Source of the DNA: a virus | Taxonomy: Duplodnaviria; Heunggongvirae; Uroviricota; Caudoviricetes | Virus record (IMG/VR): IMGVR_UViG_2671180432_000009 | Length of the DNA: 8,373 bases | Direction: 5' to 3' (one strand) | Shown: positions 1-8,373 of the stretch, in pieces | How the letters are laid out: every line of letters starts with the position of its first letter | How positions within the stretch are numbered: the first letter of the stretch is position 1 | Program-made: the position numbers and the translations under genes | Notes under the pieces: generated by a model | What the model was told of the DNA's origin: nothing | What the model saw: only the letters and a program-made list of their open reading frames with translations | The model's database searches: none

Positions 1-72
1 GGGAAAAATATCATCAGATGGCTGCTTAAAAAAAGAACAAATGGTAGTGTCCGCTATTGCCAGTACACCTCA
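1..72. repeat. Left terminal inverted repeat: 72 bp identical to the reverse complement of 8302..8373
   Basis: Manual reverse-complement of 8302..8373 matches 1..72 exactly; identity ends at position 73 (g versus t). Contains the upstream region and first 10 codons (MVVSAIASTP) of the gene at 8103..8333, here followed by a 21-codon remnant ORF (41..106). Confidence 0.9.
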
Positions 73-81
73 GGATAGCGG

Positions 82-253
82 TCATGTGATGCCGGTTTCC
101 CGGTAACTCAGCACCGGTATCTGAGTCAACGTTTTCTCTACTGGGTCATTTCCGATACGCCCTGCCTGCTGACAGGCTTTCATCACATCTGAAAATATAG
201 CACCCTGACTGATACTGTAGTACCTAAGGTTCCAGAAACTGTGATGTATCCGG
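82..253 (-). CDS. Hypothetical protein, C-terminal 57 codons only (...SDVMKACQQAGRIGNDPVEKTLTQIPVLSYRETGIT*); 5' part lies in the N-run
   Basis: Longest open frame on the minus strand between the N-run and TGA at 84..82; contains 3 ATA and 1 AGG codon. No recognisable family. True start and frame across the N-run unknown. Confidence 0.35.
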
Positions 254-470
254 NNNNNNNNNNNNNNNNNNNNNNNNNNNNNNNNNNNNNNNNNNNNNNN
301 NNNNNNNNNNNNNNNNNNNNNNNNNNNNNNNNNNNNNNNNNNNNNNNNNNNNNNNNNNNNNNNNNNNNNNNNNNNNNNNNNNNNNNNNNNNNNNNNNNNN
401 NNNNNNNNNNNNNNNNNNNNNNNNNNNNNNNNNNNNNNNNNNNNNNNNNNNNNNNNNNNNNNNNNNNNNN
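254..470. other. Run of 217 N (unresolved or masked sequence)
   Basis: Directly visible; ORFs drawn through it in the six-frame track are artefacts of N translation. Confidence 1.
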
Positions 471-734
471 CCATGGTTCTTTCCACCATCTGAAAAATAA
501 TTCTTTAAAATACCTGACATGTAATACAGAAAAAACACAAAACCATACCTTAAATAAAAACCTGATTATCAAGCAGATATGCATGGATAAACTACAAGAC
601 GAGATATAAACCACCCTGCATTTAAATAAACAATAAACAACATCAGAAAAATAATTCTGCTCTATGGTTTACATTCAAAAATATCATTTATACTTTTCAG
701 AACATCACCAGCAAGGCATAAACAAGGAAACTAA

Positions 735-1070
735 ATGAAGTGGATTGTGATTGATACAGTTATCCAGCCATCATGCGGAATATCTTTTTCAGTCATATGG
801 AGTAAAATAAAATTAATAATCTGGTATCAATCGGATGCTTTCTTACCTCCTGAAAGTATATTTACACTGACTCACACAGGCATCATGCTCAATAACAAAG
901 TGCTACCTGTAACCATTTACAACGTAGTACCATTCAATAAAACATTCTGGAATTCAATCAAAAATAGCCAGGAATGCCCTACAAATACAGATAACGTATT
1001 GAATGAATGCTTTAATAACCGTTGCACTCTGCAAATATGTCCTTATGGACTAAAACAACAAAGTCCATAA
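735..1070 (+). CDS. Hypothetical protein, 111 aa, in an AT-rich island (possible moron gene)
   Basis: Only ORF over 60 codons in the AT-rich stretch 480..1100, where stop codons are frequent by chance. AAGGA Shine-Dalgarno about 7 nt upstream of ATG 735. 6 of 111 codons are ATA. Five Cys in the C-terminal half. No family recognised. Confidence 0.45.
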
Positions 1071-1104
1071 GGAGTTTACTCACATCTGACAAAATCAATA
1101 TAAA

Positions 1105-1126
1105 CAGCCCCTCCGGAGAGGGGCTG
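1105..1126 (-). terminator. Stem-loop (9-bp stem CAGCCCCTC/GAGGGGCTG, 4-nt loop); probable intrinsic terminator for the minus-strand cargo operon
   Basis: On the minus strand the hairpin is followed by TTTATATTGATTTTG; it lies 76 nt past the stop of the ORF ending at 1202 and between convergent ORFs. Confidence 0.4.
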
Positions 1127-1201
1127 GAGAGTGGCGCTATGTGCCATTGCATGGTGCCGGGTGCCTCCCGGTGAATTCAGTACCAGCACCTGAATCCGCG
1201 A

Positions 1202-1373
1202 TTATCCCATATACCTACTCGCTGATTGCCCCTCCGCACAGGGGGATTCACCATGCCAGTTTCTTTTAACAAACTCCCCGCAAAACAGACAACTGTCAAC
1301 CGTCTGAATTGTGAAGTATTTAAAAATTTCTCCCGCTAACTGATACCCGGCTAACAGTCTGGCGTTTTCTTTT
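1202..1373 (-). CDS. Hypothetical protein, C-terminal 56 codons visible (...KENARLLAGYQLAGEIFKYFTIQTVDSCLFCGEFVKRNWHGESPCAEGQSASRYMG*); interrupted by N-run
   Basis: Open frame from the N-run to TAA at 1204..1202; all three Arg codons are AGA/AGG. A possible N-terminus (MIAYCFCEWHCSSRIMSVLADGVLVA) at 1687..1610 cannot be linked in frame because of the N-run. Confidence 0.4.
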
Positions 1374-1609
1374 NNNNNNNNNNNNNNNNNNNNNNNNNNN
1401 NNNNNNNNNNNNNNNNNNNNNNNNNNNNNNNNNNNNNNNNNNNNNNNNNNNNNNNNNNNNNNNNNNNNNNNNNNNNNNNNNNNNNNNNNNNNNNNNNNNN
1501 NNNNNNNNNNNNNNNNNNNNNNNNNNNNNNNNNNNNNNNNNNNNNNNNNNNNNNNNNNNNNNNNNNNNNNNNNNNNNNNNNNNNNNNNNNNNNNNNNNNN
1601 NNNNNNNNN
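1374..1609. other. Run of 236 N (unresolved or masked sequence)
   Basis: Directly visible. Confidence 1.
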
Positions 1610-1722
1610 CGCCACCAGCACACCGTCAGCCAGCACTGACATTATCCGGCTGCTGCAATGCCATTCACAAAAACAGTAAGCAATCACTTTTTACCGTAAC
1701 AGGTGATAATCCAGATATGTAT

Positions 1723-2076
1723 CTACCCCAGATGAGTAATCCGAAGTTCATCCATACCACAGGTCCTGGCTATTCTGTTGTACTCCTGAACAAGAGCAAA
1801 TAATTCTGAATTAGCAACCATGAACTCATCGCAAACCCTCTGTATAGCATCACTATTCAGAATAATAACGTCTCTTCCCGAAAGACGATCAGGAGTACAG
1901 AACAAAACTGTCAAACGGCTGAAGGCCTTTGCTCGTGCTGCATTGACTATATCAATACGCTGCCTAAGGATGAAACACCCCGACGCCTCATCAATATTCA
2001 CTCTACCCACACCATATGAATGATAAATATTTAATGCTGAAAAAACCATTAGACCGTATAACAAACACTCAATCAA
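1723..2076 (-). CDS. Hypothetical protein, 117 aa from TTG 2076 (108 aa if ATG 2049 is the start)
   Basis: Six-frame ORF; first gene after the tRNA-Arg-like gene in the late direction. 3 AGA, 3 AGG and 3 ATA codons in 117. No clear Shine-Dalgarno at either start. No family recognised. Confidence 0.45.
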   Translation of the reverse strand: MIECLLYGLMVFSALNIYHSYGVGRVNIDEASGCFILRQRIDIVNAARAKAFSRLTVLFCTPDRLSGRDVIILNSDAIQRVCDEFMVANSELFALVQEYNRIARTCGMDELRITHLG

Positions 2077-2186
2077 TACTTAACAGAACTTTTATTTTTG
2101 ACAAACATAAAATATTTTCAACAATATCCTGAGCCAGGTATATTTCAGTATAAGGCTCTGCCGGAAGGAATCTGGAAGAATGAATA

Positions 2187-2262
2187 TGGCGCGCTGTACT
2201 GGATTCGAACCAGTGACCGATTGCTTAGAAGGCAATTGCTCTGTCCGGTGAGCTAAAGGGCC
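2187..2262 (-). tRNA. tRNA-Arg(UCU)-like gene, 76 nt; acceptor stem pairs at only 3 of 7 positions (possible pseudo or hybrid tRNA)
   Basis: Minus-strand read GGCCCTT-TA-GCTC-ACCGGACA-GAGC-A-ATTGC-CTTCTAA-GCAAT-CGGTC-ACTGG-TTCGAAT-CCAGT-ACAGCGC-G-CCA. D, anticodon (UCU) and T arms are canonical; 5' GGCCCTT does not pair with 3' ACAGCGC. Confidence 0.6.
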
Positions 2263-2271
2263 GGGAGCAGA

Positions 2272-2300
2272 ATAATAACGGTCCGTAATTAATTCCGCAA
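2272..2300 (-). promoter_or_regulatory. Putative sigma70 promoter for the tRNA-Arg-like gene
   Basis: Minus strand: -35 TTGCGG (2300..2295), 17-nt spacer, -10 TATTAT (2277..2272), about 10 nt upstream of the tRNA 5' end; homologous to the tRNA-Ile upstream region. Confidence 0.35.
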
Positions 2301-2325
2301 TAAAAAACCCGCTCGGCGGCGGGTT
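2300..2325 (-). terminator. Intrinsic terminator (tR'-like), copy 1
   Basis: Minus strand AACCCGC-CGCCGA-GCGGGTT followed by TTTTAT; identical to the copy at 4196..4221. Confidence 0.6.
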
Positions 2326-2372
2326 GTAGAAACTCTTCTAACGTCAGGCATAAAACGCCCATAGTTATGACG

Positions 2373-2400
2373 AATTTACCACAGATTCCGGAAAAATCAA
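2373..2400 (-). promoter_or_regulatory. pR'-like promoter, copy 1
   Basis: Minus strand: -35 TTGATT (2400..2395), 16-nt spacer, TGG-TAAATT extended -10 (2378..2373); identical to the copy just past the Q stop. Confidence 0.4.
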
Positions 2401-2417
2401 CCTAGTTACCTTTTTTA

Positions 2418-2607
2418 NNNNNNNNNNNNNNNNNNNNNNNNNNNNNNNNNNNNNNNNNNNNNNNNNNNNNNNNNNNNNNNNNNNNNNNNNNNNNNNNNNN
2501 NNNNNNNNNNNNNNNNNNNNNNNNNNNNNNNNNNNNNNNNNNNNNNNNNNNNNNNNNNNNNNNNNNNNNNNNNNNNNNNNNNNNNNNNNNNNNNNNNNNN
2601 NNNNNNN
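2418..2607. other. Run of 190 N (unresolved or masked sequence)
   Basis: Directly visible; lies between the repeat copy and the tRNA-Ile 3' end. Confidence 1.
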
Positions 2608-2615
2608 GTTTGTGA

Positions 2616-2691
2616 TGGTGGCCCTTGCTGGATTTGAACCAGCGACCTGGCGATTATGAGTCGCTCGCTCTCACCACTGAGCTAAAGGGCC
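2616..2691 (-). tRNA. tRNA with CAU anticodon, tRNA-Ile2 (lysidine) type
   Basis: Minus-strand read GGCCCTT-TA-GCTC-AGTGGTGA-GAGC-G-AGCGA-CTCATAA-TCGCC-AGGTC-GCTGG-TTCAAAT-CCAGC-AAGGGCC-A-CCA. Acceptor pairs 7 of 7; one A-C mismatch at the top of the anticodon stem. Closely resembles E. coli ileX and phage ileZ as recalled. Confidence 0.85.
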
Positions 2692-2700
2692 GGGAGCCGC

Positions 2701-2729
2701 ATAATAACGACGCGTAATTAATTCTTCAA
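2701..2729 (-). promoter_or_regulatory. Putative sigma70 promoter for tRNA-Ile
   Basis: Minus strand: -35 TTGAAG (2729..2724), 17-nt spacer, -10 TATTAT (2706..2701), 9 nt upstream of the tRNA 5' end. Confidence 0.4.
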
Positions 2730-2731
2730 TA

Positions 2732-3729
2732 TCATCCGTTCTGGCTGACTAAATCCTGTACTTCCCGAACCGTCTGCTCAAAACGTTCAGTCTCCAGCTC
2801 AACGCCAATTGCACGACGCCCGAGCGCCAGTGCCGCTTTCACTGTCGAACCCAACCCCATGAAAAAATCTGCAATCAGGTCACCCGGACGACTGCTAGCG
2901 CTGATTATCTGCTGCAGCATTTCTGCCGGTTTTTCGCACGGATGTTTCCCGGGATAGAACTGCACCGGTTTATGCGTCCACACATCGGTATACGGCACCT
3001 GCACCGTCACGCCAAAATACCGCCGCAGATGTTTATATTCACTCAGCAGCTCCGCATACTGCCGGTTCAGTGAGGTATACGTATCCACCAGCTGGTGGTG
3101 GAGCTTTTCCAGTTCACCACGCCGATGCTTCTCTTCTGCCACCCGGGCAAACAGCGCCTGTAATTTCAGATAATCGCTTTCATTCGGCAACTGCCACTGA
3201 CCGGCACTGAACCAGTGCGACACCATGTTTTTCTTTCCTGTGGCATCTGCAATCTGTTTTGCCGTTATCCCCAGGGCAGCTCGCGCATCACGAAAGTAAN
3301 NNNNNNNNNNNNNNNNNNNNNNNNNNNNNNNNNNNNNNNNNNNNNNNNNNNNNNNNNNNNNNNNNNNNNNNNNNNNNNNNNNNNNNNNNNNNNNNNNNNN
3401 NNNNNNNNNNNNNNNNNNNNNNNNNNNNNNNNNNNNNNNNNNNNNNNNNNNNNNNNNNNNNNNNNNNNNNNNNNNNNNNNNNNNNNNNNNNNNNNNNNNN
3501 NNNNNNNNNNNNGTTTCAGCACCCGCCAGAACTGCGCCAGACACTGGTCCAGCCACTTCAGGTAATCATCGTCGCCCTTCCACTGGTTATCCCAGCCCTC
3601 AGGCTTCACTTTAAAGTACGGCGGGTCCGTGACTATCAGGTCAACAGAATTTTCGGGTAACGACCGGATAAATTCCAGGCAGTCGGCGTTGATTAACTCA
3701 CAACTGGATATTTTTACAGTATTAAGCAT
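2732..3729 (-). CDS. DNA methyltransferase, beta-class N6-adenine (or N4-cytosine) type; middle part lost in the N-run 3300..3512
   Basis: N-terminal segment (3729..3513) has motif IV DPPY (LIVTDPPYF); C-terminal segment (3299..2732) has motif I FxGxG (DFFMGLGST). The order IV then I indicates beta class. The two segments are in different frames if the N-run length is taken literally. Confidence 0.8.
3300..3512. other. Run of 213 N (unresolved or masked sequence) inside the methyltransferase gene
   Basis: Directly visible. Confidence 1.
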
Positions 3730-3821
3730 GGATCATTAAGCCTGTCTCTGATAGGCTCATTCTGCTTTTGCGCAAAGCAGTGGGCCTGAGGTTTGCTTGT
3801 GAACCCAACGCATGAGCAGAT

Positions 3822-3852
3822 GGCTGGTGGGTGCCCCTAACACCCACCAGCC
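3822..3852. promoter_or_regulatory. Perfect 12-bp inverted repeat (GGCTGGTGGGTG / CACCCACCAGCC, 7-nt loop) upstream of the methyltransferase start
   Basis: Seen directly; no U-tract on either strand, so not a classic intrinsic terminator. Candidate operator or RNA structural element about 90 nt upstream of ATG 3729. Confidence 0.5.
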
Positions 3853-3867
3853 GCCCATTTACCACAA

Positions 3868-3893
3868 ATAAAAAAGCCTTCACTGCGGAAGGC
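3868..3893 (-). terminator. Intrinsic terminator overlapping the stop codon of the small HTH gene
   Basis: Minus strand GCCTTC-CGCAGT-GAAGGC followed by TTTTTTATTT; the TGA stop (3882..3880) sits in the loop and stem. Confidence 0.55.
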
Positions 3894-4077
3894 GTCTGTA
3901 ACAACCGAACTGATAGTCTGCCAGACCCGCCATAACCAGCTGGGTCAGTATTAACTGGCAGCGTTCGCGTGAAAGGTAAGTATTCTGCGCTATCTCCCCG
4001 ACTGTCGCCGGTTCGGTAACGCTTAATTCATTAAACACCACTCTGGCGGTTTCTGTCATATCCTGCTGTTTTAGCAT
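3880..4077 (-). CDS. Small DNA-binding protein with a helix-turn-helix-like segment, 65 aa
   Basis: AAGGA Shine-Dalgarno 6-7 nt upstream of ATG 4077; the segment TVGEIAQNTYLSRERCQLILTQLVMAGL resembles an HTH recognition region. Family not recognised. Confidence 0.5.
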   Translation of the reverse strand: MLKQQDMTETARVVFNELSVTEPATVGEIAQNTYLSRERCQLILTQLVMAGLADYQFGCYRRLPQ

Positions 4078-4195
4078 GTCTTTTCCTTTTCCGGTTAACG
4101 TGACACACCAATAACTCTTGTCGAAAAAGCCAGCAAGCTGAAAGACAGGTATTCACCGCCACCAGCGCGTTTACTGTACTGACGCGATTTCAGTC

Positions 4196-4221
4196 ATAAA
4201 AAACCCGCTCGGCGGCGGGTT
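4196..4221 (-). terminator. Intrinsic terminator (tR'-like), copy 2, about 80 nt past the Q stop
   Basis: Minus strand AACCCGC-CGCCGA-GCGGGTT followed by TTTTATG. Confidence 0.6.
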
Positions 4222-4268
4222 GTAGAAACTCTTCTAACGTCAGGCATAAAACGCCCATCGTTATGACG

Positions 4269-4296
4269 AATTTACCACAGATTCCGGAAAAATCAA
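4269..4296 (-). promoter_or_regulatory. Late promoter (pR'-like) immediately downstream of Q, copy 2
   Basis: Minus strand: -35 TTGATT (4296..4291), 16-nt spacer, TGG-TAAATT extended -10 (4274..4269); the predicted transcript to the terminator is about 65 nt, as expected for a short Q-modifiable pR' transcript. Confidence 0.45.
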
Positions 4297-4301
4297 CCTT
4301 G

Positions 4302-5123
4302 TTACCTAGTTACCTTTTTTAACTGCCGCTCAGCCCATGCTTCTTCAATATCAAACCGGGTCACCAGCGCATCATAAAATTTCTTAACTGTTTTTTCCCA
4401 TGACGCGCGTGTTATCTGGTTTGTCACCTCGCATATAGCATTAAATGCCTCCGTTGATGGTAGTCTTTCATAGCCACGACCACCACAACGCTGGCAGTCT
4501 CTGATAACAGGCATACCACGTTTTACCGACTCTTCACGATGAATGGCGACACCACGCCCACGGCAATCCTTACAGGCGGTGGAAACCTCACCCTTTCCGC
4601 CACACTCCGGACAGGCAACTTTTACCACCTCCCTGACTTTTTTCCATTCTTCCCAGTAAGACGGATACACACCTTTCGTACACTTTGCCCATACCGGCGG
4701 CTTACCATCCGGATACTGGACCTTGTTTGTAAAAACTACGCTTTCAATAAATTTTTCCCCATAGCAACAAGGGCACTGCTTTTTACTCGCTGCGCTGCGG
4801 GCATAATCCTCAAAAGCGTACGAAGCCATAATGCGCATCACTACCGGTTTTATTTCTGCCGGAAGTTTTCTCAACGCCGCCACACGATCGCACCGACTGA
4901 GTGCATAATCTGCCAGTAATTCTGTTGCCCGCGCCCTGTCATTCATACTGATGCCCATTTTCCCCAGGAACGCAGAAAACCCCATCTCAGCCCGATTCTG
5001 TGTCATGCCCTGCGCGGCCATCACATCAGTGATACTCAGCGCATCTTTCGACGTTGAGGCCGATGCATCAGTCAGGCCGGGGGATTTTGGGGAGTAGTAT
5101 TTCGGTAAATCTTCCAGTTTCAT
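4302..5123 (-). CDS. Late-gene antiterminator Q-like protein, 273 aa, with four DnaJ-type CxxCxGxG repeats
   Basis: Position is diagnostic: directly downstream of rusA with an ATGA start/stop overlap and directly upstream of the promoter/terminator unit and tRNA genes. Size fits the long Qin-type Q proteins as recalled. Repeats CPCCYGEK, CPECGGKG, CKDCRGRG, CQRCGGRG are visible. Confidence 0.6.
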   Translation of the reverse strand: MKLEDLPKYYSPKSPGLTDASASTSKDALSITDVMAAQGMTQNRAEMGFSAFLGKMGISMNDRARATELLADYALSRCDRVAALRKLPAEIKPVVMRIMASYAFEDYARSAASKKQCPCCYGEKFIESVVFTNKVQYPDGKPPVWAKCTKGVYPSYWEEWKKVREVVKVACPECGGKGEVSTACKDCRGRGVAIHREESVKRGMPVIRDCQRCGGRGYERLPSTEAFNAICEVTNQITRASWEKTVKKFYDALVTRFDIEEAWAERQLKKVTR

Positions 5124-5500
5124 TTTTTGACCTGCCCTTCAAGCATTATGGGATAAATCTTCACCCCCAGACGTCCACCAGATACTGGCTGAGCACGAAC
5201 GATATTGATTTCATCAAACTGCTCATCGTCCATTAGCAACCCCGCATGCGTCAGCGCATCCAGCGGCGCTTTCAGAATATTGTCCAGGTCACGGCGGCGC
5301 TTATCCGGTGGTTCTGCAATAATTTTTATTGCCAACCTTCCGGACAGGCTTAATTTCAGCCGCTGCTGGCGAACAATAAGCGCCACTGCCCGGCGATAAC
5401 GCTCCCCGGCTTTTGATACAAAATATGTGCTGCCACGACGACGCCAGTAAGTGTTCACCGTCGGCGGGTAAGGTAAAACAAATTCTATGCGCTCGGTCAT
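5120..5500 (-). CDS. rusA: Holliday junction resolvase RusA (crossover junction endodeoxyribonuclease)
   Basis: 126 aa; N-terminal PYPPTVNTYWRRRG and catalytic-region RRRDLDNILKAPLDALTHAGLLMDDEQ closely match the RusA family as recalled; typical position upstream of Q. Confidence 0.9.
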   Translation of the reverse strand: MTERIEFVLPYPPTVNTYWRRRGSTYFVSKAGERYRRAVALIVRQQRLKLSLSGRLAIKIIAEPPDKRRRDLDNILKAPLDALTHAGLLMDDEQFDEINIVRAQPVSGGRLGVKIYPIMLEGQVKK

Positions 5501-6559
5501 TTATGCTTTCCACTTCAGAACACCCGAATTTCTCGCGTGCATTAAAAAACGAATCAGCAACAACAGCTGACTGCCGTGTTTCTCTTCAAAATCTTTTACT
5601 CCGGCATGTAGTTCGTTACGGCATTTACGGCATAACGGAATAACAAACAAATCATCAGCCTTTGTTCCCATCCCTCCCAGTCCATGACCAATGATGTGAT
5701 GCGGATCATCTGCCTGATTGCCACACGTCATGCATTTCTGCGTTTTTACCCAGCGCGTGTATACAGGCATCTCTTCCCGTTGTGATTTCTGGCGCTGGAG
5801 ATACTGAGCCGGTGACTCCGGATCAACGGCAATGCTGACCACCGTCTTTTCCTGTGGTGGGTTCTGTTGCTGGTGGACGTGAGGCAGTAACGCAATATTT
5901 TTTGTGCGCTGCTTCAGTATGCTGGTGGCTGTCTGCTCTCCCGGTATGATGTCGCTTTCACTGTACACAGAGCGAATTTTTTCCGCACGCAACCCCAGCG
6001 AACGACGTAATACCGCTTCCGGTAGCGCGTCCGCCACCTGATTGCGGACCGCCCACCAGGATAATTCAGCCAGAGATAATTCACGCTCCTGCGTACCGCT
6101 TATTGCGTGACCGATGACGTCAATCATCCATGCTGACAGGTTTTGATGAGCAAGTTGCTCGAGTGATTCGGATGTCTGGTCACGCAGCTGGTTGTCGCAG
6201 TGCCAGCACAACACCATTGCGCCGGTACCATAACGGTGAATGACGGTTTCGCTGTGATGATAATCGCCGTGTGGCCACTGGCAGGATTTAATATGGCGCA
6301 ACAGCCAGTCAGACAATGCACCAGCACCACCAGCAGCACGAATCACCCGTGCGTTACTGAAAAACGGCAGCAATGTTTTGTCTTCCACCAGCGGCTGGCG
6401 AGCGGCAGGAACGACCCCGGACGGCAGATTACGCATGCTTTTTGGTTCCGGCTCCACCAGTATTCTGCCGTTATGGAATGCTGACATTGATTCACGGCCT
6501 GGCTTAACGATAACCAGACCGAGTTCCGGTACCAGAACAGGTCGAAGTAATACCCGCAC
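5501..6559 (-). CDS. DUF968-like protein (YdfU-like), 352 aa, Cys/His-rich C-terminal motif
   Basis: Size and position match the YdfU family of Qin-like prophages as recalled; C-terminal CMTCGNQADDPHHIIGHG...CRKCRNELH looks like an HNH or zinc-binding motif. GTG start at 6559 after GGAGG; start uncertain. Confidence 0.75.
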   Translation of the reverse strand: MRVLLRPVLVPELGLVIVKPGRESMSAFHNGRILVEPEPKSMRNLPSGVVPAARQPLVEDKTLLPFFSNARVIRAAGGAGALSDWLLRHIKSCQWPHGDYHHSETVIHRYGTGAMVLCWHCDNQLRDQTSESLEQLAHQNLSAWMIDVIGHAISGTQERELSLAELSWWAVRNQVADALPEAVLRRSLGLRAEKIRSVYSESDIIPGEQTATSILKQRTKNIALLPHVHQQQNPPQEKTVVSIAVDPESPAQYLQRQKSQREEMPVYTRWVKTQKCMTCGNQADDPHHIIGHGLGGMGTKADDLFVIPLCRKCRNELHAGVKDFEEKHGSQLLLLIRFLMHARNSGVLKWKA

Positions 6560-6634
6560 ATTACCTCCAGATCCGTTGCTGGAATGTGCGGGACGGACGC
6601 GTTGGCCGTTCGGAGTAAGGGAGCCTGACGGAGA

Positions 6635-6916
6635 TTATCCAGTGACGGTAGTCGAGGCTAAGGGCTTTTTTAACCTCGCATCCGCGCCTGCGGTAACACT
6701 GAATGAGCCATTCGGCCTGTTCTTCAGTGCATGGGGGATGCTGGTACCAATCAGATTTAAATGCGTGAGAGCGCCGCCCGTGCCTGCTGGCAAAGACGGC
6801 TGAATTATCAGAATTGTGTAGTCTGGAAGGCAGTGGCTGACAATAGCGCCATTCTCAACGCGCACAGTATAGAGGCCATCTTCACTAAAAATTTCACGTA
6901 ATTCTTCGATTTTCAT
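6635..6916 (-). CDS. Hypothetical protein, 93 aa
   Basis: GGAAGGA Shine-Dalgarno 8 nt upstream of ATG 6916 (the ORF track begins one codon earlier at TTG 6919); sits between the hok terminator and the DUF968 gene. Confidence 0.5.
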   Translation of the reverse strand: MKIEELREIFSEDGLYTVRVENGAIVSHCLPDYTILIIQPSLPAGTGGALTHLNLIGTSIPHALKNRPNGSFSVTAGADARLKKPLASTTVTG

Positions 6917-7039
6917 CAACAGAATCCTTCCAGATAAATAGCACTCCCCTGTTCGGGGTCCATCCCTCTTCTCCCTGCGCGCTACTTAAGTATTTTTGAT
7001 TCTATTCCGGCACCATCTAAAACTTCAAACGCGTTGAAA

Positions 7040-7068
7040 ATAAAAACAAAAACCCGCCGAAGCGGGTT
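7040..7068 (-). terminator. Intrinsic terminator of the hok/mok transcript
   Basis: Minus strand AACCCGC-TTCG-GCGGGTT followed by TTTTGTTTTTATTTT; about 70 nt past the hok stop. Confidence 0.7.
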
Positions 7069-7136
7069 AAGTGTGGGTGCATTGAGGATGCCTGACCCAT
7101 CAGAGGTGGCGAGGGATTTCTCCCCCGCCTGGTCTC

Positions 7137-7292
7137 TTACTCCTCAGGTTCGTAAGCTGTGAAGACAGCGACCTCCGTCTGGCCGGTTCGAATTCGTACC
7201 TCGCAGAGGTCTTTCCTCGTTACCAGTGCCGTCACTATGACGGTTAAACAGATGACGATCAGGGCGATTAACATCGCCTTTTGCTGCTTCAT
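7137..7292 (-). CDS. hok: Hok/Gef-family type I toxin, 51 aa
   Basis: MKQQKAMLIALIVICLTVIVTALVTRKDLCEVRIRTGQTEVAVFTAYEPEE closely matches the Hok/Gef family (HokD/RelF-like as recalled); AGGAG Shine-Dalgarno upstream. Confidence 0.85.
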   Translation of the reverse strand: MKQQKAMLIALIVICLTVIVTALVTRKDLCEVRIRTGQTEVAVFTAYEPEE

Positions 7293-7349
7293 AGCCTGCT
7301 TCTCCTTGCCTTTCGGCACGTAAGAGGCTAACCTAGATTTGCCGTTCAT
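7137..7349 (-). CDS. mok: Mok-like in-frame N-terminally extended reading frame (70 aa) overlapping hok
   Basis: ORF starts 19 codons upstream of hok in the same frame, as in chromosomal mokC/hokC loci as recalled. Confidence 0.55.
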   Translation of the reverse strand: MNGKSRLASYVPKGKEKQAMKQQKAMLIALIVICLTVIVTALVTRKDLCEVRIRTGQTEVAVFTAYEPEE

Positions 7350-7400
7350 AGATTGAGCCTCAGATTAATGTTAAGCGTCTTGCCGGACGCGTAATGTTAA
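7295..7400 (+). ncRNA. Expected position of a Sok-like antisense RNA opposite the mok translation-initiation region (boundaries not resolved)
   Basis: Inference from hok/sok architecture only; a weak plus-strand hairpin GCGTC-TTGCCG-GACGC lies at about 7364..7379. No promoter identified with confidence. Confidence 0.25.
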
Positions 7401-7468
7401 CTGGGGCTTTTCTCTATCTGCCTTTTGGTGTTCATGCCTGAGACAGATAGCCTCAAGCACCCGCTGCA

Positions 7469-7496
7469 ATTCTACTTAACTCTCCTTTTCCCGCAA
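7469..7496 (-). promoter_or_regulatory. Putative promoter of the hok/mok mRNA
   Basis: Minus strand: -35 TTGCGG (7496..7491), 16-nt spacer, -10 TAGAAT (7474..7469), upstream of a leader beginning GCTTGAGGCTATCTGTCTCAGGC that resembles hok mRNA 5' ends as recalled. Confidence 0.35.
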
Positions 7497-7503
7497 ACCG
7501 TTT

Positions 7504-7587
7504 TTATCCCCAGCGGCAAATCGAATACACCACCAGCGCCACCGCCATCGCAATTCCTACCGTTGTTAATGCTTCAGGCCAGGTCAT
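7504..7587 (-). CDS. Putative 27-aa hydrophobic peptide ([27 protein letters not shown])
   Basis: Absent from the ORF track (under 60 aa). ATG 7587 overlaps the TGA of the upstream gene (ATGA); GGAGGA Shine-Dalgarno 9 nt upstream; single predicted transmembrane-like segment. Confidence 0.3.
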
Positions 7588-7928
7588 CGTAAAATATCCT
7601 CCACGCTTATCAGTCCGTTCCGCTCCAGATAACTCATCGCCTTATCCGGTAATTTGCAGTCTGGCTTCGCTTTCCTCAGTTGCCAGGTTAACTGCTTTAC
7701 CAGCATGGTTAACTCATCGACCAGACGCTGATATCCCACTGGTTTGTATTCATGCAATTTACCGGCTGGCTCTGCTGCCAGCGATACCAGTGCGATTTCC
7801 AGAACAGCAATATCCATCTTATATGTGCGGATGATGTCATGGTCGATTGTGCCCGGTATGCACAGTCTCTGTGCTTCAATAGTCTCCTCTGCGTGAGCTA
7901 TTAACTGCTCTCTGGTAAAAGTCGTCAT
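7584..7928 (-). CDS. Hypothetical protein, 114 aa
   Basis: Six-frame ORF; start overlaps the stop of the upstream 55-aa ORF (ATGA); shares an N-terminal MTTxT motif and an IAL-SL-AEP motif with that ORF. Confidence 0.6.
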
Positions 7929-8092
7929 GCCGTAGCCCCTTCTTGATATTTTTCAAACCAGAACACAACCGGCTCTGCTTCCAGCGATGCCAGCGCAATC
8001 CGTGCCAGTTCCATTTGTTCACCACGGGTAAGCCCGTTTTCAAGCGGGTTTTTAATGAACAATTCAATACGTTCTTTGGTAATAGTGGTCAT
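7925..8092 (-). CDS. Hypothetical protein, 55 aa ([55 protein letters not shown])
   Basis: Absent from the ORF track; strong AAGGAG Shine-Dalgarno 6 nt upstream of ATG 8092; stop overlaps the next start. Preferred over the 63-aa ORF at 7876..8067, which is in another frame. Confidence 0.5.
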
Positions 8093-8102
8093 GTGTTACT
8101 CC

Positions 8103-8333
8103 TTAACCCGCAGTGCTTTCAACTGATGAGGGGAACAAAATCTTTTCATCAAACCCTGCATTCATATCATGAACAGCAACACACCAATCCATCGACGAAC
8201 GATTATCAAGAGCCTCCATGATTTCATCCATGCGGCGTAGGTCATACAGGTAAATGCTTTTATCGCCAATGGTGTAAAAGCCAATTTTTTTCGGTGATGG
8301 ATGAGGTGTACTGGCAATAGCGGACACTACCAT
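8103..8333 (-). CDS. Hypothetical protein, 76 aa
   Basis: Six-frame ORF; first gene of the coupled block; its first 10 codons and upstream region lie in the right inverted repeat. Weak Shine-Dalgarno. Confidence 0.5.
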   Translation of the reverse strand: MVVSAIASTPHPSPKKIGFYTIGDKSIYLYDLRRMDEIMEALDNRSSMDWCVAVHDMNAGFDEKILFPSSVESTAG

Positions 8334-8373
8334 TTGTTCTTTTTTTAAGCAGCCATCTGATGATATTTTTCCC
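8302..8373. repeat. Right terminal inverted repeat (partner of 1..72)
   Basis: See 1..72. Confidence 0.9.

Follow-up and report, generated by a model that had tools for sequence, protein, structure and literature searches.

IS600 right ends form the terminal inverted repeat of a Shigella sonnei prophage segment

Gene content of the window

The stretch of DNA considered here (8,373 nt, hereafter the window) begins and ends with the same sequence. The left arm (1..72, plus strand) corresponds to the last 72 nt of the insertion sequence IS600, with 72 of 72 positions identical. Its tip, ...CCTCA, ends at position 72, the body of the element lies to the left outside the window, and the arm includes the 3' end of the transposase gene orfB (1-29, plus strand; stop codon TAA at 27-29). 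The triplet GGA at 73..75 is the inner target-duplication copy of the left IS600, as seen by comparing the closed chromosome L101 with Escherichia coli ATCC 11775 (L097). The flank that it opens (73..253, minus strand; block 1) belongs to a module of non-coding or small-ORF sequence, denoted A, with the tRNA/methylase region on one side and the DUF1737-SASA late gene on the other, in a prophage remnant adjacent to ompW. The flank is 100% identical to L101 and L097 and shows 86% identity to a gene for a 55-aa hypothetical protein of the phages L002 and L099. We also considered whether the left arm interrupts the DUF1737 gene. This is ruled out: the pieces are not collinear in local BLAST, the left flank is the intergenic A module, and DUF1737 starts at 471. 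Likewise, matches of 1,045 nt over 73-1100 in closed E. coli genomes do not represent a native order, but two non-collinear pieces.

A first run of N (217 N, 254..470) separates the flank, which belongs to the ompW locus (L101), from sequence of the IraM locus (L115) of the same species. The latter (blocks 2 and 3, 471..2417) comprises the start of DUF1737, iraM (735-1070, plus strand), DUF3927, a tRNA-Arg(tct) gene (2187-2261, minus strand), the region downstream of Q and the last ~16 nt of a Q gene, with 99.6-100% identity to L115, L114 and L111. It contains a second run (236 N, 1374-1609), which equals 31 nt in L115 and L001. A third run (190 N, 2418..2607) joins the IraM-locus block back to an ompW-locus block, whose pieces (2608..3729) are 99.86% and 99.36% identical to L101. 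They hold a predicted tRNA(CAT) gene (2616-2691, minus strand) and a DNA methyltransferase gene (2732..3729, minus strand; Pfam N6_N4_Mtase) broken by a fourth run (213 N, 3300-3512). This run replaces 274 nt in L101 and L001, a difference of 61 nt that is not a multiple of 3. The first-pass annotation spoke of a segment of 8.2 kb and did not mention the four runs; with them, the segment is not a single continuous sequence.

The remaining genes are all encoded on the minus strand. The antiterminator Q gene (4302..5123), assigned by annotation, contains a patch of paralogue sequence (4721-4979). The nin region (5120..8092), delineated by ORFs from the sequence and the annotation of relatives, consists of rusA (5120..5500), a DUF968 gene (5501..6559), a 90-aa ORF (6561..6833), hokD (7137..7349), a 114-aa ORF (7584..7928) and a 55-aa ORF (7925..8092). 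It is followed by a chimeric ORF of 76 aa (8103..8333) made of IS600 codons and a truncated nin gene. Within this ORF lies the GGA at 8299..8301, the target triplet of the right IS600 junction as found in the intact gene of L098. The right arm (8302..8373) is the inverted last 72 nt (IRR) of a second IS600, again with 72 of 72 positions identical. It includes the 3' end of orfB (8345-8373), and the body of the element lies to the right outside the window. The sequence from 6829 to 8373 is 100% identical to seven closed chromosomes (L101-L103, L105-L108) and to L109.

IS600 ends and their junctions in closed chromosomes

Comparison across the whole window confirms the earlier claim that 1-72 and 8302-8373 are exact reverse complements. 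The repeat is exactly 72 nt long, and similarity stops from position 73 on. The chance expectation for a perfect inverted repeat of this length in random sequence of 8.4 kb is ~1e-36 ((8373^2/2)/4^72); the repeat is therefore not accidental. The arms match, at 72 of 72 positions, the IRR end of IS600 copies annotated in RefSeq: the 72-mer is the last 72 nt of the element (right end, orfB-proximal), including the final 29 nt of the transposase gene. IS600 is an IS3-family element with a complete length of 1,264 bp, TG...CA tips and a 3-bp target duplication; on the outward strand the IRR tip reads 5'-TGAGGTGTACTGGCAATAGCGGACAC and thus has the expected form. The transposase genes orfA and orfB carry the RefSeq annotation 'programmed frameshift', the frameshifted product orfAB combining HTH and rve domains. 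Because IRL and IRR of IS600 are alike over ~27 nt only, both arms represent the same end. The arms are thus two IS600 copies in inverted orientation, with their IRR ends facing inward. The 72-mer is present in 2,665 of 5,426 closed E. coli genomes, at up to 43 places per genome, and at 806 places on plasmids; the overlying genes are annotated 'IS3-like element IS600 family transposase'.

Neither window junction was found uninterrupted in any closed E. coli genome, with matches ending exactly at 72 and 8301. Both junctions are found exactly in at least eight closed chromosomes of Shigella sonnei type (HE616528.1 being S. sonnei strain 53G), each junction with a complete IS600. These copies measure 1,264 bp and encode products with HTH_Tnp_1, HTH_21, rve and rve_3 domains, while the window itself holds 72 nt of each. 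Eight of the ten long loci shown contain both junctions as two inverted 1,264-bp copies 6,365 bp apart. In the closed chromosomes L102 and L107 the left copy is absent. In L101, for example, the left-junction element occupies 16398-17661 and the right-junction element 8769-10032. The earlier suggestion that the segment is flanked by inverted repeats in genomes therefore holds for eight closed chromosomes, with the correction that the repeats are complete IS600 elements and not starts of the gene at 8103..8333.

The left copy is a simple insertion into an intergenic site with a 3-bp duplication of GGA. In L101 the window strand reads ...CCGCTATCC, IS600, TCCTTCCAGG, with GGA on both sides; in E. 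coli ATCC 11775, where the site is intact, the sequence is GGGCCTGGAA-GGA-TAGCGG. The duplication, TCC/TCC on the opposite strand, is found in L101, L103-L106 and L108-L110, and a reference copy of IS600 in L003 has GCG/GCG. At the right target site the intact gene of L098 reads GGTGAT-GGA-TAGCGATCAAG. The right copy has no target duplication, its outer flank being TTT and not GGA/TCC, which we attribute to a later rearrangement of the outer side. We rejected the idea that the left copy gave rise to the right junction by replicative intramolecular inversion, since on both sides the left copy still has its native flank and the target duplication.

The right copy split an 87-aa gene of the nin region in codon 22 and thereby created the in-frame chimera at 8103..8333. 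IS600 contributes codons 1-10 and the first part of codon 11 (8302-8333); the remainder consists of half of the junction codon and the last 65 codons of the nin gene. The C-terminal 65 aa and the stop are identical to the intact proteins of L098 and L001. The first-pass annotation had seen in the arm the upstream region and first 10 codons of this gene. The ATG (8333) and the 10 codons are indeed present, yet both they and the supposed upstream region are IS600, and what follows them in the ORF is a truncated gene. Databases already contain the 76-aa protein (Q3Z0Y9_SHISS), named as a hypothetical or prophage protein of S. sonnei, and it occurs on 832 contigs. The exact protein is indexed in 795 assembly blocks, 83 of them with contigs >1 Mb. 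Draft contigs that carry it are mostly of 2-5 kb or 5-10 kb, as expected if assemblies break at IS600 and at prophage genes that have paralogues.

The same observations bear on an alternative in which inverted copies of the start of gene 8103..8333 flank the segment, having arisen when the gene start was duplicated or when lambdoid prophages residing in the same genome recombined. In its favour, the window consists of lambdoid prophage DNA, and the arm holds an ATG and 10 codons in frame with this gene. However, the 72 nt are the IRR of IS600 and not phage sequence, and the intact gene has a different N-terminus of 21 codons, its homology halting exactly at the IS tip. A 72-mer that lies under IS600 transposase genes, many times per genome and also on plasmids, does not stem from homology of co-resident prophages, and we regard this origin as next to inconceivable.

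Probable assembly origin of the window

We conclude that the window is very probably a short-read assembly, most likely a scaffold and not a plain unitig, of part of a defective lambdoid prophage beside ompW in S. sonnei, located between two full-length IS600 copies of opposite orientation with IRR inward, and that its ends stop 72 nt into these elements. The perfect terminal inverted repeat is then the IS600 tip. An assembler would be unable to extend through an element present in many identical copies per genome and would halt at either end once a fixed overlap of 72 nt was reached, so that both arms carry the same IRR sequence. The underlying history comprises the simple insertion of the left copy into resident prophage DNA and an insertion of the right copy that cut the nin gene, with its outer side rearranged later.

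The length of the repeat suggests an overlap of k-1 in a de Bruijn graph assembler such as Velvet, with k=73. Both window ends lie at equal depth, exactly 72 nt inside IS600, which is multicopy in these genomes. The first-pass annotation had already proposed a contig bounded by an assembly-graph repeat; this agrees with ends that halt 72 nt inside a repeat whose true length is 1,264 bp, and k=73 would fit. It had set this proposal against a genomic inverted repeat as an either/or, whereas the two are not mutually exclusive and each is partly right. One public pipeline, with which 299 S. sonnei assemblies were made, employs Velvet with k at 66-90% of read length, followed by SSPACE and GapFiller, and its authors caution about false joins; we take this as circumstantial support. 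A scan of contigs with a degenerate pattern for both IS600 tips returned 92 IS600-bearing stretches, none with the window junctions.

The interior of the window points to scaffolding. The N runs appear to be scaffold gaps and are not true to length (236 N against 31 nt in L115 and L001; 213 N against 274 nt in L101 and L001). The sequence 471-2417 was, we infer, falsely joined from a second prophage remnant that also extends from IS600 to Q. In the closed chromosome CP022457.1, blocks 2 and 3 match an IS600-flanked remnant ~0.73 Mb from the ompW locus (IraM locus at 3.36 Mb, ompW locus at 4.09-4.11 Mb). The blocks around the third run are paralogous and not serial: 2249-2417 corresponds to L115 7486-7654, and 2608-2731 is similar to L115 7416-7539. 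The first run is probably a scaffold gap combined with a false join of two loci. Since 471-2417 would be foreign, the true distance between the IS600 copies is probably ~6.4 kb and not 8.2 kb. If the runs are instead masks added afterwards, this strain may be a true recombinant for the IraM block, and the terminal repeat would be IS600 all the same.

The Q gene adds a further mosaic. All 31 differences from L101 within the patch 4721-4979 are bases of L115, and at one edge of the patch the stretch of identity measures only 69 nt. This is too short for path switching in a graph with k=73, hence the assembly used a smaller k or several values of k, or else real gene conversion produced the patch. 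The mosaic Q protein is a common allele (4,300 blocks), and the idea that it is unique to this assembly was dropped: the nucleotide patch does not yield a unique protein. Comparison of the two S. sonnei loci with each other revealed no exact repeats of ~72 nt at the internal block ends.

It is very unlikely that the repeat is a pure artefact, that is, a hairpin or chimeric contig or a palindromic path in the graph, with no real inverted repeat in any genome. In favour of an artefact, the repeat reaches exactly to the two ends of the contig, its length resembles k-1, and the N runs, the probable false join and the paralogue patch in Q testify to other assembly trouble. Against this, independent closed chromosomes contain both junctions with two complete inverted IS600 copies, and a clean target duplication of 3 bp flanks the left copy.

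We also considered IS600, segment and IS600 as a unit, either as a composite transposon or as a cassette whose RecA-dependent inversion would disconnect the late (SASA-holin-lysis) genes from the Q antiterminator. Two inverted repeats of 1,264 bp at a distance of 6.4 kb are a competent substrate for homologous inversion, one copy has recombined with a third IS600 in CP045932.1 (L109), and IS-bounded inversions are reported for S. sonnei. Nevertheless, the segment has a single orientation relative to the SASA flank in all ~25 long contigs examined (a small sample, in which rare RecA-mediated inversion may go unseen), and the window encodes no invertase; its earlier description as an inversion substrate fits the two inverted elements but has no counterpart in an inverted segment among these contigs. 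The outer flanks (...AATTTT and TCCTTCC...) share no duplication, which argues that the unit was not transposed as a whole, and among the genomes considered it was found only at the ompW prophage remnant, with no second genomic site. The left copy's own duplication indicates insertion into resident prophage DNA, this copy is absent from two closed chromosomes (L102, L107), and the prophage itself has decayed to a remnant that carries IS1 and IS600 insertions and whose replication genes are rearranged. A role as a unit is accordingly highly improbable.

Target sites and relation to known systems

The two IS600 targets share the sequence GGATAGCG(G/A)TCA, are identical at 11 of 12 positions and were entered at the same position in opposite orientations. 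The shared sequence matches the inner core of IRR, ATAGCGGACA, at 9 of 10 and 8 of 10 positions. The 5' part left over from the split nin gene is found in closed chromosomes ~3 kb away, in inverted orientation; it starts exactly at the same GGA, with no adjoining IS600. On sequence grounds IS600 might prefer target sites resembling the core of its IRR that binds transposase, such that IR-directed insertion as in IS911 was combined with an IS600-driven inversion of adjacent DNA, although we consider this rather unlikely. As a general property of IS600 the idea was discarded: 3 of 107 flanks reach at least 8 of 10 matches versus 1.5 expected, and no target consensus was found among 16 intact IS600 sites. 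IS911 reportedly undergoes targeted insertion beside IR-like sequences. The targets described here are alike in resembling the IRR inner core and differ in geometry: the motif begins 2 nt from the IS tip, the core 15 nt from the tip inside the IR.

The value of this case is mainly practical. A short contig with a perfect terminal inverted repeat should be checked for an edge in a multicopy IS before it is read as an inversion substrate, and an ORF whose start lies in an arm of this kind can be a fusion of IS sequence and a gene. Short-read assemblies of Shigella are broken up and wrongly scaffolded by IS600 and by paralogous prophage modules; here an apparent segment of 8.2 kb is probably one of 6.4 kb with foreign blocks spliced in. 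The biology itself is established: IS600 copies of S. sonnei disrupt prophage genes and act as substrates of chromosome rearrangement, and the IS600-bounded prophage segment is ordinary and already documented.

For unique DNA between inverted repeat copies, de Bruijn graph contigs are expected to show terminal inverted repeats of k-1, and the window agrees with 72 nt at both ends. It differs from such contigs by the N runs, which most likely mark a scaffold, and by the Q patch, which is hard to fit to a single graph with k=73. IS-flanked inversions have been described in S. sonnei lineages. A flank exchange of this kind is seen in CP045932.1, where the outer flank of the right-hand IS600 is that of the IraM-locus IS600 in other strains, as expected for inversion between inverted copies ~0.73 Mb apart, in contrast to the small bracketed segment of the window, never seen inverted in the ~25 long contigs. 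Finally, IS600 is among five IS families that have expanded throughout Shigella. The arms of the window, at 72 nt per copy, are alike in kind to these chromosomal insertions, the target duplication of the right-hand copy having apparently been lost by later rearrangement.

The terminal inverted repeat

The first-pass annotation described a perfect inverted repeat at the ends of the window, and this observation is confirmed: the sequence at 1-72 equals the reverse complement of 8302-8373 base for base, and the identity breaks off sharply at 72 nt. By our own arithmetic about 1e-36 perfect 72-nt inverted repeats are expected by chance in 8.4 kb, and hence a chance origin is ruled out. The 72-mer is present in 2,665 of 5,426 closed E. 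coli genomes, with up to 43 places per genome and 806 places on plasmids, and the genes that lie over it are annotated as 'IS3-like element IS600 family transposase'. A complete IS600 copy (L003, used as reference) comprises 1,264 bp; its tips are TG...CA, it is flanked by a GCG duplication of 3 bp, and its transposase is frameshifted. Of its two ends, the 72-mer corresponds to the one that adjoins the transposase stop codon, i.e. the right end (IRR). Since the two ends are alike over only ~27 nt, both perfect 72-nt arms are right ends. The arms must belong to two IS600 copies in inverted orientation, with their IRR ends facing inward and their bodies outside the window.

The best matches in the 5,426 closed E. 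coli genomes searched end exactly at 8301, and phage matches begin exactly at 72. When each junction was searched alone, each flank was matched at 100% as far as the edge of its arm, the arm sequence was found at thousands of places, and neither junction was contiguous in any of the 5,426 closed E. coli genomes. IS600 ends were also encountered on contigs of unrelated taxa that are very short or have low coverage (L029, L033, L037, L056 and L066), among them a Streptococcus sanguinis contig of 547 nt, a Streptomyces NODE contig of 1,380 nt with a coverage of 1.3, as well as contigs of Bacteroidetes and other MAGs, apparently through Escherichia/Shigella contamination of those assemblies.

Both window ends stop exactly 72 nt inside a repeat of 1,264 bp, and the same depth at both ends argues for a fixed rule rather than read-dependent breakpoints. 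An assembler would halt at the collapsed IS600 repeat node, and a k-1 overlap with k=73 would leave 72 nt at each end. The proposal of an assembly-graph repeat boundary is thereby supported insofar as both ends stop at equal depth in a multicopy element, while the value k=73 is one that we infer. The 72-nt length is a property of the assembly; the true repeat comprises 1,264 bp. The k-1 reading is compatible with a widely used pipeline of Velvet (k set to 66-90% of the read length), SSPACE and GapFiller, which produced 299 public S. sonnei assemblies and whose authors caution against false joins.

The locus in closed Shigella sonnei chromosomes

The window is the part of a lambdoid prophage that runs from nin through Q to the late operon. 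Its genes lie on the minus strand and encode a hok toxin, a DUF968 protein, RusA, antiterminator Q, a DNA methyltransferase, tRNAs and IraM. The organism is Shigella sonnei (HE616528.1 is strain 53G), and the locus adjacent to ompW is a degraded prophage that carries IS1 insertions too. The ORF at 8103..8333 begins in IS600 and continues into phage DNA, therefore its exact protein marks the right-hand insertion and was used as a marker. Among public assemblies this protein is indexed in 795 blocks, of which 83 include contigs longer than 1 Mb, and it is named 'hypothetical protein [Shigella sonnei]' and 'Prophage protein Q3Z0Y9_SHISS' in the sources (832 contigs).

Both window junctions are exact in 8 of the 10 long loci shown from the ompW region, with a full 1,264-bp IS600 at each and in inverted orientation. 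The interpretation given by the first-pass annotation is therefore supported in part. Closed chromosomes do have inverted copies on both sides of the segment, but these are complete IS elements and not duplicates of a gene start; likewise, the right arm indeed contains the start of ORF 8103..8333, but the first 10 codons of this ORF derive from IS600 and not from the prophage. No inverted form of the small bracketed segment was found among ~25 long contigs read. The distance between the IS copies is 6,365 bp in closed chromosomes versus 8,229 bp in the window.

Probable scaffold gaps and the composition of the window

The four N runs of the window (254-470, 1374-1609, 2418-2607 and 3300-3512, 190-236 nt each), which the first-pass annotation leaves unmentioned, are not length-true and behave like scaffold gap estimates. 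The run at 3300-3512 holds 213 N where a closed-chromosome ompW locus (L101) and a further locus (L001) have 274 nt inside the methyltransferase gene; the run at 1374-1609 holds 236 N where L001 and a locus around iraM (L115) have 31 nt. Identity to the ompW locus is 100% for 1-253, 99.86% for 2608-3299 and 99.36% for 3513-8373. The blocks 471-1373 and 1610-2417, in turn, are 99.6-100% identical to the iraM locus, a second IS600-flanked prophage remnant, and the stretch 471-2417 holds the DUF1737 start, iraM, DUF3927, a tRNA-Arg and the 3' flank of Q. At the place of these blocks closed chromosomes have 429 nt versus 2,354 nt in the window. The iraM locus is located ~0.73 Mb from the ompW locus in CP022457.1 and likewise opens with an IS600 IRR and closes in a Q gene, so that both loci have the same graph neighbours. 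Judged from these matches to a remnant ~0.73 Mb away, the window is probably a scaffold into which 471-2417 was falsely joined from the iraM locus. A caveat to this reading is that, in a comparison of the two loci, none of the internal block ends coincides with an exact repeat between them.

Two further features concern the same region. A 119-nt direct repeat (96%; 2293-2411 versus 4189-4307) is the stretch downstream of Q present twice, once per locus. Near 2249-2256, a stretch of 168 nt that separates the tRNA region from the Q flank in L115 is missing from the third block; a repeat of the tRNA region seems to have been collapsed here.

The Q gene itself (4302..5123) is a mosaic: all 31 of its 31 differences from the Q gene of the ompW locus fall within 4721-4979, and all equal the paralogue of the iraM locus. 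On its two sides the patch borders on 343 nt and 69 nt of identical sequence. It reflects either real gene conversion or a mixing of paralogues during assembly. The shorter border speaks against mixing at a single k=73, as 69 identical nt are too short for path switching in a k=73 graph; real gene conversion, or the use of another assembler, may account for the patch.

The two IS600 insertions

The left copy is flanked by a clean target duplication of 3 bp, which reads GGA on the window strand, and its intergenic target is uninterrupted in E. coli ATCC 11775 (GGGCCTGGAA-GGA-TAGCGG). Given the duplication and the intact site, the left copy is a simple insertion. Two of the ompW loci (L102 and L107) keep the right IS600 and the chimeric ORF, with the left IS600 missing and the site in the adjoining block (window 73-253) intact; the left insertion is thus polymorphic within S. 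sonnei. Both carry another IS600 further downstream, beyond the holin. The intact target in ATCC 11775 (L097) directly follows a GC-rich stem-loop (L097 3960-4000, GGCCCAccggagcggaTGGGCC), a terminator-like hairpin, and the left IS600 insertion lies a few nt further downstream.

The right copy interrupts codon 22 of an 87-aa gene of the nin region. The insertion swaps 65 nt for 32 nt and by chance preserves the frame, which results in a chimeric ORF of 76 aa: codons 1-10 stem from IS600, and the last 65 residues, with the stop, agree fully with the intact protein. The right copy shows no target duplication, and its outer flank falls within a DUF977 gene. The 5' part left over from the split gene is found ~3 kb off in closed S. 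sonnei chromosomes, inverted relative to the 3' part. The inverted piece (L105 6963-8768, also L101 6543-8768) comprises the 5' nin part, DUF4014, a 70-aa ORF, IS1 and part of DUF977. Its start coincides exactly with the GGA triplet and lies beside unrelated DNA, without IS600 there, and its far end adjoins the left end (IRL) of the right-hand IS600. The layout suggests that IS600 drove an adjacent inversion and that one IS copy was lost afterwards, a course that we have reconstructed incompletely. A larger exchange is seen in CP045932.1, where the outer (IRL) flank of the right copy (L109 8749-8768) is the flank normally beside the iraM-locus IS600, as judged against the iraM loci L111-L120 (e.g. 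L115 4330-4349). The right copy and the iraM-locus IS600 lie ~0.73 Mb from each other in CP022457.1, in opposite orientations, and the flank exchange is as expected of a ~0.73-Mb inversion between IS600 copies.

The two targets (window 73-84 and 8299-8301; L097 4000-4015; L098, the intact nin gene, 4200-4211) are identical in 11 of 12 nt, GGATAGCGGTCA and GGATAGCGATCA, i.e. GGATAGCG(G/A)TCA, and IS600 follows directly after GGA at both, the two copies being oppositely oriented. This motif is similar to the inner core of IRR, ATAGCGGACA. IS600 flanks generally lack a preference of this kind: 3 of 107 score at least 8/10 for such IR-like sequence versus 1.5 expected, and 16 intact IS600 sites share no consensus. 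IS911, of the IS3 family, inserts next to IR-like sequences.

The expansion of IS600, IS-disrupted prophage genes and IS-mediated rearrangements are well documented in S. sonnei; the finding is already known, and the chimeric ORF itself is already in reference annotations.

Follow-up and report, generated by a model that had tools for sequence, protein, structure and literature searches.

In Stx phages such as 933W, the ileZ-argN-argO tRNA cluster lies upstream of stx, and it was for this cluster that the idea connecting phage tRNAs with the codons of the cargo was reportedly established by Plunkett et al. in 1999. A different prophage, located next to potC/potD in Escherichia coli CFT073 and called the "potB island" (PMC4045071), carries iraL, whose product was characterised experimentally and found to bind RssB and to stabilise RpoS (PMC4045071). 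Another element known from prophages is STnc100, an sRNA related to PasD (bioRxiv 10.64898/2026.05.13.724894).

The window analysed here is a stretch of 8,373 nucleotides of viral DNA (IMGVR_UViG_2671180432_000009). We consider it highly probable that its positions 72-2691 represent the accessory ("moron") slot of a phi-potB-type lambdoid E. coli prophage, bordered by the Q antiterminator/tRNA module on one side and the lysis cassette on the other, and that the high frequency of ATA, AGA and AGG in this region is a by-product of low G+C content (35-44%) in horizontally shuffled DNA devoid of host-like codon bias. This degree of confidence applies to the identity of the slot, the list of its elements and the low-G+C origin of the rare codons taken together. 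The minus strand of the slot would comprise a copy of the late promoter/terminator, a chimeric tRNA-Arg, a phrog_2873 gene (hereafter X), a DUF3927 gene and STnc100, with the Q-dependent late promoter presumably driving transcription of them all; iraL, a gene for an RpoS-stabilising anti-adaptor, would lie on the plus strand (Table 1). The first-pass annotation had placed the stretch behind Q and the tRNAs, at the position of stx in Stx phages, and had regarded it as AT-rich mosaic accessory DNA; both views hold. Identity to E. coli 042 and CFT073 is 99% for the region and likewise for the module consisting of Q, tRNA-Ile, tRNA-Arg, X, DUF3927 and STnc100, which is present also in phage mEp460_ev081; about one fifth of complete E. 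coli genomes carry this stretch, and the cassette is found in roughly 1,200 E. coli prophages. Four N-runs, whose lengths disagree with the reference genomes, conceal approximately 860 positions, and behind them are hidden a part of the DUF3927 gene, the sequence following tRNA-Ile and the sequence to the left of iraL.

Table 1. Features of the accessory slot and of its upstream context (positions in the window)
Feature	Positions	Strand	Basis or remark
Spacer holding the unsupported frame 82..253	72..253	-	in other genomes, separates two STnc100 copies in tandem
iraL, IraM-family RssB anti-adaptor gene (by homology)	735..1070	+	NCBIfam NF007393, CFT073 orthologue
STnc100 sRNA gene	1096..1285	-	Rfam RF02076
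Spurious frame ("ORF 1202..1373" of the first-pass annotation)	1202..1373	-	overlaps STnc100 and the end of DUF3927
DUF3927 small-protein gene	1351..1687	-	042 orthologue; broken by N-run 1374-1609
phrog_2873 gene (X), 92 aa from GTG 2001 (probable start)	1723..2001	-	PHROG match, coding constraint
Chimeric tRNA-Arg(UCU)	2187..2261	-	ARAGORN, Rfam, alignment with orthologues
Second copy of Q 3' end with candidate late promoter/terminator (PR'/tR'-like)	2293..2417	-	direct repeat
Intact tRNA, anticodon CAU (annotated as Ile2 type, which reads ATA)	2616..2691	-	ARAGORN, Rfam
Upstream context	2732..5123	-	gene order matches ATCC 11775 and L015
DNA methyltransferase, with N-run	2732-3729	-	
65-aa winged-helix-like ORF	3880-4077	-	
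PR'/tR'-like copy 1	4189-4307	-	
Antiterminator Q gene	4302-5123	-	Pfam Antiterm, 183.7 bits

The codon counts reported previously for four frames of this region were exact in every case on recount. The 117-codon ORF 1723..2076(-) contains 3 AGA and 3 AGG (6 of 11 Arg codons) and 3 ATA; all three Arg codons of frame 1202..1372(-) are AGA, AGA and AGG; 735..1070(+), with 111 codons, has 6 ATA among 13 Ile codons, and frame 82..252(-), with 56 codons, has 3 ATA and 1 AGG. In K-12-like usage, AGA and AGG account for about 6% of Arg codons and ATA for about 8% of Ile codons. The claim that the frequencies exceed typical E. coli usage was correct, the excess being about 10-fold; measured against these K-12-like fractions, P equals 1.7e-5 for AGR in the 117-codon ORF and 2.7e-4 for ATA in 735..1070. 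An excess is also apparent within the window itself, as the combined frequency of ATA, AGA and AGG is 69 per 1000 codons in the cargo genes and 25 in the prophage genes upstream, a 2.7-fold difference (Fisher P=0.003); Q, one of the upstream genes, is also AGR-using (6 of 21 Arg codons).

When base composition is taken into account, the picture is different. In segments 72-253, 471-1373 and 1610-2186, the frequency of ATA, AGA and AGG is 26-99 per 1000 triplets whichever of the six frames is read. In the 117-codon ORF, the ATA fraction of 3/11 and the AGR fraction of 6/11 compare with 0.32 and 0.44 expected from composition, and in iraL ATA makes up 6/13 versus 0.43 expected (P>0.3 in each case); the 92-codon X gene has 8 rare codons, against 7.1 expected. 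Among 30 genes, G+C content and rare-codon frequency are negatively correlated (Spearman rho -0.58, P=0.0008). Thus, by the six-frame count and the composition expectation (all P>0.3), no enrichment beyond base composition, or specific to the coding frame, was found. Since rare codons are present in every frame, coding or not, they neither validate the ORFs, as had been argued from the same pattern, nor prove tuning to the neighbouring tRNAs.

The frame 735..1070, described as unrecognised in the first-pass annotation, is on homology grounds iraL, coding for the RssB anti-adaptor that was characterised in CFT073 (PMC4045071). Its predicted product matches NCBIfam NF007393 over residues 1-110 (162 bits, cut-off 121) and shares 110 of 111 residues with WP_000871291.1 of the CFT073 prophage beside potC/potD, from which it differs by the substitution L74S. 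It is 61% identical to K-12 IraM, the published identity between IraL and IraM being 58.9% (PMC4045071). According to the division used in that work, the IraL subgroup is defined by at least 95% identity to CFT073 iraL and about 59% to K-12 IraM (PMC4045071), and 735..1070 falls into this subgroup, not that of IraM. The tRNAs and the late operon are encoded on the other strand.

STnc100 matches RF02076 over model positions 1-206 of 206 with 133.6 bits (gathering score 47), and its orthologues in 042, CFT073 and phage mEp460 match this model too. Its intrinsic terminator, at 1105-1126, is composed of a hairpin of 9 pairs (7 of them G-C) followed by a T-rich tail. The frame 1202..1373 was rejected as a gene; of its length, 84 nt belong to STnc100, 65 nt are intergenic and 23 nt coincide with the end of the DUF3927 gene, read in another frame, two of its three Arg codons (1262-1264 and 1214-1216) are located within STnc100, its equivalent in ATCC 11775 continues into a tRNA-Arg gene, and its search against Pfam and NCBIfam gave no match. 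As to the DUF3927 gene, N-run 1374-1609 leaves its first 26 and its last 7 codons visible, and these align with 042 at 99%; the gap comprises 236 N here versus 31 nt in 042, lengths which do not fit. The 042 orthologue (L001 7881-8012, 43 aa) matches PF13064 with 95.6 bits and belongs to phrog_1470, "TciB-like".

It had been proposed that the codons match tRNA-Ile(CAU) and tRNA-Arg(UCU). Both tRNAs are indeed present, but the latter is, as judged from alignment, a chimera of tRNA-Ile and tRNA-Arg in which the acceptor stem is broken. Its body and 3' acceptor strand come from tRNA-Arg(UCU), and its 5' acceptor strand and the upstream DNA from tRNA-Ile, so that the 5' strand reads GGCCCUU instead of the GCGUUGU of the 042, ATCC 11775 and CFT073 tRNAs; the D-loop is one G shorter. 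In register, the acceptor stem has only 3 of its 7 pairs; the shifted register of ARAGORN, with a shortened linker, gives 5 of 7, and the standard 7-bp acceptor stem, 8-9 linker and D-loop are lacking. The folding energy is no better than that of shuffles (z=0.02, versus -1.56 for the intact copy), and the Rfam tRNA score is 46.5 bits (gathering score 29), compared with 62-70 for intact orthologues. In the best-matching 12 complete genomes listed, the junction is represented only by two pieces, about 177 nt further apart. The other tRNA forms an intact cloverleaf (Rfam tRNA 72.5 bits, folding z=-4.03). ARAGORN names it Met from the anticodon alone; PGAP labels its orthologues in 042, ATCC 11775 and CFT073 tRNA-Ile, and we annotate it as tRNA-Ile2 (CAU), its Ile identity following this orthologue annotation. 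Between the two tRNAs, the second copy of the Q 3' end is 96% identical to 4189-4307, lacks 10 nt that are present in copy 1 and in 042, and is ended by N-run 2418-2607. Terminator hairpins are present at 2306-2325 and 4202-4221; TTGATT-N16-TAAATT is a candidate promoter recognised by eye, not detected by the promoter scan.

The proposal that tRNA-Ile(CAU) and tRNA-Arg(UCU) are retained for a cargo rich in ATA, AGA and AGG, with selection linking the two, would agree with the difference between cargo and upstream genes described above, and additional tRNAs may yet be of physiological importance. In 042, CFT073 and phage mEp460, too, Q is followed by tRNA-Ile, tRNA-Arg and X in this order. Moreover, X homologues at three loci for which the stretch fetched includes neither a tRNA-Ile(CAU) nor a tRNA-Arg gene contain fewer rare codons than composition predicts (3 versus 6.7 in L003, 1 versus 3.6 in L011 and 2 versus 6.5 in L008), which is the direction predicted by co-adaptation. 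On the other hand, two further X-family genes without these tRNAs in the stretch fetched bear a similar load (5 of 92 codons in L006 and 7 of 96 in L018); with the 4 rare codons in L016, where a tRNA(CAU) is present, and the 8 in the window, the comparison covers seven loci only. The tRNAs of this slot vary by genus (Thr, Gly, Asn). K-12 iraM shows the same richness in ATA (8 of 18 Ile codons), with no tRNA gene among the annotated features of its locus, and iraL, on the strand opposite the tRNAs, has its own reported transcription start site (PMC4045071). Together with the disrupted acceptor stem of tRNA-Arg(UCU) and a codon usage that equals the compositional expectation and lacks frame specificity, these observations make such selection unlikely. 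We therefore favour low G+C content as the source of the rare codons, while the intact phage tRNA-Ile(CAU) may incidentally aid translation of ATA codons.

A separate problem is which of the four frames are genes. That all of them are real, uncharacterised protein-coding moron genes might be suggested by the fact that the visible sequence keeps all four open, and that a 55-aa version of frame 82..253 constitutes a PHROG (phrog_23557), called in some genomes. However, the called versions differ in N-terminus and length, and the ATG of the 55-aa version is ATA at this locus. Segment 72..253 is 100% identical to ATCC 11775 (L002 4001-4182), where STnc100 copies flank it at 4180-4370 and 3693-3902, a layout repeated in L015, and no annotated feature underlies it among the complete genomes listed. 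Its 27 nucleotide differences from L014 are distributed evenly over codon positions (8/10/9), and pN/pS is alike in all frames (0.60 in the frame 82..253, 0.72 and 0.67 in the other two). With no coding signature and no start codon here, 82..253 was rejected as a gene, and with 1202..1373 placed on STnc100 and the 3' end of DUF3927, the reality of all four is hardly conceivable. For X, the reverse possibility is to be weighed, namely that 1723..2076 is a spurious open frame in AT-rich leader DNA. This would explain the missing NCBI annotation, which extends to many genomes: no CDS is annotated at X in the complete genomes inspected, including 042 and CFT073, where it is intact, nor in phage mEp460_ev081; no Pfam or NCBIfam family matched it, and GTG 2001 is preceded by a weak Shine-Dalgarno sequence. 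Against this, homologues from five other genera, with identities as low as about 21%, keep the frame open and its length conserved, and dN/dS is 0.32 over the 117-codon ORF. In the 92-codon core, pN/pS is 0.37-0.43 with no stops; in the other frames, which contain stops, it is close to 1, except for the antisense frame sharing third positions with X (0.38-0.40, 2-3 stops). About 950 member sequences are found in clusters of 108-118 aa, whereas clusters of shortened or disrupted forms have 1-3 members each. In the L006 homologue, an AGGAG motif precedes the GTG by 4 nt, and AlphaFold predicts with confidence a helical hairpin (H3-34 and H50-81; pLDDT 88.8). A spurious X is thus very improbable, and we regard 1723..2001(-) as a real gene.

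The mechanical ORF of X extends to TTG 2076, and the true start is probably GTG 2001, 25 codons further on, with which the family start aligns; homologues carry in-frame stops upstream of that point. The match to phrog_2873 (E=5.6e-58) places residues 1-92 on profile positions 17-108 of 108, and the members, of 91-110 aa, come from E. coli, Citrobacter, Salmonella, Serratia, Morganella and Xenorhabdus. X might be a hitherto unrecognised late-phase factor, putatively acting with TerB-like and DUF3927 partners (for example in lysis timing, host takeover or anti-defence), although we consider this quite doubtful. A toxin, effector or defence role, raised earlier for the four ORFs, obtained no support from PADLOC, Pfam, NCBIfam, PDB and fold searches.

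Hence, of the four "unrecognised ORFs", 735..1070(+) and 1723..2001/2076(-) stand as genes, and only the latter as an uncharacterised phage gene; the other two are what the first-pass annotation itself had named as grounds for abandoning its view, namely fragments whose frames are not intact, or conserved elements of an ordinary kind. Rare-codon richness beside phage tRNAs is to be expected of AT-rich mobile DNA and is of no use for gene calling, which on this basis would have turned a spacer and the gene of an sRNA into "cargo proteins". The components of the locus are already known, the slot of stx being occupied by iraL, the gene of an established RpoS-stabilising anti-adaptor, and by an sRNA familiar from prophages. 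The gap that is left concerns phrog_2873, a conserved and widely carried small gene uncalled by the standard pipeline in the E. coli genomes inspected.

In prophages of E. coli, Citrobacter, Serratia and Morganella, and in phage mEp460, phrog_2873 keeps its slot directly after Q (with or without a methylase, an AraC-like gene and tRNAs) and before the holin, and in several Enterobacterales genera X is the first protein gene there, in the slot of stx. In fuller cassettes, the order is AraC-like regulator, X, TerB-like gene (phrog_632), DUF3927 and holin; unlike these, the window has no AraC-like or TerB-like gene in the visible sequence. A related phrog_2873 clade is found on plasmids, beside a K88-like fimbrial operon.

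The tRNAs resemble the ileZ-argN-argO cluster in their slot, after Q and the late promoter and before cargo and lysis, and in the specificities Ile-CAU and Arg-UCU. In contrast to the Stx phages, there is no stx here, Arg-UCU is an Ile/Arg chimera and the cargo codons carry no signal beyond composition; the full trio of Ile, Arg-UCG and Arg-UCU is present in CFT073 and ATCC 11775. STnc100 occupies its usual context, the prophage late region, in one visible copy, whereas ATCC 11775 and L015 have two tandem copies split by the 72-253 spacer; speculatively, a second copy could lie within N-run 254-470. The CFT073 prophage has the same neighbours, i.e. Q, tRNAs, DUF3927, STnc100, iraL on the opposite strand, a DUF1737 pseudogene and holin, and in comparison with it the upstream tRNA block is rearranged in the window and a methyltransferase module is inserted.

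The rare-codon counts on which the first-pass annotation had built its case proved exact on recount. ORF 1723..2076(-) contains 3 AGA, 3 AGG and 3 ATA among its 117 codons, with AGA and AGG (AGR) serving for 6 of its 11 arginines; all three arginines of frame 1202..1372(-) are encoded by these triplets (AGA, AGA, AGG); 735..1070(+) has 6 ATA in 111 codons, and frame 82..252(-) has 3 ATA and 1 AGG in 56. In K-12-like usage, AGA and AGG make up about 6% of arginine codons and ATA about 8% of isoleucine codons, and the excess over these reference fractions, which are general knowledge, is significant (P=1.7e-5, P=2.7e-4). With base composition taken into account, the excess is no more than chance. 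When synonymous choice was computed from the base frequencies of each gene itself, the 117-codon ORF was expected to show an ATA fraction of 0.32 (observed 3/11) and an AGR fraction of 0.44 (observed 6/11), and 735..1070 an ATA fraction of 0.43 (observed 6/13; P>0.3 in each case); sequence shuffles agreed with these expectations. The three triplets occur at 26-99 per 1000 in six of six frames of the visible sequence (72-253, 471-1373 and 1610-2186), and at 54-77 per 1000 in the claimed ORFs. Among 30 genes of the window and two related loci, rare codons became less frequent with higher G+C (Spearman rho -0.58, P=0.0008); cargo genes have 69 per 1000 vs 25 in upstream prophage genes (P=0.003), at a G+C of 35-44% vs about 50%. 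The best-supported reading of the rare-codon pattern is that it follows from base composition, as a by-product of accessory DNA that is AT-rich and mosaic.

The alternative, that these codons reflect the tRNAs encoded beside them, has to be weighed against this. The idea that phage tRNAs can offset rare codons is well established, and such compensation may be a physiological effect here, one for which the window itself gives no evidence. Both tRNAs proposed to match the rare codons were found by ARAGORN, and tRNA(CAU) is intact (72.5 bits, folding z=-4.03), its orthologues being annotated as tRNA-Ile. The match is less secure for tRNA-Arg(UCU), said to serve AGA and AGG, which is probably defective because it is chimeric, its acceptor stem is broken and its fold is no better than that of shuffles. 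The tRNA body and the 3' acceptor strand agree with the intact gene of E. coli 042, while the 5' acceptor strand and upstream DNA come from tRNA-Ile, and the D-loop is one G shorter. Of the 7 acceptor-stem pairs, 3 form in register and 5 when the register is shifted, the folding energy is no different from that of shuffled sequence, and the Rfam score is 46.5 bits vs 62-70 for intact copies. In the 12 complete E. coli genomes listed as best matches, the two pieces that meet at the junction are separated by about 177 extra bases. The fusion in the window apparently formed by deletion between D-arm sequences shared by the two genes. Intact tRNA-Arg genes could be hidden in the N-run at 2418-2607.

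Comparison among homologues bears on the same question. The phrog_2873 gene of the window (hereafter X) has 8 rare codons, and its relatives in fetched loci with neither a tRNA-Ile(CAU) nor a tRNA-Arg gene in the stretch fetched have 5 (L006), 3 (L003), 1 (L011), 2 (L008) and 7 (L018); the relative in L016, where tRNA(CAU) is present, has 4. Composition alone predicts 3.6-7.1 in genes of this family, with three homologues below expectation and one not below it, the data being few. K-12 iraM, with 8 ATA among 18 isoleucine codons, is at least as ATA-rich as the iraL gene of the window, and no tRNA gene is present among the annotated features of its locus; iraL itself is encoded on the other strand from the tRNAs and late operon. 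In other genera (L011, L016-L019), the interval from Q to the X-family gene repeatedly contains tRNA genes, of differing identities (Thr, CAU, Gly and Asn, and one having an odd anticodon loop), and the slot would seem to gather tRNAs of any kind.

The reality of the ORFs themselves is a separate problem. Reading frames that cross the four N-runs are unreliable because the lengths of the runs disagree with the closest complete genomes, and such ORFs were rejected as artefacts. One run of 236 N stands where 042 has 31 nt, and another of 213 N where ATCC 11775 has 274 nt, a length which, unlike 213, keeps the methylase in frame. From these comparisons, the runs behave like gaps of arbitrary length.

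Coordinates of features in the window and in related loci
Feature	Position	Strand	Remark
Terminal inverted repeat	1-72; 8302-8373		perfect, 72 nt
Frame in spacer segment	82..253	-	
N-runs	254-470; 1374-1609; 2418-2607; 3300-3512		
iraL	735..1070	+	
STnc100 sRNA	1096..1285	-	133.6 bits (gathering score 47)
STnc100 terminator	1105-1126		strong
Rejected frame	1202..1373	-	
X gene	1723..2001	-	92 aa
tRNA-Arg(UCU)	2187..2261	-	ARAGORN
Q-end repeat, copy 2	2293-2411		10-nt deletion
tRNA(CAU)	2616..2691	-	ARAGORN
Q-end repeat, other copy	4189-4307		
isrK-like match	7047-7128	-	25.7 bits (gathering score 50)
hok/sok-type module	7137-7462		
Hok-like ORF, 70 aa	7137..7349	-	
sok RNA	7287..7462	-	112.4 bits
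ORF, 76 aa	8103..8333	-	
Fuller X cassettes	L006 4142-6524; L011 5001-6548; L003 164-1485		
X in 042	L001 ~8049-8402		no PGAP annotation
X in CFT073	L013 22555-23053		no PGAP annotation
X relative, 34% identical	L008-L010, 5001-5276		
IS200C with STnc490, CFT073	L013 21568-21691		

The proposal that 1723..2076(-) is a real gene was borne out. Its protein matches phrog_2873 (E=5.6e-58), dN/dS is 0.32 relative to a homologue of 56% protein and 72% DNA identity, and the ungapped 92-codon core is free of stops, with pN/pS of 0.37-0.43. In other frames of the core pN/pS is about 1 and stops are many, except for the antisense frame sharing third positions (0.38-0.40, 2-3 stops). The gene would begin at GTG 2001, which aligns with the start of the family and in one homologue is preceded by AGGAG; a start further upstream is disfavoured by the family starts and by in-frame stops just upstream in homologues. 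The 92-aa protein was modelled as a confident helical hairpin (pLDDT 88.8 vs 67.6 for the 117-aa reading, in which residues 7-23 fall below 50). A profile search and an exhaustive HMMER search found relatives of 91-110 aa in E. coli, Citrobacter, Salmonella, Serratia, Morganella and Xenorhabdus. The gene is nevertheless intact but unannotated by PGAP in CFT073, 042, other complete genomes inspected and phage mEp460_ev081.

X occupies a slot after Q, with or without a methylase, an AraC-like regulator or tRNAs, and before the holin, and this position is strikingly conserved in mEp460_ev081 and in prophages of Citrobacter, Serratia and Morganella. Fuller cassettes comprise the AraC-like regulator (phrog_1450), X, a TerB-like 'tellurite resistance' gene (phrog_632), DUF3927 (phrog_1470, TciB-like) and the holin; neither an AraC-like nor a TerB-like gene is present in the visible sequence of the window. 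No match assigning a function to X was obtained in fold, Pfam, NCBIfam, PADLOC or PDB searches. The top PDB-sequence profile hit, to the DNA-clamping GapR/UPF0335 proteins (37 residues, X family 5-41), was not significant (E=0.05), and the similarity may serve as a weak lead only. The toxin, effector or defence role suggested for the cargo ORFs found no support: PADLOC returned nothing meaningful, and neither the 117/92-aa protein nor the two fragments had a Pfam or NCBIfam match. A relative of X with 34% identity adjoins a tRNA-Thr gene on contigs that carry a Rep3-type replication gene and are probably plasmids; a PapB-like regulator and a chaperone-usher fimbrial operon of K88-like type lie about 1.2 kb away from this relative.

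The remaining three ORFs fared differently. That at 735..1070, taken as unrecognised, is iraL: it scores 162 bits with the NCBIfam IraM model (cut-off 121), and its protein is identical at 110 of 111 residues to that of the CFT073 prophage adjoining potC/potD, namely IraL, which stabilises RpoS as an anti-adaptor of RssB (PMC4045071). Its 61% identity to K-12 IraM fits the 58.9% published for IraL and IraM (PMC4045071). Frame 1202..1373 cannot be upheld as a cargo gene, as it overlaps STnc100 and also, in another frame, the DUF3927 gene at its 3' end, and the matching frame in ATCC 11775 continues into a tRNA gene. STnc100, matched here at full length, has been described from prophages as an sRNA related to PasD (bioRxiv 10.64898/2026.05.13.724894). 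Nor does 82..253 behave as a gene. It is 100% identical to a segment that separates the tandem pair of STnc100 copies of ATCC 11775 and of L015, and among the complete genomes listed no annotated feature lies under it. Database versions of the frame are inconsistent in start and length, and the ATG that starts the 55-aa PHROG version is ATA here. Relative to an 86%-identical copy (P0057), the 27 substitutions are spread evenly over codon positions (8/10/9), with pN/pS of 0.60 vs 0.72 and 0.67 in the other frames.

The region is thus best described as known elements (iraL, STnc100, DUF3927 and phage tRNAs) together with one real, uncharacterised phage gene. The stretch 471-2697 is 99% identical by Megablast to prophage DNA of 042, ST131 strains and many others, and a stretch including the 117-codon ORF occurs in about 22% of complete E. 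coli genomes (1,184 of 5,426). A hok/sok-type toxin-antitoxin module and a sub-threshold isrK-like match were also seen in the window. The terminal inverted repeat takes in the upstream region of the 76-aa ORF and the first 32 nt of that ORF. The repeat may be genuine, as an inverted duplication or the breakpoint of an inversion, or it may have been produced by assembly at a repeated sequence; similarity to 042 ends at 8300, and that to ATCC 11775 begins at 72.

Gene order confirmed that the cargo lies where Stx phages carry stx. On the minus strand, DUF968, rusA, Q, a terminator-bearing segment, a 65-aa ORF, the DNA methylase and tRNA(CAU) are followed by a second Q end with a copy of the terminator segment, tRNA-Arg and the cargo; in 042, CFT073 and ATCC 11775 the cargo is succeeded by a DUF1737 pseudogene, holin and lysozyme. 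Transcription from the late promoter would be expected from this position and the terminator hairpins. The two Q ends form a 96% direct repeat, each with a terminator-bearing late-leader segment. In the CFT073 prophage, which is of the same type, IS200C with STnc490 RNA lies between Q and the tRNA cluster, unlike in the window, from which it is absent. The window has the appearance of a hybrid between two modules, one of the ATCC 11775 type (Q, orf65, methylase, tRNA-Ile) and one of the 042/CFT073 type (Q end, tRNAs, X, DUF3927, STnc100, iraL), with their joint hidden by the N-run at 2418-2607.

Follow-up and report, generated by a model that had tools for sequence, protein, structure and literature searches.

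The question raised by this locus is what a strongly AT-rich patch, with a single open reading frame that points against its neighbours, is doing among the late genes of a prophage. In the window, by which we mean the whole stretch of 8,373 nucleotides analysed here, an earlier note made from the letters alone had taken the composition and orientation of this patch as signs of independent acquisition and of independent, possibly H-NS-silenced, regulation. The gene itself was not recognised at that time; the open reading frame corresponds to iraL, which has already been characterised. The new points offered here are modest and consist of the exact boundaries of the cassette, its pairing with the small RNA STnc100, a third paralog behind stx2 in an Stx2c phage, and an invariant Cys4 tail in the protein.

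Composition, borders and surroundings of the AT-rich patch

Four masked runs of Ns are present in the window (254-470, 1374-1609, 2418-2607 and 3300-3512), and the raw GC profile is therefore distorted. With the Ns removed, the GC content of positions 471-1100 is 32.5%, whereas the whole window has 47.7% and positions 2700-8373 have 50.0%, so the sharp drop that had been noticed between about 480 and 1100 is borne out. The mapped island at 475-1105 (approximately 631 bp, 32.3% GC) lies practically at the minimum of the 4744 N-free sliding windows of 631 bp (mean 0.491, sd 0.039, z = -4.3); the lowest of these is found at position 473 with a GC of 0.322, and to the right of the island every 631-bp window start gives at least 40.3% GC. 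In the unmasked copy from E. coli 042 the island has 32.5% GC against 52.7% in the 300 bp on each side. GC content is 29.6% upstream from the open reading frame and 34.5% inside it, on a background of approximately 50%.

The left edge, previously put at “about 480”, is not visible in the window itself because positions 254-470 are masked, and it was placed at 475 from the relatives. Homology to phage PhiR5_1 (L005) stops at the ATG (474) of a DUF1737/NanS-p-type gene and restarts at 1106, and in place of the island PhiR5_1 carries a 233-bp spacer with 49.8% GC. Comparison with PhiR5_1 and E. coli 042 (L001), together with the composition, places the junctions at 474/475 and 1105/1106, so that the AT-rich iraL cassette covers 475..1105 (no strand assigned). 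At the left junction only the start of the DUF1737/NanS-p-type late gene is seen (471..489, minus strand, ATG at 474-472, according to the annotated starts in 042, CFT073 and strain 131), the remainder being under the N run at 254-470. The island is absent, with both flanks kept, from PhiR5_1, from the prophage of ATCC 11775 (L007) and from the IMG/VR locus L013, while it is present in CFT073, 042 and strain 131; in several phages the right flank is kept without iraL. The features expected of a “moron”, i.e. presence or absence among homologous phages, precise junctions and deviant composition, are accordingly all found. Because the relatives have a spacer of normal GC content at the site of the island, the suggestion of independent acquisition is supported, and we regard the AT-rich patch, on the basis of these alignments, as a small, separately acquired prophage cassette that carries iraL.

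On the minus strand of the window we find genes for the Q antiterminator (4302-5123; PF03589, E=6e-55), RusA (5120-5500), DUF968 (5501-6559) and Hok (7137-7349; Pfam HOK_GEF, E=3e-23), as well as tRNA-Arg (2187-2261), tRNA(CAT) (2616-2691) and a DNA methyltransferase gene (2732-3729) between Q and the tRNAs. The order of genes in CFT073 (the potB prophage), 042 and strain 131 is hokD, DUF968, RusA, Q, methyltransferase (some copies), tRNAs, DUF3927, iraL (antisense), DUF1737, holin, lysozyme and Rz. It is clear that the open reading frame runs opposite to the late genes, as had been stated, since Q, RusA, DUF968, the tRNAs and DUF1737 are all on the other strand, but rather than being convergent with the late operon it is better described as lying within it in antisense, with Q on one side and the lysis genes on the other. 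With the STnc100 terminator on one side and the start of the DUF1737/NanS-p-type gene on the other, iraL is therefore located between Q and the lysis cassette, which is the toxin slot of Stx phages. Some other features of this region may be mentioned. The Q protein also matches the DnaJ CXXCXGXG zinc-finger domain below the threshold (28.4 bits, cut-off 32.7), and hok is part of a hok/sok type I toxin-antitoxin locus at 7137-7462 (minus strand) with Sok (RF01794) at 7462..7287 scoring 112 bits. The methyltransferase gene is found in strain 131 and ATCC 11775 and is absent from the CFT073 and 042 prophages, making it another variable module of the late region.

The two ends of the window, 1-72 and 8302-8373, are exact reverse complements of each other and match the end of an element with an IS3-family transposase; multiple copies of this element are found in E. 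coli as well as on plasmids. As often happens in assemblies of Shigella, the contig represented by the window appears to end in an inverted IS copy on either side. Segment 72-253 is not located beside iraL in CFT073 or 042; it abuts the STnc100 hairpin in ATCC 11775 (L007 3001-3182) and in L013, and for this reason we consider the left flank of the island to be rearranged here. The junction of this rearrangement falls under the N run at 254-470; a genome-contig search gave no match to the window-specific junction, and none of the five loci from IMG/VR has the exact arrangement of the window across this first N run. The N run at 1374-1609 is 236 nt long, but its counterpart in L001, L003, L004 and L008, loci that are collinear elsewhere, measures only approximately 31 nt. 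The run of Ns may therefore not reflect the real length; otherwise the window has approximately 200 extra bases in the region of the DUF3927 gene.

In the right flank, outside the island, lies the gene for STnc100 (1096..1285, minus strand), a known prophage sRNA related to PasD. The Rfam model RF02076 is matched over its full length with 133.6 bits (gathering score 47, E=4.6e-30). The palindrome at 1105..1126, at the right island junction, has nine base pairs, seven of them G-C. A T-run comes after it on the minus strand alone, and the palindrome, which falls inside the STnc100 model, is the intrinsic terminator of this sRNA. On the plus strand it is found 34 nt past the iraL stop codon with no U-tract after it, and hence the hairpin that the open reading frame was said to share does exist, but to call it shared is only partly right, and a canonical terminator belonging to iraL is absent at 1105-1126. 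As for the control elements of its own that a moron would carry, the cassette has a promoter with a start mapped at 702 (see below), while the only hairpin is the STnc100 terminator. The hairpin belongs to the flank and not to the island, because PhiR5_1 has it without having iraL. The iraL gene is constantly paired tail-to-tail with STnc100. In RefSeq relatives a pseudogene labelled “hypothetical protein, partial” overlaps STnc100 on the opposite strand, and the ATCC 11775 prophage has two tandem STnc100 copies in the iraL slot (L007 2693-2902 and 3180-3370, with 161 and 136 bits), which suggests that the unit of sRNA and hairpin is itself a recombining module.

The open reading frame at 735..1070 and its promoter

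The long open reading frame on the plus strand (735..1070, 111 aa plus stop) is indeed alone in the patch; it is the sole real one of the island, and other frames of 104-143 aa over positions 82-614 were rejected as artefacts of Ns translated as X. Compared with iraL from CFT073 (L003), 334 of 336 nucleotides and 110 of 111 residues are identical, the differences being the L74S substitution and one synonymous change, and over the 903 bp at 471-1373 the identity to both CFT073 and 042 is 99%. The gene therefore lies well above the identity of at least 95% to CFT073 iraL across the coding sequence which defines the iraL type of Hryckowian et al. (mBio 2014, PMC4045071), who reported IraL as the fourth RssB anti-adaptor and as the CFT073 homolog of IraM with 58.9% identity. 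The identity to IraM from K-12 is only 58.6% at the amino acid level and 70% at the nucleotide level, far from the 95% or more to K-12 iraM that, together with a homologous PhoP-dependent promoter, would define an iraM-type gene. Neither the open reading frame nor K-12 IraM gave any match in Pfam, even with E up to 10, and the PF11183 label precomputed on database homologs was not reproduced with the current copy of Pfam; the family was therefore settled with NCBIfam and PDB searches. NCBIfam NF007393 (PRK09919), the IraM/IraL/RssC anti-adaptor family, is matched with 162 bits (cut-off 121, E=4.7e-48) over nearly its full length, with residues 1-110 aligned to positions 1-113 of the 114 in the profile, and the PDB entry 8twd, “Anti-adapter protein IraM”, matches residues 1-78 with E=6e-31. 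Judged by identity, profile and structure, we conclude that 735..1070 is iraL, a characterised RssB anti-adaptor gene, here as the Shigella-type allele S74.

The same gene is widespread. A search of 5426 complete E. coli genomes found DNA of the iraL type with at least 90% identity in approximately 1446 records, at up to four places per genome, and in the same search K-12-type iraM appeared as a match of approximately 70%. Four phage records in INPHARED carry the iraL cassette. In RefSeq, thousands of E. coli genomes have the open reading frame labelled “anti-adapter protein IraM”, and for the exact protein there is an entry “MULTISPECIES: anti-adapter protein IraM [Shigella]”, present on approximately 999 contigs. 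The pairwise dN/dS values among iraL, iraM and the third type described below are between 0.10 and 0.15. The earlier note had named conserved non-coding DNA, or a frame disrupted in close relatives, as what would speak against its reading; with these dN/dS values and an intact open reading frame neither is the case. The coding region of K-12 iraM has 34.0% GC and its upstream region 26%, and since it is thereby equally AT-rich, we take low GC content to be a trait of the iraM/iraL family, which here would set the cassette apart as a module acquired separately.

The published 5’-RACE sequence of the iraL mRNA start, ACATCACCAGCAAGGCATAAACAAGGAAACCA (PMC4045071), is 32 nt long and matches positions 702-733 with one mismatch, a match obtained with none of 200 shuffled sequences. 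Based on this match the start of iraL transcription is placed at 702 with the ATG at +34 (735), leaving a 33-nt 5’ UTR with an AAGGA ribosome-binding site (702..734, plus strand), in agreement with the published “-100 to +33” construct. From the mapped start, a probable sigma-70-type promoter can be assigned by eye at 666..694 on the plus strand, with a -10 hexamer TATACT (689-694) and a -35 element within GGTTTACA (666-673); a sigma-70 consensus scan did not call this experimentally mapped promoter. No differences between the window, CFT073 and 042 occur in the promoter stretch 666-694, and across -100 to +33 (602-734) there are two differences from CFT073, at 701 and 732, so that also the promoter part of the iraL type, at least 96% identity to CFT073 with a mapped start, is found here. 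The suggestion of independent regulation is thus supported, with a mapped start 33 nt upstream from the ATG behind a sigma-70-type promoter. Similarity to the K-12 iraM locus begins only at 733, with none upstream, and the iraL and iraM promoters are therefore unrelated. A PhoP-box-like direct repeat, TGTTTA-N5-TATTTA with one mismatch, is found on the minus strand at 623..639, corresponding to -63 to -79 from the iraL start, and is probably there by chance: it was the single match at no more than one mismatch where 0.19 are expected per window, and 34 of 200 shuffled sequences gave at least one. The near-match, not being above chance, was rejected as an argument for PhoP control of iraL.

Predicted fold and cysteine tail of the protein

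The remote homology and structure prediction proposed for the 111-aa product place it in the IraM family with a fold matching the IraM crystal structure. In the AlphaFold2 model the N-terminal domain (residues 1-78, pLDDT 72-97) is predicted as a PmrD-like antiparallel β-barrel with a helix, and the top Foldseek match of the model is 8twd_A (TM 0.90, rmsd 1.3 Å, 64% identity), followed by PmrD, 4hn7. The IraM-RssB structure paper lists 14 residues in contact with RssB. At these positions ten residues are identical and the other four are conservatively substituted (T13S, L75I, H63N and I64V), corresponding to five of five identical in cluster I, three of five in cluster II (T13S, L75I) and two of four in cluster III (H63N, I64V). 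The L74S substitution adjoins contact position 75.

The protein has cysteines at residues 14, 81, 92, 97 and 102, and the C-terminal half was thus rightly called Cys-rich. The last four form the motif C81-x10-C92-x4-C97-x4-C102-P (codons 81-103, 975..1043, plus strand), which was assigned from conservation across 42 family members. With a profile, 97 relatives were found among 1.8 billion cluster representatives, those named being from Salmonella, Citrobacter, Enterobacter, Cronobacter, Intestinirhabdus and Dryocola. Among the 42 full-length members, with identities down to 20%, the only invariant columns are W72, C81, C97 and C102, with conservation of at least 90% at C92 and P103. Across the IraM/IraL family, conservation is highest at these four C-terminal cysteines and at the proline behind them. 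The spacing is mostly C-x10-C-x5-C-x4-C, and in E. coli C-x10-C-x4-C-x4-C.

The most conserved feature of the family is cut off in the only crystal structure, which comprises residues 1-78 of IraM; according to the structure paper, residues 79-107 were removed as less conserved and flexible, and full-length IraM was proteolytically unstable. Neither the structure paper nor its preprint discusses cysteines or metal in IraM. In our models, which are built with metals absent, the tail had pLDDT values below 50 with an alignment of 16 sequences and 53-69 with 42 sequences. A metal-binding or redox role for a module of the pattern C-x8-12-C-x3-6-C-x3-5-C-P-[YF] may be a reasonable idea from this conservation. 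If true, the stability or activity of anti-adaptors such as IraL and IraM could depend on the Cys4 module, which would tie RpoS stabilisation to the metal or oxidative status.

Proposed role of the cassette and known relatives

The target of IraL is RssB, which serves as the adaptor delivering sigma-S (RpoS) to ClpXP; by binding it, IraL blocks the degradation of RpoS (PMC4045071). [quoted passage not shown] The IraM-RssB structure shows that the IraM fold blocks the 4-5-5 face of RssB. By analogy with the near-identical CFT073 IraL (110/111 aa), the S74 allele is expected to bind RssB and stabilise sigma-S. The reading we prefer, with a probability of about 0.93, is that the island is a lysogenic-conversion “moron” cassette carrying iraL in a lambdoid prophage, which would be expressed apart from late transcription and raise the stress response of the host. 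With its own sigma-70-type promoter starting at 702 and read opposite to the late genes, iraL would be expressed in the lysogen independently of phage late transcription, and the raised sigma-S would give the host a pre-emptive general stress response, iraL being a gene that raises RpoS already during growth. During induction, Q-dependent late transcription would cross iraL in antisense and probably interfere with it; since the prophage is rearranged here, with the lysis cassette out of view, such transcription across iraL may have ceased in this particular copy. Lying antisense next to STnc100, in the conserved slot that separates Q from the lysis genes (and that directly follows stx2 in Stx2c phages), iraL may act as a switch coupled to the state of the prophage, on in the lysogen and off under Q-dependent late transcription. 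That either this switch operates, or residues 79-111 constitute a Cys4 metal-binding or redox-sensitive module and not a dispensable flexible appendage, is a tentative suggestion, which we would expect to fail more readily than to hold. In any case, what was an AT-rich island with an unknown open reading frame becomes an annotated lysogenic-conversion gene, in itself not new, in a cassette that occupies the toxin/moron slot of lambdoid phages.

The reading as a moron cassette has to be weighed against the silencing that the earlier note had suggested, in which the island would be transcriptionally silent xenogeneic DNA, coated by H-NS, with the open reading frame idle in normal growth. The low GC content both upstream and in the coding region would fit such silencing. 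H-NS reportedly regulates iraM, the paralog of iraL, as well as iraD (Battesti 2012); a literature search for H-NS binding data on iraL found none. The mRNA level of iraL in CFT073 rises by 1.6 log2, or approximately 3-fold, at 37 °C compared to 23 °C, which is a pattern typical of H-NS modulation. The levels of IraL are up in a fur mutant. Against silencing, however, stands the fact that the iraL mRNA was mapped by 5’-RACE in mid-log LB cultures and that the deletion lowers sigma-S in log phase in both CFT073 and S. sonnei (PMC4045071), and that the frame is unbroken and evolves under purifying selection. Full silencing is contradicted by a gene whose transcription and stabilising effect on sigma-S are both seen in log phase, and we consider a silent island unlikely, although a partial modulation of iraL by H-NS is possible.

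Far less probable is that the gene is the functional equivalent of K-12 iraM, activated through PhoP/PhoQ by Mg2+ starvation, and not an IraL of the log-phase type. The two belong to the same protein family, and the PhoP-box-like repeat with its one mismatch does lie upstream from the promoter, but this repeat is in reversed orientation at -63 to -79 and was equalled or bettered in 34 of the 200 shuffles, the promoters are unrelated, the sequence is 99% identical to iraL, and the published survey found no overlap between the iraL and iraM types (PMC4045071). Least probable of all is a decaying remnant with an inactive protein in a defective, IS-scrambled prophage. The inverted IS3-family ends, the rearranged left flank and the position of L74S beside an RssB contact could be taken in that direction, but the frame is full-length, and conservation extends to the promoter, the start site and the ribosome-binding site. 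As the exact protein sequence is widespread and recorded in Shigella, a fixed functional allele fits better than decay. The iraL cassette can be compared with four known systems.

PmrD, the polymyxin-resistance connector (PDB 4HN7), shares the predicted β-barrel fold over residues 1-78 (Foldseek E=1e-3, TM 0.75), but only 13% of its residues are identical and its partner is PmrA and not RssB. PmrD is not known to have the C-terminal Cys4 tail. The likeness between IraM and PmrD has been noted before (PMC10844676). Closer is IraM (YcgW) of K-12, induced by Mg2+ starvation through PhoPQ and solved in complex with RssB (8TWD), which belongs to the same family and has the same fold and the same five Cys positions; both genes have approximately 34% GC and both are located beside prophage DNA. 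IraM differs in its upstream region and inducing conditions, and IraL is four residues longer at the C-terminus.

The third IraM/IraL-like gene is found in the Stx2c prophage of E. coli strain 9000 (L009 4115-4438, plus strand, WP_001303568.1), where it lies between stx2B plus STnc100 and a NanS-p esterase gene. It has the same slot and orientation as iraL here, abutting STnc100 in a convergent manner and located upstream from the NanS-p esterase gene, and the nucleotide similarity of approximately 74% reaches into the promoter region. In contrast to iraL, it is located directly downstream from stx2AB, encodes 107 aa and has 40.7% GC; we found no functional study of this gene in the literature.

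The closest known system is IraL of CFT073 and S. sonnei, with the same gene, the same promoter and mapped start, and the same slot between the block of Q, tRNA, DUF3927 and STnc100 on one side and that of DUF1737, holin and lysozyme on the other. Compared to CFT073, the protein in the window carries L74S, the Shigella-type allele, and the prophage differs by having a methyltransferase gene between Q and the tRNAs and by a left side that is interrupted by an IS3-family element.

Follow-up and report, generated by a model that had tools for sequence, protein, structure and literature searches.

An ileZ::argO tRNA chimera in a lambdoid-prophage tRNA cluster, very likely a pseudogene left by a recent 177-nt deletion

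The closest described relative of the gene presented here is argO of the ileZ-argN-argO tRNA cluster, which lies downstream of gene Q in Stx-converting and other lambdoid prophages. The cluster is intact in Stx2a_WGPS8, and non-Stx relatives hold a 100-nt spacer in the place of argN; argO, as the last tRNA, comes after either argN or its remnant and has the DUF3927/STnc100 region or stx behind it. The names ileZ, argN and argO follow GenBank annotation (AP012540.1, AM072972.1). Our survey of argO comprised 151 copies out of 162 loci. In the intact gene the 5' acceptor strand GCGUUGU pairs with ACAGCGC at 7/7 positions, one of them G·U; such a stem is present in 142 copies, two have 6/7 pairs, and seven are truncated after the anticodon loop. 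In one allele of nine copies (viral contigs among L043-L122 and further loci) the T stem ACTGG/CCAGT has become AGTGG/CCACT, accompanied by a change in the T loop. We regard this compensated change as evidence for structural selection on the intact gene. Taken together with the 142 fully paired copies it indicates that intact argO is structurally constrained, a constraint which the gene described below violates.

The argU gene of Escherichia coli and Shigella has the same anticodon as argO and likewise decodes AGA, but is a separate gene with a fully paired acceptor stem. Exchange between tandem tRNA genes is also familiar: in the tyrT/tyrV pair of E. coli unequal crossing-over between near-identical isoacceptors gives rise to functional recombinants, and the conserved D-arm and T-arm boxes of neighbouring tRNA genes are usable as points of recombination or slippage. 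Unlike tyrT and tyrV, the two partners of the present chimera differ in amino acid, share only 8-9 nt and give a mismatched stem.

The window analyzed, that is, the whole stretch of 8,373 nt, belongs to a tailed phage genome of the Caudoviricetes (IMG/VR record IMGVR_UViG_2671180432_000009). In minus-strand order it carries DUF968, RusA, Q (identified through Pfam PF03589 on an identical protein), a 119-nt module, a 65-aa ORF, a DNA methyltransferase and ileZ, after which come an N run, a second copy of the module, an ileZ-type leader and the chimeric gene (Table 1). The repeated module contains the last bases of Q, late-promoter-like hexamers (TTGATT...TAAATT) and an intrinsic terminator; the minus strand has two terminator-like stem-loops, 2325..2306 with a T run after it and 4221..4202. 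Two Q-downstream modules arranged as they are in the window occur in no other genome examined. Rfam matches to “Trp_leader” at 2299-2405 (-) and 4195-4301 (-) lie below the gathering score and look like chance or terminator look-alikes. The hexamers in the leader of the chimera reach 8/12 by hand count, the cut-off of the promoter scan being 9, and we consider them a putative promoter; the scan does list the homologous leader of the intact ileZ (TTGAAG-17-TATTAT, 2729..2701). ARAGORN labels the latter gene “Met”(cat), and relatives carry an ileZ or tRNA-Ile annotation at this position (AP012540.1, RefSeq E. coli genomes). A “Plastid-ycf2” Rfam match at 2618-2691 (+), below the gathering score, is read as an antisense or chance look-alike of ileZ.

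Table 1. Features of the tRNA region of the window
Feature	Position	Strand	Basis or remarks
Chimeric tRNA-Arg(UCU)-like gene	2187..2262	minus	ARAGORN, Rfam RF00005; 76 nt including encoded CCA
ileZ-derived part, tRNA nt 1-14 = GGCCCTTTAGCTCA	2249..2262	minus	identical to ileZ nt 1-14 at 2691..2678 and in L001/L005/L011
argO-derived part, argO nt 16-77 (CCGGACAGAGC...ACAGCGCGCCA)	2187..2248	minus	alignment to L005/L011
ileZ-type leader with promoter-like hexamers	2263..2300	minus	TTGCGG (2300..2295), 17 nt, TATTAT (2277..2272), 9 nt to the tRNA 5' end
Second Q-end/late-promoter-like/terminator module (direct repeat D1)	2293..2411	minus	119 nt, 96% identical to 4189-4307
N run where the imported Q-end segment meets the resident ileZ cluster	2418..2607		190 N
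Intact ileZ (tRNA-Ile2, anticodon CAT)	2616..2691	minus	ARAGORN; Rfam 72.5 bits
Resident Q-end/late-promoter-like/terminator module	4189..4307	minus	directly after gene Q (5123..4302)

Read from 5' to 3', the chimera is GGCCCUU UA GCUC ACCGGACA GAGC A AUUGC CUUCUAA GCAAU CGGUC ACUGG UUCGAAU CCAGU ACAGCGC G CCA. An earlier note, made from the letters alone, had described it as a tRNA-Arg(UCU)-like gene with sound D, anticodon and T arms, and in this it was right. The ARAGORN run which that note had proposed reports tRNA-Arg(tct) at 2187..2261 on the minus strand, the anticodon TCT lies within the loop CTTCTAA, and the D stem (GCUC/GAGC), anticodon stem (AUUGC/GCAAU) and T stem (ACUGG/CCAGU) consist of standard pairs throughout (14/14). 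The D loop has its GG (G18G19), the T loop is TTCGAAT, and the encoded CCA occupies 2189-2187. The 5' end was placed at 2262 in the earlier note and is placed at 2261 by ARAGORN. All four of the known ArgRS identity elements of E. coli (A20, C35, U36 and G73) are retained.

Searches of phages and E. coli split the region at approximately 2249-2256. At lower coordinates the matches are to argO from Stx and other lambdoid prophages; at higher coordinates they are to the end of gene Q and to what lies upstream of ileZ. In the gene, therefore, nt 1-14 of ileZ run on into nt 16-77 of argO, with the joint at the common box TTAGCTCA(G), and the ileZ-derived part brings a foreign 5' acceptor strand together with the box itself (2256..2249). 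An alignment to argO of Stx phages, suggested in the earlier note, gave 96% identity of the argO-derived part to the copy in Stx2a_WGPS8; identity to the non-Stx prophage allele is approximately 99%. With argO the chimera shares the anticodon, the T arm, ACAGCGC, G73 and CCA, but where argO has its own 5' strand GCGTTGT the chimera has the GGCCCTT of ileZ, and G15 is absent. Identity to argO as a whole gene, GCGTTGT included, does not hold: nt 16-77 match and nt 1-15 are replaced or lost. With ileZ (tRNA-Ile2, anticodon CAU) it has the leader and nt 1-14 in common, while from nt 15 onward, including the anticodon, it is argO. Downstream of the chimera the sequence is colinear with L005 and L011, E. 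coli prophages of one type; on the upstream side the chimera directly follows an ileZ leader instead of argN or its remnant.

The order Q – terminator – leader – ileZ – 100-nt spacer – argO is found in mEp460_ev081 (L001), L005 and L011, with ileZ and argO 176 nt apart from start to start. On the two sides of the junction the window agrees with L005 and L011 at 160/163 and 247/249 positions, the second of these figures referring to 2248..2000 (the argO part, from argO nt 16, plus 187 nt downstream). Between both flanks L005 and L011 have exactly 177 nt which are absent from the window. Since the two halves match their parents at 98–99%, a chance resemblance is excluded. The sequence TTAGCTCAG stands at nt 7-15 of both ileZ and argO; the junction retains TTAGCTCA without the final G. 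Three marks of a deletion-born pseudogene are present, namely parents which are adjacent in relatives with a defined gap between them, a joint at a short shared repeat, and an allele not conserved in the other genomes searched (see below). A clean deletion between the repeats would remove 176 nt and the window is without 177, so that G15 of argO was lost too. This loss is unaccounted for by a simple repeat-mediated deletion; G15 may have gone either in the same imprecise event or later, and any order of the two mutational steps behind the 177-nt loss (G15 included) is one that we infer.

The earlier note had offered two readings, a hybrid formed by recombination between tandem tRNA genes or a decaying tRNA, and by the alignment to L001, L005 and L011 both hold. 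It had also remarked on the homology to the neighbouring tRNA-Ile, at about 85% over 50 nt and identical for 19 nt. The first figure stands (we measured 86% for the 50 nt up to and including tRNA nt 14, and 63% in the remainder of the tRNA) but the identical run is 20 nt. To judge by sequence, though, the ileZ part comes from a copy of the mEp460/L005 type directly upstream of argO and not from the ileZ visible at 2616-2691. The latter is rejected as donor because its leader is only about 86% identical, whereas 2263-2299 is identical to the mEp460/L005 type.

A canonical bacterial elongator tRNA has a seven-pair acceptor stem (nt 1-7 with 66-72), and this the chimera lacks. In the register of the earlier note GGCCCUU faces ACAGCGC with 3/7 pairs (G1-C72, C4-G69 and U7-A66), a count which we repeated and found correct. 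ARAGORN and Infernal set the 5' end one base later, giving 5/7 pairs with C·C and U·C mismatches (G-C, C-G, C·C, C-G, U-A, U·C, U-A), at the cost of a single connector base rather than the two (U8-A9), or else of a bulged C67. A two-base connector and a purine-15/pyrimidine-48 tertiary pair also belong to the canonical form; here G15 is gone and the shifted register leaves one connector base. A complete acceptor stem with other boundaries, the finding which the earlier note had set against its own claim, is ruled out by ARAGORN, Infernal and the energies of four registers, the best having 5/7 pairs; nor did inspection by eye reveal an upstream GCGCUGU or a downstream AAGGGCC around the gene.

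Covariance scores and predicted energies reflect the same defect. Against Rfam RF00005 the chimera scores 46.5 bits (Infernal, 2190..2261), which is above the gathering threshold of 29 bits; in the comparison proposed in the earlier note the neighbouring ileZ scores 72.5 bits. Intact argO copies score 68-70.1 bits, so that the chimera is 21.5-23.6 bits under them. The predicted cloverleaf of intact argO has an energy of -22.0 kcal/mol, to which the acceptor stem contributes -9.2. For the chimera the core alone gives -13.7 kcal/mol and the best acceptor register, with four pairs, -14.7 in total, a gain of at most -1.0 kcal/mol from the stem. The five-pair registers (-13.0 and -11.7 kcal/mol) are weaker than the core without a stem, and the register of the earlier note yields -8.4 kcal/mol. 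Relative to shuffled sequences, the MFE z-score is -0.37 for the chimera, -1.56 and -2.02 for argO, and -4.03 for ileZ. In the predicted ensemble of the chimera nt 1-3 (GGC) are paired with G73-C74-C75 (p = 0.94-0.95), and the CCA end would consequently be buried.

The surroundings of the gene are a mosaic. For positions 1-253 and 2611-8373 the counterpart, at 99.4-100% identity, is a Shigella sonnei prophage remnant flanked by IS elements (L026, L030 and L033-L042), in which the methyltransferase is followed by an Stx-type ileZ-argN-argO. Positions 471-2417, in contrast, are colinear at 98–99% with the L011/L005-type E. coli prophage, in which the order is Q end, terminator, ileZ, argO, DUF3927, STnc100 and IraM. 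It is this combination of an S. sonnei-type backbone and an E. coli-type segment which leads us to call the window a mosaic, and both of its outer joints lie under N runs (254-470 and 2418-2607). There are four N runs in all, the others being at 1374-1609 and 3300-3512. Two of the four are comparable with relatives and are at variance with them in length, in that 236 N correspond to 31 nt in seven relatives and 213 N to 274 nt in all relatives; a true length of 213 nt would break the reading frame of the methyltransferase gene. As these two lengths contradict the relatives, we conclude nothing from the 190 N of Table 1 as to hidden content. The ends of the window (1-72 and 8302-8373) are exact 72-nt inverted repeats; relatives have a matching sequence at the inner end of each of two IS3-family copies.

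The junction, for which GGCCCUUUAGCUCACCGGACAGAGC may serve as a probe, appears to be singular. A 25-mer spanning it, together with a relaxed version allowing the G or an A/G variant, had no exact match in 185,579 species genomes, IMG/VR and the JGI metagenomes, while as a control the intact argO 5' end matched at least 120 viral contigs. A 96-nt query over the junction was matched in one piece by none of 5,426 complete E. coli genomes, although the two halves are present apart, each in its own gene, in at least 1,629. BLAST with shorter and longer queries, run on phages as well as on complete E. coli genomes, returned only two-piece matches to intact clusters. The chimera is absent from the 162 fetched loci, and none of the S. 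sonnei backbone loci obtained through exact-protein look-ups of Q, hyp65 (the 65-aa ORF), RusA and DUF968 has either it or the imported segment. Two hybrids of comparable make at this box, argN::argO and ileZ::argN, had no match in viral contigs. From the absence of matches in all of these searches we take the event to be singular, neither recurrent nor a conserved form.

We think it very likely that a recent inactivating deletion of 177 nt within a lambdoid-prophage tRNA cluster produced this ileZ::argO tRNA pseudogene. The ancestral order would have been the one common in E. coli prophages, that is, Q – late promoter/terminator – short leader – ileZ – decayed argN – argO. The deletion would have taken out ileZ nt 15-76, the spacer and argO nt 1-15, the joint forming at the D-arm box TTAGCTCA(G) common to both genes. 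From argO the gene retains the D stem, the anticodon arm with UCU, the variable loop and the T arm, as well as the 3' acceptor strand with the discriminator G73 and the CCA; its 5' acceptor strand is from ileZ and is mismatched to the argO 3' strand. The G15-C48 tertiary pair would have been lost as well. A different origin of an equally dead gene would be the insertion, or template-switched copying, of a piece made up of the Q 3' end, terminator, leader and ileZ nt 1-14 after nt 15 of a resident argO. In that case argO nt 1-15 would have been left under the N run, and GCGTTGTTAGCTCAG would be expected directly before the Q-end sequence. Such an insertion would explain the “missing” G without a second event, and the window does hold a second Q-end/terminator module. 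The CACAAAC (2614..2608) just past the resident ileZ is already of the decayed-argN type, and the arrangement MTase – ileZ – ... – Q-end – terminator – chimera is found in no other genome, so that the joints could share one event. Against this, two illegitimate ends are required, the joint concerned lies under the N run (2418-2607) where run lengths are unreliable, and a single donor type, from which the window differs here by exactly 177 absent nt, accounts in full for a simple deletion. The deletion is thus the simpler account, and we consider the insertion unlikely. It is very improbable that the junction arose only in sequencing, assembly or consensus calling and that the true genome has an intact ileZ – spacer – argO, even though the junction is unique across all of the collections searched, the window resembles a whole short-read contig ending in the 72-nt IS repeats, the mosaic of two prophage types has its outer joints under N, and the extra loss of one G is odd. 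A mis-join in the assembly graph would not be expected with only 8-9 nt in common at the junction, far under assembler k-mers; both flanks are 98–99% identical to, and colinear with, a single donor type, and deletions and truncations of these tRNA genes occur in finished genomes of relatives.

One might also suppose that the gene still works as a weakened tRNA-Arg(UCU), with RNase P cutting between 2262 and 2261 and the product being charged by ArgRS and decoding AGA for the prophage genes. As ArgRS reads mainly A20 and the anticodon, it would on this supposition still charge the RNA, and the bases A20, C35, U36 and G73 are indeed kept. The shifted register with 5/7 pairs is preferred by ARAGORN and Infernal, the Rfam score exceeds the gathering threshold, the D, anticodon and T arms are intact, and AGA and AGG make up about 30-40% of the Arg codons in Q and some small ORFs. 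Nevertheless the stem gains at most -1.0 kcal/mol as against -9.2 in argO, the five-pair forms fall below the stability reached with no stem at all, and the gene must make do with one connector base instead of U8-A9, or a bulged C67, and without G15. Moreover, 142 of the 144 full-length argO copies retain 7/7 pairs, and the allele was found in no other collection searched, which gives no sign of maintenance. A weakened but working tRNA is for these reasons distinctly improbable in our opinion. Still more far-fetched is a living chimera which would be highly transcribed from the ileZ leader at induction. It would then either mature in the shifted register to a tRNA-Arg(UCU) of low efficiency or act as a stable decoy resembling a tRNA, directed, for example, at anticodon nucleases or other tRNA-targeting defence or toxin systems which recognize the argO anticodon arm. 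No result speaks for such a role, and what leaves room for it is the intactness of the three arms and of the ArgRS identity bases.

The deletion pseudogene is probably transcribed, both from the putative promoter in its leader and by polymerases which started at the late promoter and read through. The acceptor/T-arm stack is required by RNase P, for CCA maintenance, by ArgRS and by EF-Tu, and U8 and the R15-Y48 tertiary pair have established tertiary roles in tRNA. With no such stack and with G15-C48 lost, the RNA would be poorly processed, uncharged and degraded; efficient maturation or charging is not what the predicted fold leads one to expect. The host presumably carries its own argU, the chromosomal tRNA-Arg(UCU) gene, and the loss of the prophage argO would then be tolerable. 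As the prophage is a defective, IS-flanked remnant in such a host, nothing would select for repair of the gene.

Relatives have lost tRNA genes of the same cluster in other ways. The decayed argN is the 100-nt spacer (L001 3165-3264; also L004, L011, L021 and L022; seen in JJ1886 among others); it retains the ends of the gene (CCGCCATTAGCT... and ...GATGGCGGTCCA) and is recognized by neither ARAGORN nor Rfam. Its first 8 nt are present in the window at 2608-2615. In L015 and L016 (about 5621-5662), as in seven viral-contig copies, argO breaks off immediately behind the anticodon loop and continues into unrelated sequence. The S. sonnei strain 866 genome (CP022672.1; PMC6128377) has an IS of about 1.3 kb inside the T arm of argN (L041, about 10077-11412). 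The argN remnants, truncated argO and IS-split argN share locus and outcome with the chimera, that is, the loss of prophage tRNAs in non-Stx or defective prophages; whereas these arose by point decay, truncation and IS insertion, the chimera is a fusion of two genes which still looks like a tRNA to gene finders. Loci L006 and L012 (4966-5275) have an identical Q protein and leader followed by ileZ, Lys-UUU, Thr-UGU and Gly-UCC, and this different set after the same Q and leader suggests that the tRNA cassette is exchangeable between otherwise similar prophages.

The chimera is accordingly a new allele from a known kind of event and of little biological weight. It adds one route to those by which lambdoid prophages lose their accessory tRNA cluster after becoming defective, with AGA served by the argU of the host. 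It illustrates how a conserved D-arm box, present in two different tRNA genes, can become the joint of a deletion, and with its unique junction it cleanly marks the lineage of the strain or prophage in which it occurs. Since ARAGORN, Rfam/Infernal and probably annotation pipelines call the gene a normal tRNA-Arg, tRNA counts and arguments about codon supply would be overstated for this element.

The earlier note had attached importance to the gene on the grounds that adjacent ORFs are rich in AGA and AGG. This is partly so: these codons account for 6/21 of the Arg codons in Q, 2/5 in hyp65 and 6/11 in the doubtful orf117 (117 aa), but for 0/15 in the visible part of the methyltransferase and 0/1 in IraM. 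The AGA/AGG usage of nearby ORFs does not bear on whether the chimera works. Elsewhere on the minus strand of the window there are strong Rfam matches to two small RNAs, STnc100 at 1096-1285 (133.6 bits) and the sok antisense RNA at 7287-7462 (112.4 bits), the latter adjoining a hok-like ORF (7137..7349). In the IraM-like (PmrD-family) ORF at 735-1070 (+) ATA provides 6/13 of the Ile codons and there is a single Arg codon, a composition which fits ileZ rather than argO.

Follow-up and report, generated by a model that had tools for sequence, protein, structure and literature searches.

A leader RNA of about 137 nt that directly precedes the methyltransferase gene in the late region of a lambdoid prophage is very probably a real, selected RNA structure, and it has apparently gone undescribed so far. 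It lies in a stretch of 8,373 nucleotides from a virus of the Caudoviricetes (IMG/VR virus record IMGVR_UViG_2671180432_000009), referred to hereafter as the window. The explanation that best accounts for the whole region, and which we hold on balance to be the right one, is that of a late-operon ("moron-site") cassette of a lambdoid prophage that carries a putative M.EcoGI/GII-type enzyme, with the leader acting as a translational gate.

Chromatin footprinting and m6A tagging make wide use of M.EcoGII as a reagent. The cassette itself is present in thousands of prophages of pathogenic E. coli, and in many Stx2 phages it lies just upstream of stx. How phages silence and then switch on such a toxic enzyme is not described. 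An RNA gate, if true, would explain the silence of the gene in lysogens beyond simple termination, would represent a new RNA family in a very well studied part of lambdoid genomes, and would offer both a compact natural off-switch for the expression of toxic enzymes and a testable parallel to the classic com-mom system of Mu. If the leader were only a processing site, the locus would be an ordinary, already known phage methyltransferase cassette.

Organization of the Late Region

Every feature of the region is carried by the minus strand, in the order Q, terminator, small ORF, terminator, leader, methyltransferase and tRNAs, as follows.

4302..5123, minus: Q-type late antiterminator gene, 273 aa, QuuQ/QuuD-like (Pfam PF03589 Antiterm, E=6.2e-55; PHROG 127)
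4189..4307, minus: copy A, late promoter region, short leader and terminator tR' (119-nt repeat family D1)
4221..4202, minus: tR' terminator-like hairpin after Q, then a T-run (terminator scan)
3880..4077, minus: small ORF, 65 aa, predicted stand-alone winged-helix protein (PHROG 331, E=1.4e-37)
3866..3893, minus: second terminator-like hairpin, GCCTTC-CGCAGT-GAAGGC plus T6, hairpin proper at 3893..3876 (terminator scan)
3730..3866, minus: structured leader RNA R1, about 137 nt, ending at the methyltransferase ATG (covariance model)
3853..3858, minus: invariant AUGGGC, able to pair with GCCCA (3781-3785, P1) or GCUCAU (3812-3817, P1alt)
3822..3852, minus: helix P2, the 12-bp inverted repeat, arms 3841-3852 and 3822-3833 (sequence reading, folding)
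3792..3820, minus: helix P3, 5' arm 3811-3820, 3' arm 3792-3801
3762..3780, minus: helix P4, CUGCUUU / AAAGCAG
2732..3729, minus: predicted beta-class N6-adenine DNA methyltransferase of the M.EcoGI/GII family, ATG at 3729, stop at 2732
3300-3512: N-run inside the methyltransferase gene
2616..2691, minus: tRNA, CAT anticodon, ileZ-type (tRNA-Ile in annotated relatives)
2293..2411, minus: copy B of the Q-3' end/promoter/tR' segment, 96% identical to copy A
2187..2261, minus: tRNA-Arg (TCT), argO-type

The Q gene of the homologous E. coli locus is annotated "antitermination protein." From its position, the late promoter of copy A is probably TTGATT-N16-TGgTAAATT, a candidate that scored under the threshold of the consensus scan. 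The second terminator-like hairpin overlaps the stop codon of the small ORF, and relatives have an equivalent GC-rich hairpin directly 5' of the leader, including at loci that lack the small ORF. The layout suggests that transcripts would begin at the late promoter just 3' of Q and halt at tR' and at the second hairpin unless the RNA polymerase is Q-modified; given these two stops, the lysogen would not express the cassette, which would be made late in the lytic cycle. Rfam also places the STnc100 and sok sRNAs in the window.

The cassette proper, i.e., the small gene, a spacer of about 150 nt and the methyltransferase, lies downstream of Q and is found in thousands of E. coli prophages as well as in Stx2, SfV, and phiP27 phages; the identity of its methyltransferase and its wide distribution are already known. 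The same order occurs in SfV, phiP27, phiNP, mEp460, and phages of Hafnia, Morganella, and Providencia, and in all of these the spacer measures 138-153 nt, including those in which the identity of the small protein falls to about 48%. In E. coli 042, Q, tR' and the tRNAs are found without the cassette, which is therefore an optional insert; the pR' site is a known moron site.

The Methyltransferase

The earlier note on this DNA had described an orphan beta-class methyltransferase downstream of Q and its terminator, and the analysis supports this description. The visible N-terminal 72 aa contain DPPY (DPPYF) and the visible C-terminal 188 aa contain FxGxG (FFMGLGST), an order of motifs that is that of the beta class. 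All of the N-terminal 72 residues (72/72) and 164 of 185 C-terminal residues (88.6%) are identical to M.EcoGII, whose sequence was taken from supplement 5 of PMC11551740, a machine-read text with a few evident errors. A full-length homologue (L001) matches Pfam PF01555 N6_N4_Mtase with E=5.8e-43, and a PDB sequence search with the methyltransferase returned distant beta-class enzymes and no structure of M.EcoGII. Phage 1720a-02, which Murray et al. (2018; PMC5778455) name as the bearer of a very similar enzyme, is a 94.6% DNA match to this locus. Judged from its sequence, the window enzyme almost certainly belongs to the M.EcoGI/GII-type family of beta-class N6-adenine methyltransferases. M.EcoGI and M.EcoGII of E. 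coli O104:H4 C227-11 are likewise prophage-borne orphan beta-class N6_N4 methyltransferases of about 349 aa, with relatives in phage 1720a-02 and other enterobacterial phages that are shared with the window enzyme. M.EcoGII is a non-specific adenine methyltransferase that is silent in the lysogen and harmful if expressed (PMC5778455; PMC12707154). By analogy with this characterised homologue, the window enzyme would also be non-specific and toxic; it might methylate adenines across the replicating phage DNA before packaging, so that the progeny would be shielded from many restriction systems.

Unlike M.EcoGII, the window gene has its middle, the target-recognition region, masked by the N-run, and its frame does not close across it: the 998 nt from ATG 3729 to stop 2732 do not make a whole number of codons. 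Against the 213 nt of the N-run, L001, L002, and L093, which are 92-95% identical to the window and none of which is its source sequence, have 274 nt there (61 nt more). The methyltransferase gene of the window may be disrupted, as its sequence reads; the lengths of N-runs may not be faithful, because another N-run in the window (236 nt) also mismatches its homologues (about 30 nt).

The absence of a restriction endonuclease partner, also claimed in the earlier note, holds for the window and for annotated relatives: neither the window nor most relatives have a nuclease gene beside the cassette, the sole exception seen being phiP27, with a gene of the GIY-YIG nuclease family between Q and the small gene. 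Among the alternatives that the note had offered, an anti-restriction methylase with regulated expression fits best.

A Conserved and Structured Leader RNA

A covariance model of the leader matches the window at 3727-3866 with 129 bits (E=1e-29), and the leader folds with a minimum free energy of -74.9 kcal/mol (z=-4.0). It is better conserved than either flanking gene, with a nucleotide identity of 0.67-0.83 as compared to 0.58-0.77 for the methyltransferase gene and 0.34-0.53 for the third codon positions of the latter. RNAalifold on the MAFFT alignment recovered only a partial structure with mis-registered P2 arms, and was replaced by a hand-drawn structure, a covariance model and re-alignment. 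After re-alignment to the covariance model, both sides have changed in 27 of 34 pairs as compared to 15.2 in shuffles. Many double changes distinguish just two clades (Enterobacteriaceae and Morganellaceae), so that the independent events are fewer than the cells counted. Helix P1 is nearly invariant, while 6 of the 10 pairs of P3 have changes on both sides, one of them occurring as CG, UA, AU, and UG.

The covariance model also retrieved members outside its seed, in Vibrio (E=5e-8 to 6e-6) and in Gilliamella (E=0.003), the leader of the latter having a P1 of UGGGG:CCCCA and a wholly different P2. Among IMG/VR virus contigs, 110 of the 117 matches to the leader pattern are followed by a DPPY ORF within 420 nt; of the other seven, four are due to chance and three are copies of the locus that are truncated or have a damaged sequence.

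Helix P2 is the perfect 12-bp inverted repeat that had been pointed out at 3822..3852, and its arms (3822-3833 and 3841-3852) are indeed complementary at 12/12 positions around a loop of 7 nt, with a folding energy as RNA of -26.5 kcal/mol. Its retention in 42 distinct versions of varied sequence puts the hairpin far outside what chance would produce; in Vibrio and Gilliamella it is reduced to 5-8 bp and interrupted by internal loops. After P2, the sense strand reads AUCUGCUCAUG and the other strand GCCCAUUUACC; the stem has no U-tract and does not figure in the list of the terminator scan, and we reject it as an intrinsic terminator.

With Rfam 15 at E<=1, the minus strand of 3727-3866 gave no match, nor did the same search in 8 relatives; the sole Rfam match over the leader is to P26 on the plus strand, at chance level (E=0.12). 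The known sRNAs AgvB, AsxR, Esr41, IsrK, STnc100, and Pas were rejected as identities of the leader, none of their Rfam models matching it. The leader sequence was not found in the searchable literature, where nothing relevant turned up on structured RNAs linked to N6_N4 methyltransferases either. RefSeq annotation has no ncRNA feature at the leader, and the accessible portion of the published M.EcoGII work (PMC5778455) describes neither an upstream leader RNA nor the small gene.

Two Predicted Alternative Folds and a Possible Translational Gate

Comparison of the aligned sequences indicates two mutually exclusive folds, with covariation in support of both. In fold A, AUGGGC would pair with GCUCAU to extend P2, and a long-range helix would bury the nucleotides just before the AUG of the methyltransferase, which lacks a Shine-Dalgarno sequence. 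In fold B, a three-way junction formed by P1 (UGGGC:GCCCA), P2, and P3 would consume the 5' strand of the long-range helix and free the start region. On the MAFFT alignment, which is not fitted to a structure, covariation for fold B amounts to 0.119 as compared to 0.066 in shuffles (0/500), and to 0.028-0.094 with slid partners. For fold A, 83% of the cells are paired and covariation is 0.141 vs. 0.105 (0/500), with changes on both sides in four pairs of the long-range helix and three pairs of an extended P4; the changes in P1alt (UA/UG, GU/GC) are pairing-compatible only. The long-range helix joins GGUCAC.AAGCG to CGCUU.ACUGAUC in most relatives, and is not obvious in Hafnia (L087) and L119.

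By thermodynamic prediction, the two folds are 0.2-2.8 kcal/mol apart in enterobacterial sequences; with the window sequence, the start region is predicted to be equally accessible in both. The 3' arm of P3 overlaps a strand able to pair instead with the methyltransferase start region, and in Vibrio this arm reads GUCAUA(AG) and complements the sequence around the AUG of the ORF that follows. No Shine-Dalgarno-like motif precedes the AUG in 40 of 60 leaders. A translational switch is suggested by the fact that one of the predicted folds buries a start codon devoid of a Shine-Dalgarno sequence. That the leader controls translation through alternative folds, as thermodynamic prediction and covariation would have it, is a serious possibility that falls just short of an even chance. 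The leader would then be a gate by which a toxic enzyme is held off until a signal favours fold B. That signal might come from the winged-helix protein or from the methyltransferase itself, from a small ligand, from cutting of the long hairpin by RNase III, or from a ribosome as it completes translation of the ORF upstream. More tentatively, these models may point to a new and widespread class of cis-regulatory RNA in temperate phages of Enterobacterales, Vibrio, and Gilliamella, a bistable three-way-junction switch gating the translation of a toxic methyltransferase without sequence specificity and functionally analogous to com-mom of Mu, built from unrelated parts, for which the trigger could be a ligand, a winged-helix protein acting on RNA, or the enzyme.

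Other Explanations of the Leader

Rather than a gate, the leader could be an element of RNA processing or stability, its irregular hairpin of about 19 bp (P1alt plus P2) being an RNase III site, comparable to those of the lambda N leader or sib, or a 5' stabiliser that separates the methyltransferase/tRNA message from the upstream RNA, with expression affected through cleavage or decay. A long, near-perfect duplex is kept in all members, and it directly follows a terminator-like hairpin in a long polycistronic late transcript whose tRNA genes need processing. This explanation nevertheless leaves the junction strands, P3, P4, and the long-range pairing of the start region unaccounted for, and a P2 of 5-8 bp with internal loops, as in Vibrio and Gilliamella, would be a poor substrate for RNase III; we consider it unlikely.

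A ligand-sensing riboswitch, in which the P1/P2/P3 junction and the conserved joining strand AACCAAG would form the aptamer (e.g., for SAM, SAH, or a nucleotide signal) and the long-range helix at the start codon the expression platform, seems quite unlikely as well. Conserved junction nucleotides, variable and covarying stems, and two exclusive folds of similar energy are all in keeping with it, as are the invariable location of the leader in the 5' UTR of a SAM-dependent enzyme and its operation without the small protein in 22 loci. On the other hand, the leader has no likeness to any Rfam riboswitch class, SAM and SAH classes included, it is associated with a single gene family that offers no metabolic logic toward a ligand, and in Vibrio it precedes a Com-like ORF and not the enzyme itself. 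Moreover, the timing of late genes in phages is usually a matter of proteins and transcription and not of metabolites.

In the model put forward in the earlier note, the 65-aa HTH protein would act as a C-type transcription factor with the 12-bp palindrome for its DNA operator, and would regulate the orphan methyltransferase at that gene's own promoter, which the repeated TGTGGTAAAT would mark. The note was correct in calling the protein HTH-like, since AlphaFold2 gives a confident winged-helix model (pLDDT 91.2, topology H-H-H-beta-beta), and in assigning the small gene a terminator of its own (hairpin 3893..3876 plus T6). The small gene commonly adjoins the leader (47 of the 69 genome loci, 95 of the 110 virus contigs), the palindrome is situated between it and the methyltransferase, and correlated changes in the two arms are also expected for a symmetric operator that co-evolves with its binder. 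Nor is the comparison of sense and antisense stability decisive: the sense strand of P2 is the more stable in 31 of 42 versions, a strand asymmetry that is a weak test of RNA vs. DNA, and the count of G-U vs. A-C pairs is made unreliable by errors in the alignment register and by two C-A/A-C positions conserved in P3.

Several findings argue against the operator model, and we regard it as very improbable. No Xre/HTH_3-type C-protein signature was found in the small protein with Pfam, NCBIfam, or Foldseek: Pfam gave TrmB only, under the cut-off (E=0.0026), NCBIfam gave no match, and the matches of the model in Foldseek were generic winged helices (MarR, IclR, and OMT domains), all with E>1e-3, the homologues of the protein being orf47 of SfV and L23 of phiP27 (PHROG 331). 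Of 69 related loci, 22 have the hairpin and the methyltransferase but no small gene; upstream of the leader, these 22 have unrelated genes or a terminator alone. With no restriction gene, a non-Xre protein and a gene missing from so many loci, the module of controller protein and methyltransferase that had been proposed is not supported; the sequences suggest that the winged-helix protein is a frequent yet dispensable companion of the methyltransferase. Nor does the hairpin look like a fixed palindromic operator. It is one helix of a multi-helix RNA, embedded among other covarying helices, with single-base bulges, internal loops, G-U pairs, and compensatory changes in its arms, the sequences of which are wholly different in Providencia, Proteus, Serratia, Vibrio, and Gilliamella.

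For the promoter on which that model relies, the scan gave no promoter-like site at 3730-3900. TGTGGTAAAT does recur near the hairpin, as had been noticed, at 3857-3866 and not at 3858-3867; it also occurs at 4270-4279, inside copy A, and at 2374-2383, and these make two independent copies only, because the copy at 2374-2383 belongs to the 119-nt promoter/terminator duplicate. By chance this particular 10-mer is expected 0.01 times; the window holds 68 distinct repeated 10-mers as compared to about 28 in shuffles, and some repeated 10-mer is ordinary. Relatives carry TGTGGTAAT, TGTGAAAAT or TGTGAAAT in its place. The 10-mer being one among many, unconserved, and without a promoter-like site, its reading as a second pR' extended -10 region was rejected as unsupported.

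Lastly, an independent small RNA gene, or a leader peptide read from the invariant AUG (MGGWWV...), would agree with the invariance of AUGGGC and with the wealth of sRNAs in prophage late regions (STnc100 and sok in the window, and others described by Tree et al.), but is highly unlikely: the element always abuts the next start codon, with no promoter-like site upstream and no terminator at its 3' end, and the leader peptide is rejected since the length of its ORF is not conserved (from 3 to more than 45 codons, mostly 7, the stop then falling in the P2 loop), a Shine-Dalgarno sequence is lacking, and the peptide is unconserved past MGG(W).

Comparison with Known Systems

The proposed translational gate finds a parallel in com-mom of Mu. 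Mom, like the M.EcoGII-type enzyme, is a toxic broad DNA modifier whose gene comes last in a late transcript and is silent in lysogens (PMC12707154). Both systems have a small ORF immediately upstream of the modification gene and a predicted RNA structure over the start region; in the family described here, a stem that would sequester the start region is predicted in most members, with some covariation, and is not evident in Hafnia or L119. The parts differ. In Mu, the zinc-ribbon protein Com opens the stem that hides the mom start, whereas the small protein of the window is a predicted winged helix with no Cys4 motif; the enzyme is Mom in the one and a methyltransferase in the other; and the leader of the window, with its multiple helices over about 137 nt, has no sequence similarity to the Mu site. 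Only in the Vibrio relatives does a Com-like Cys4 ORF lie between leader and methyltransferase, and its match to Zn_ribbon_Com is below the Pfam cut-off (E=0.0016).

Restriction-modification systems with C proteins (PvuII, Esp1396I) resemble the cassette in having a small protein of DNA-binding fold beside the methyltransferase and an inverted repeat nearby. In contrast to these systems, the window has no endonuclease, its small protein is modelled as a winged helix and not as the Xre five-helix fold, its small gene is dispensable, and its repeat lies downstream of the small gene instead of in its promoter and varies like an RNA stem. With translational riboswitches, RNA thermometers, and the RNase III site of the lambda N leader, the leader shares alternative pairings in a 5' UTR, one of which would occlude the ribosome-binding region; it differs from them in having no homology to any Rfam family.

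Direct homologues of the cassette, leader included, are orf47-orf48 of SfV, L23-L24 of phiP27, and the "hypothetical protein - DNA methylase - ileZ/argN/argO" block of Stx2 phages, which sit between Q and the lysis or stx genes and whose records contain gene annotation only, with no function or RNA feature. To these blocks, the window adds a duplicated promoter/terminator segment, copy B, which sits between its two tRNA genes and is missing there in the closest E. coli loci.

Gene Order and the Methyltransferase

The features that the earlier note placed around the methyltransferase are real and its coordinates are correct overall, except that the copy of the 10-nt motif TGTGGTAAAT upstream of the hairpin lies at 3857–3866.

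Genes and elements of interest, all on the minus strand
Ahead of Q, first in minus-strand order (−): DUF968/HNH protein and RusA
5123–4302 (−): Q antiterminator, 273 aa (Pfam Antiterm, E=6e-55)
4221–4202 (−): terminator-like hairpin after Q
4077–3880 (−): small ORF, 65 aa
3893–3876 (−): second terminator-like hairpin, overlapping the stop codon of the 65-aa ORF
Next (−): non-coding spacer of about 150 nt with a perfect 12-bp inverted repeat (arms 3822–3833 and 3841–3852)
3729–2732 (−): methyltransferase ORF, broken by the N-run 3300–3512
3′ of the methyltransferase (−): tRNA with CAT anticodon, ileZ type
Beyond a further N-run and a duplicated promoter/terminator segment (−): tRNA-Arg

Both enzyme and cassette are known already, and they are very common. 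In the methyltransferase, all 72 visible N-terminal residues match those of M.EcoGII, and identity over the 185 visible C-terminal residues is 88.6%; the full-length E. coli homologue has one N6_N4_Mtase domain. M.EcoGII has been shown to methylate adenine in any context and is silent in the lysogen; its large family, borne on prophages, also takes in phage 1720a-02 (Murray et al., PMC5778455). Phage 1720a-02 is among the best DNA matches to the window. Of 5426 complete E. coli genomes, 3383 contain DNA resembling 2100–4400, as do 292 phage records, mostly Stx2 phages. E. coli 042 has Q, the terminator and the tRNAs as in the window but lacks the cassette, which is thus an optional insertion in the pR′ moron site.

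N-runs occupy 254–470, 1374–1609, 2418–2607 and 3300–3512. Read literally, the 213 N of the last put the two visible parts of the methyltransferase in different frames, three homologues having 274 nt there; the second run likewise differs in length from homologues (236 N vs. ~30 nt). These lengths may reflect arbitrary masking or a structural difference of the window at these points. A 119-nt segment comprising the last Q codons, the presumed late promoter and the tR′ terminator is duplicated (2293–2411 vs. 4189–4307, 96% identity), its second copy lying between the tRNA-Ile2 and tRNA-Arg genes, where the closest E. coli loci have 100 nt alone. The duplication may be the scar of a recombination event or an assembly error, and the 190-nt N-run beside it may conceal a Q 3′ remnant.

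A Conserved Leader Associated with the Methyltransferase

Across relatives, identity drops to about 48% for the small protein and about 62% for the methyltransferase, whereas the spacer between them remains 138–153 nt long and retains much of its sequence, with a nucleotide identity to the window type (0.67–0.83) higher than that of both flanking genes and far above that of third codon positions (0.34–0.53). A protein-anchored scan limited to one genome of each species yielded 80 methyltransferase loci; in those from Enterobacterales, the element almost always stands immediately 5′ of the ATG. Among IMG/VR matches to the leader pattern, a DPPY ORF follows within 420 nt in 110 of 117 evaluable cases, the other seven being three truncated or sequence-damaged locus copies and four unrelated chance matches. 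At 47 of 69 genome loci the small gene adjoins the leader; the other 22 lack it and have unrelated genes or a terminator alone upstream of the leader, which therefore goes with the methyltransferase and does not require the small protein. Decayed copies were also observed (L192, 2146–2480; L238 and L014, downstream of the small ORF): one leader is joined to the methyltransferase 3′ end through an internal deletion, and others end after helix P2 and continue into unrelated AT-rich DNA.

The leader, a conserved, covarying and apparently unannotated RNA, was aligned as 60 distinct versions (MAFFT), and its structure was drawn by hand because RNAalifold gave only parts.

Helices of the leader
P1: UGGGC:GCCCA
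P2: the 12-bp hairpin
P3: UUCGCUCAUG:CACAAGCGAA
P4: CUGCUUU:AAAGCAG
Fold A, P2 extension (P1alt): AUGGGC with GCUCAU
Fold A, P4 extension: GGCCCAC with GUGAGCC
Fold A, long-range helix: GGUCAC.AAGCG with CGCUU.ACUGAUC (last nucleotides before AUG)

In this alignment, which was not fitted to structure, fold B, the three-way junction P1/P2/P3, has a covariation score of 0.119 against 0.066 in shuffles (0 of 500 reach it) and 0.028–0.094 with slid partners, the independent substitution events behind leader covariation being modest in number. Six P3 pairs changed on both sides, one being found as CG, UA, AU and UG. P2 exists in 42 distinct versions, including bulges, internal loops and G-U pairs, with arms such as GACUGUAAAGGUG/CACCCUUACAGUC in Providencia and CUGAUACAUG/CAUGCAUCAG in Gilliamella. 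A covariance model built on the 60 versions matched 69 loci, the non-seed ones being four of Vibrio and one of Gilliamella, whose P1 is UGGGG:CCCCA and whose P2 sequence is wholly different. The model-fitted alignment, biased towards the model, has both-side changes in 27 of 34 pairs against 15.2 in shuffles. For the window leader, the folding energy is −74.9 kcal/mol (z=−4.0).

Rfam 15 gave no match at E≤1 for the leader in the window and eight diverse relatives, RefSeq has no annotation there, and it goes unmentioned in surveys covering candidate structured RNAs and EHEC prophage sRNAs. Its sequence was not found in the searchable literature, whose coverage is incomplete, and an earlier description may exist elsewhere.

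Two Folds and a Possible Translational Gate

The minimum-energy fold of most single leader sequences is fold A rather than the three-way junction. Fold A pairs 83% of cells, with a covariation score of 0.141 against 0.105 in shuffles (0 of 500). Its long-range helix has both-side changes in four pairs and was not found in the Hafnia and L119 leaders; the closing pair of the extended P4 helix (columns 87/122) occurs as GC, AU and GU, and P1alt has pairing-compatible changes only (UA/UG and GU/GC). The two folds share nucleotides and therefore cannot coexist, P3 of fold B using up the 5′ strand of the long-range helix, and only 0.2–2.8 kcal/mol separates them in enterobacterial sequences. An SD-like motif is absent before the methyltransferase start in 40 of 60 leaders. 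The fold and start-codon observations, with the complementarity seen in the Vibrio members, would fit a bistable translational gate; as judged from these predicted structures, the leader would most likely act by gating the translation of a toxic enzyme.

The earlier note had likened the arrangement to a controller protein plus methyltransferase module or to an anti-restriction methylase with regulated expression; in the controller reading, the small protein would act on the hairpin as a DNA operator. A co-evolving symmetric operator would likewise yield correlated arm changes, and tests of strand asymmetry (RNA vs. DNA) are weak, so this reading, although not supported, keeps a small probability. 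Against it, the small gene is dispensable, the inverted repeat behaves as an RNA stem within a larger RNA would, an endonuclease gene is absent, no promoter-like site was found between the small gene and the methyltransferase, and TGTGGTAAAT is not conserved in relatives, repeated 10-mers being commonplace in the window. The protein's fold also differs from that of controller proteins: its HTH-like character holds, as a confident minimal winged helix (AlphaFold2, 25-sequence alignment, pLDDT 91.2), but it is not of the Xre type. Foldseek neighbours are generic winged-helix domains only, all at E>1e-3 (MarR, OhrR, IclR, O-methyltransferase dimerisation domains and the SelB RNA-binding domain). 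The protein belongs to PHROG 331, a family without assigned function, and its only Pfam match, TrmB, is below threshold. Homologues lie upstream of the methyltransferase in SfV (orf47), phiP27 (L23), phiNP and mEp460, and in Hafnia, Morganella and Providencia phages. The sole nuclease seen near the cassette among relatives is a 409-aa GIY-YIG family gene of phiP27 (4929–6158, −), placed after Q and before the small winged-helix gene; a homing-type insert is a likelier explanation for it than a restriction partner.

Vibrio Relatives

In the Vibrio members, the gene directly after the leader is a small Cys4 ORF whose best Pfam match, Mu Com, is below cut-off, and the P3 3′ arm, GUCAUA(AG), is complementary to its AUG region. 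This zinc-ribbon ORF (36–42 aa) separates leader and methyltransferase at four loci (L152, 2328–2438; L153, 2341–2466; L156, 2325–2453; L167, 2329–2439). Much as in the translation-inhibition stem of Mu mom, the SD of the Vibrio methyltransferase (GGAGGCACU) is able to pair with AGUGCC upstream of it. A different conserved motif, GAUGCCUUGAGUACCUGAGACCCA ... GGAGAGGAAGCA ... hairpin ... GUAUUCAAGGCUC, with long-range complementarity GCCUUGA/UCAAGGC, precedes methyltransferase homologues in Vibrio, Aliivibrio and Psychromonas (L157, L159–L165, L170 and L172, ~40–190 nt before position 2501; in L152 and L153, 5′ of the leader); an Rfam search of one representative (L159) gave no match.

Other Features of the Window

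The window ends (1–72 and 8302–8373) are perfect mutual reverse complements (72 nt, 100%), and similarity to the E. coli relative ends at 8301, a pattern suggestive of an assembly-graph artefact or an inversion edge between two prophages. A 111-aa ORF (735–1070, +), without a Pfam match, is the counterpart of a gene annotated “anti-adapter protein IraM” in a homologous E. coli prophage. The prophage sRNA STnc100 (RF02076) matches at full length at 1096–1285 (−; 133.6 bits, E=5e-30), and a weak isrK-like match lies at 7047–7128. A hok/sok type I toxin-antitoxin module occupies 7137–7462 (−), with a Hok ORF at 7349–7137 (−; Pfam HOK_GEF, E=3e-23) and sok RNA at 7462–7287 (−; 112 bits).

Follow-up and report, generated by a model that had tools for sequence, protein, structure and literature searches.

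The window analysed here, the whole 8,373-nucleotide stretch of viral DNA, carries an open reading frame of 273 aa on the minus strand at 4302..5123 (window ORF list). The gene closes a nin/rusA region and is immediately followed by a late promoter, a pause element and a terminator (4296-4196); features of a late region, namely a DNA methyltransferase and tRNA genes, lie downstream of this Q cassette. The features are listed below in the direction of transcription, with the parts of the protein following the gene.

5120..5500, minus strand: rusA-like Holliday junction resolvase gene (Pfam RusA, E = 1.5e-16), directly upstream of Q.
4302..5123, minus strand: Q antiterminator gene, 273 aa, long-arm form, lambda Q family (Pfam, PHROG, PDB sequence and Foldseek matches).
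4944..5123, minus strand: N-terminal segment, aa 1-60, equivalent by alignment to the nozzle-forming region of lambda Q, with a presumed similar function here.
4581..4784, minus strand: insertion relative to lambda Q, aa 114-181 (gap between the lambda Q alignment blocks), proposed second zinc ribbon.
4752..4775, minus strand: motif 1, CPCCYGEK, aa 117-124 (C117, C120 and G122 at least 90% conserved).
4590..4613, minus strand: motif 2, CPECGGKG, aa 171-178 (C171, C174 and G176 at least 90% conserved).
4551..4574, minus strand: motif 3, CKDCRGRG, aa 184-191 (aligned to lambda CRDCHGTG, C118/C121).
4473..4496, minus strand: motif 4, CQRCGGRG, aa 210-217 (aligned to lambda CGRCKGVG, C144/C147).
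4308..4457, minus strand: C-terminal helices, aa 223-272, equivalent to the HTH-bearing body helices of lambda Q (alignment to lambda Q 157-207).
4269..4296, minus strand: pR'-like promoter (alignment with lambda, phi80, mEp237, Erwinia Ehr49, mEp460 and quuQ).
4254..4262, minus strand: sigma-dependent pause element AACGATGGG, 6 nt past the -10.
4196..4221, minus strand: tR'-like intrinsic terminator, AACCCGC-CGCCGA-GCGGGTT followed by a T run (terminator scan).
About 3868..3893, minus strand: second terminator-like hairpin, after a 65-aa ORF (terminator scan).

An earlier note on this DNA had described an ORF of 273 aa with four named Cys motifs, and the translation together with a motif scan agreed with that description. 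The overlap of the Q start with the rusA stop as ATGA, also claimed there, was found in the sequence at 5120-5123 (plus-strand tcat), where TGA ends rusA and ATG starts Q; the Q start codon is further backed by an alignment with lambda Q that runs from residue 1 to residue 1. Directly upstream of rusA, at 5501-6559 on the minus strand, a 352-aa DUF968 and HNH-like protein (YdfU-like) is encoded. Its counterpart in the phage record LR597641 is annotated as 'Phage antitermination protein Q', a label that looks like a misannotation because the DUF968/HNH protein has no Q-family match. A hok/sok-type toxin-antitoxin locus is present at 7137-7462 (minus strand), consisting of a 70-aa Hok-family ORF at 7137-7349 (minus strand; Pfam HOK_GEF, E = 3e-23) and an overlapping Rfam sok RNA at 7287-7462 (112 bits), and it mirrors hokD of the K-12 Qin prophage.

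Profile searches with the 273-aa protein revealed a match to Pfam PF03589 (Antiterm, lambda Q family) at 183.7 bits, compared with a cut-off of 26.7 (E = 6.2e-55), and PHROG 127, 'anti-termination protein Q-like' (253 profile positions), covered residues 1-273. Lambda Q provided the only significant sequence matches in the PDB (7UBM, E = 3.5e-40). The phmmer alignment with lambda Q fell into two blocks, residues 1-113 with lambda Q 1-113 (83 bits) and residues 182-273 with lambda Q 116-207, and residues ~114-181 are therefore an insertion. Lambda Q (PDB 4MO1 and 7UBJ-7UBN; PF03589) belongs to the same family and is about 29-30% identical, the N-terminal region, body helices and zinc-ribbon arm being collinear in the two proteins, but it lacks the insertion of 66-68 residues at the body-arm junction (aa 114-181 here). 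Membership of the family and collinearity with lambda Q can be read directly from these alignments. An AlphaFold2 (AF2) model built from 51 homologues (pLDDT 89.3) gave significant Foldseek matches to lambda Q structures only, the best being the full-length, NusA-engaged 7UBN_Q (E = 3.8e-15; TM 0.80, normalised to the target). The predicted C-terminal helices span residues 223-231 and 239-272, and the assignment of an HTH to the body helices of lambda Q is that of PMC9388147. A Pfam scan at E<=0.1 returned no match to the Q21 (PF06530) or Q82 (PF06323) families. The lambda Q, Q21 and Q82 families share no sequence similarity (PMC9388147), and the comparison with Q21 and Q82 that had been proposed is uninformative, as the families are unrelated.

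The four motifs recall the Cys-rich domain of DnaJ (PF00684), in which repeated CxxCxGxG motifs bind zinc through four cysteines, and the protein might accordingly be a DnaJ-like chaperone or zinc-finger protein, with the true Q encoded elsewhere. The Pfam DnaJ_CXXCXGXG profile matches it with E = 2e-6, and one homologue (P0033) carries the name 'chaperone protein DnaJ' in a public record. However, the Pfam match scored 28.4 bits, under the gathering score of 32.7, and NCBIfam DnaJ_bact reached 27.9 bits compared with a cut-off of 377.2. The J, G/F and C-terminal domains of DnaJ proteins are all absent here; in the Pfam scan neither the J domain nor DnaJ_C was matched, PF03589 and the sub-threshold PF00684 being the only families found. 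Foldseek comparisons with DnaJA2 and DnaJ, using the whole protein and the isolated arm, gave E-values of 0.6-4.6 with rmsd of 8.7-10.6 Å (E about 0.8 and rmsd 10.6 Å for the whole-protein match to DnaJA2). A chaperone with Q elsewhere is also at odds with the full-length collinearity with lambda Q, with the pR' cassette directly downstream, and with the other window proteins scanned (Pfam, PHROG), among which no Q-family match and no second Q candidate were seen. A DnaJ/chaperone identity was rejected on the sub-threshold profiles, the missing J domain and the insignificant fold matches of both whole protein and isolated arm, and we regard it as vanishingly improbable. The label of P0033 is a misnaming, and CxxCxGxG motifs cause such 'DnaJ' misannotation occasionally.

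Thus the 'DnaJ-type' description in the earlier note holds for the motifs themselves, which form four repeats, and fails for the profile, which stays below threshold; the fold matches are insignificant. Its central assignment of the protein as a Q antiterminator, not a chaperone, is supported by PF03589, by the matches to lambda Q in sequence and fold, and by the pR'/pause/terminator cassette. The two computational checks it had suggested gave the same picture, with PF03589 above and DnaJ_CXXCXGXG below the Pfam threshold, and with a predicted fold that matches lambda Q significantly and DnaJ not.

The sequences of the promoter, pause element and terminator are directly apparent downstream of Q. 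The -35 hexamer TTGATT (4296-4291, minus strand) begins five bases past the Q stop codon, and a 16-nt spacer, TTTCCGGAATCTGTGG, separates it from the -10 hexamer TAAATT (4274-4269), which is preceded by TGg. A generic sigma70 promoter scan of 3700-4400 called no site, because only 8 of the 12 consensus positions match. The promoter architecture is that of lambda, and the -10, the 6-nt spacing and AACGATGGG are identical to those of lambda pR', where this element leads to the sigma70-dependent pause at which Q loads (PMC9388147; also established knowledge). The spacer TTTCCGGAATCTGTGG presumably holds the Q-binding element (QBE). A nearly identical spacer occurs in mEp237, which encodes a Q with 54% identity, and similar ones are found in Erwinia phage Ehr49 and in phi80, the record of which annotates the -35, QBE and -10 in pR'. 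By contrast, TTTCCGGAATCTGTGG is unlike the spacers of lambda and quuQ, which is what co-variation of Q proteins with their sites would predict, and the QBE here presumably differs from that of lambda. In phi80, the spacer of pR' is related (TTCGCGGAA...CTGG), the terminator follows after a short leader, and the pause element reads AACGCT compared with AACGAT here. The strong terminator hairpin at 4196..4221 lies about 40-65 nt past the predicted transcription start, whereas the leader before the terminator is much longer in lambda. The RNA fold of the pR' leader reached -22.7 kcal/mol (z = -2.6), and Rfam contained no family for this short leader.

Just past pR', between the two terminator-like hairpins, lies the 65-aa ORF (3880-4077, minus strand), which has a strong match to PHROG 331 (unknown function) and weak winged-helix matches (TrmB, E = 0.003, below cut-off). 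In phage mEp460_ev081 (L002, about 4865-4870) the promoter is the same, the pause element reads AATGAT instead of AACGAT, and a tRNA-like sequence comes directly after the terminator in place of the 65-aa ORF.

Next, we considered the cysteine motifs. Motifs 2-4 are exact CxxCxGxG, and motif 1 is CxxCxGxK and holds a third cysteine (CPCC). In 200,000 shuffles of the protein the pattern C..C.G occurred 0.03 times on average and at most twice, compared with four observed occurrences; chance is ruled out for the four motifs, since the shuffles never exceed two. Their conservation is a direct observation: all four are at least 90% conserved in the 51 homologues, down to 25% identity, and C210, C213, G215 and G217 are invariant in the 51 sequences. 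Homologues differ widely in the number of residues that separate motifs 1 and 2. Lambda Q likewise contains CxxCxGxG motifs, two (CRDCHGTG and CGRCKGVG) compared with four here. Its 'arm' (residues 114-152) is a zinc ribbon that touches QBE positions 11-13, sigma region 4 and the beta' zinc-binding domain (Yin et al. 2022, PMC9388147). As the lambda Q arm carries its own CxxCxGxG pair, such motifs are native to the lambda Q family.

The lambda zinc cysteines C118, C121, C144 and C147 align with C184, C187, C210 and C213. In the AF2 model, the order motif 3-strand-helix-strand-motif 4 reproduces the lambda arm, and the model of residues 110-222 superposes on that arm over 40-41 residues at 1.4-2.9 Å with 38-40% identity. 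On this alignment, motifs 3 and 4 are the lambda-type arm. Short natural forms (P0163 and P0258) keep a CxC-type motif 3 together with motif 4, and the 3+4 pair can therefore stand alone as a unit. For the insertion, DSSP of the model assigned strands E114-116, E125-136, E159-170 and E179-181 (pLDDT 79-93), with a loop containing two short helices between strands 125-136 and 159-170, and motifs 1 and 2 sit at the base of this one long predicted beta-hairpin (12+12 residues). Because the hairpin goes out and back, the two motifs are placed side by side in classical zinc-ribbon geometry. AF2 models carry no zinc, and the cysteine pairing is read from the DSSP topology. Judged by the model and by homology with lambda Q, the likeliest role of motifs 1 and 2 (C117, C120, C171 and C174) is to build a second zinc ribbon, arranged in tandem with the 3+4 ribbon.

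The DnaJ Cys-rich domain is nested, with zinc centers formed by motifs 1+4 and 2+3, as against the tandem 1+2 and 3+4 arrangement predicted here, and a Q antiterminator whose motifs fold in the DnaJ manner has to be weighed. The number of motifs, four as in DnaJ, is consistent with such a fold, as are a Foldseek probability of 0.8-0.9 for DnaJA2 7zhs and the position of motif 1, which coincides with that of the first lambda Q motif (117 vs 118). The spacing between motifs 2 and 3 is constant at 13 residues and would fit an alternative 2+3 pairing, as it resembles the single-zinc site of anti-TRAP (RtpA; PDB 2BX9), a small protein in which two neighboring DnaJ-like CxxCxGxG motifs share one zinc. 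Anti-TRAP matches motifs 2-3 weakly (2bx9, E = 0.03; NCBIfam RtpA, E = 2e-4, far below the 65-bit cut-off), and its function and context are unrelated. Several observations nevertheless argue against nesting. Foldseek matches to DnaJ fall short of significance (E 0.6-0.9, rmsd 8.7-10.6 Å), the stretch of 18 residues that follows motif 3 is homologous to the one behind the first lambda motif, and motifs 3 and 4 superpose as a unit on the arm of lambda Q within the range given above. In addition, the out-and-back hairpin brings motifs 1 and 2 together, and the short natural forms retain motifs 3 and 4 as a pair. We consider nested zinc centers unlikely, and the model suggests two tandem ribbons (1+2 and 3+4) in place of the 1+4 and 2+3 topology of DnaJ.

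To examine the prevalence of the four-motif form, we counted motifs in family representatives (50%-identity clusters, at least 170 aa). Four motifs were present in 30 of the 60 representatives, making this the most common architecture, and two motifs in 12, several of which are lambda Q fragments or fusions. The proposal that the zinc module is unusual was therefore not borne out: lambda Q itself has two such motifs, and the four-motif form is the commonest in the family. The third motif is either CxxC, as here and in QuuQ, or CxC, as in phi80. The CxC version (e.g. CRCHGKG) occurs in about half of the long-form Q representatives, including P0123, P0128, P0129 and phi80 Q (L001, 1501-2310).

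The Q protein of phi80 (gp17, JX871397) is a long form of 269 aa that is 41% identical over its full length, and its motifs follow in the same order (CDCCDGGG, CKPCNGKG, CRCHGKG and CDRCGGRG), with CxC in the third where the protein described here has CxxC. The DNA-binding regions of phi80 Q were the subject of an experimental study by Guo & Roberts 2004 (J Bacteriol 186:3599), according to its citation in PMC9388147. QuuQ/YdfT of the K-12 Qin prophage (250 aa, 40% identical) also has four motifs, and its gene shares the neighborhood hokD, rem, YdfU/DUF968 and Q, as well as the same AACGATGGG. It differs in a motif 1-2 hairpin that is 23 residues shorter, in having no rusA between ydfU and Q, and in its spacer and QBE. 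A literature search returned nothing relevant on QuuQ or on a second zinc site in Q proteins.

Clusters 91-98% identical to the protein contain 3739 and 4648 members, named 'antitermination protein', and copies that are 98-100% identical occur in thousands of E. coli records. Of 5426 complete E. coli genomes, 4582 contain a match to the 2.9-kb module, and in 1487 of these the match extends over 80% or more of the module. A protein with 99.3% identity is annotated as Q in phage mEp460_ev081. The protein is an ordinary prophage Q that is already annotated and already known, and a routinely annotated gene from a family that has been solved structurally and mechanistically offers little discovery value. 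The gene may be part of a defective prophage and stay unused, an intact relic without a present late-gene role, like quuQ in Qin. The order hok/sok, rem-like ORF, DUF968/YdfU-like gene and Q mirrors that of the cryptic Qin prophage of K-12, and many of the 4582 E. coli genomes with the module probably contain defective prophages. On the other hand, the ORF is intact, and so are the promoter, the pause element and the terminator, and the 99.3% identical Q of the mEp460_ev081 record has late lysis genes downstream. We regard a relic as rather unlikely, though less so than nested zinc centers, and it concerns the usage of the gene and not the identity of the protein.

The preferred reading is that of a working antiterminator, for which lambda Q provides the template. 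By analogy, the C-terminal HTH body and the motif 3-4 arm (C184, C187, C210 and C213) would bind the QBE between the -35 and -10. RNA polymerase would be held at the sigma70-dependent pause set by AACGATGGG, where Q would capture the paused enzyme and contact sigma region 4 and the beta' zinc-binding domain. In lambda Q, the counterpart of aa 1-60 refolds together with NusA to form a nozzle on the RNA exit channel (PMC9388147). The 60 conserved N-terminal residues would likewise refold with NusA, and the resulting nozzle would block formation of the terminator hairpin, so that polymerase would read through the terminator at 4221-4196 and then later ones. Very probably, the product of the gene is a late-gene antiterminator of the lambda Q family in the common long-arm form, which would act in this way at pR' and the pause and through its ribbons.

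In this protein, motifs 1 and 2 are predicted to bind a second zinc, creating a ribbon with a long, variable beta-hairpin at the body-arm junction. The inserted hairpin is long, aromatic-tipped and variable in length, and most lambda-family Q proteins have it, whereas lambda Q does not. Residues 110-112, 117 and 122-126 of lambda Q touch the beta' zinc-binding domain (PMC9388147). As the insertion falls exactly in this region, the extra ribbon is in a position from which it could add to, or modify, the contacts made with polymerase, NusA or DNA. It is a tentative possibility, one we would not favor, that the inserted ribbon is a functional module, which would touch RNA polymerase, NusA or upstream DNA at an additional point and change either Q loading or the block to swivelling. 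If so, the extra ribbon would alter how most Q proteins of the lambda family load or block swivelling. PDB sequence and Foldseek searches found no long-form Q among solved structures, all solved members being the short-form lambda Q. The commoner long-arm form carries, next to the beta' zinc-binding domain contact, a second predicted ribbon that these solved short-form structures lack.

Several further features were observed downstream of the Q cassette. The DNA methyltransferase gene (2732-3729, minus strand) is split into two ORF pieces by a run of N at 3300-3512, one of four such masked runs in the window (254-470, 1374-1609, 2418-2607 and 3300-3512). A tRNA-Arg(TCT) gene and a tRNA gene with a CAT anticodon lie at 2187-2261 and 2616-2691 (minus strand), with a masked run between them; the latter is called as Met and could be of the Ile2 type. 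An Rfam STnc100 sRNA was identified as a full-length match (133.6 bits) at 1096-1285 on the minus strand.

Follow-up and report, generated by a model that had tools for sequence, protein, structure and literature searches.

The four small minus-strand reading frames that lie between positions 7504 and 8333 of the 8,373-nucleotide stretch of viral DNA analysed here (hereafter the window) are best explained as the distal part of a lambdoid prophage accessory-gene array, in which an IS600 element has interrupted the first gene (ORF1), the second and third genes (ORF2 and ORF3) are mosaics, and the fourth (ORF4) stands on its own as a conserved gene whose product is a putative membrane peptide. 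To this reading as a whole we give a probability of roughly three in four. Ordinary mosaic DNA of prophages accounts for most of the block; the useful result is ORF4, a frame of 27 codons (7504..7587, minus strand) which, from its pattern of sequence variation, appears to be a real gene that is widespread, is hardly ever annotated and encodes a very small membrane peptide. It is conserved and well delimited, with thousands of copies in E. coli and Shigella prophages, among them the Stx phages, which are of clinical importance.

The array and its interrupted first gene

The block belongs to the distal part of an Escherichia/Shigella accessory-gene array that is lambda-like, ordinary and tightly packed. 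The array is read on the minus strand and is located 3' of the replication genes and 5' of hok/sok, DUF968, rusA and Q. The window itself encodes DUF968, RusA and Q-antiterminator domains, hok and tRNAs, and the same gene order recurs in annotated prophages and phages, where cI/cro and replication genes of the O/P type lie upstream. The position of the block is that of the lambdoid nin/ea arrays (the lambda nin and exo-xis regions, the P22 ea genes), which occupy the interval from the replication genes to Q or, in some phages, the distal part of the leftward operon beside xis/int. Like the block, these arrays contain many small genes of unassigned function whose stop and start codons overlap, and they display a gene-by-gene mosaicism with its junctions at gene boundaries. 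The differences are that Pfam and NCBIfam place no product of the four frames in a named lambda nin or exo-xis family, and that the copy examined here is interrupted by IS600.

The coordinates that the sequence-only reading had given for the four frames proved exact when they were re-read from the sequence. So did the ATGA overlaps that join ORF2 to ORF3 (7928-7925) and ORF3 to ORF4 (7587-7584), and the AAGGAG Shine-Dalgarno site (8099..8104, minus strand) that overlaps the ORF1 stop and precedes the ORF2 ATG at 8092 by 6 nt. Such packing is not unusual, since in the same window Q and rusA share 4 nt (5123/5120) and no nucleotide separates rusA from the DUF968 gene (5500/5501). Arrays of this type are composed of exchangeable gene modules with overlapping stop and start codons, and ribosomes that terminate at an upstream gene could go on to translate the downstream cistrons. 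The overlaps that link ORF2, ORF3 and ORF4 are consistent with translational coupling of these three genes. A scan of positions 7100-8373 for promoters and terminators returned nothing beyond the shuffled expectation.

The right end of IS600 (IS3 family) occupies 8302..8373 on the minus strand, with the transposase stop codon TAA at 8347-8345 and a terminal inverted repeat that ends ...CAGTACACCTCA at 8302. In Megablast searches this segment matched annotated IS600 transposase copies. According to both annotation and sequence, the IS600 copy in L257 matches the window up to ...CACCTCA and diverges beyond it, and the homology of the window to uninterrupted prophages ends at 8300-8301. ORF1 (8103..8333, minus strand, 76 aa, stop TAA at 8105-8103) is thus a chimeric frame, whose ATG at 8333 and first 10-11 codons (8333..8302) are IS600 sequence and whose remainder (8301..8103) is the 3' part of a phrog_1714-family gene with an intact length of 87 aa; its residues 10-76 align with positions 21-87 of the 87-position profile. 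Alignment with the intact locus reveals that the 5' end has been replaced, with loss of the native Shine-Dalgarno site, the ATG and about 21 codons, while the intact 87-aa homologue has its own AAGGAGAG site and ATG. The 87-aa form is present upstream of ORF2 in most related loci and the 76-aa form in only three. A PDB sequence search with the intact form returned nothing meaningful.

ORF1 is, then, a gene cut by an IS600 insertion, so that the earlier view of an intact block of four has to be abandoned; this correction averts the annotation of a false "four-gene operon". Besides removing the 5' end of the first gene, the insertion has cut the array off from its upstream promoter. Because IS600 lies upstream in the window, this particular copy of ORF4 may be poorly transcribed.

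Mosaic construction of ORF2 and ORF3

ORF2 (7925..8092, minus strand; 55 aa; WP_000207997, named "Eaa protein" in UniRef), which matches phrog_3323, phrog_60 and phrog_660, has an Eaa-type module at its N-terminus (about residues 1-40) and then a 15-residue tail. A BLASTP comparison with the ArgO145 HNH endonuclease found this tail to be identical to the C-terminal tail of that 121-aa protein. The gene that precedes ORF3 is ORF2 in 55 of 77 related loci and an HNH gene in 19, with an identical tail and an identical -4 overlap. ORF2 is best read as a recombinant stub, in which the N-terminal module has been joined to an HNH endonuclease tail.

ORF3 (7584..7928, minus strand; 114 aa; WP_000206826; phrog_660, E = 8e-43) has a variable N-terminal helical hairpin that ends in the motif IAL-SL-AEP, then a linker and, at residues 57-114, a C-terminal module that hardly varies, and an alignment of 17 homologues displays the same division between a variable N-terminus and a conserved C-terminus. 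Its AlphaFold2 model (mean pLDDT 73) has helices at residues 6-26 and 30-51, disorder at 56-62 and further helices in the C-terminal part, and the block-mean pLDDT is 86-91 over residues 11-50. Compared with viral structures the model gave generic helical-hairpin matches only, all with E > 0.05, and a PDB sequence search with ORF3 found nothing meaningful.

The two products had been proposed to be tandem paralogs. Pairwise comparison bears out a real N-terminal similarity (BLASTP E = 1e-5, 33% identity over 54 residues), and both products match phrog_60, phrog_660, phrog_3323 and phrog_5117; a homologous N-terminal segment is therefore retained from that proposal. The local duplication is not: the similarity is confined to the N-terminal 54 residues, the tail of ORF2 is that of the HNH protein, and the C-terminus of ORF3 is common to other genes with different N-termini. 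The N-terminus of ORF3, for its part, is found on DUF551 C-termini (P0064, P0066) and on others. We thus consider the shared segment to be, in all probability, a mobile module of many mosaic Eaa/DUF551-type lambdoid proteins, and we reject a simple tandem duplication.

Mosaicism of this sort has been described for the ea22 genes of Stx phages, which have their N-terminal parts in common and in which the C-terminal domains, DUF551 among them, are swapped (PMC10834534). The architecture of ORF2 and ORF3, an N-terminal helical segment combined with interchangeable C-termini, is the same as that of the Ea22/Ead/EaA and DUF551 proteins of Stx and lambdoid phages (PMC10834534, PMC7093339), and neighbouring genes in related prophages are annotated as ead/Ea22-like. 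The common N-terminus and interchangeable C-termini that mark the Ead/Ea22-like family were found in ORF2 and ORF3, and neither product matched Ead_Ea22 or DUF551 in Pfam, or ead/Ea22-like in NCBIfam, at E up to 1. Both are much shorter than Ea22 (182 aa), and no long coiled coil is predicted in them; a pro-lysogenic function has been shown for Ea22. The PHROG families matched by the products are of unassigned function throughout, except that the ORF2 tail weakly matches an HNH-endonuclease family (E = 0.0021).

The joint between the modules can be located. A repeat search identified a 29-nt direct repeat (family D2), with one copy in ORF2 (7971..7999, minus strand) and the other in ORF3 (7768..7796, minus strand), at 86% identity and a spacing of 203 nt; each copy encodes the IAL-SL-AEP motif. 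A deletion of 203 nt between the two copies is predicted to create a 101-aa fusion, and a product that matches this prediction exactly exists in the databases (P0031). The repeat at IAL-SL-AEP thus appears to drive deletions, with the motif a probable recombination joint, and the ORF2/ORF3 pair offers a clean and documented instance of the reshuffling of phage accessory genes by short-homology recombination.

A conserved 27-codon frame

ORF4 was found in 1634 of 5426 complete E. coli genomes (30%), with up to 7 copies per genome and roughly 3110 E. coli copies in all; the sample of its relatives was biased by the search patterns and limited to Escherichia/Shigella. Its start overlaps the upstream stop in 250 of 252 copies, behind at least five unrelated upstream C-termini, and at least 16 different sequences begin directly 3' of its own stop. 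Mosaic breakpoints occur exactly at its ATG (in 933W) and just past its stop codon. Phage 933W has ORF4 and hok in common with the window behind a different upstream gene; elsewhere ORF4 adjoins DUF4222/xis/int, terminators or ParDE-type loci, with hok absent. A terminator hairpin often lies 3' of it. As had been noted from the letters alone, the peptide is unannotated: no CDS is present in the inspected RefSeq (PGAP), 933W, BP-4795, VT1-Sakai and Min27 records. Its sequence strings were likewise absent from searchable full texts and from the supplements of the Sakai small-gene and Enterobacteriaceae microproteome studies.

The translational signals travel with the frame. In the window, a GGAGGA Shine-Dalgarno site (7597..7602, minus strand) lies within the 3' end of ORF3, with 9 nt between it and the ATG, and a GGAG-type site precedes the ATG by 7-10 nt in every upstream context that we read. 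ORF4 is probably translated from this site in the 3' end of the preceding gene, by termination-reinitiation at AUGA. Two other readings of the frame were considered. ORF4 clustered with 185-aa DUF551 proteins, which raised the question of whether it was a detached DUF551 C-terminal tail, but the three DUF551 members that were read, P0122, P0124 and P0134, do not contain the peptide, and the idea was dropped. A programmed frameshift that would fuse it to the upstream protein was also set aside, since a reading of the junction sequences revealed no visible slippery heptamer. P0122, P0124 and P0134 are the kind of gene that is found 5' of ORF4 at other loci.

The pattern of variation within ORF4 is that of a small coding frame. 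Substitutions are concentrated at third codon positions (entropy 0.60, versus 0.25 and 0.16 at the other two), pN/pS is about 0.4, and dN/dS is below 1 in all 15 pairs compared (range 0.11-0.57). Synonymous swaps (TAT/TAC, TGC/TGT, CGC/CGA, GGA/GGG/GGT) are found amid retained residues. The positions of the ATG and the stop are fixed, with a Shine-Dalgarno site before the ATG, and the intact variants all have 27 codons in lineages separated by dS values of up to about 1.5. Among the more than 25 peptide variants, W3, P4, A6, G11, R25 and W26 are nearly invariant. The frame proposed from a single copy is, in short, conserved as an open frame across its relatives.

A pN/pS of about 0.4 is moderate, and alone it cannot tell ORF4 apart from the antisense frame with the same third positions, for which the value is 0.35. 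That frame, the only antisense one with a similar ratio, has neither a conserved start nor a conserved end; an antisense gene beneath ORF4 was rejected, since in the window the frame has no start codon over the length of ORF4 and elsewhere its ends vary. With frame, length, start and stop all retained and an excess of synonymous change, ORF4 behaves as a genuine conserved coding sequence, one that would be translated and inserted into the membrane.

The conservation is not absolute. Among 81 loci picked solely for the presence of ORF3, 72 have an intact 27-codon ORF4, and the lesions encountered were six frameshifts and one nonsense mutation; a clonal lineage with W3 changed to TAG comprises 11 loci and the phage POCJ13. 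Since certain lineages are frameshifted or have a stop in place of codon 3, the peptide must be dispensable in prophages.

These data bear on a rival in which ORF4 yields no functional peptide, either because it is a conserved nucleic-acid element or because only the act of translation matters, for example to keep ribosomes on the mRNA as far as the terminator or the hok promoter. The extreme brevity of the frame, the want of a PGAP call in the inspected records, the modest pN/pS with its similar antisense value, the inactivating mutations in several lineages and the terminator hairpin that often follows could all be accommodated by it. We nonetheless judge it improbable: the six nearly invariant residues and the 27-codon length are kept amid synonymous codon change, and hydrophobicity is preserved through many substitutions, which a role in cis alone would not require of such residues. 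Nor does any Rfam family overlap ORF4, and the antisense frame is without consistent ends.

The candidate membrane peptide and its neighbours

The product had been described as a single hydrophobic helix, and the conserved coding sequence agrees with this. Residues 6-24 form a hydrophobic core with a mean Kyte-Doolittle hydropathy of 2.16 (2.1-3.0 across five variants), a conserved helix-packing motif is present at G11-xxx-A/S15, and in the predicted helix W3 and W26 would lie at the two membrane interfaces. The basic end at R25 suggests an orientation with the N-terminus out and the C-terminus in. A single transmembrane helix, interface aromatics and a charge bias, the attributes of small membrane proteins, can thus all be read in the peptide. 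Searches of Pfam, NCBIfam and PHROG found no homology to characterised proteins, the nearest matches being KdpF (E = 0.12) and DUF883_C (E = 0.029), neither of which reached its cut-off, and phrog_4612 (E = 0.011), which exceeded the default E-value limit.

Its closest counterparts in form are KdpF, AcrZ, CydX, MgtS and MgrB, which likewise have a single transmembrane helix (20-50 residues), are often unannotated and are often internal to operons with an overlapping or adjacent start. The small-xxx-small packing motif of small membrane proteins that bind larger ones is also present in ORF4. There is no sequence homology between them and ORF4 (the KdpF match being below cut-off), and ORF4 differs in being phage-borne and in having as its upstream neighbours genes for soluble phage proteins rather than for a membrane complex. 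As the likeliest action we propose that the peptide would associate through its helix either with itself or with an inner-membrane protein of the host while the early phage genes are expressed. Known bacterial small membrane proteins work in this manner. We advance only tentatively the fuller suggestion that ORF4 founds an undescribed family of 27-residue phage membrane microproteins, coupled to the preceding accessory gene and acting on a host inner-membrane protein. If it were correct, such a family, often in multiple copies, would be present in about 30% of E. coli genomes, including those with the Stx phages 933W, VT2-Sakai, BP-4795 and Min27, and its action could be, for example, in superinfection exclusion, in the control of transport or signalling, or on the outcome of the lysis-lysogeny decision. 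Small membrane proteins are an under-charted class, many known members of which control larger membrane machines, and ORF4 is a candidate that can be tested cheaply: a change of ATG to ATA destroys its start and preserves the upstream stop (TGA to TAA).

In the window ORF4 is adjacent to a HokD-type hok/sok type I toxin-antitoxin locus (7137..7462, minus strand; hokD in RefSeq), identified by Rfam RF01794 at 7287-7462 (112 bits) and by HOK_GEF (E = 3e-23). The Rfam element begins 42 nt past the ORF4 stop at 7504, so that ORF4 lies outside it, and hok is usually absent where ORF4 occurs. The hok/sok locus is a self-contained neighbouring module and no part of the ORF block.

This proximity lends some appeal to a second rival, slightly less probable than the first, in which the peptide damages membranes, either as a killer resembling a type I toxin or a holin or as a modulator of growth or lysis deployed by the phage. 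Like Hok/Gef and other type I toxins, ORF4 encodes a small hydrophobic prophage peptide, here directly adjoining hokD. The type I toxins ShoB, DinQ and Ibs also resemble it in size and in their hydrophobic helix. Against this, ORF4 is an operon-distal cistron, apparently coupled to the preceding gene, with no evident promoter of its own, antisense RNA or folded leader; the hok/sok RNA does not include it, and hok is usually missing from its surroundings. A Pfam scan at E up to 1 found no HOK_GEF (PF01848) match in it, nor did any other toxin profile match; the lysis cassette is distant, and genomes tolerate up to 7 copies.

The suggestion that the block might be a toxin/antitoxin or small-membrane-protein module attached to hok does not survive these observations. 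For all four products, Pfam, NCBIfam and PADLOC gave nothing above cut-off and no toxin-antitoxin or defence profile. A type II pair formed by ORF2/ORF3 or by ORF3/ORF4 has no toxin-antitoxin domain in Pfam or NCBIfam and no PADLOC model in its favour, and the would-be partners are exchanged independently. The broadest version, that all four ORFs form one coupled functional module, be it a duplicated pair, a toxin-antitoxin or a small-membrane-protein system tied to hok, is very unlikely and largely refuted by the mosaic patterns, for while the overlaps exist, as does the AAGGAG site, the four-ORF arrangement is seen again in related prophages and ORF4 is directly upstream of hok in the window and in 933W, ORF1 is here an IS600 chimera, the components are swapped independently (HNH for ORF2 in 19/77 loci, ORF4 behind at least five unrelated genes), ORF4 occurs without hok in many contexts beside a self-contained hok/sok, and no toxin-antitoxin or defence profile is matched.

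The interval that separates the hok mRNA from the ORF4 stop (7463..7503, minus strand) presumably contains the hok promoter, as judged from its sequence and from the Rfam 5' end at 7462. The consensus promoter scan did not report it; the elements that can be read there are TAGAAT at 7474-7469 and, about 16-17 nt upstream, TTGCGG or TTTGCG.

Layout of the block and its interruption by IS600

All four minus-strand frames lie exactly where the sequence-only reading had placed them. ORF1 (8333..8103, 76 aa, read from sequence) is followed by an AAGGAG site (8104-8099) that overlaps its stop and lies 6 nt 5' of the ORF2 ATG at 8092; ORF2 (8092..7925, 55 aa) shares an ATGA at 7928-7925 with ORF3 (7928..7584, 114 aa), which shares another at 7587-7584 with ORF4 (7587..7504, 27 aa), and a GGAGGA (7602-7597) precedes the ORF4 ATG by 9 nt. 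Such dense packing is nothing peculiar to this block; elsewhere in the window rusA shares 4 nt with Q and directly adjoins the DUF968 gene.

The view that these frames constitute a block of four genes does not hold for ORF1. Homology to uninterrupted prophages ends at 8300-8301, and the minus strand from 8373 to 8302 matches the right end of IS600, with the transposase stop at 8347-8345 and an inverted repeat that ends ...CAGTACACCTCA at 8302; beyond this end the flanks of different IS600 copies differ. Because the element ends at 8302, the ORF1 ATG at 8333 lies inside it, and IS sequence supplies the first 10-11 codons. When intact, the gene (phrog_1714) encodes 87 aa from its own AAGGAGAG site and ATG, and it is found 5' of ORF2, with the 10-nt spacing kept, in most related loci; the 76-aa chimera occurs in 3 loci, and records of its exact sequence come chiefly from Shigella sonnei, which makes this species the probable source of the window. 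As a 76-aa frame ORF1 is an insertion-sequence artefact, and the whole block is ordinary lambdoid mosaic DNA that IS600 has damaged in this copy.

The outward-reading ATG (8333) in the right end of IS600 opens a frame that continues into what is left of the target gene. The resulting 76-aa chimera bears the name "prophage protein" in its Shigella sonnei entry (Q3Z0Y9) and is present on 832 contigs. In another record with an IS600 copy (L257), a pseudogene with an annotated missing N-terminus comes next, as in the window.

A module common to ORF2 and ORF3

ORF2 and ORF3 had been suggested to be tandem paralogs. Their N-terminal 54 residues are indeed related (33% identity, E = 1e-5), but the similarity is confined to this part, and the sequences point to a mobile module held in common rather than to a local duplication. 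ORF2 consists of the module (about residues 1-40) and a 15-residue tail identical to that of a 121-aa HNH endonuclease, whose gene occupies the position of ORF2 in 19 of 77 related loci, the -4 overlap onto ORF3 being unchanged. The C-terminal module of ORF3 (residues 57-114) is nearly invariant and in other homologues stands behind many different N-termini; in some, DUF551 C-termini are joined to an ORF3-type N-terminus. Both products match PHROG families 60, 660, 3323 and 5117, all function-unknown, and neither reaches the Ea22/DUF551 models of Pfam and NCBIfam. The ea22 genes of Stx phages have been described as mosaic (PMC10834534), and the module swapping seen here agrees with that construction; the "paralogous pair" is an already known kind of module sharing. 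In an AlphaFold2 model of ORF3, helices 6-26 and 30-51 pack as a hairpin (block-mean pLDDT 86-91 over residues 11-50), residues 56-62 are a disordered linker, and the C-terminal helices have lower confidence; a search for its structural neighbours returned none that were informative.

In the DNA, the IAL-SL-AEP motif common to the two frames corresponds to a 29-nt direct repeat (86% identity) whose copies lie 203 nt apart. Deletion between them predicts a 101-aa protein with the N-terminus of ORF2 and the C-terminus of ORF3, and precisely this protein exists in Shigella and E. coli (P0031 and relatives). Since the product of such a deletion is present in databases, the motif is a working recombination joint. 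Two other database proteins (P0001 and P0002) are rare in-frame ORF2-ORF3 fusions of 167-168 aa, the result of small indels close to the ATGA junction (window 7584-8092).

ORF4 is kept as a coding frame and a mosaic module

ORF4 is maintained as a coding frame that forms a mosaic module of its own and nearly always overlaps the preceding stop behind a Shine-Dalgarno sequence. Its 27-codon homologues lie directly 3' of unrelated genes, including L0139 of 933W, a DUF551 gene of BP-4795, genes annotated EaA/Ea22 (TH18, PhiR12_1) and others, and an ATGA or a single base overlaps the upstream stop each time. Such overlap is found in 250 of 252 copies from viral contigs, with at least five unrelated upstream C-termini, and a GGAG lies 7-10 nt 5' of ORF4 in every context read. 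Homology between the window and ArgO145-type phages begins at 7503-7504, where the ORF4 stop codon ends, that with 933W spans hok through ORF4 and stops at the ORF4 ATG, and at least 16 different downstream sequences start immediately past the stop.

The more than 25 peptide variants are all 27 aa long; they hardly vary at W3, P4, A6, G11, R25 and W26, and all have a small residue (A or S) at position 15. Mean entropy per codon position is 0.25, 0.16 and 0.60, and dN/dS is 0.11-0.57 in all 15 pairs of six diverged lineages, with dS up to about 1.5. Among 81 readable loci selected for the presence of ORF3 alone, the frame had remained open over its 27 codons in 72, the others being frameshifted (6) or having an in-frame 2-codon insertion, a lost stop or a nonsense codon (1 each); a clonal lineage (POCJ13 and 11 contigs) carries TAG at codon 3. 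Taken together, these comparisons make a strong case for a real gene, a standing that is easy to test. The antisense frame with ORF4's third positions gave a pooled pN/pS of 0.35, versus 0.39 for ORF4; a gene there was rejected because in the window context the frame lacks a start codon across ORF4, and elsewhere its ends vary.

Of 5426 complete E. coli genomes, 1634 carry ORF4, with 3110 copies in all (163 on plasmids) and as many as 7 in one genome. When one genome per species was scanned, it turned up only in Escherichia and Shigella, plus two tiny contaminant-like contigs of non-enterobacterial assemblies (L092, Acinetobacter idrijaensis, 369 bp; L094, Xanthomonas pisi, 431 bp). Both encode a match that covers residues 1-26 of the query at 77% identity, just as 933W-type copies do, and most likely represent contamination with E. 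coli or Stx-phage DNA. The peptide had been called unannotated, and the records of 933W, BP-4795, VT1-Sakai and Min27 indeed have no CDS for it; at E. coli matches the annotated feature is an overlapping upstream gene or none. A few submitters call it a "prophage protein", and in one phage record a frameshifted version is annotated, with 36 aa. ORF4 represents a small membrane-protein gene family that has good support but is largely missing from annotation, and the literature that could be searched holds no description of it.

Several observations concern the junctions and records of ORF4. In seven E. coli contigs a natural deletion runs the N-terminal part of ORF3 in frame into ORF4 (P0029, 114 aa; window about 7504-7928). 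At the L0139/L0140 junction of 933W (L084 1684-2154) and at several DUF551 loci, the DUF551 C-terminus ...PLPEPPQEVNQ* is encoded by GGAGGTGAATCAATGA, a ready-made Shine-Dalgarno sequence and overlapping start reused for the next gene, be it ORF4 or L0139; modules seem to be joined through it as through a portable junction. A 90%-identity protein collection groups the 27-aa peptide with 185-aa DUF551 proteins, but the three members read lack it; the grouping looks like an artefact of clustering or naming and could mislead automatic annotation. The 134-kb record of phage vB_EcoM_TH18 (L087, filed under Vequintavirinae), of large virulent type, contains a lambdoid-style EaA/ORF4/ea22 stretch, whose presence may reflect either genuine acquisition or chimeric assembly.

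Possible role of ORF4, and its surroundings

ORF4 would be the final cistron in early accessory-gene arrays, translated by Shine-Dalgarno-assisted termination-reinitiation at the AUGA. The earlier description of its product as a single hydrophobic helix fits a core hydropathy of 2.1-3.0, with tryptophans at both predicted interfaces; its single-pass placement in the inner membrane is a step that we infer. The basic C-terminus suggests an N-out, C-in topology, and the conserved G11-xxx-A/S15 points to a possible helix-helix contact, between copies of the peptide or to a host membrane protein, in the manner of KdpF, AcrZ, CydX, MgtS and MgrB. The peptide could be toxic or lytic, though its operon position and the tolerance of multiple copies make this less likely.

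The suggestion of a toxin/antitoxin or small-membrane-protein module next to hok is not supported. Rfam places hok/sok (RF01794; Pfam HOK_GEF 3e-23) at 7287-7462 on the minus strand, beginning 42 nt beyond the ORF4 stop, and the gap contains a plausible hok promoter (TAGAAT, 7474-7469). ORF4 is frequently without hok nearby: it adjoins DUF4222/xis/int in BP-4795 and PhiR12_1, and elsewhere precedes terminator hairpins or convergent RelE/ParD genes. No product of ORF1-ORF4 matched toxin-antitoxin or defence profiles. The adjacency to hok is a matter of mosaic neighbourhood, not of function.

The window as a whole is the Q antiterminator neighbourhood of a lambdoid prophage, read on the minus strand, in which the small ORFs are followed by hok/sok, the DUF968 gene, rusA, Q, a DNA methylase and two tRNAs. 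Phage vB_EcoS-689R5 has the identical gene order, many E. coli chromosomes carry near-identical DNA, and at the matching E. coli loci RefSeq has three "hypothetical proteins" of 87, 55 and 114 aa, flanked by replication-region genes and hokD. The methyltransferase (2732-3729, minus strand) appears to be broken into two frames, 2732..3556 and 3265..3729, which overlap and each cover part of the N6_N4_Mtase domain, where a related prophage (L001) has a single 1050-nt gene; it is probably a frameshift pseudogene. Downstream of the tRNAs, near a DUF3927 ORF, the sRNA STnc100 (Rfam RF02076) is matched at full length at 1096-1285 on the minus strand (133.6 bits). The tRNA with a CAT anticodon (2616-2691, minus strand) is tRNA-Met according to ARAGORN, and RefSeq gives tRNA-Ile at the corresponding position of L001, a label that would fit the lysidine-modified Ile2 type.
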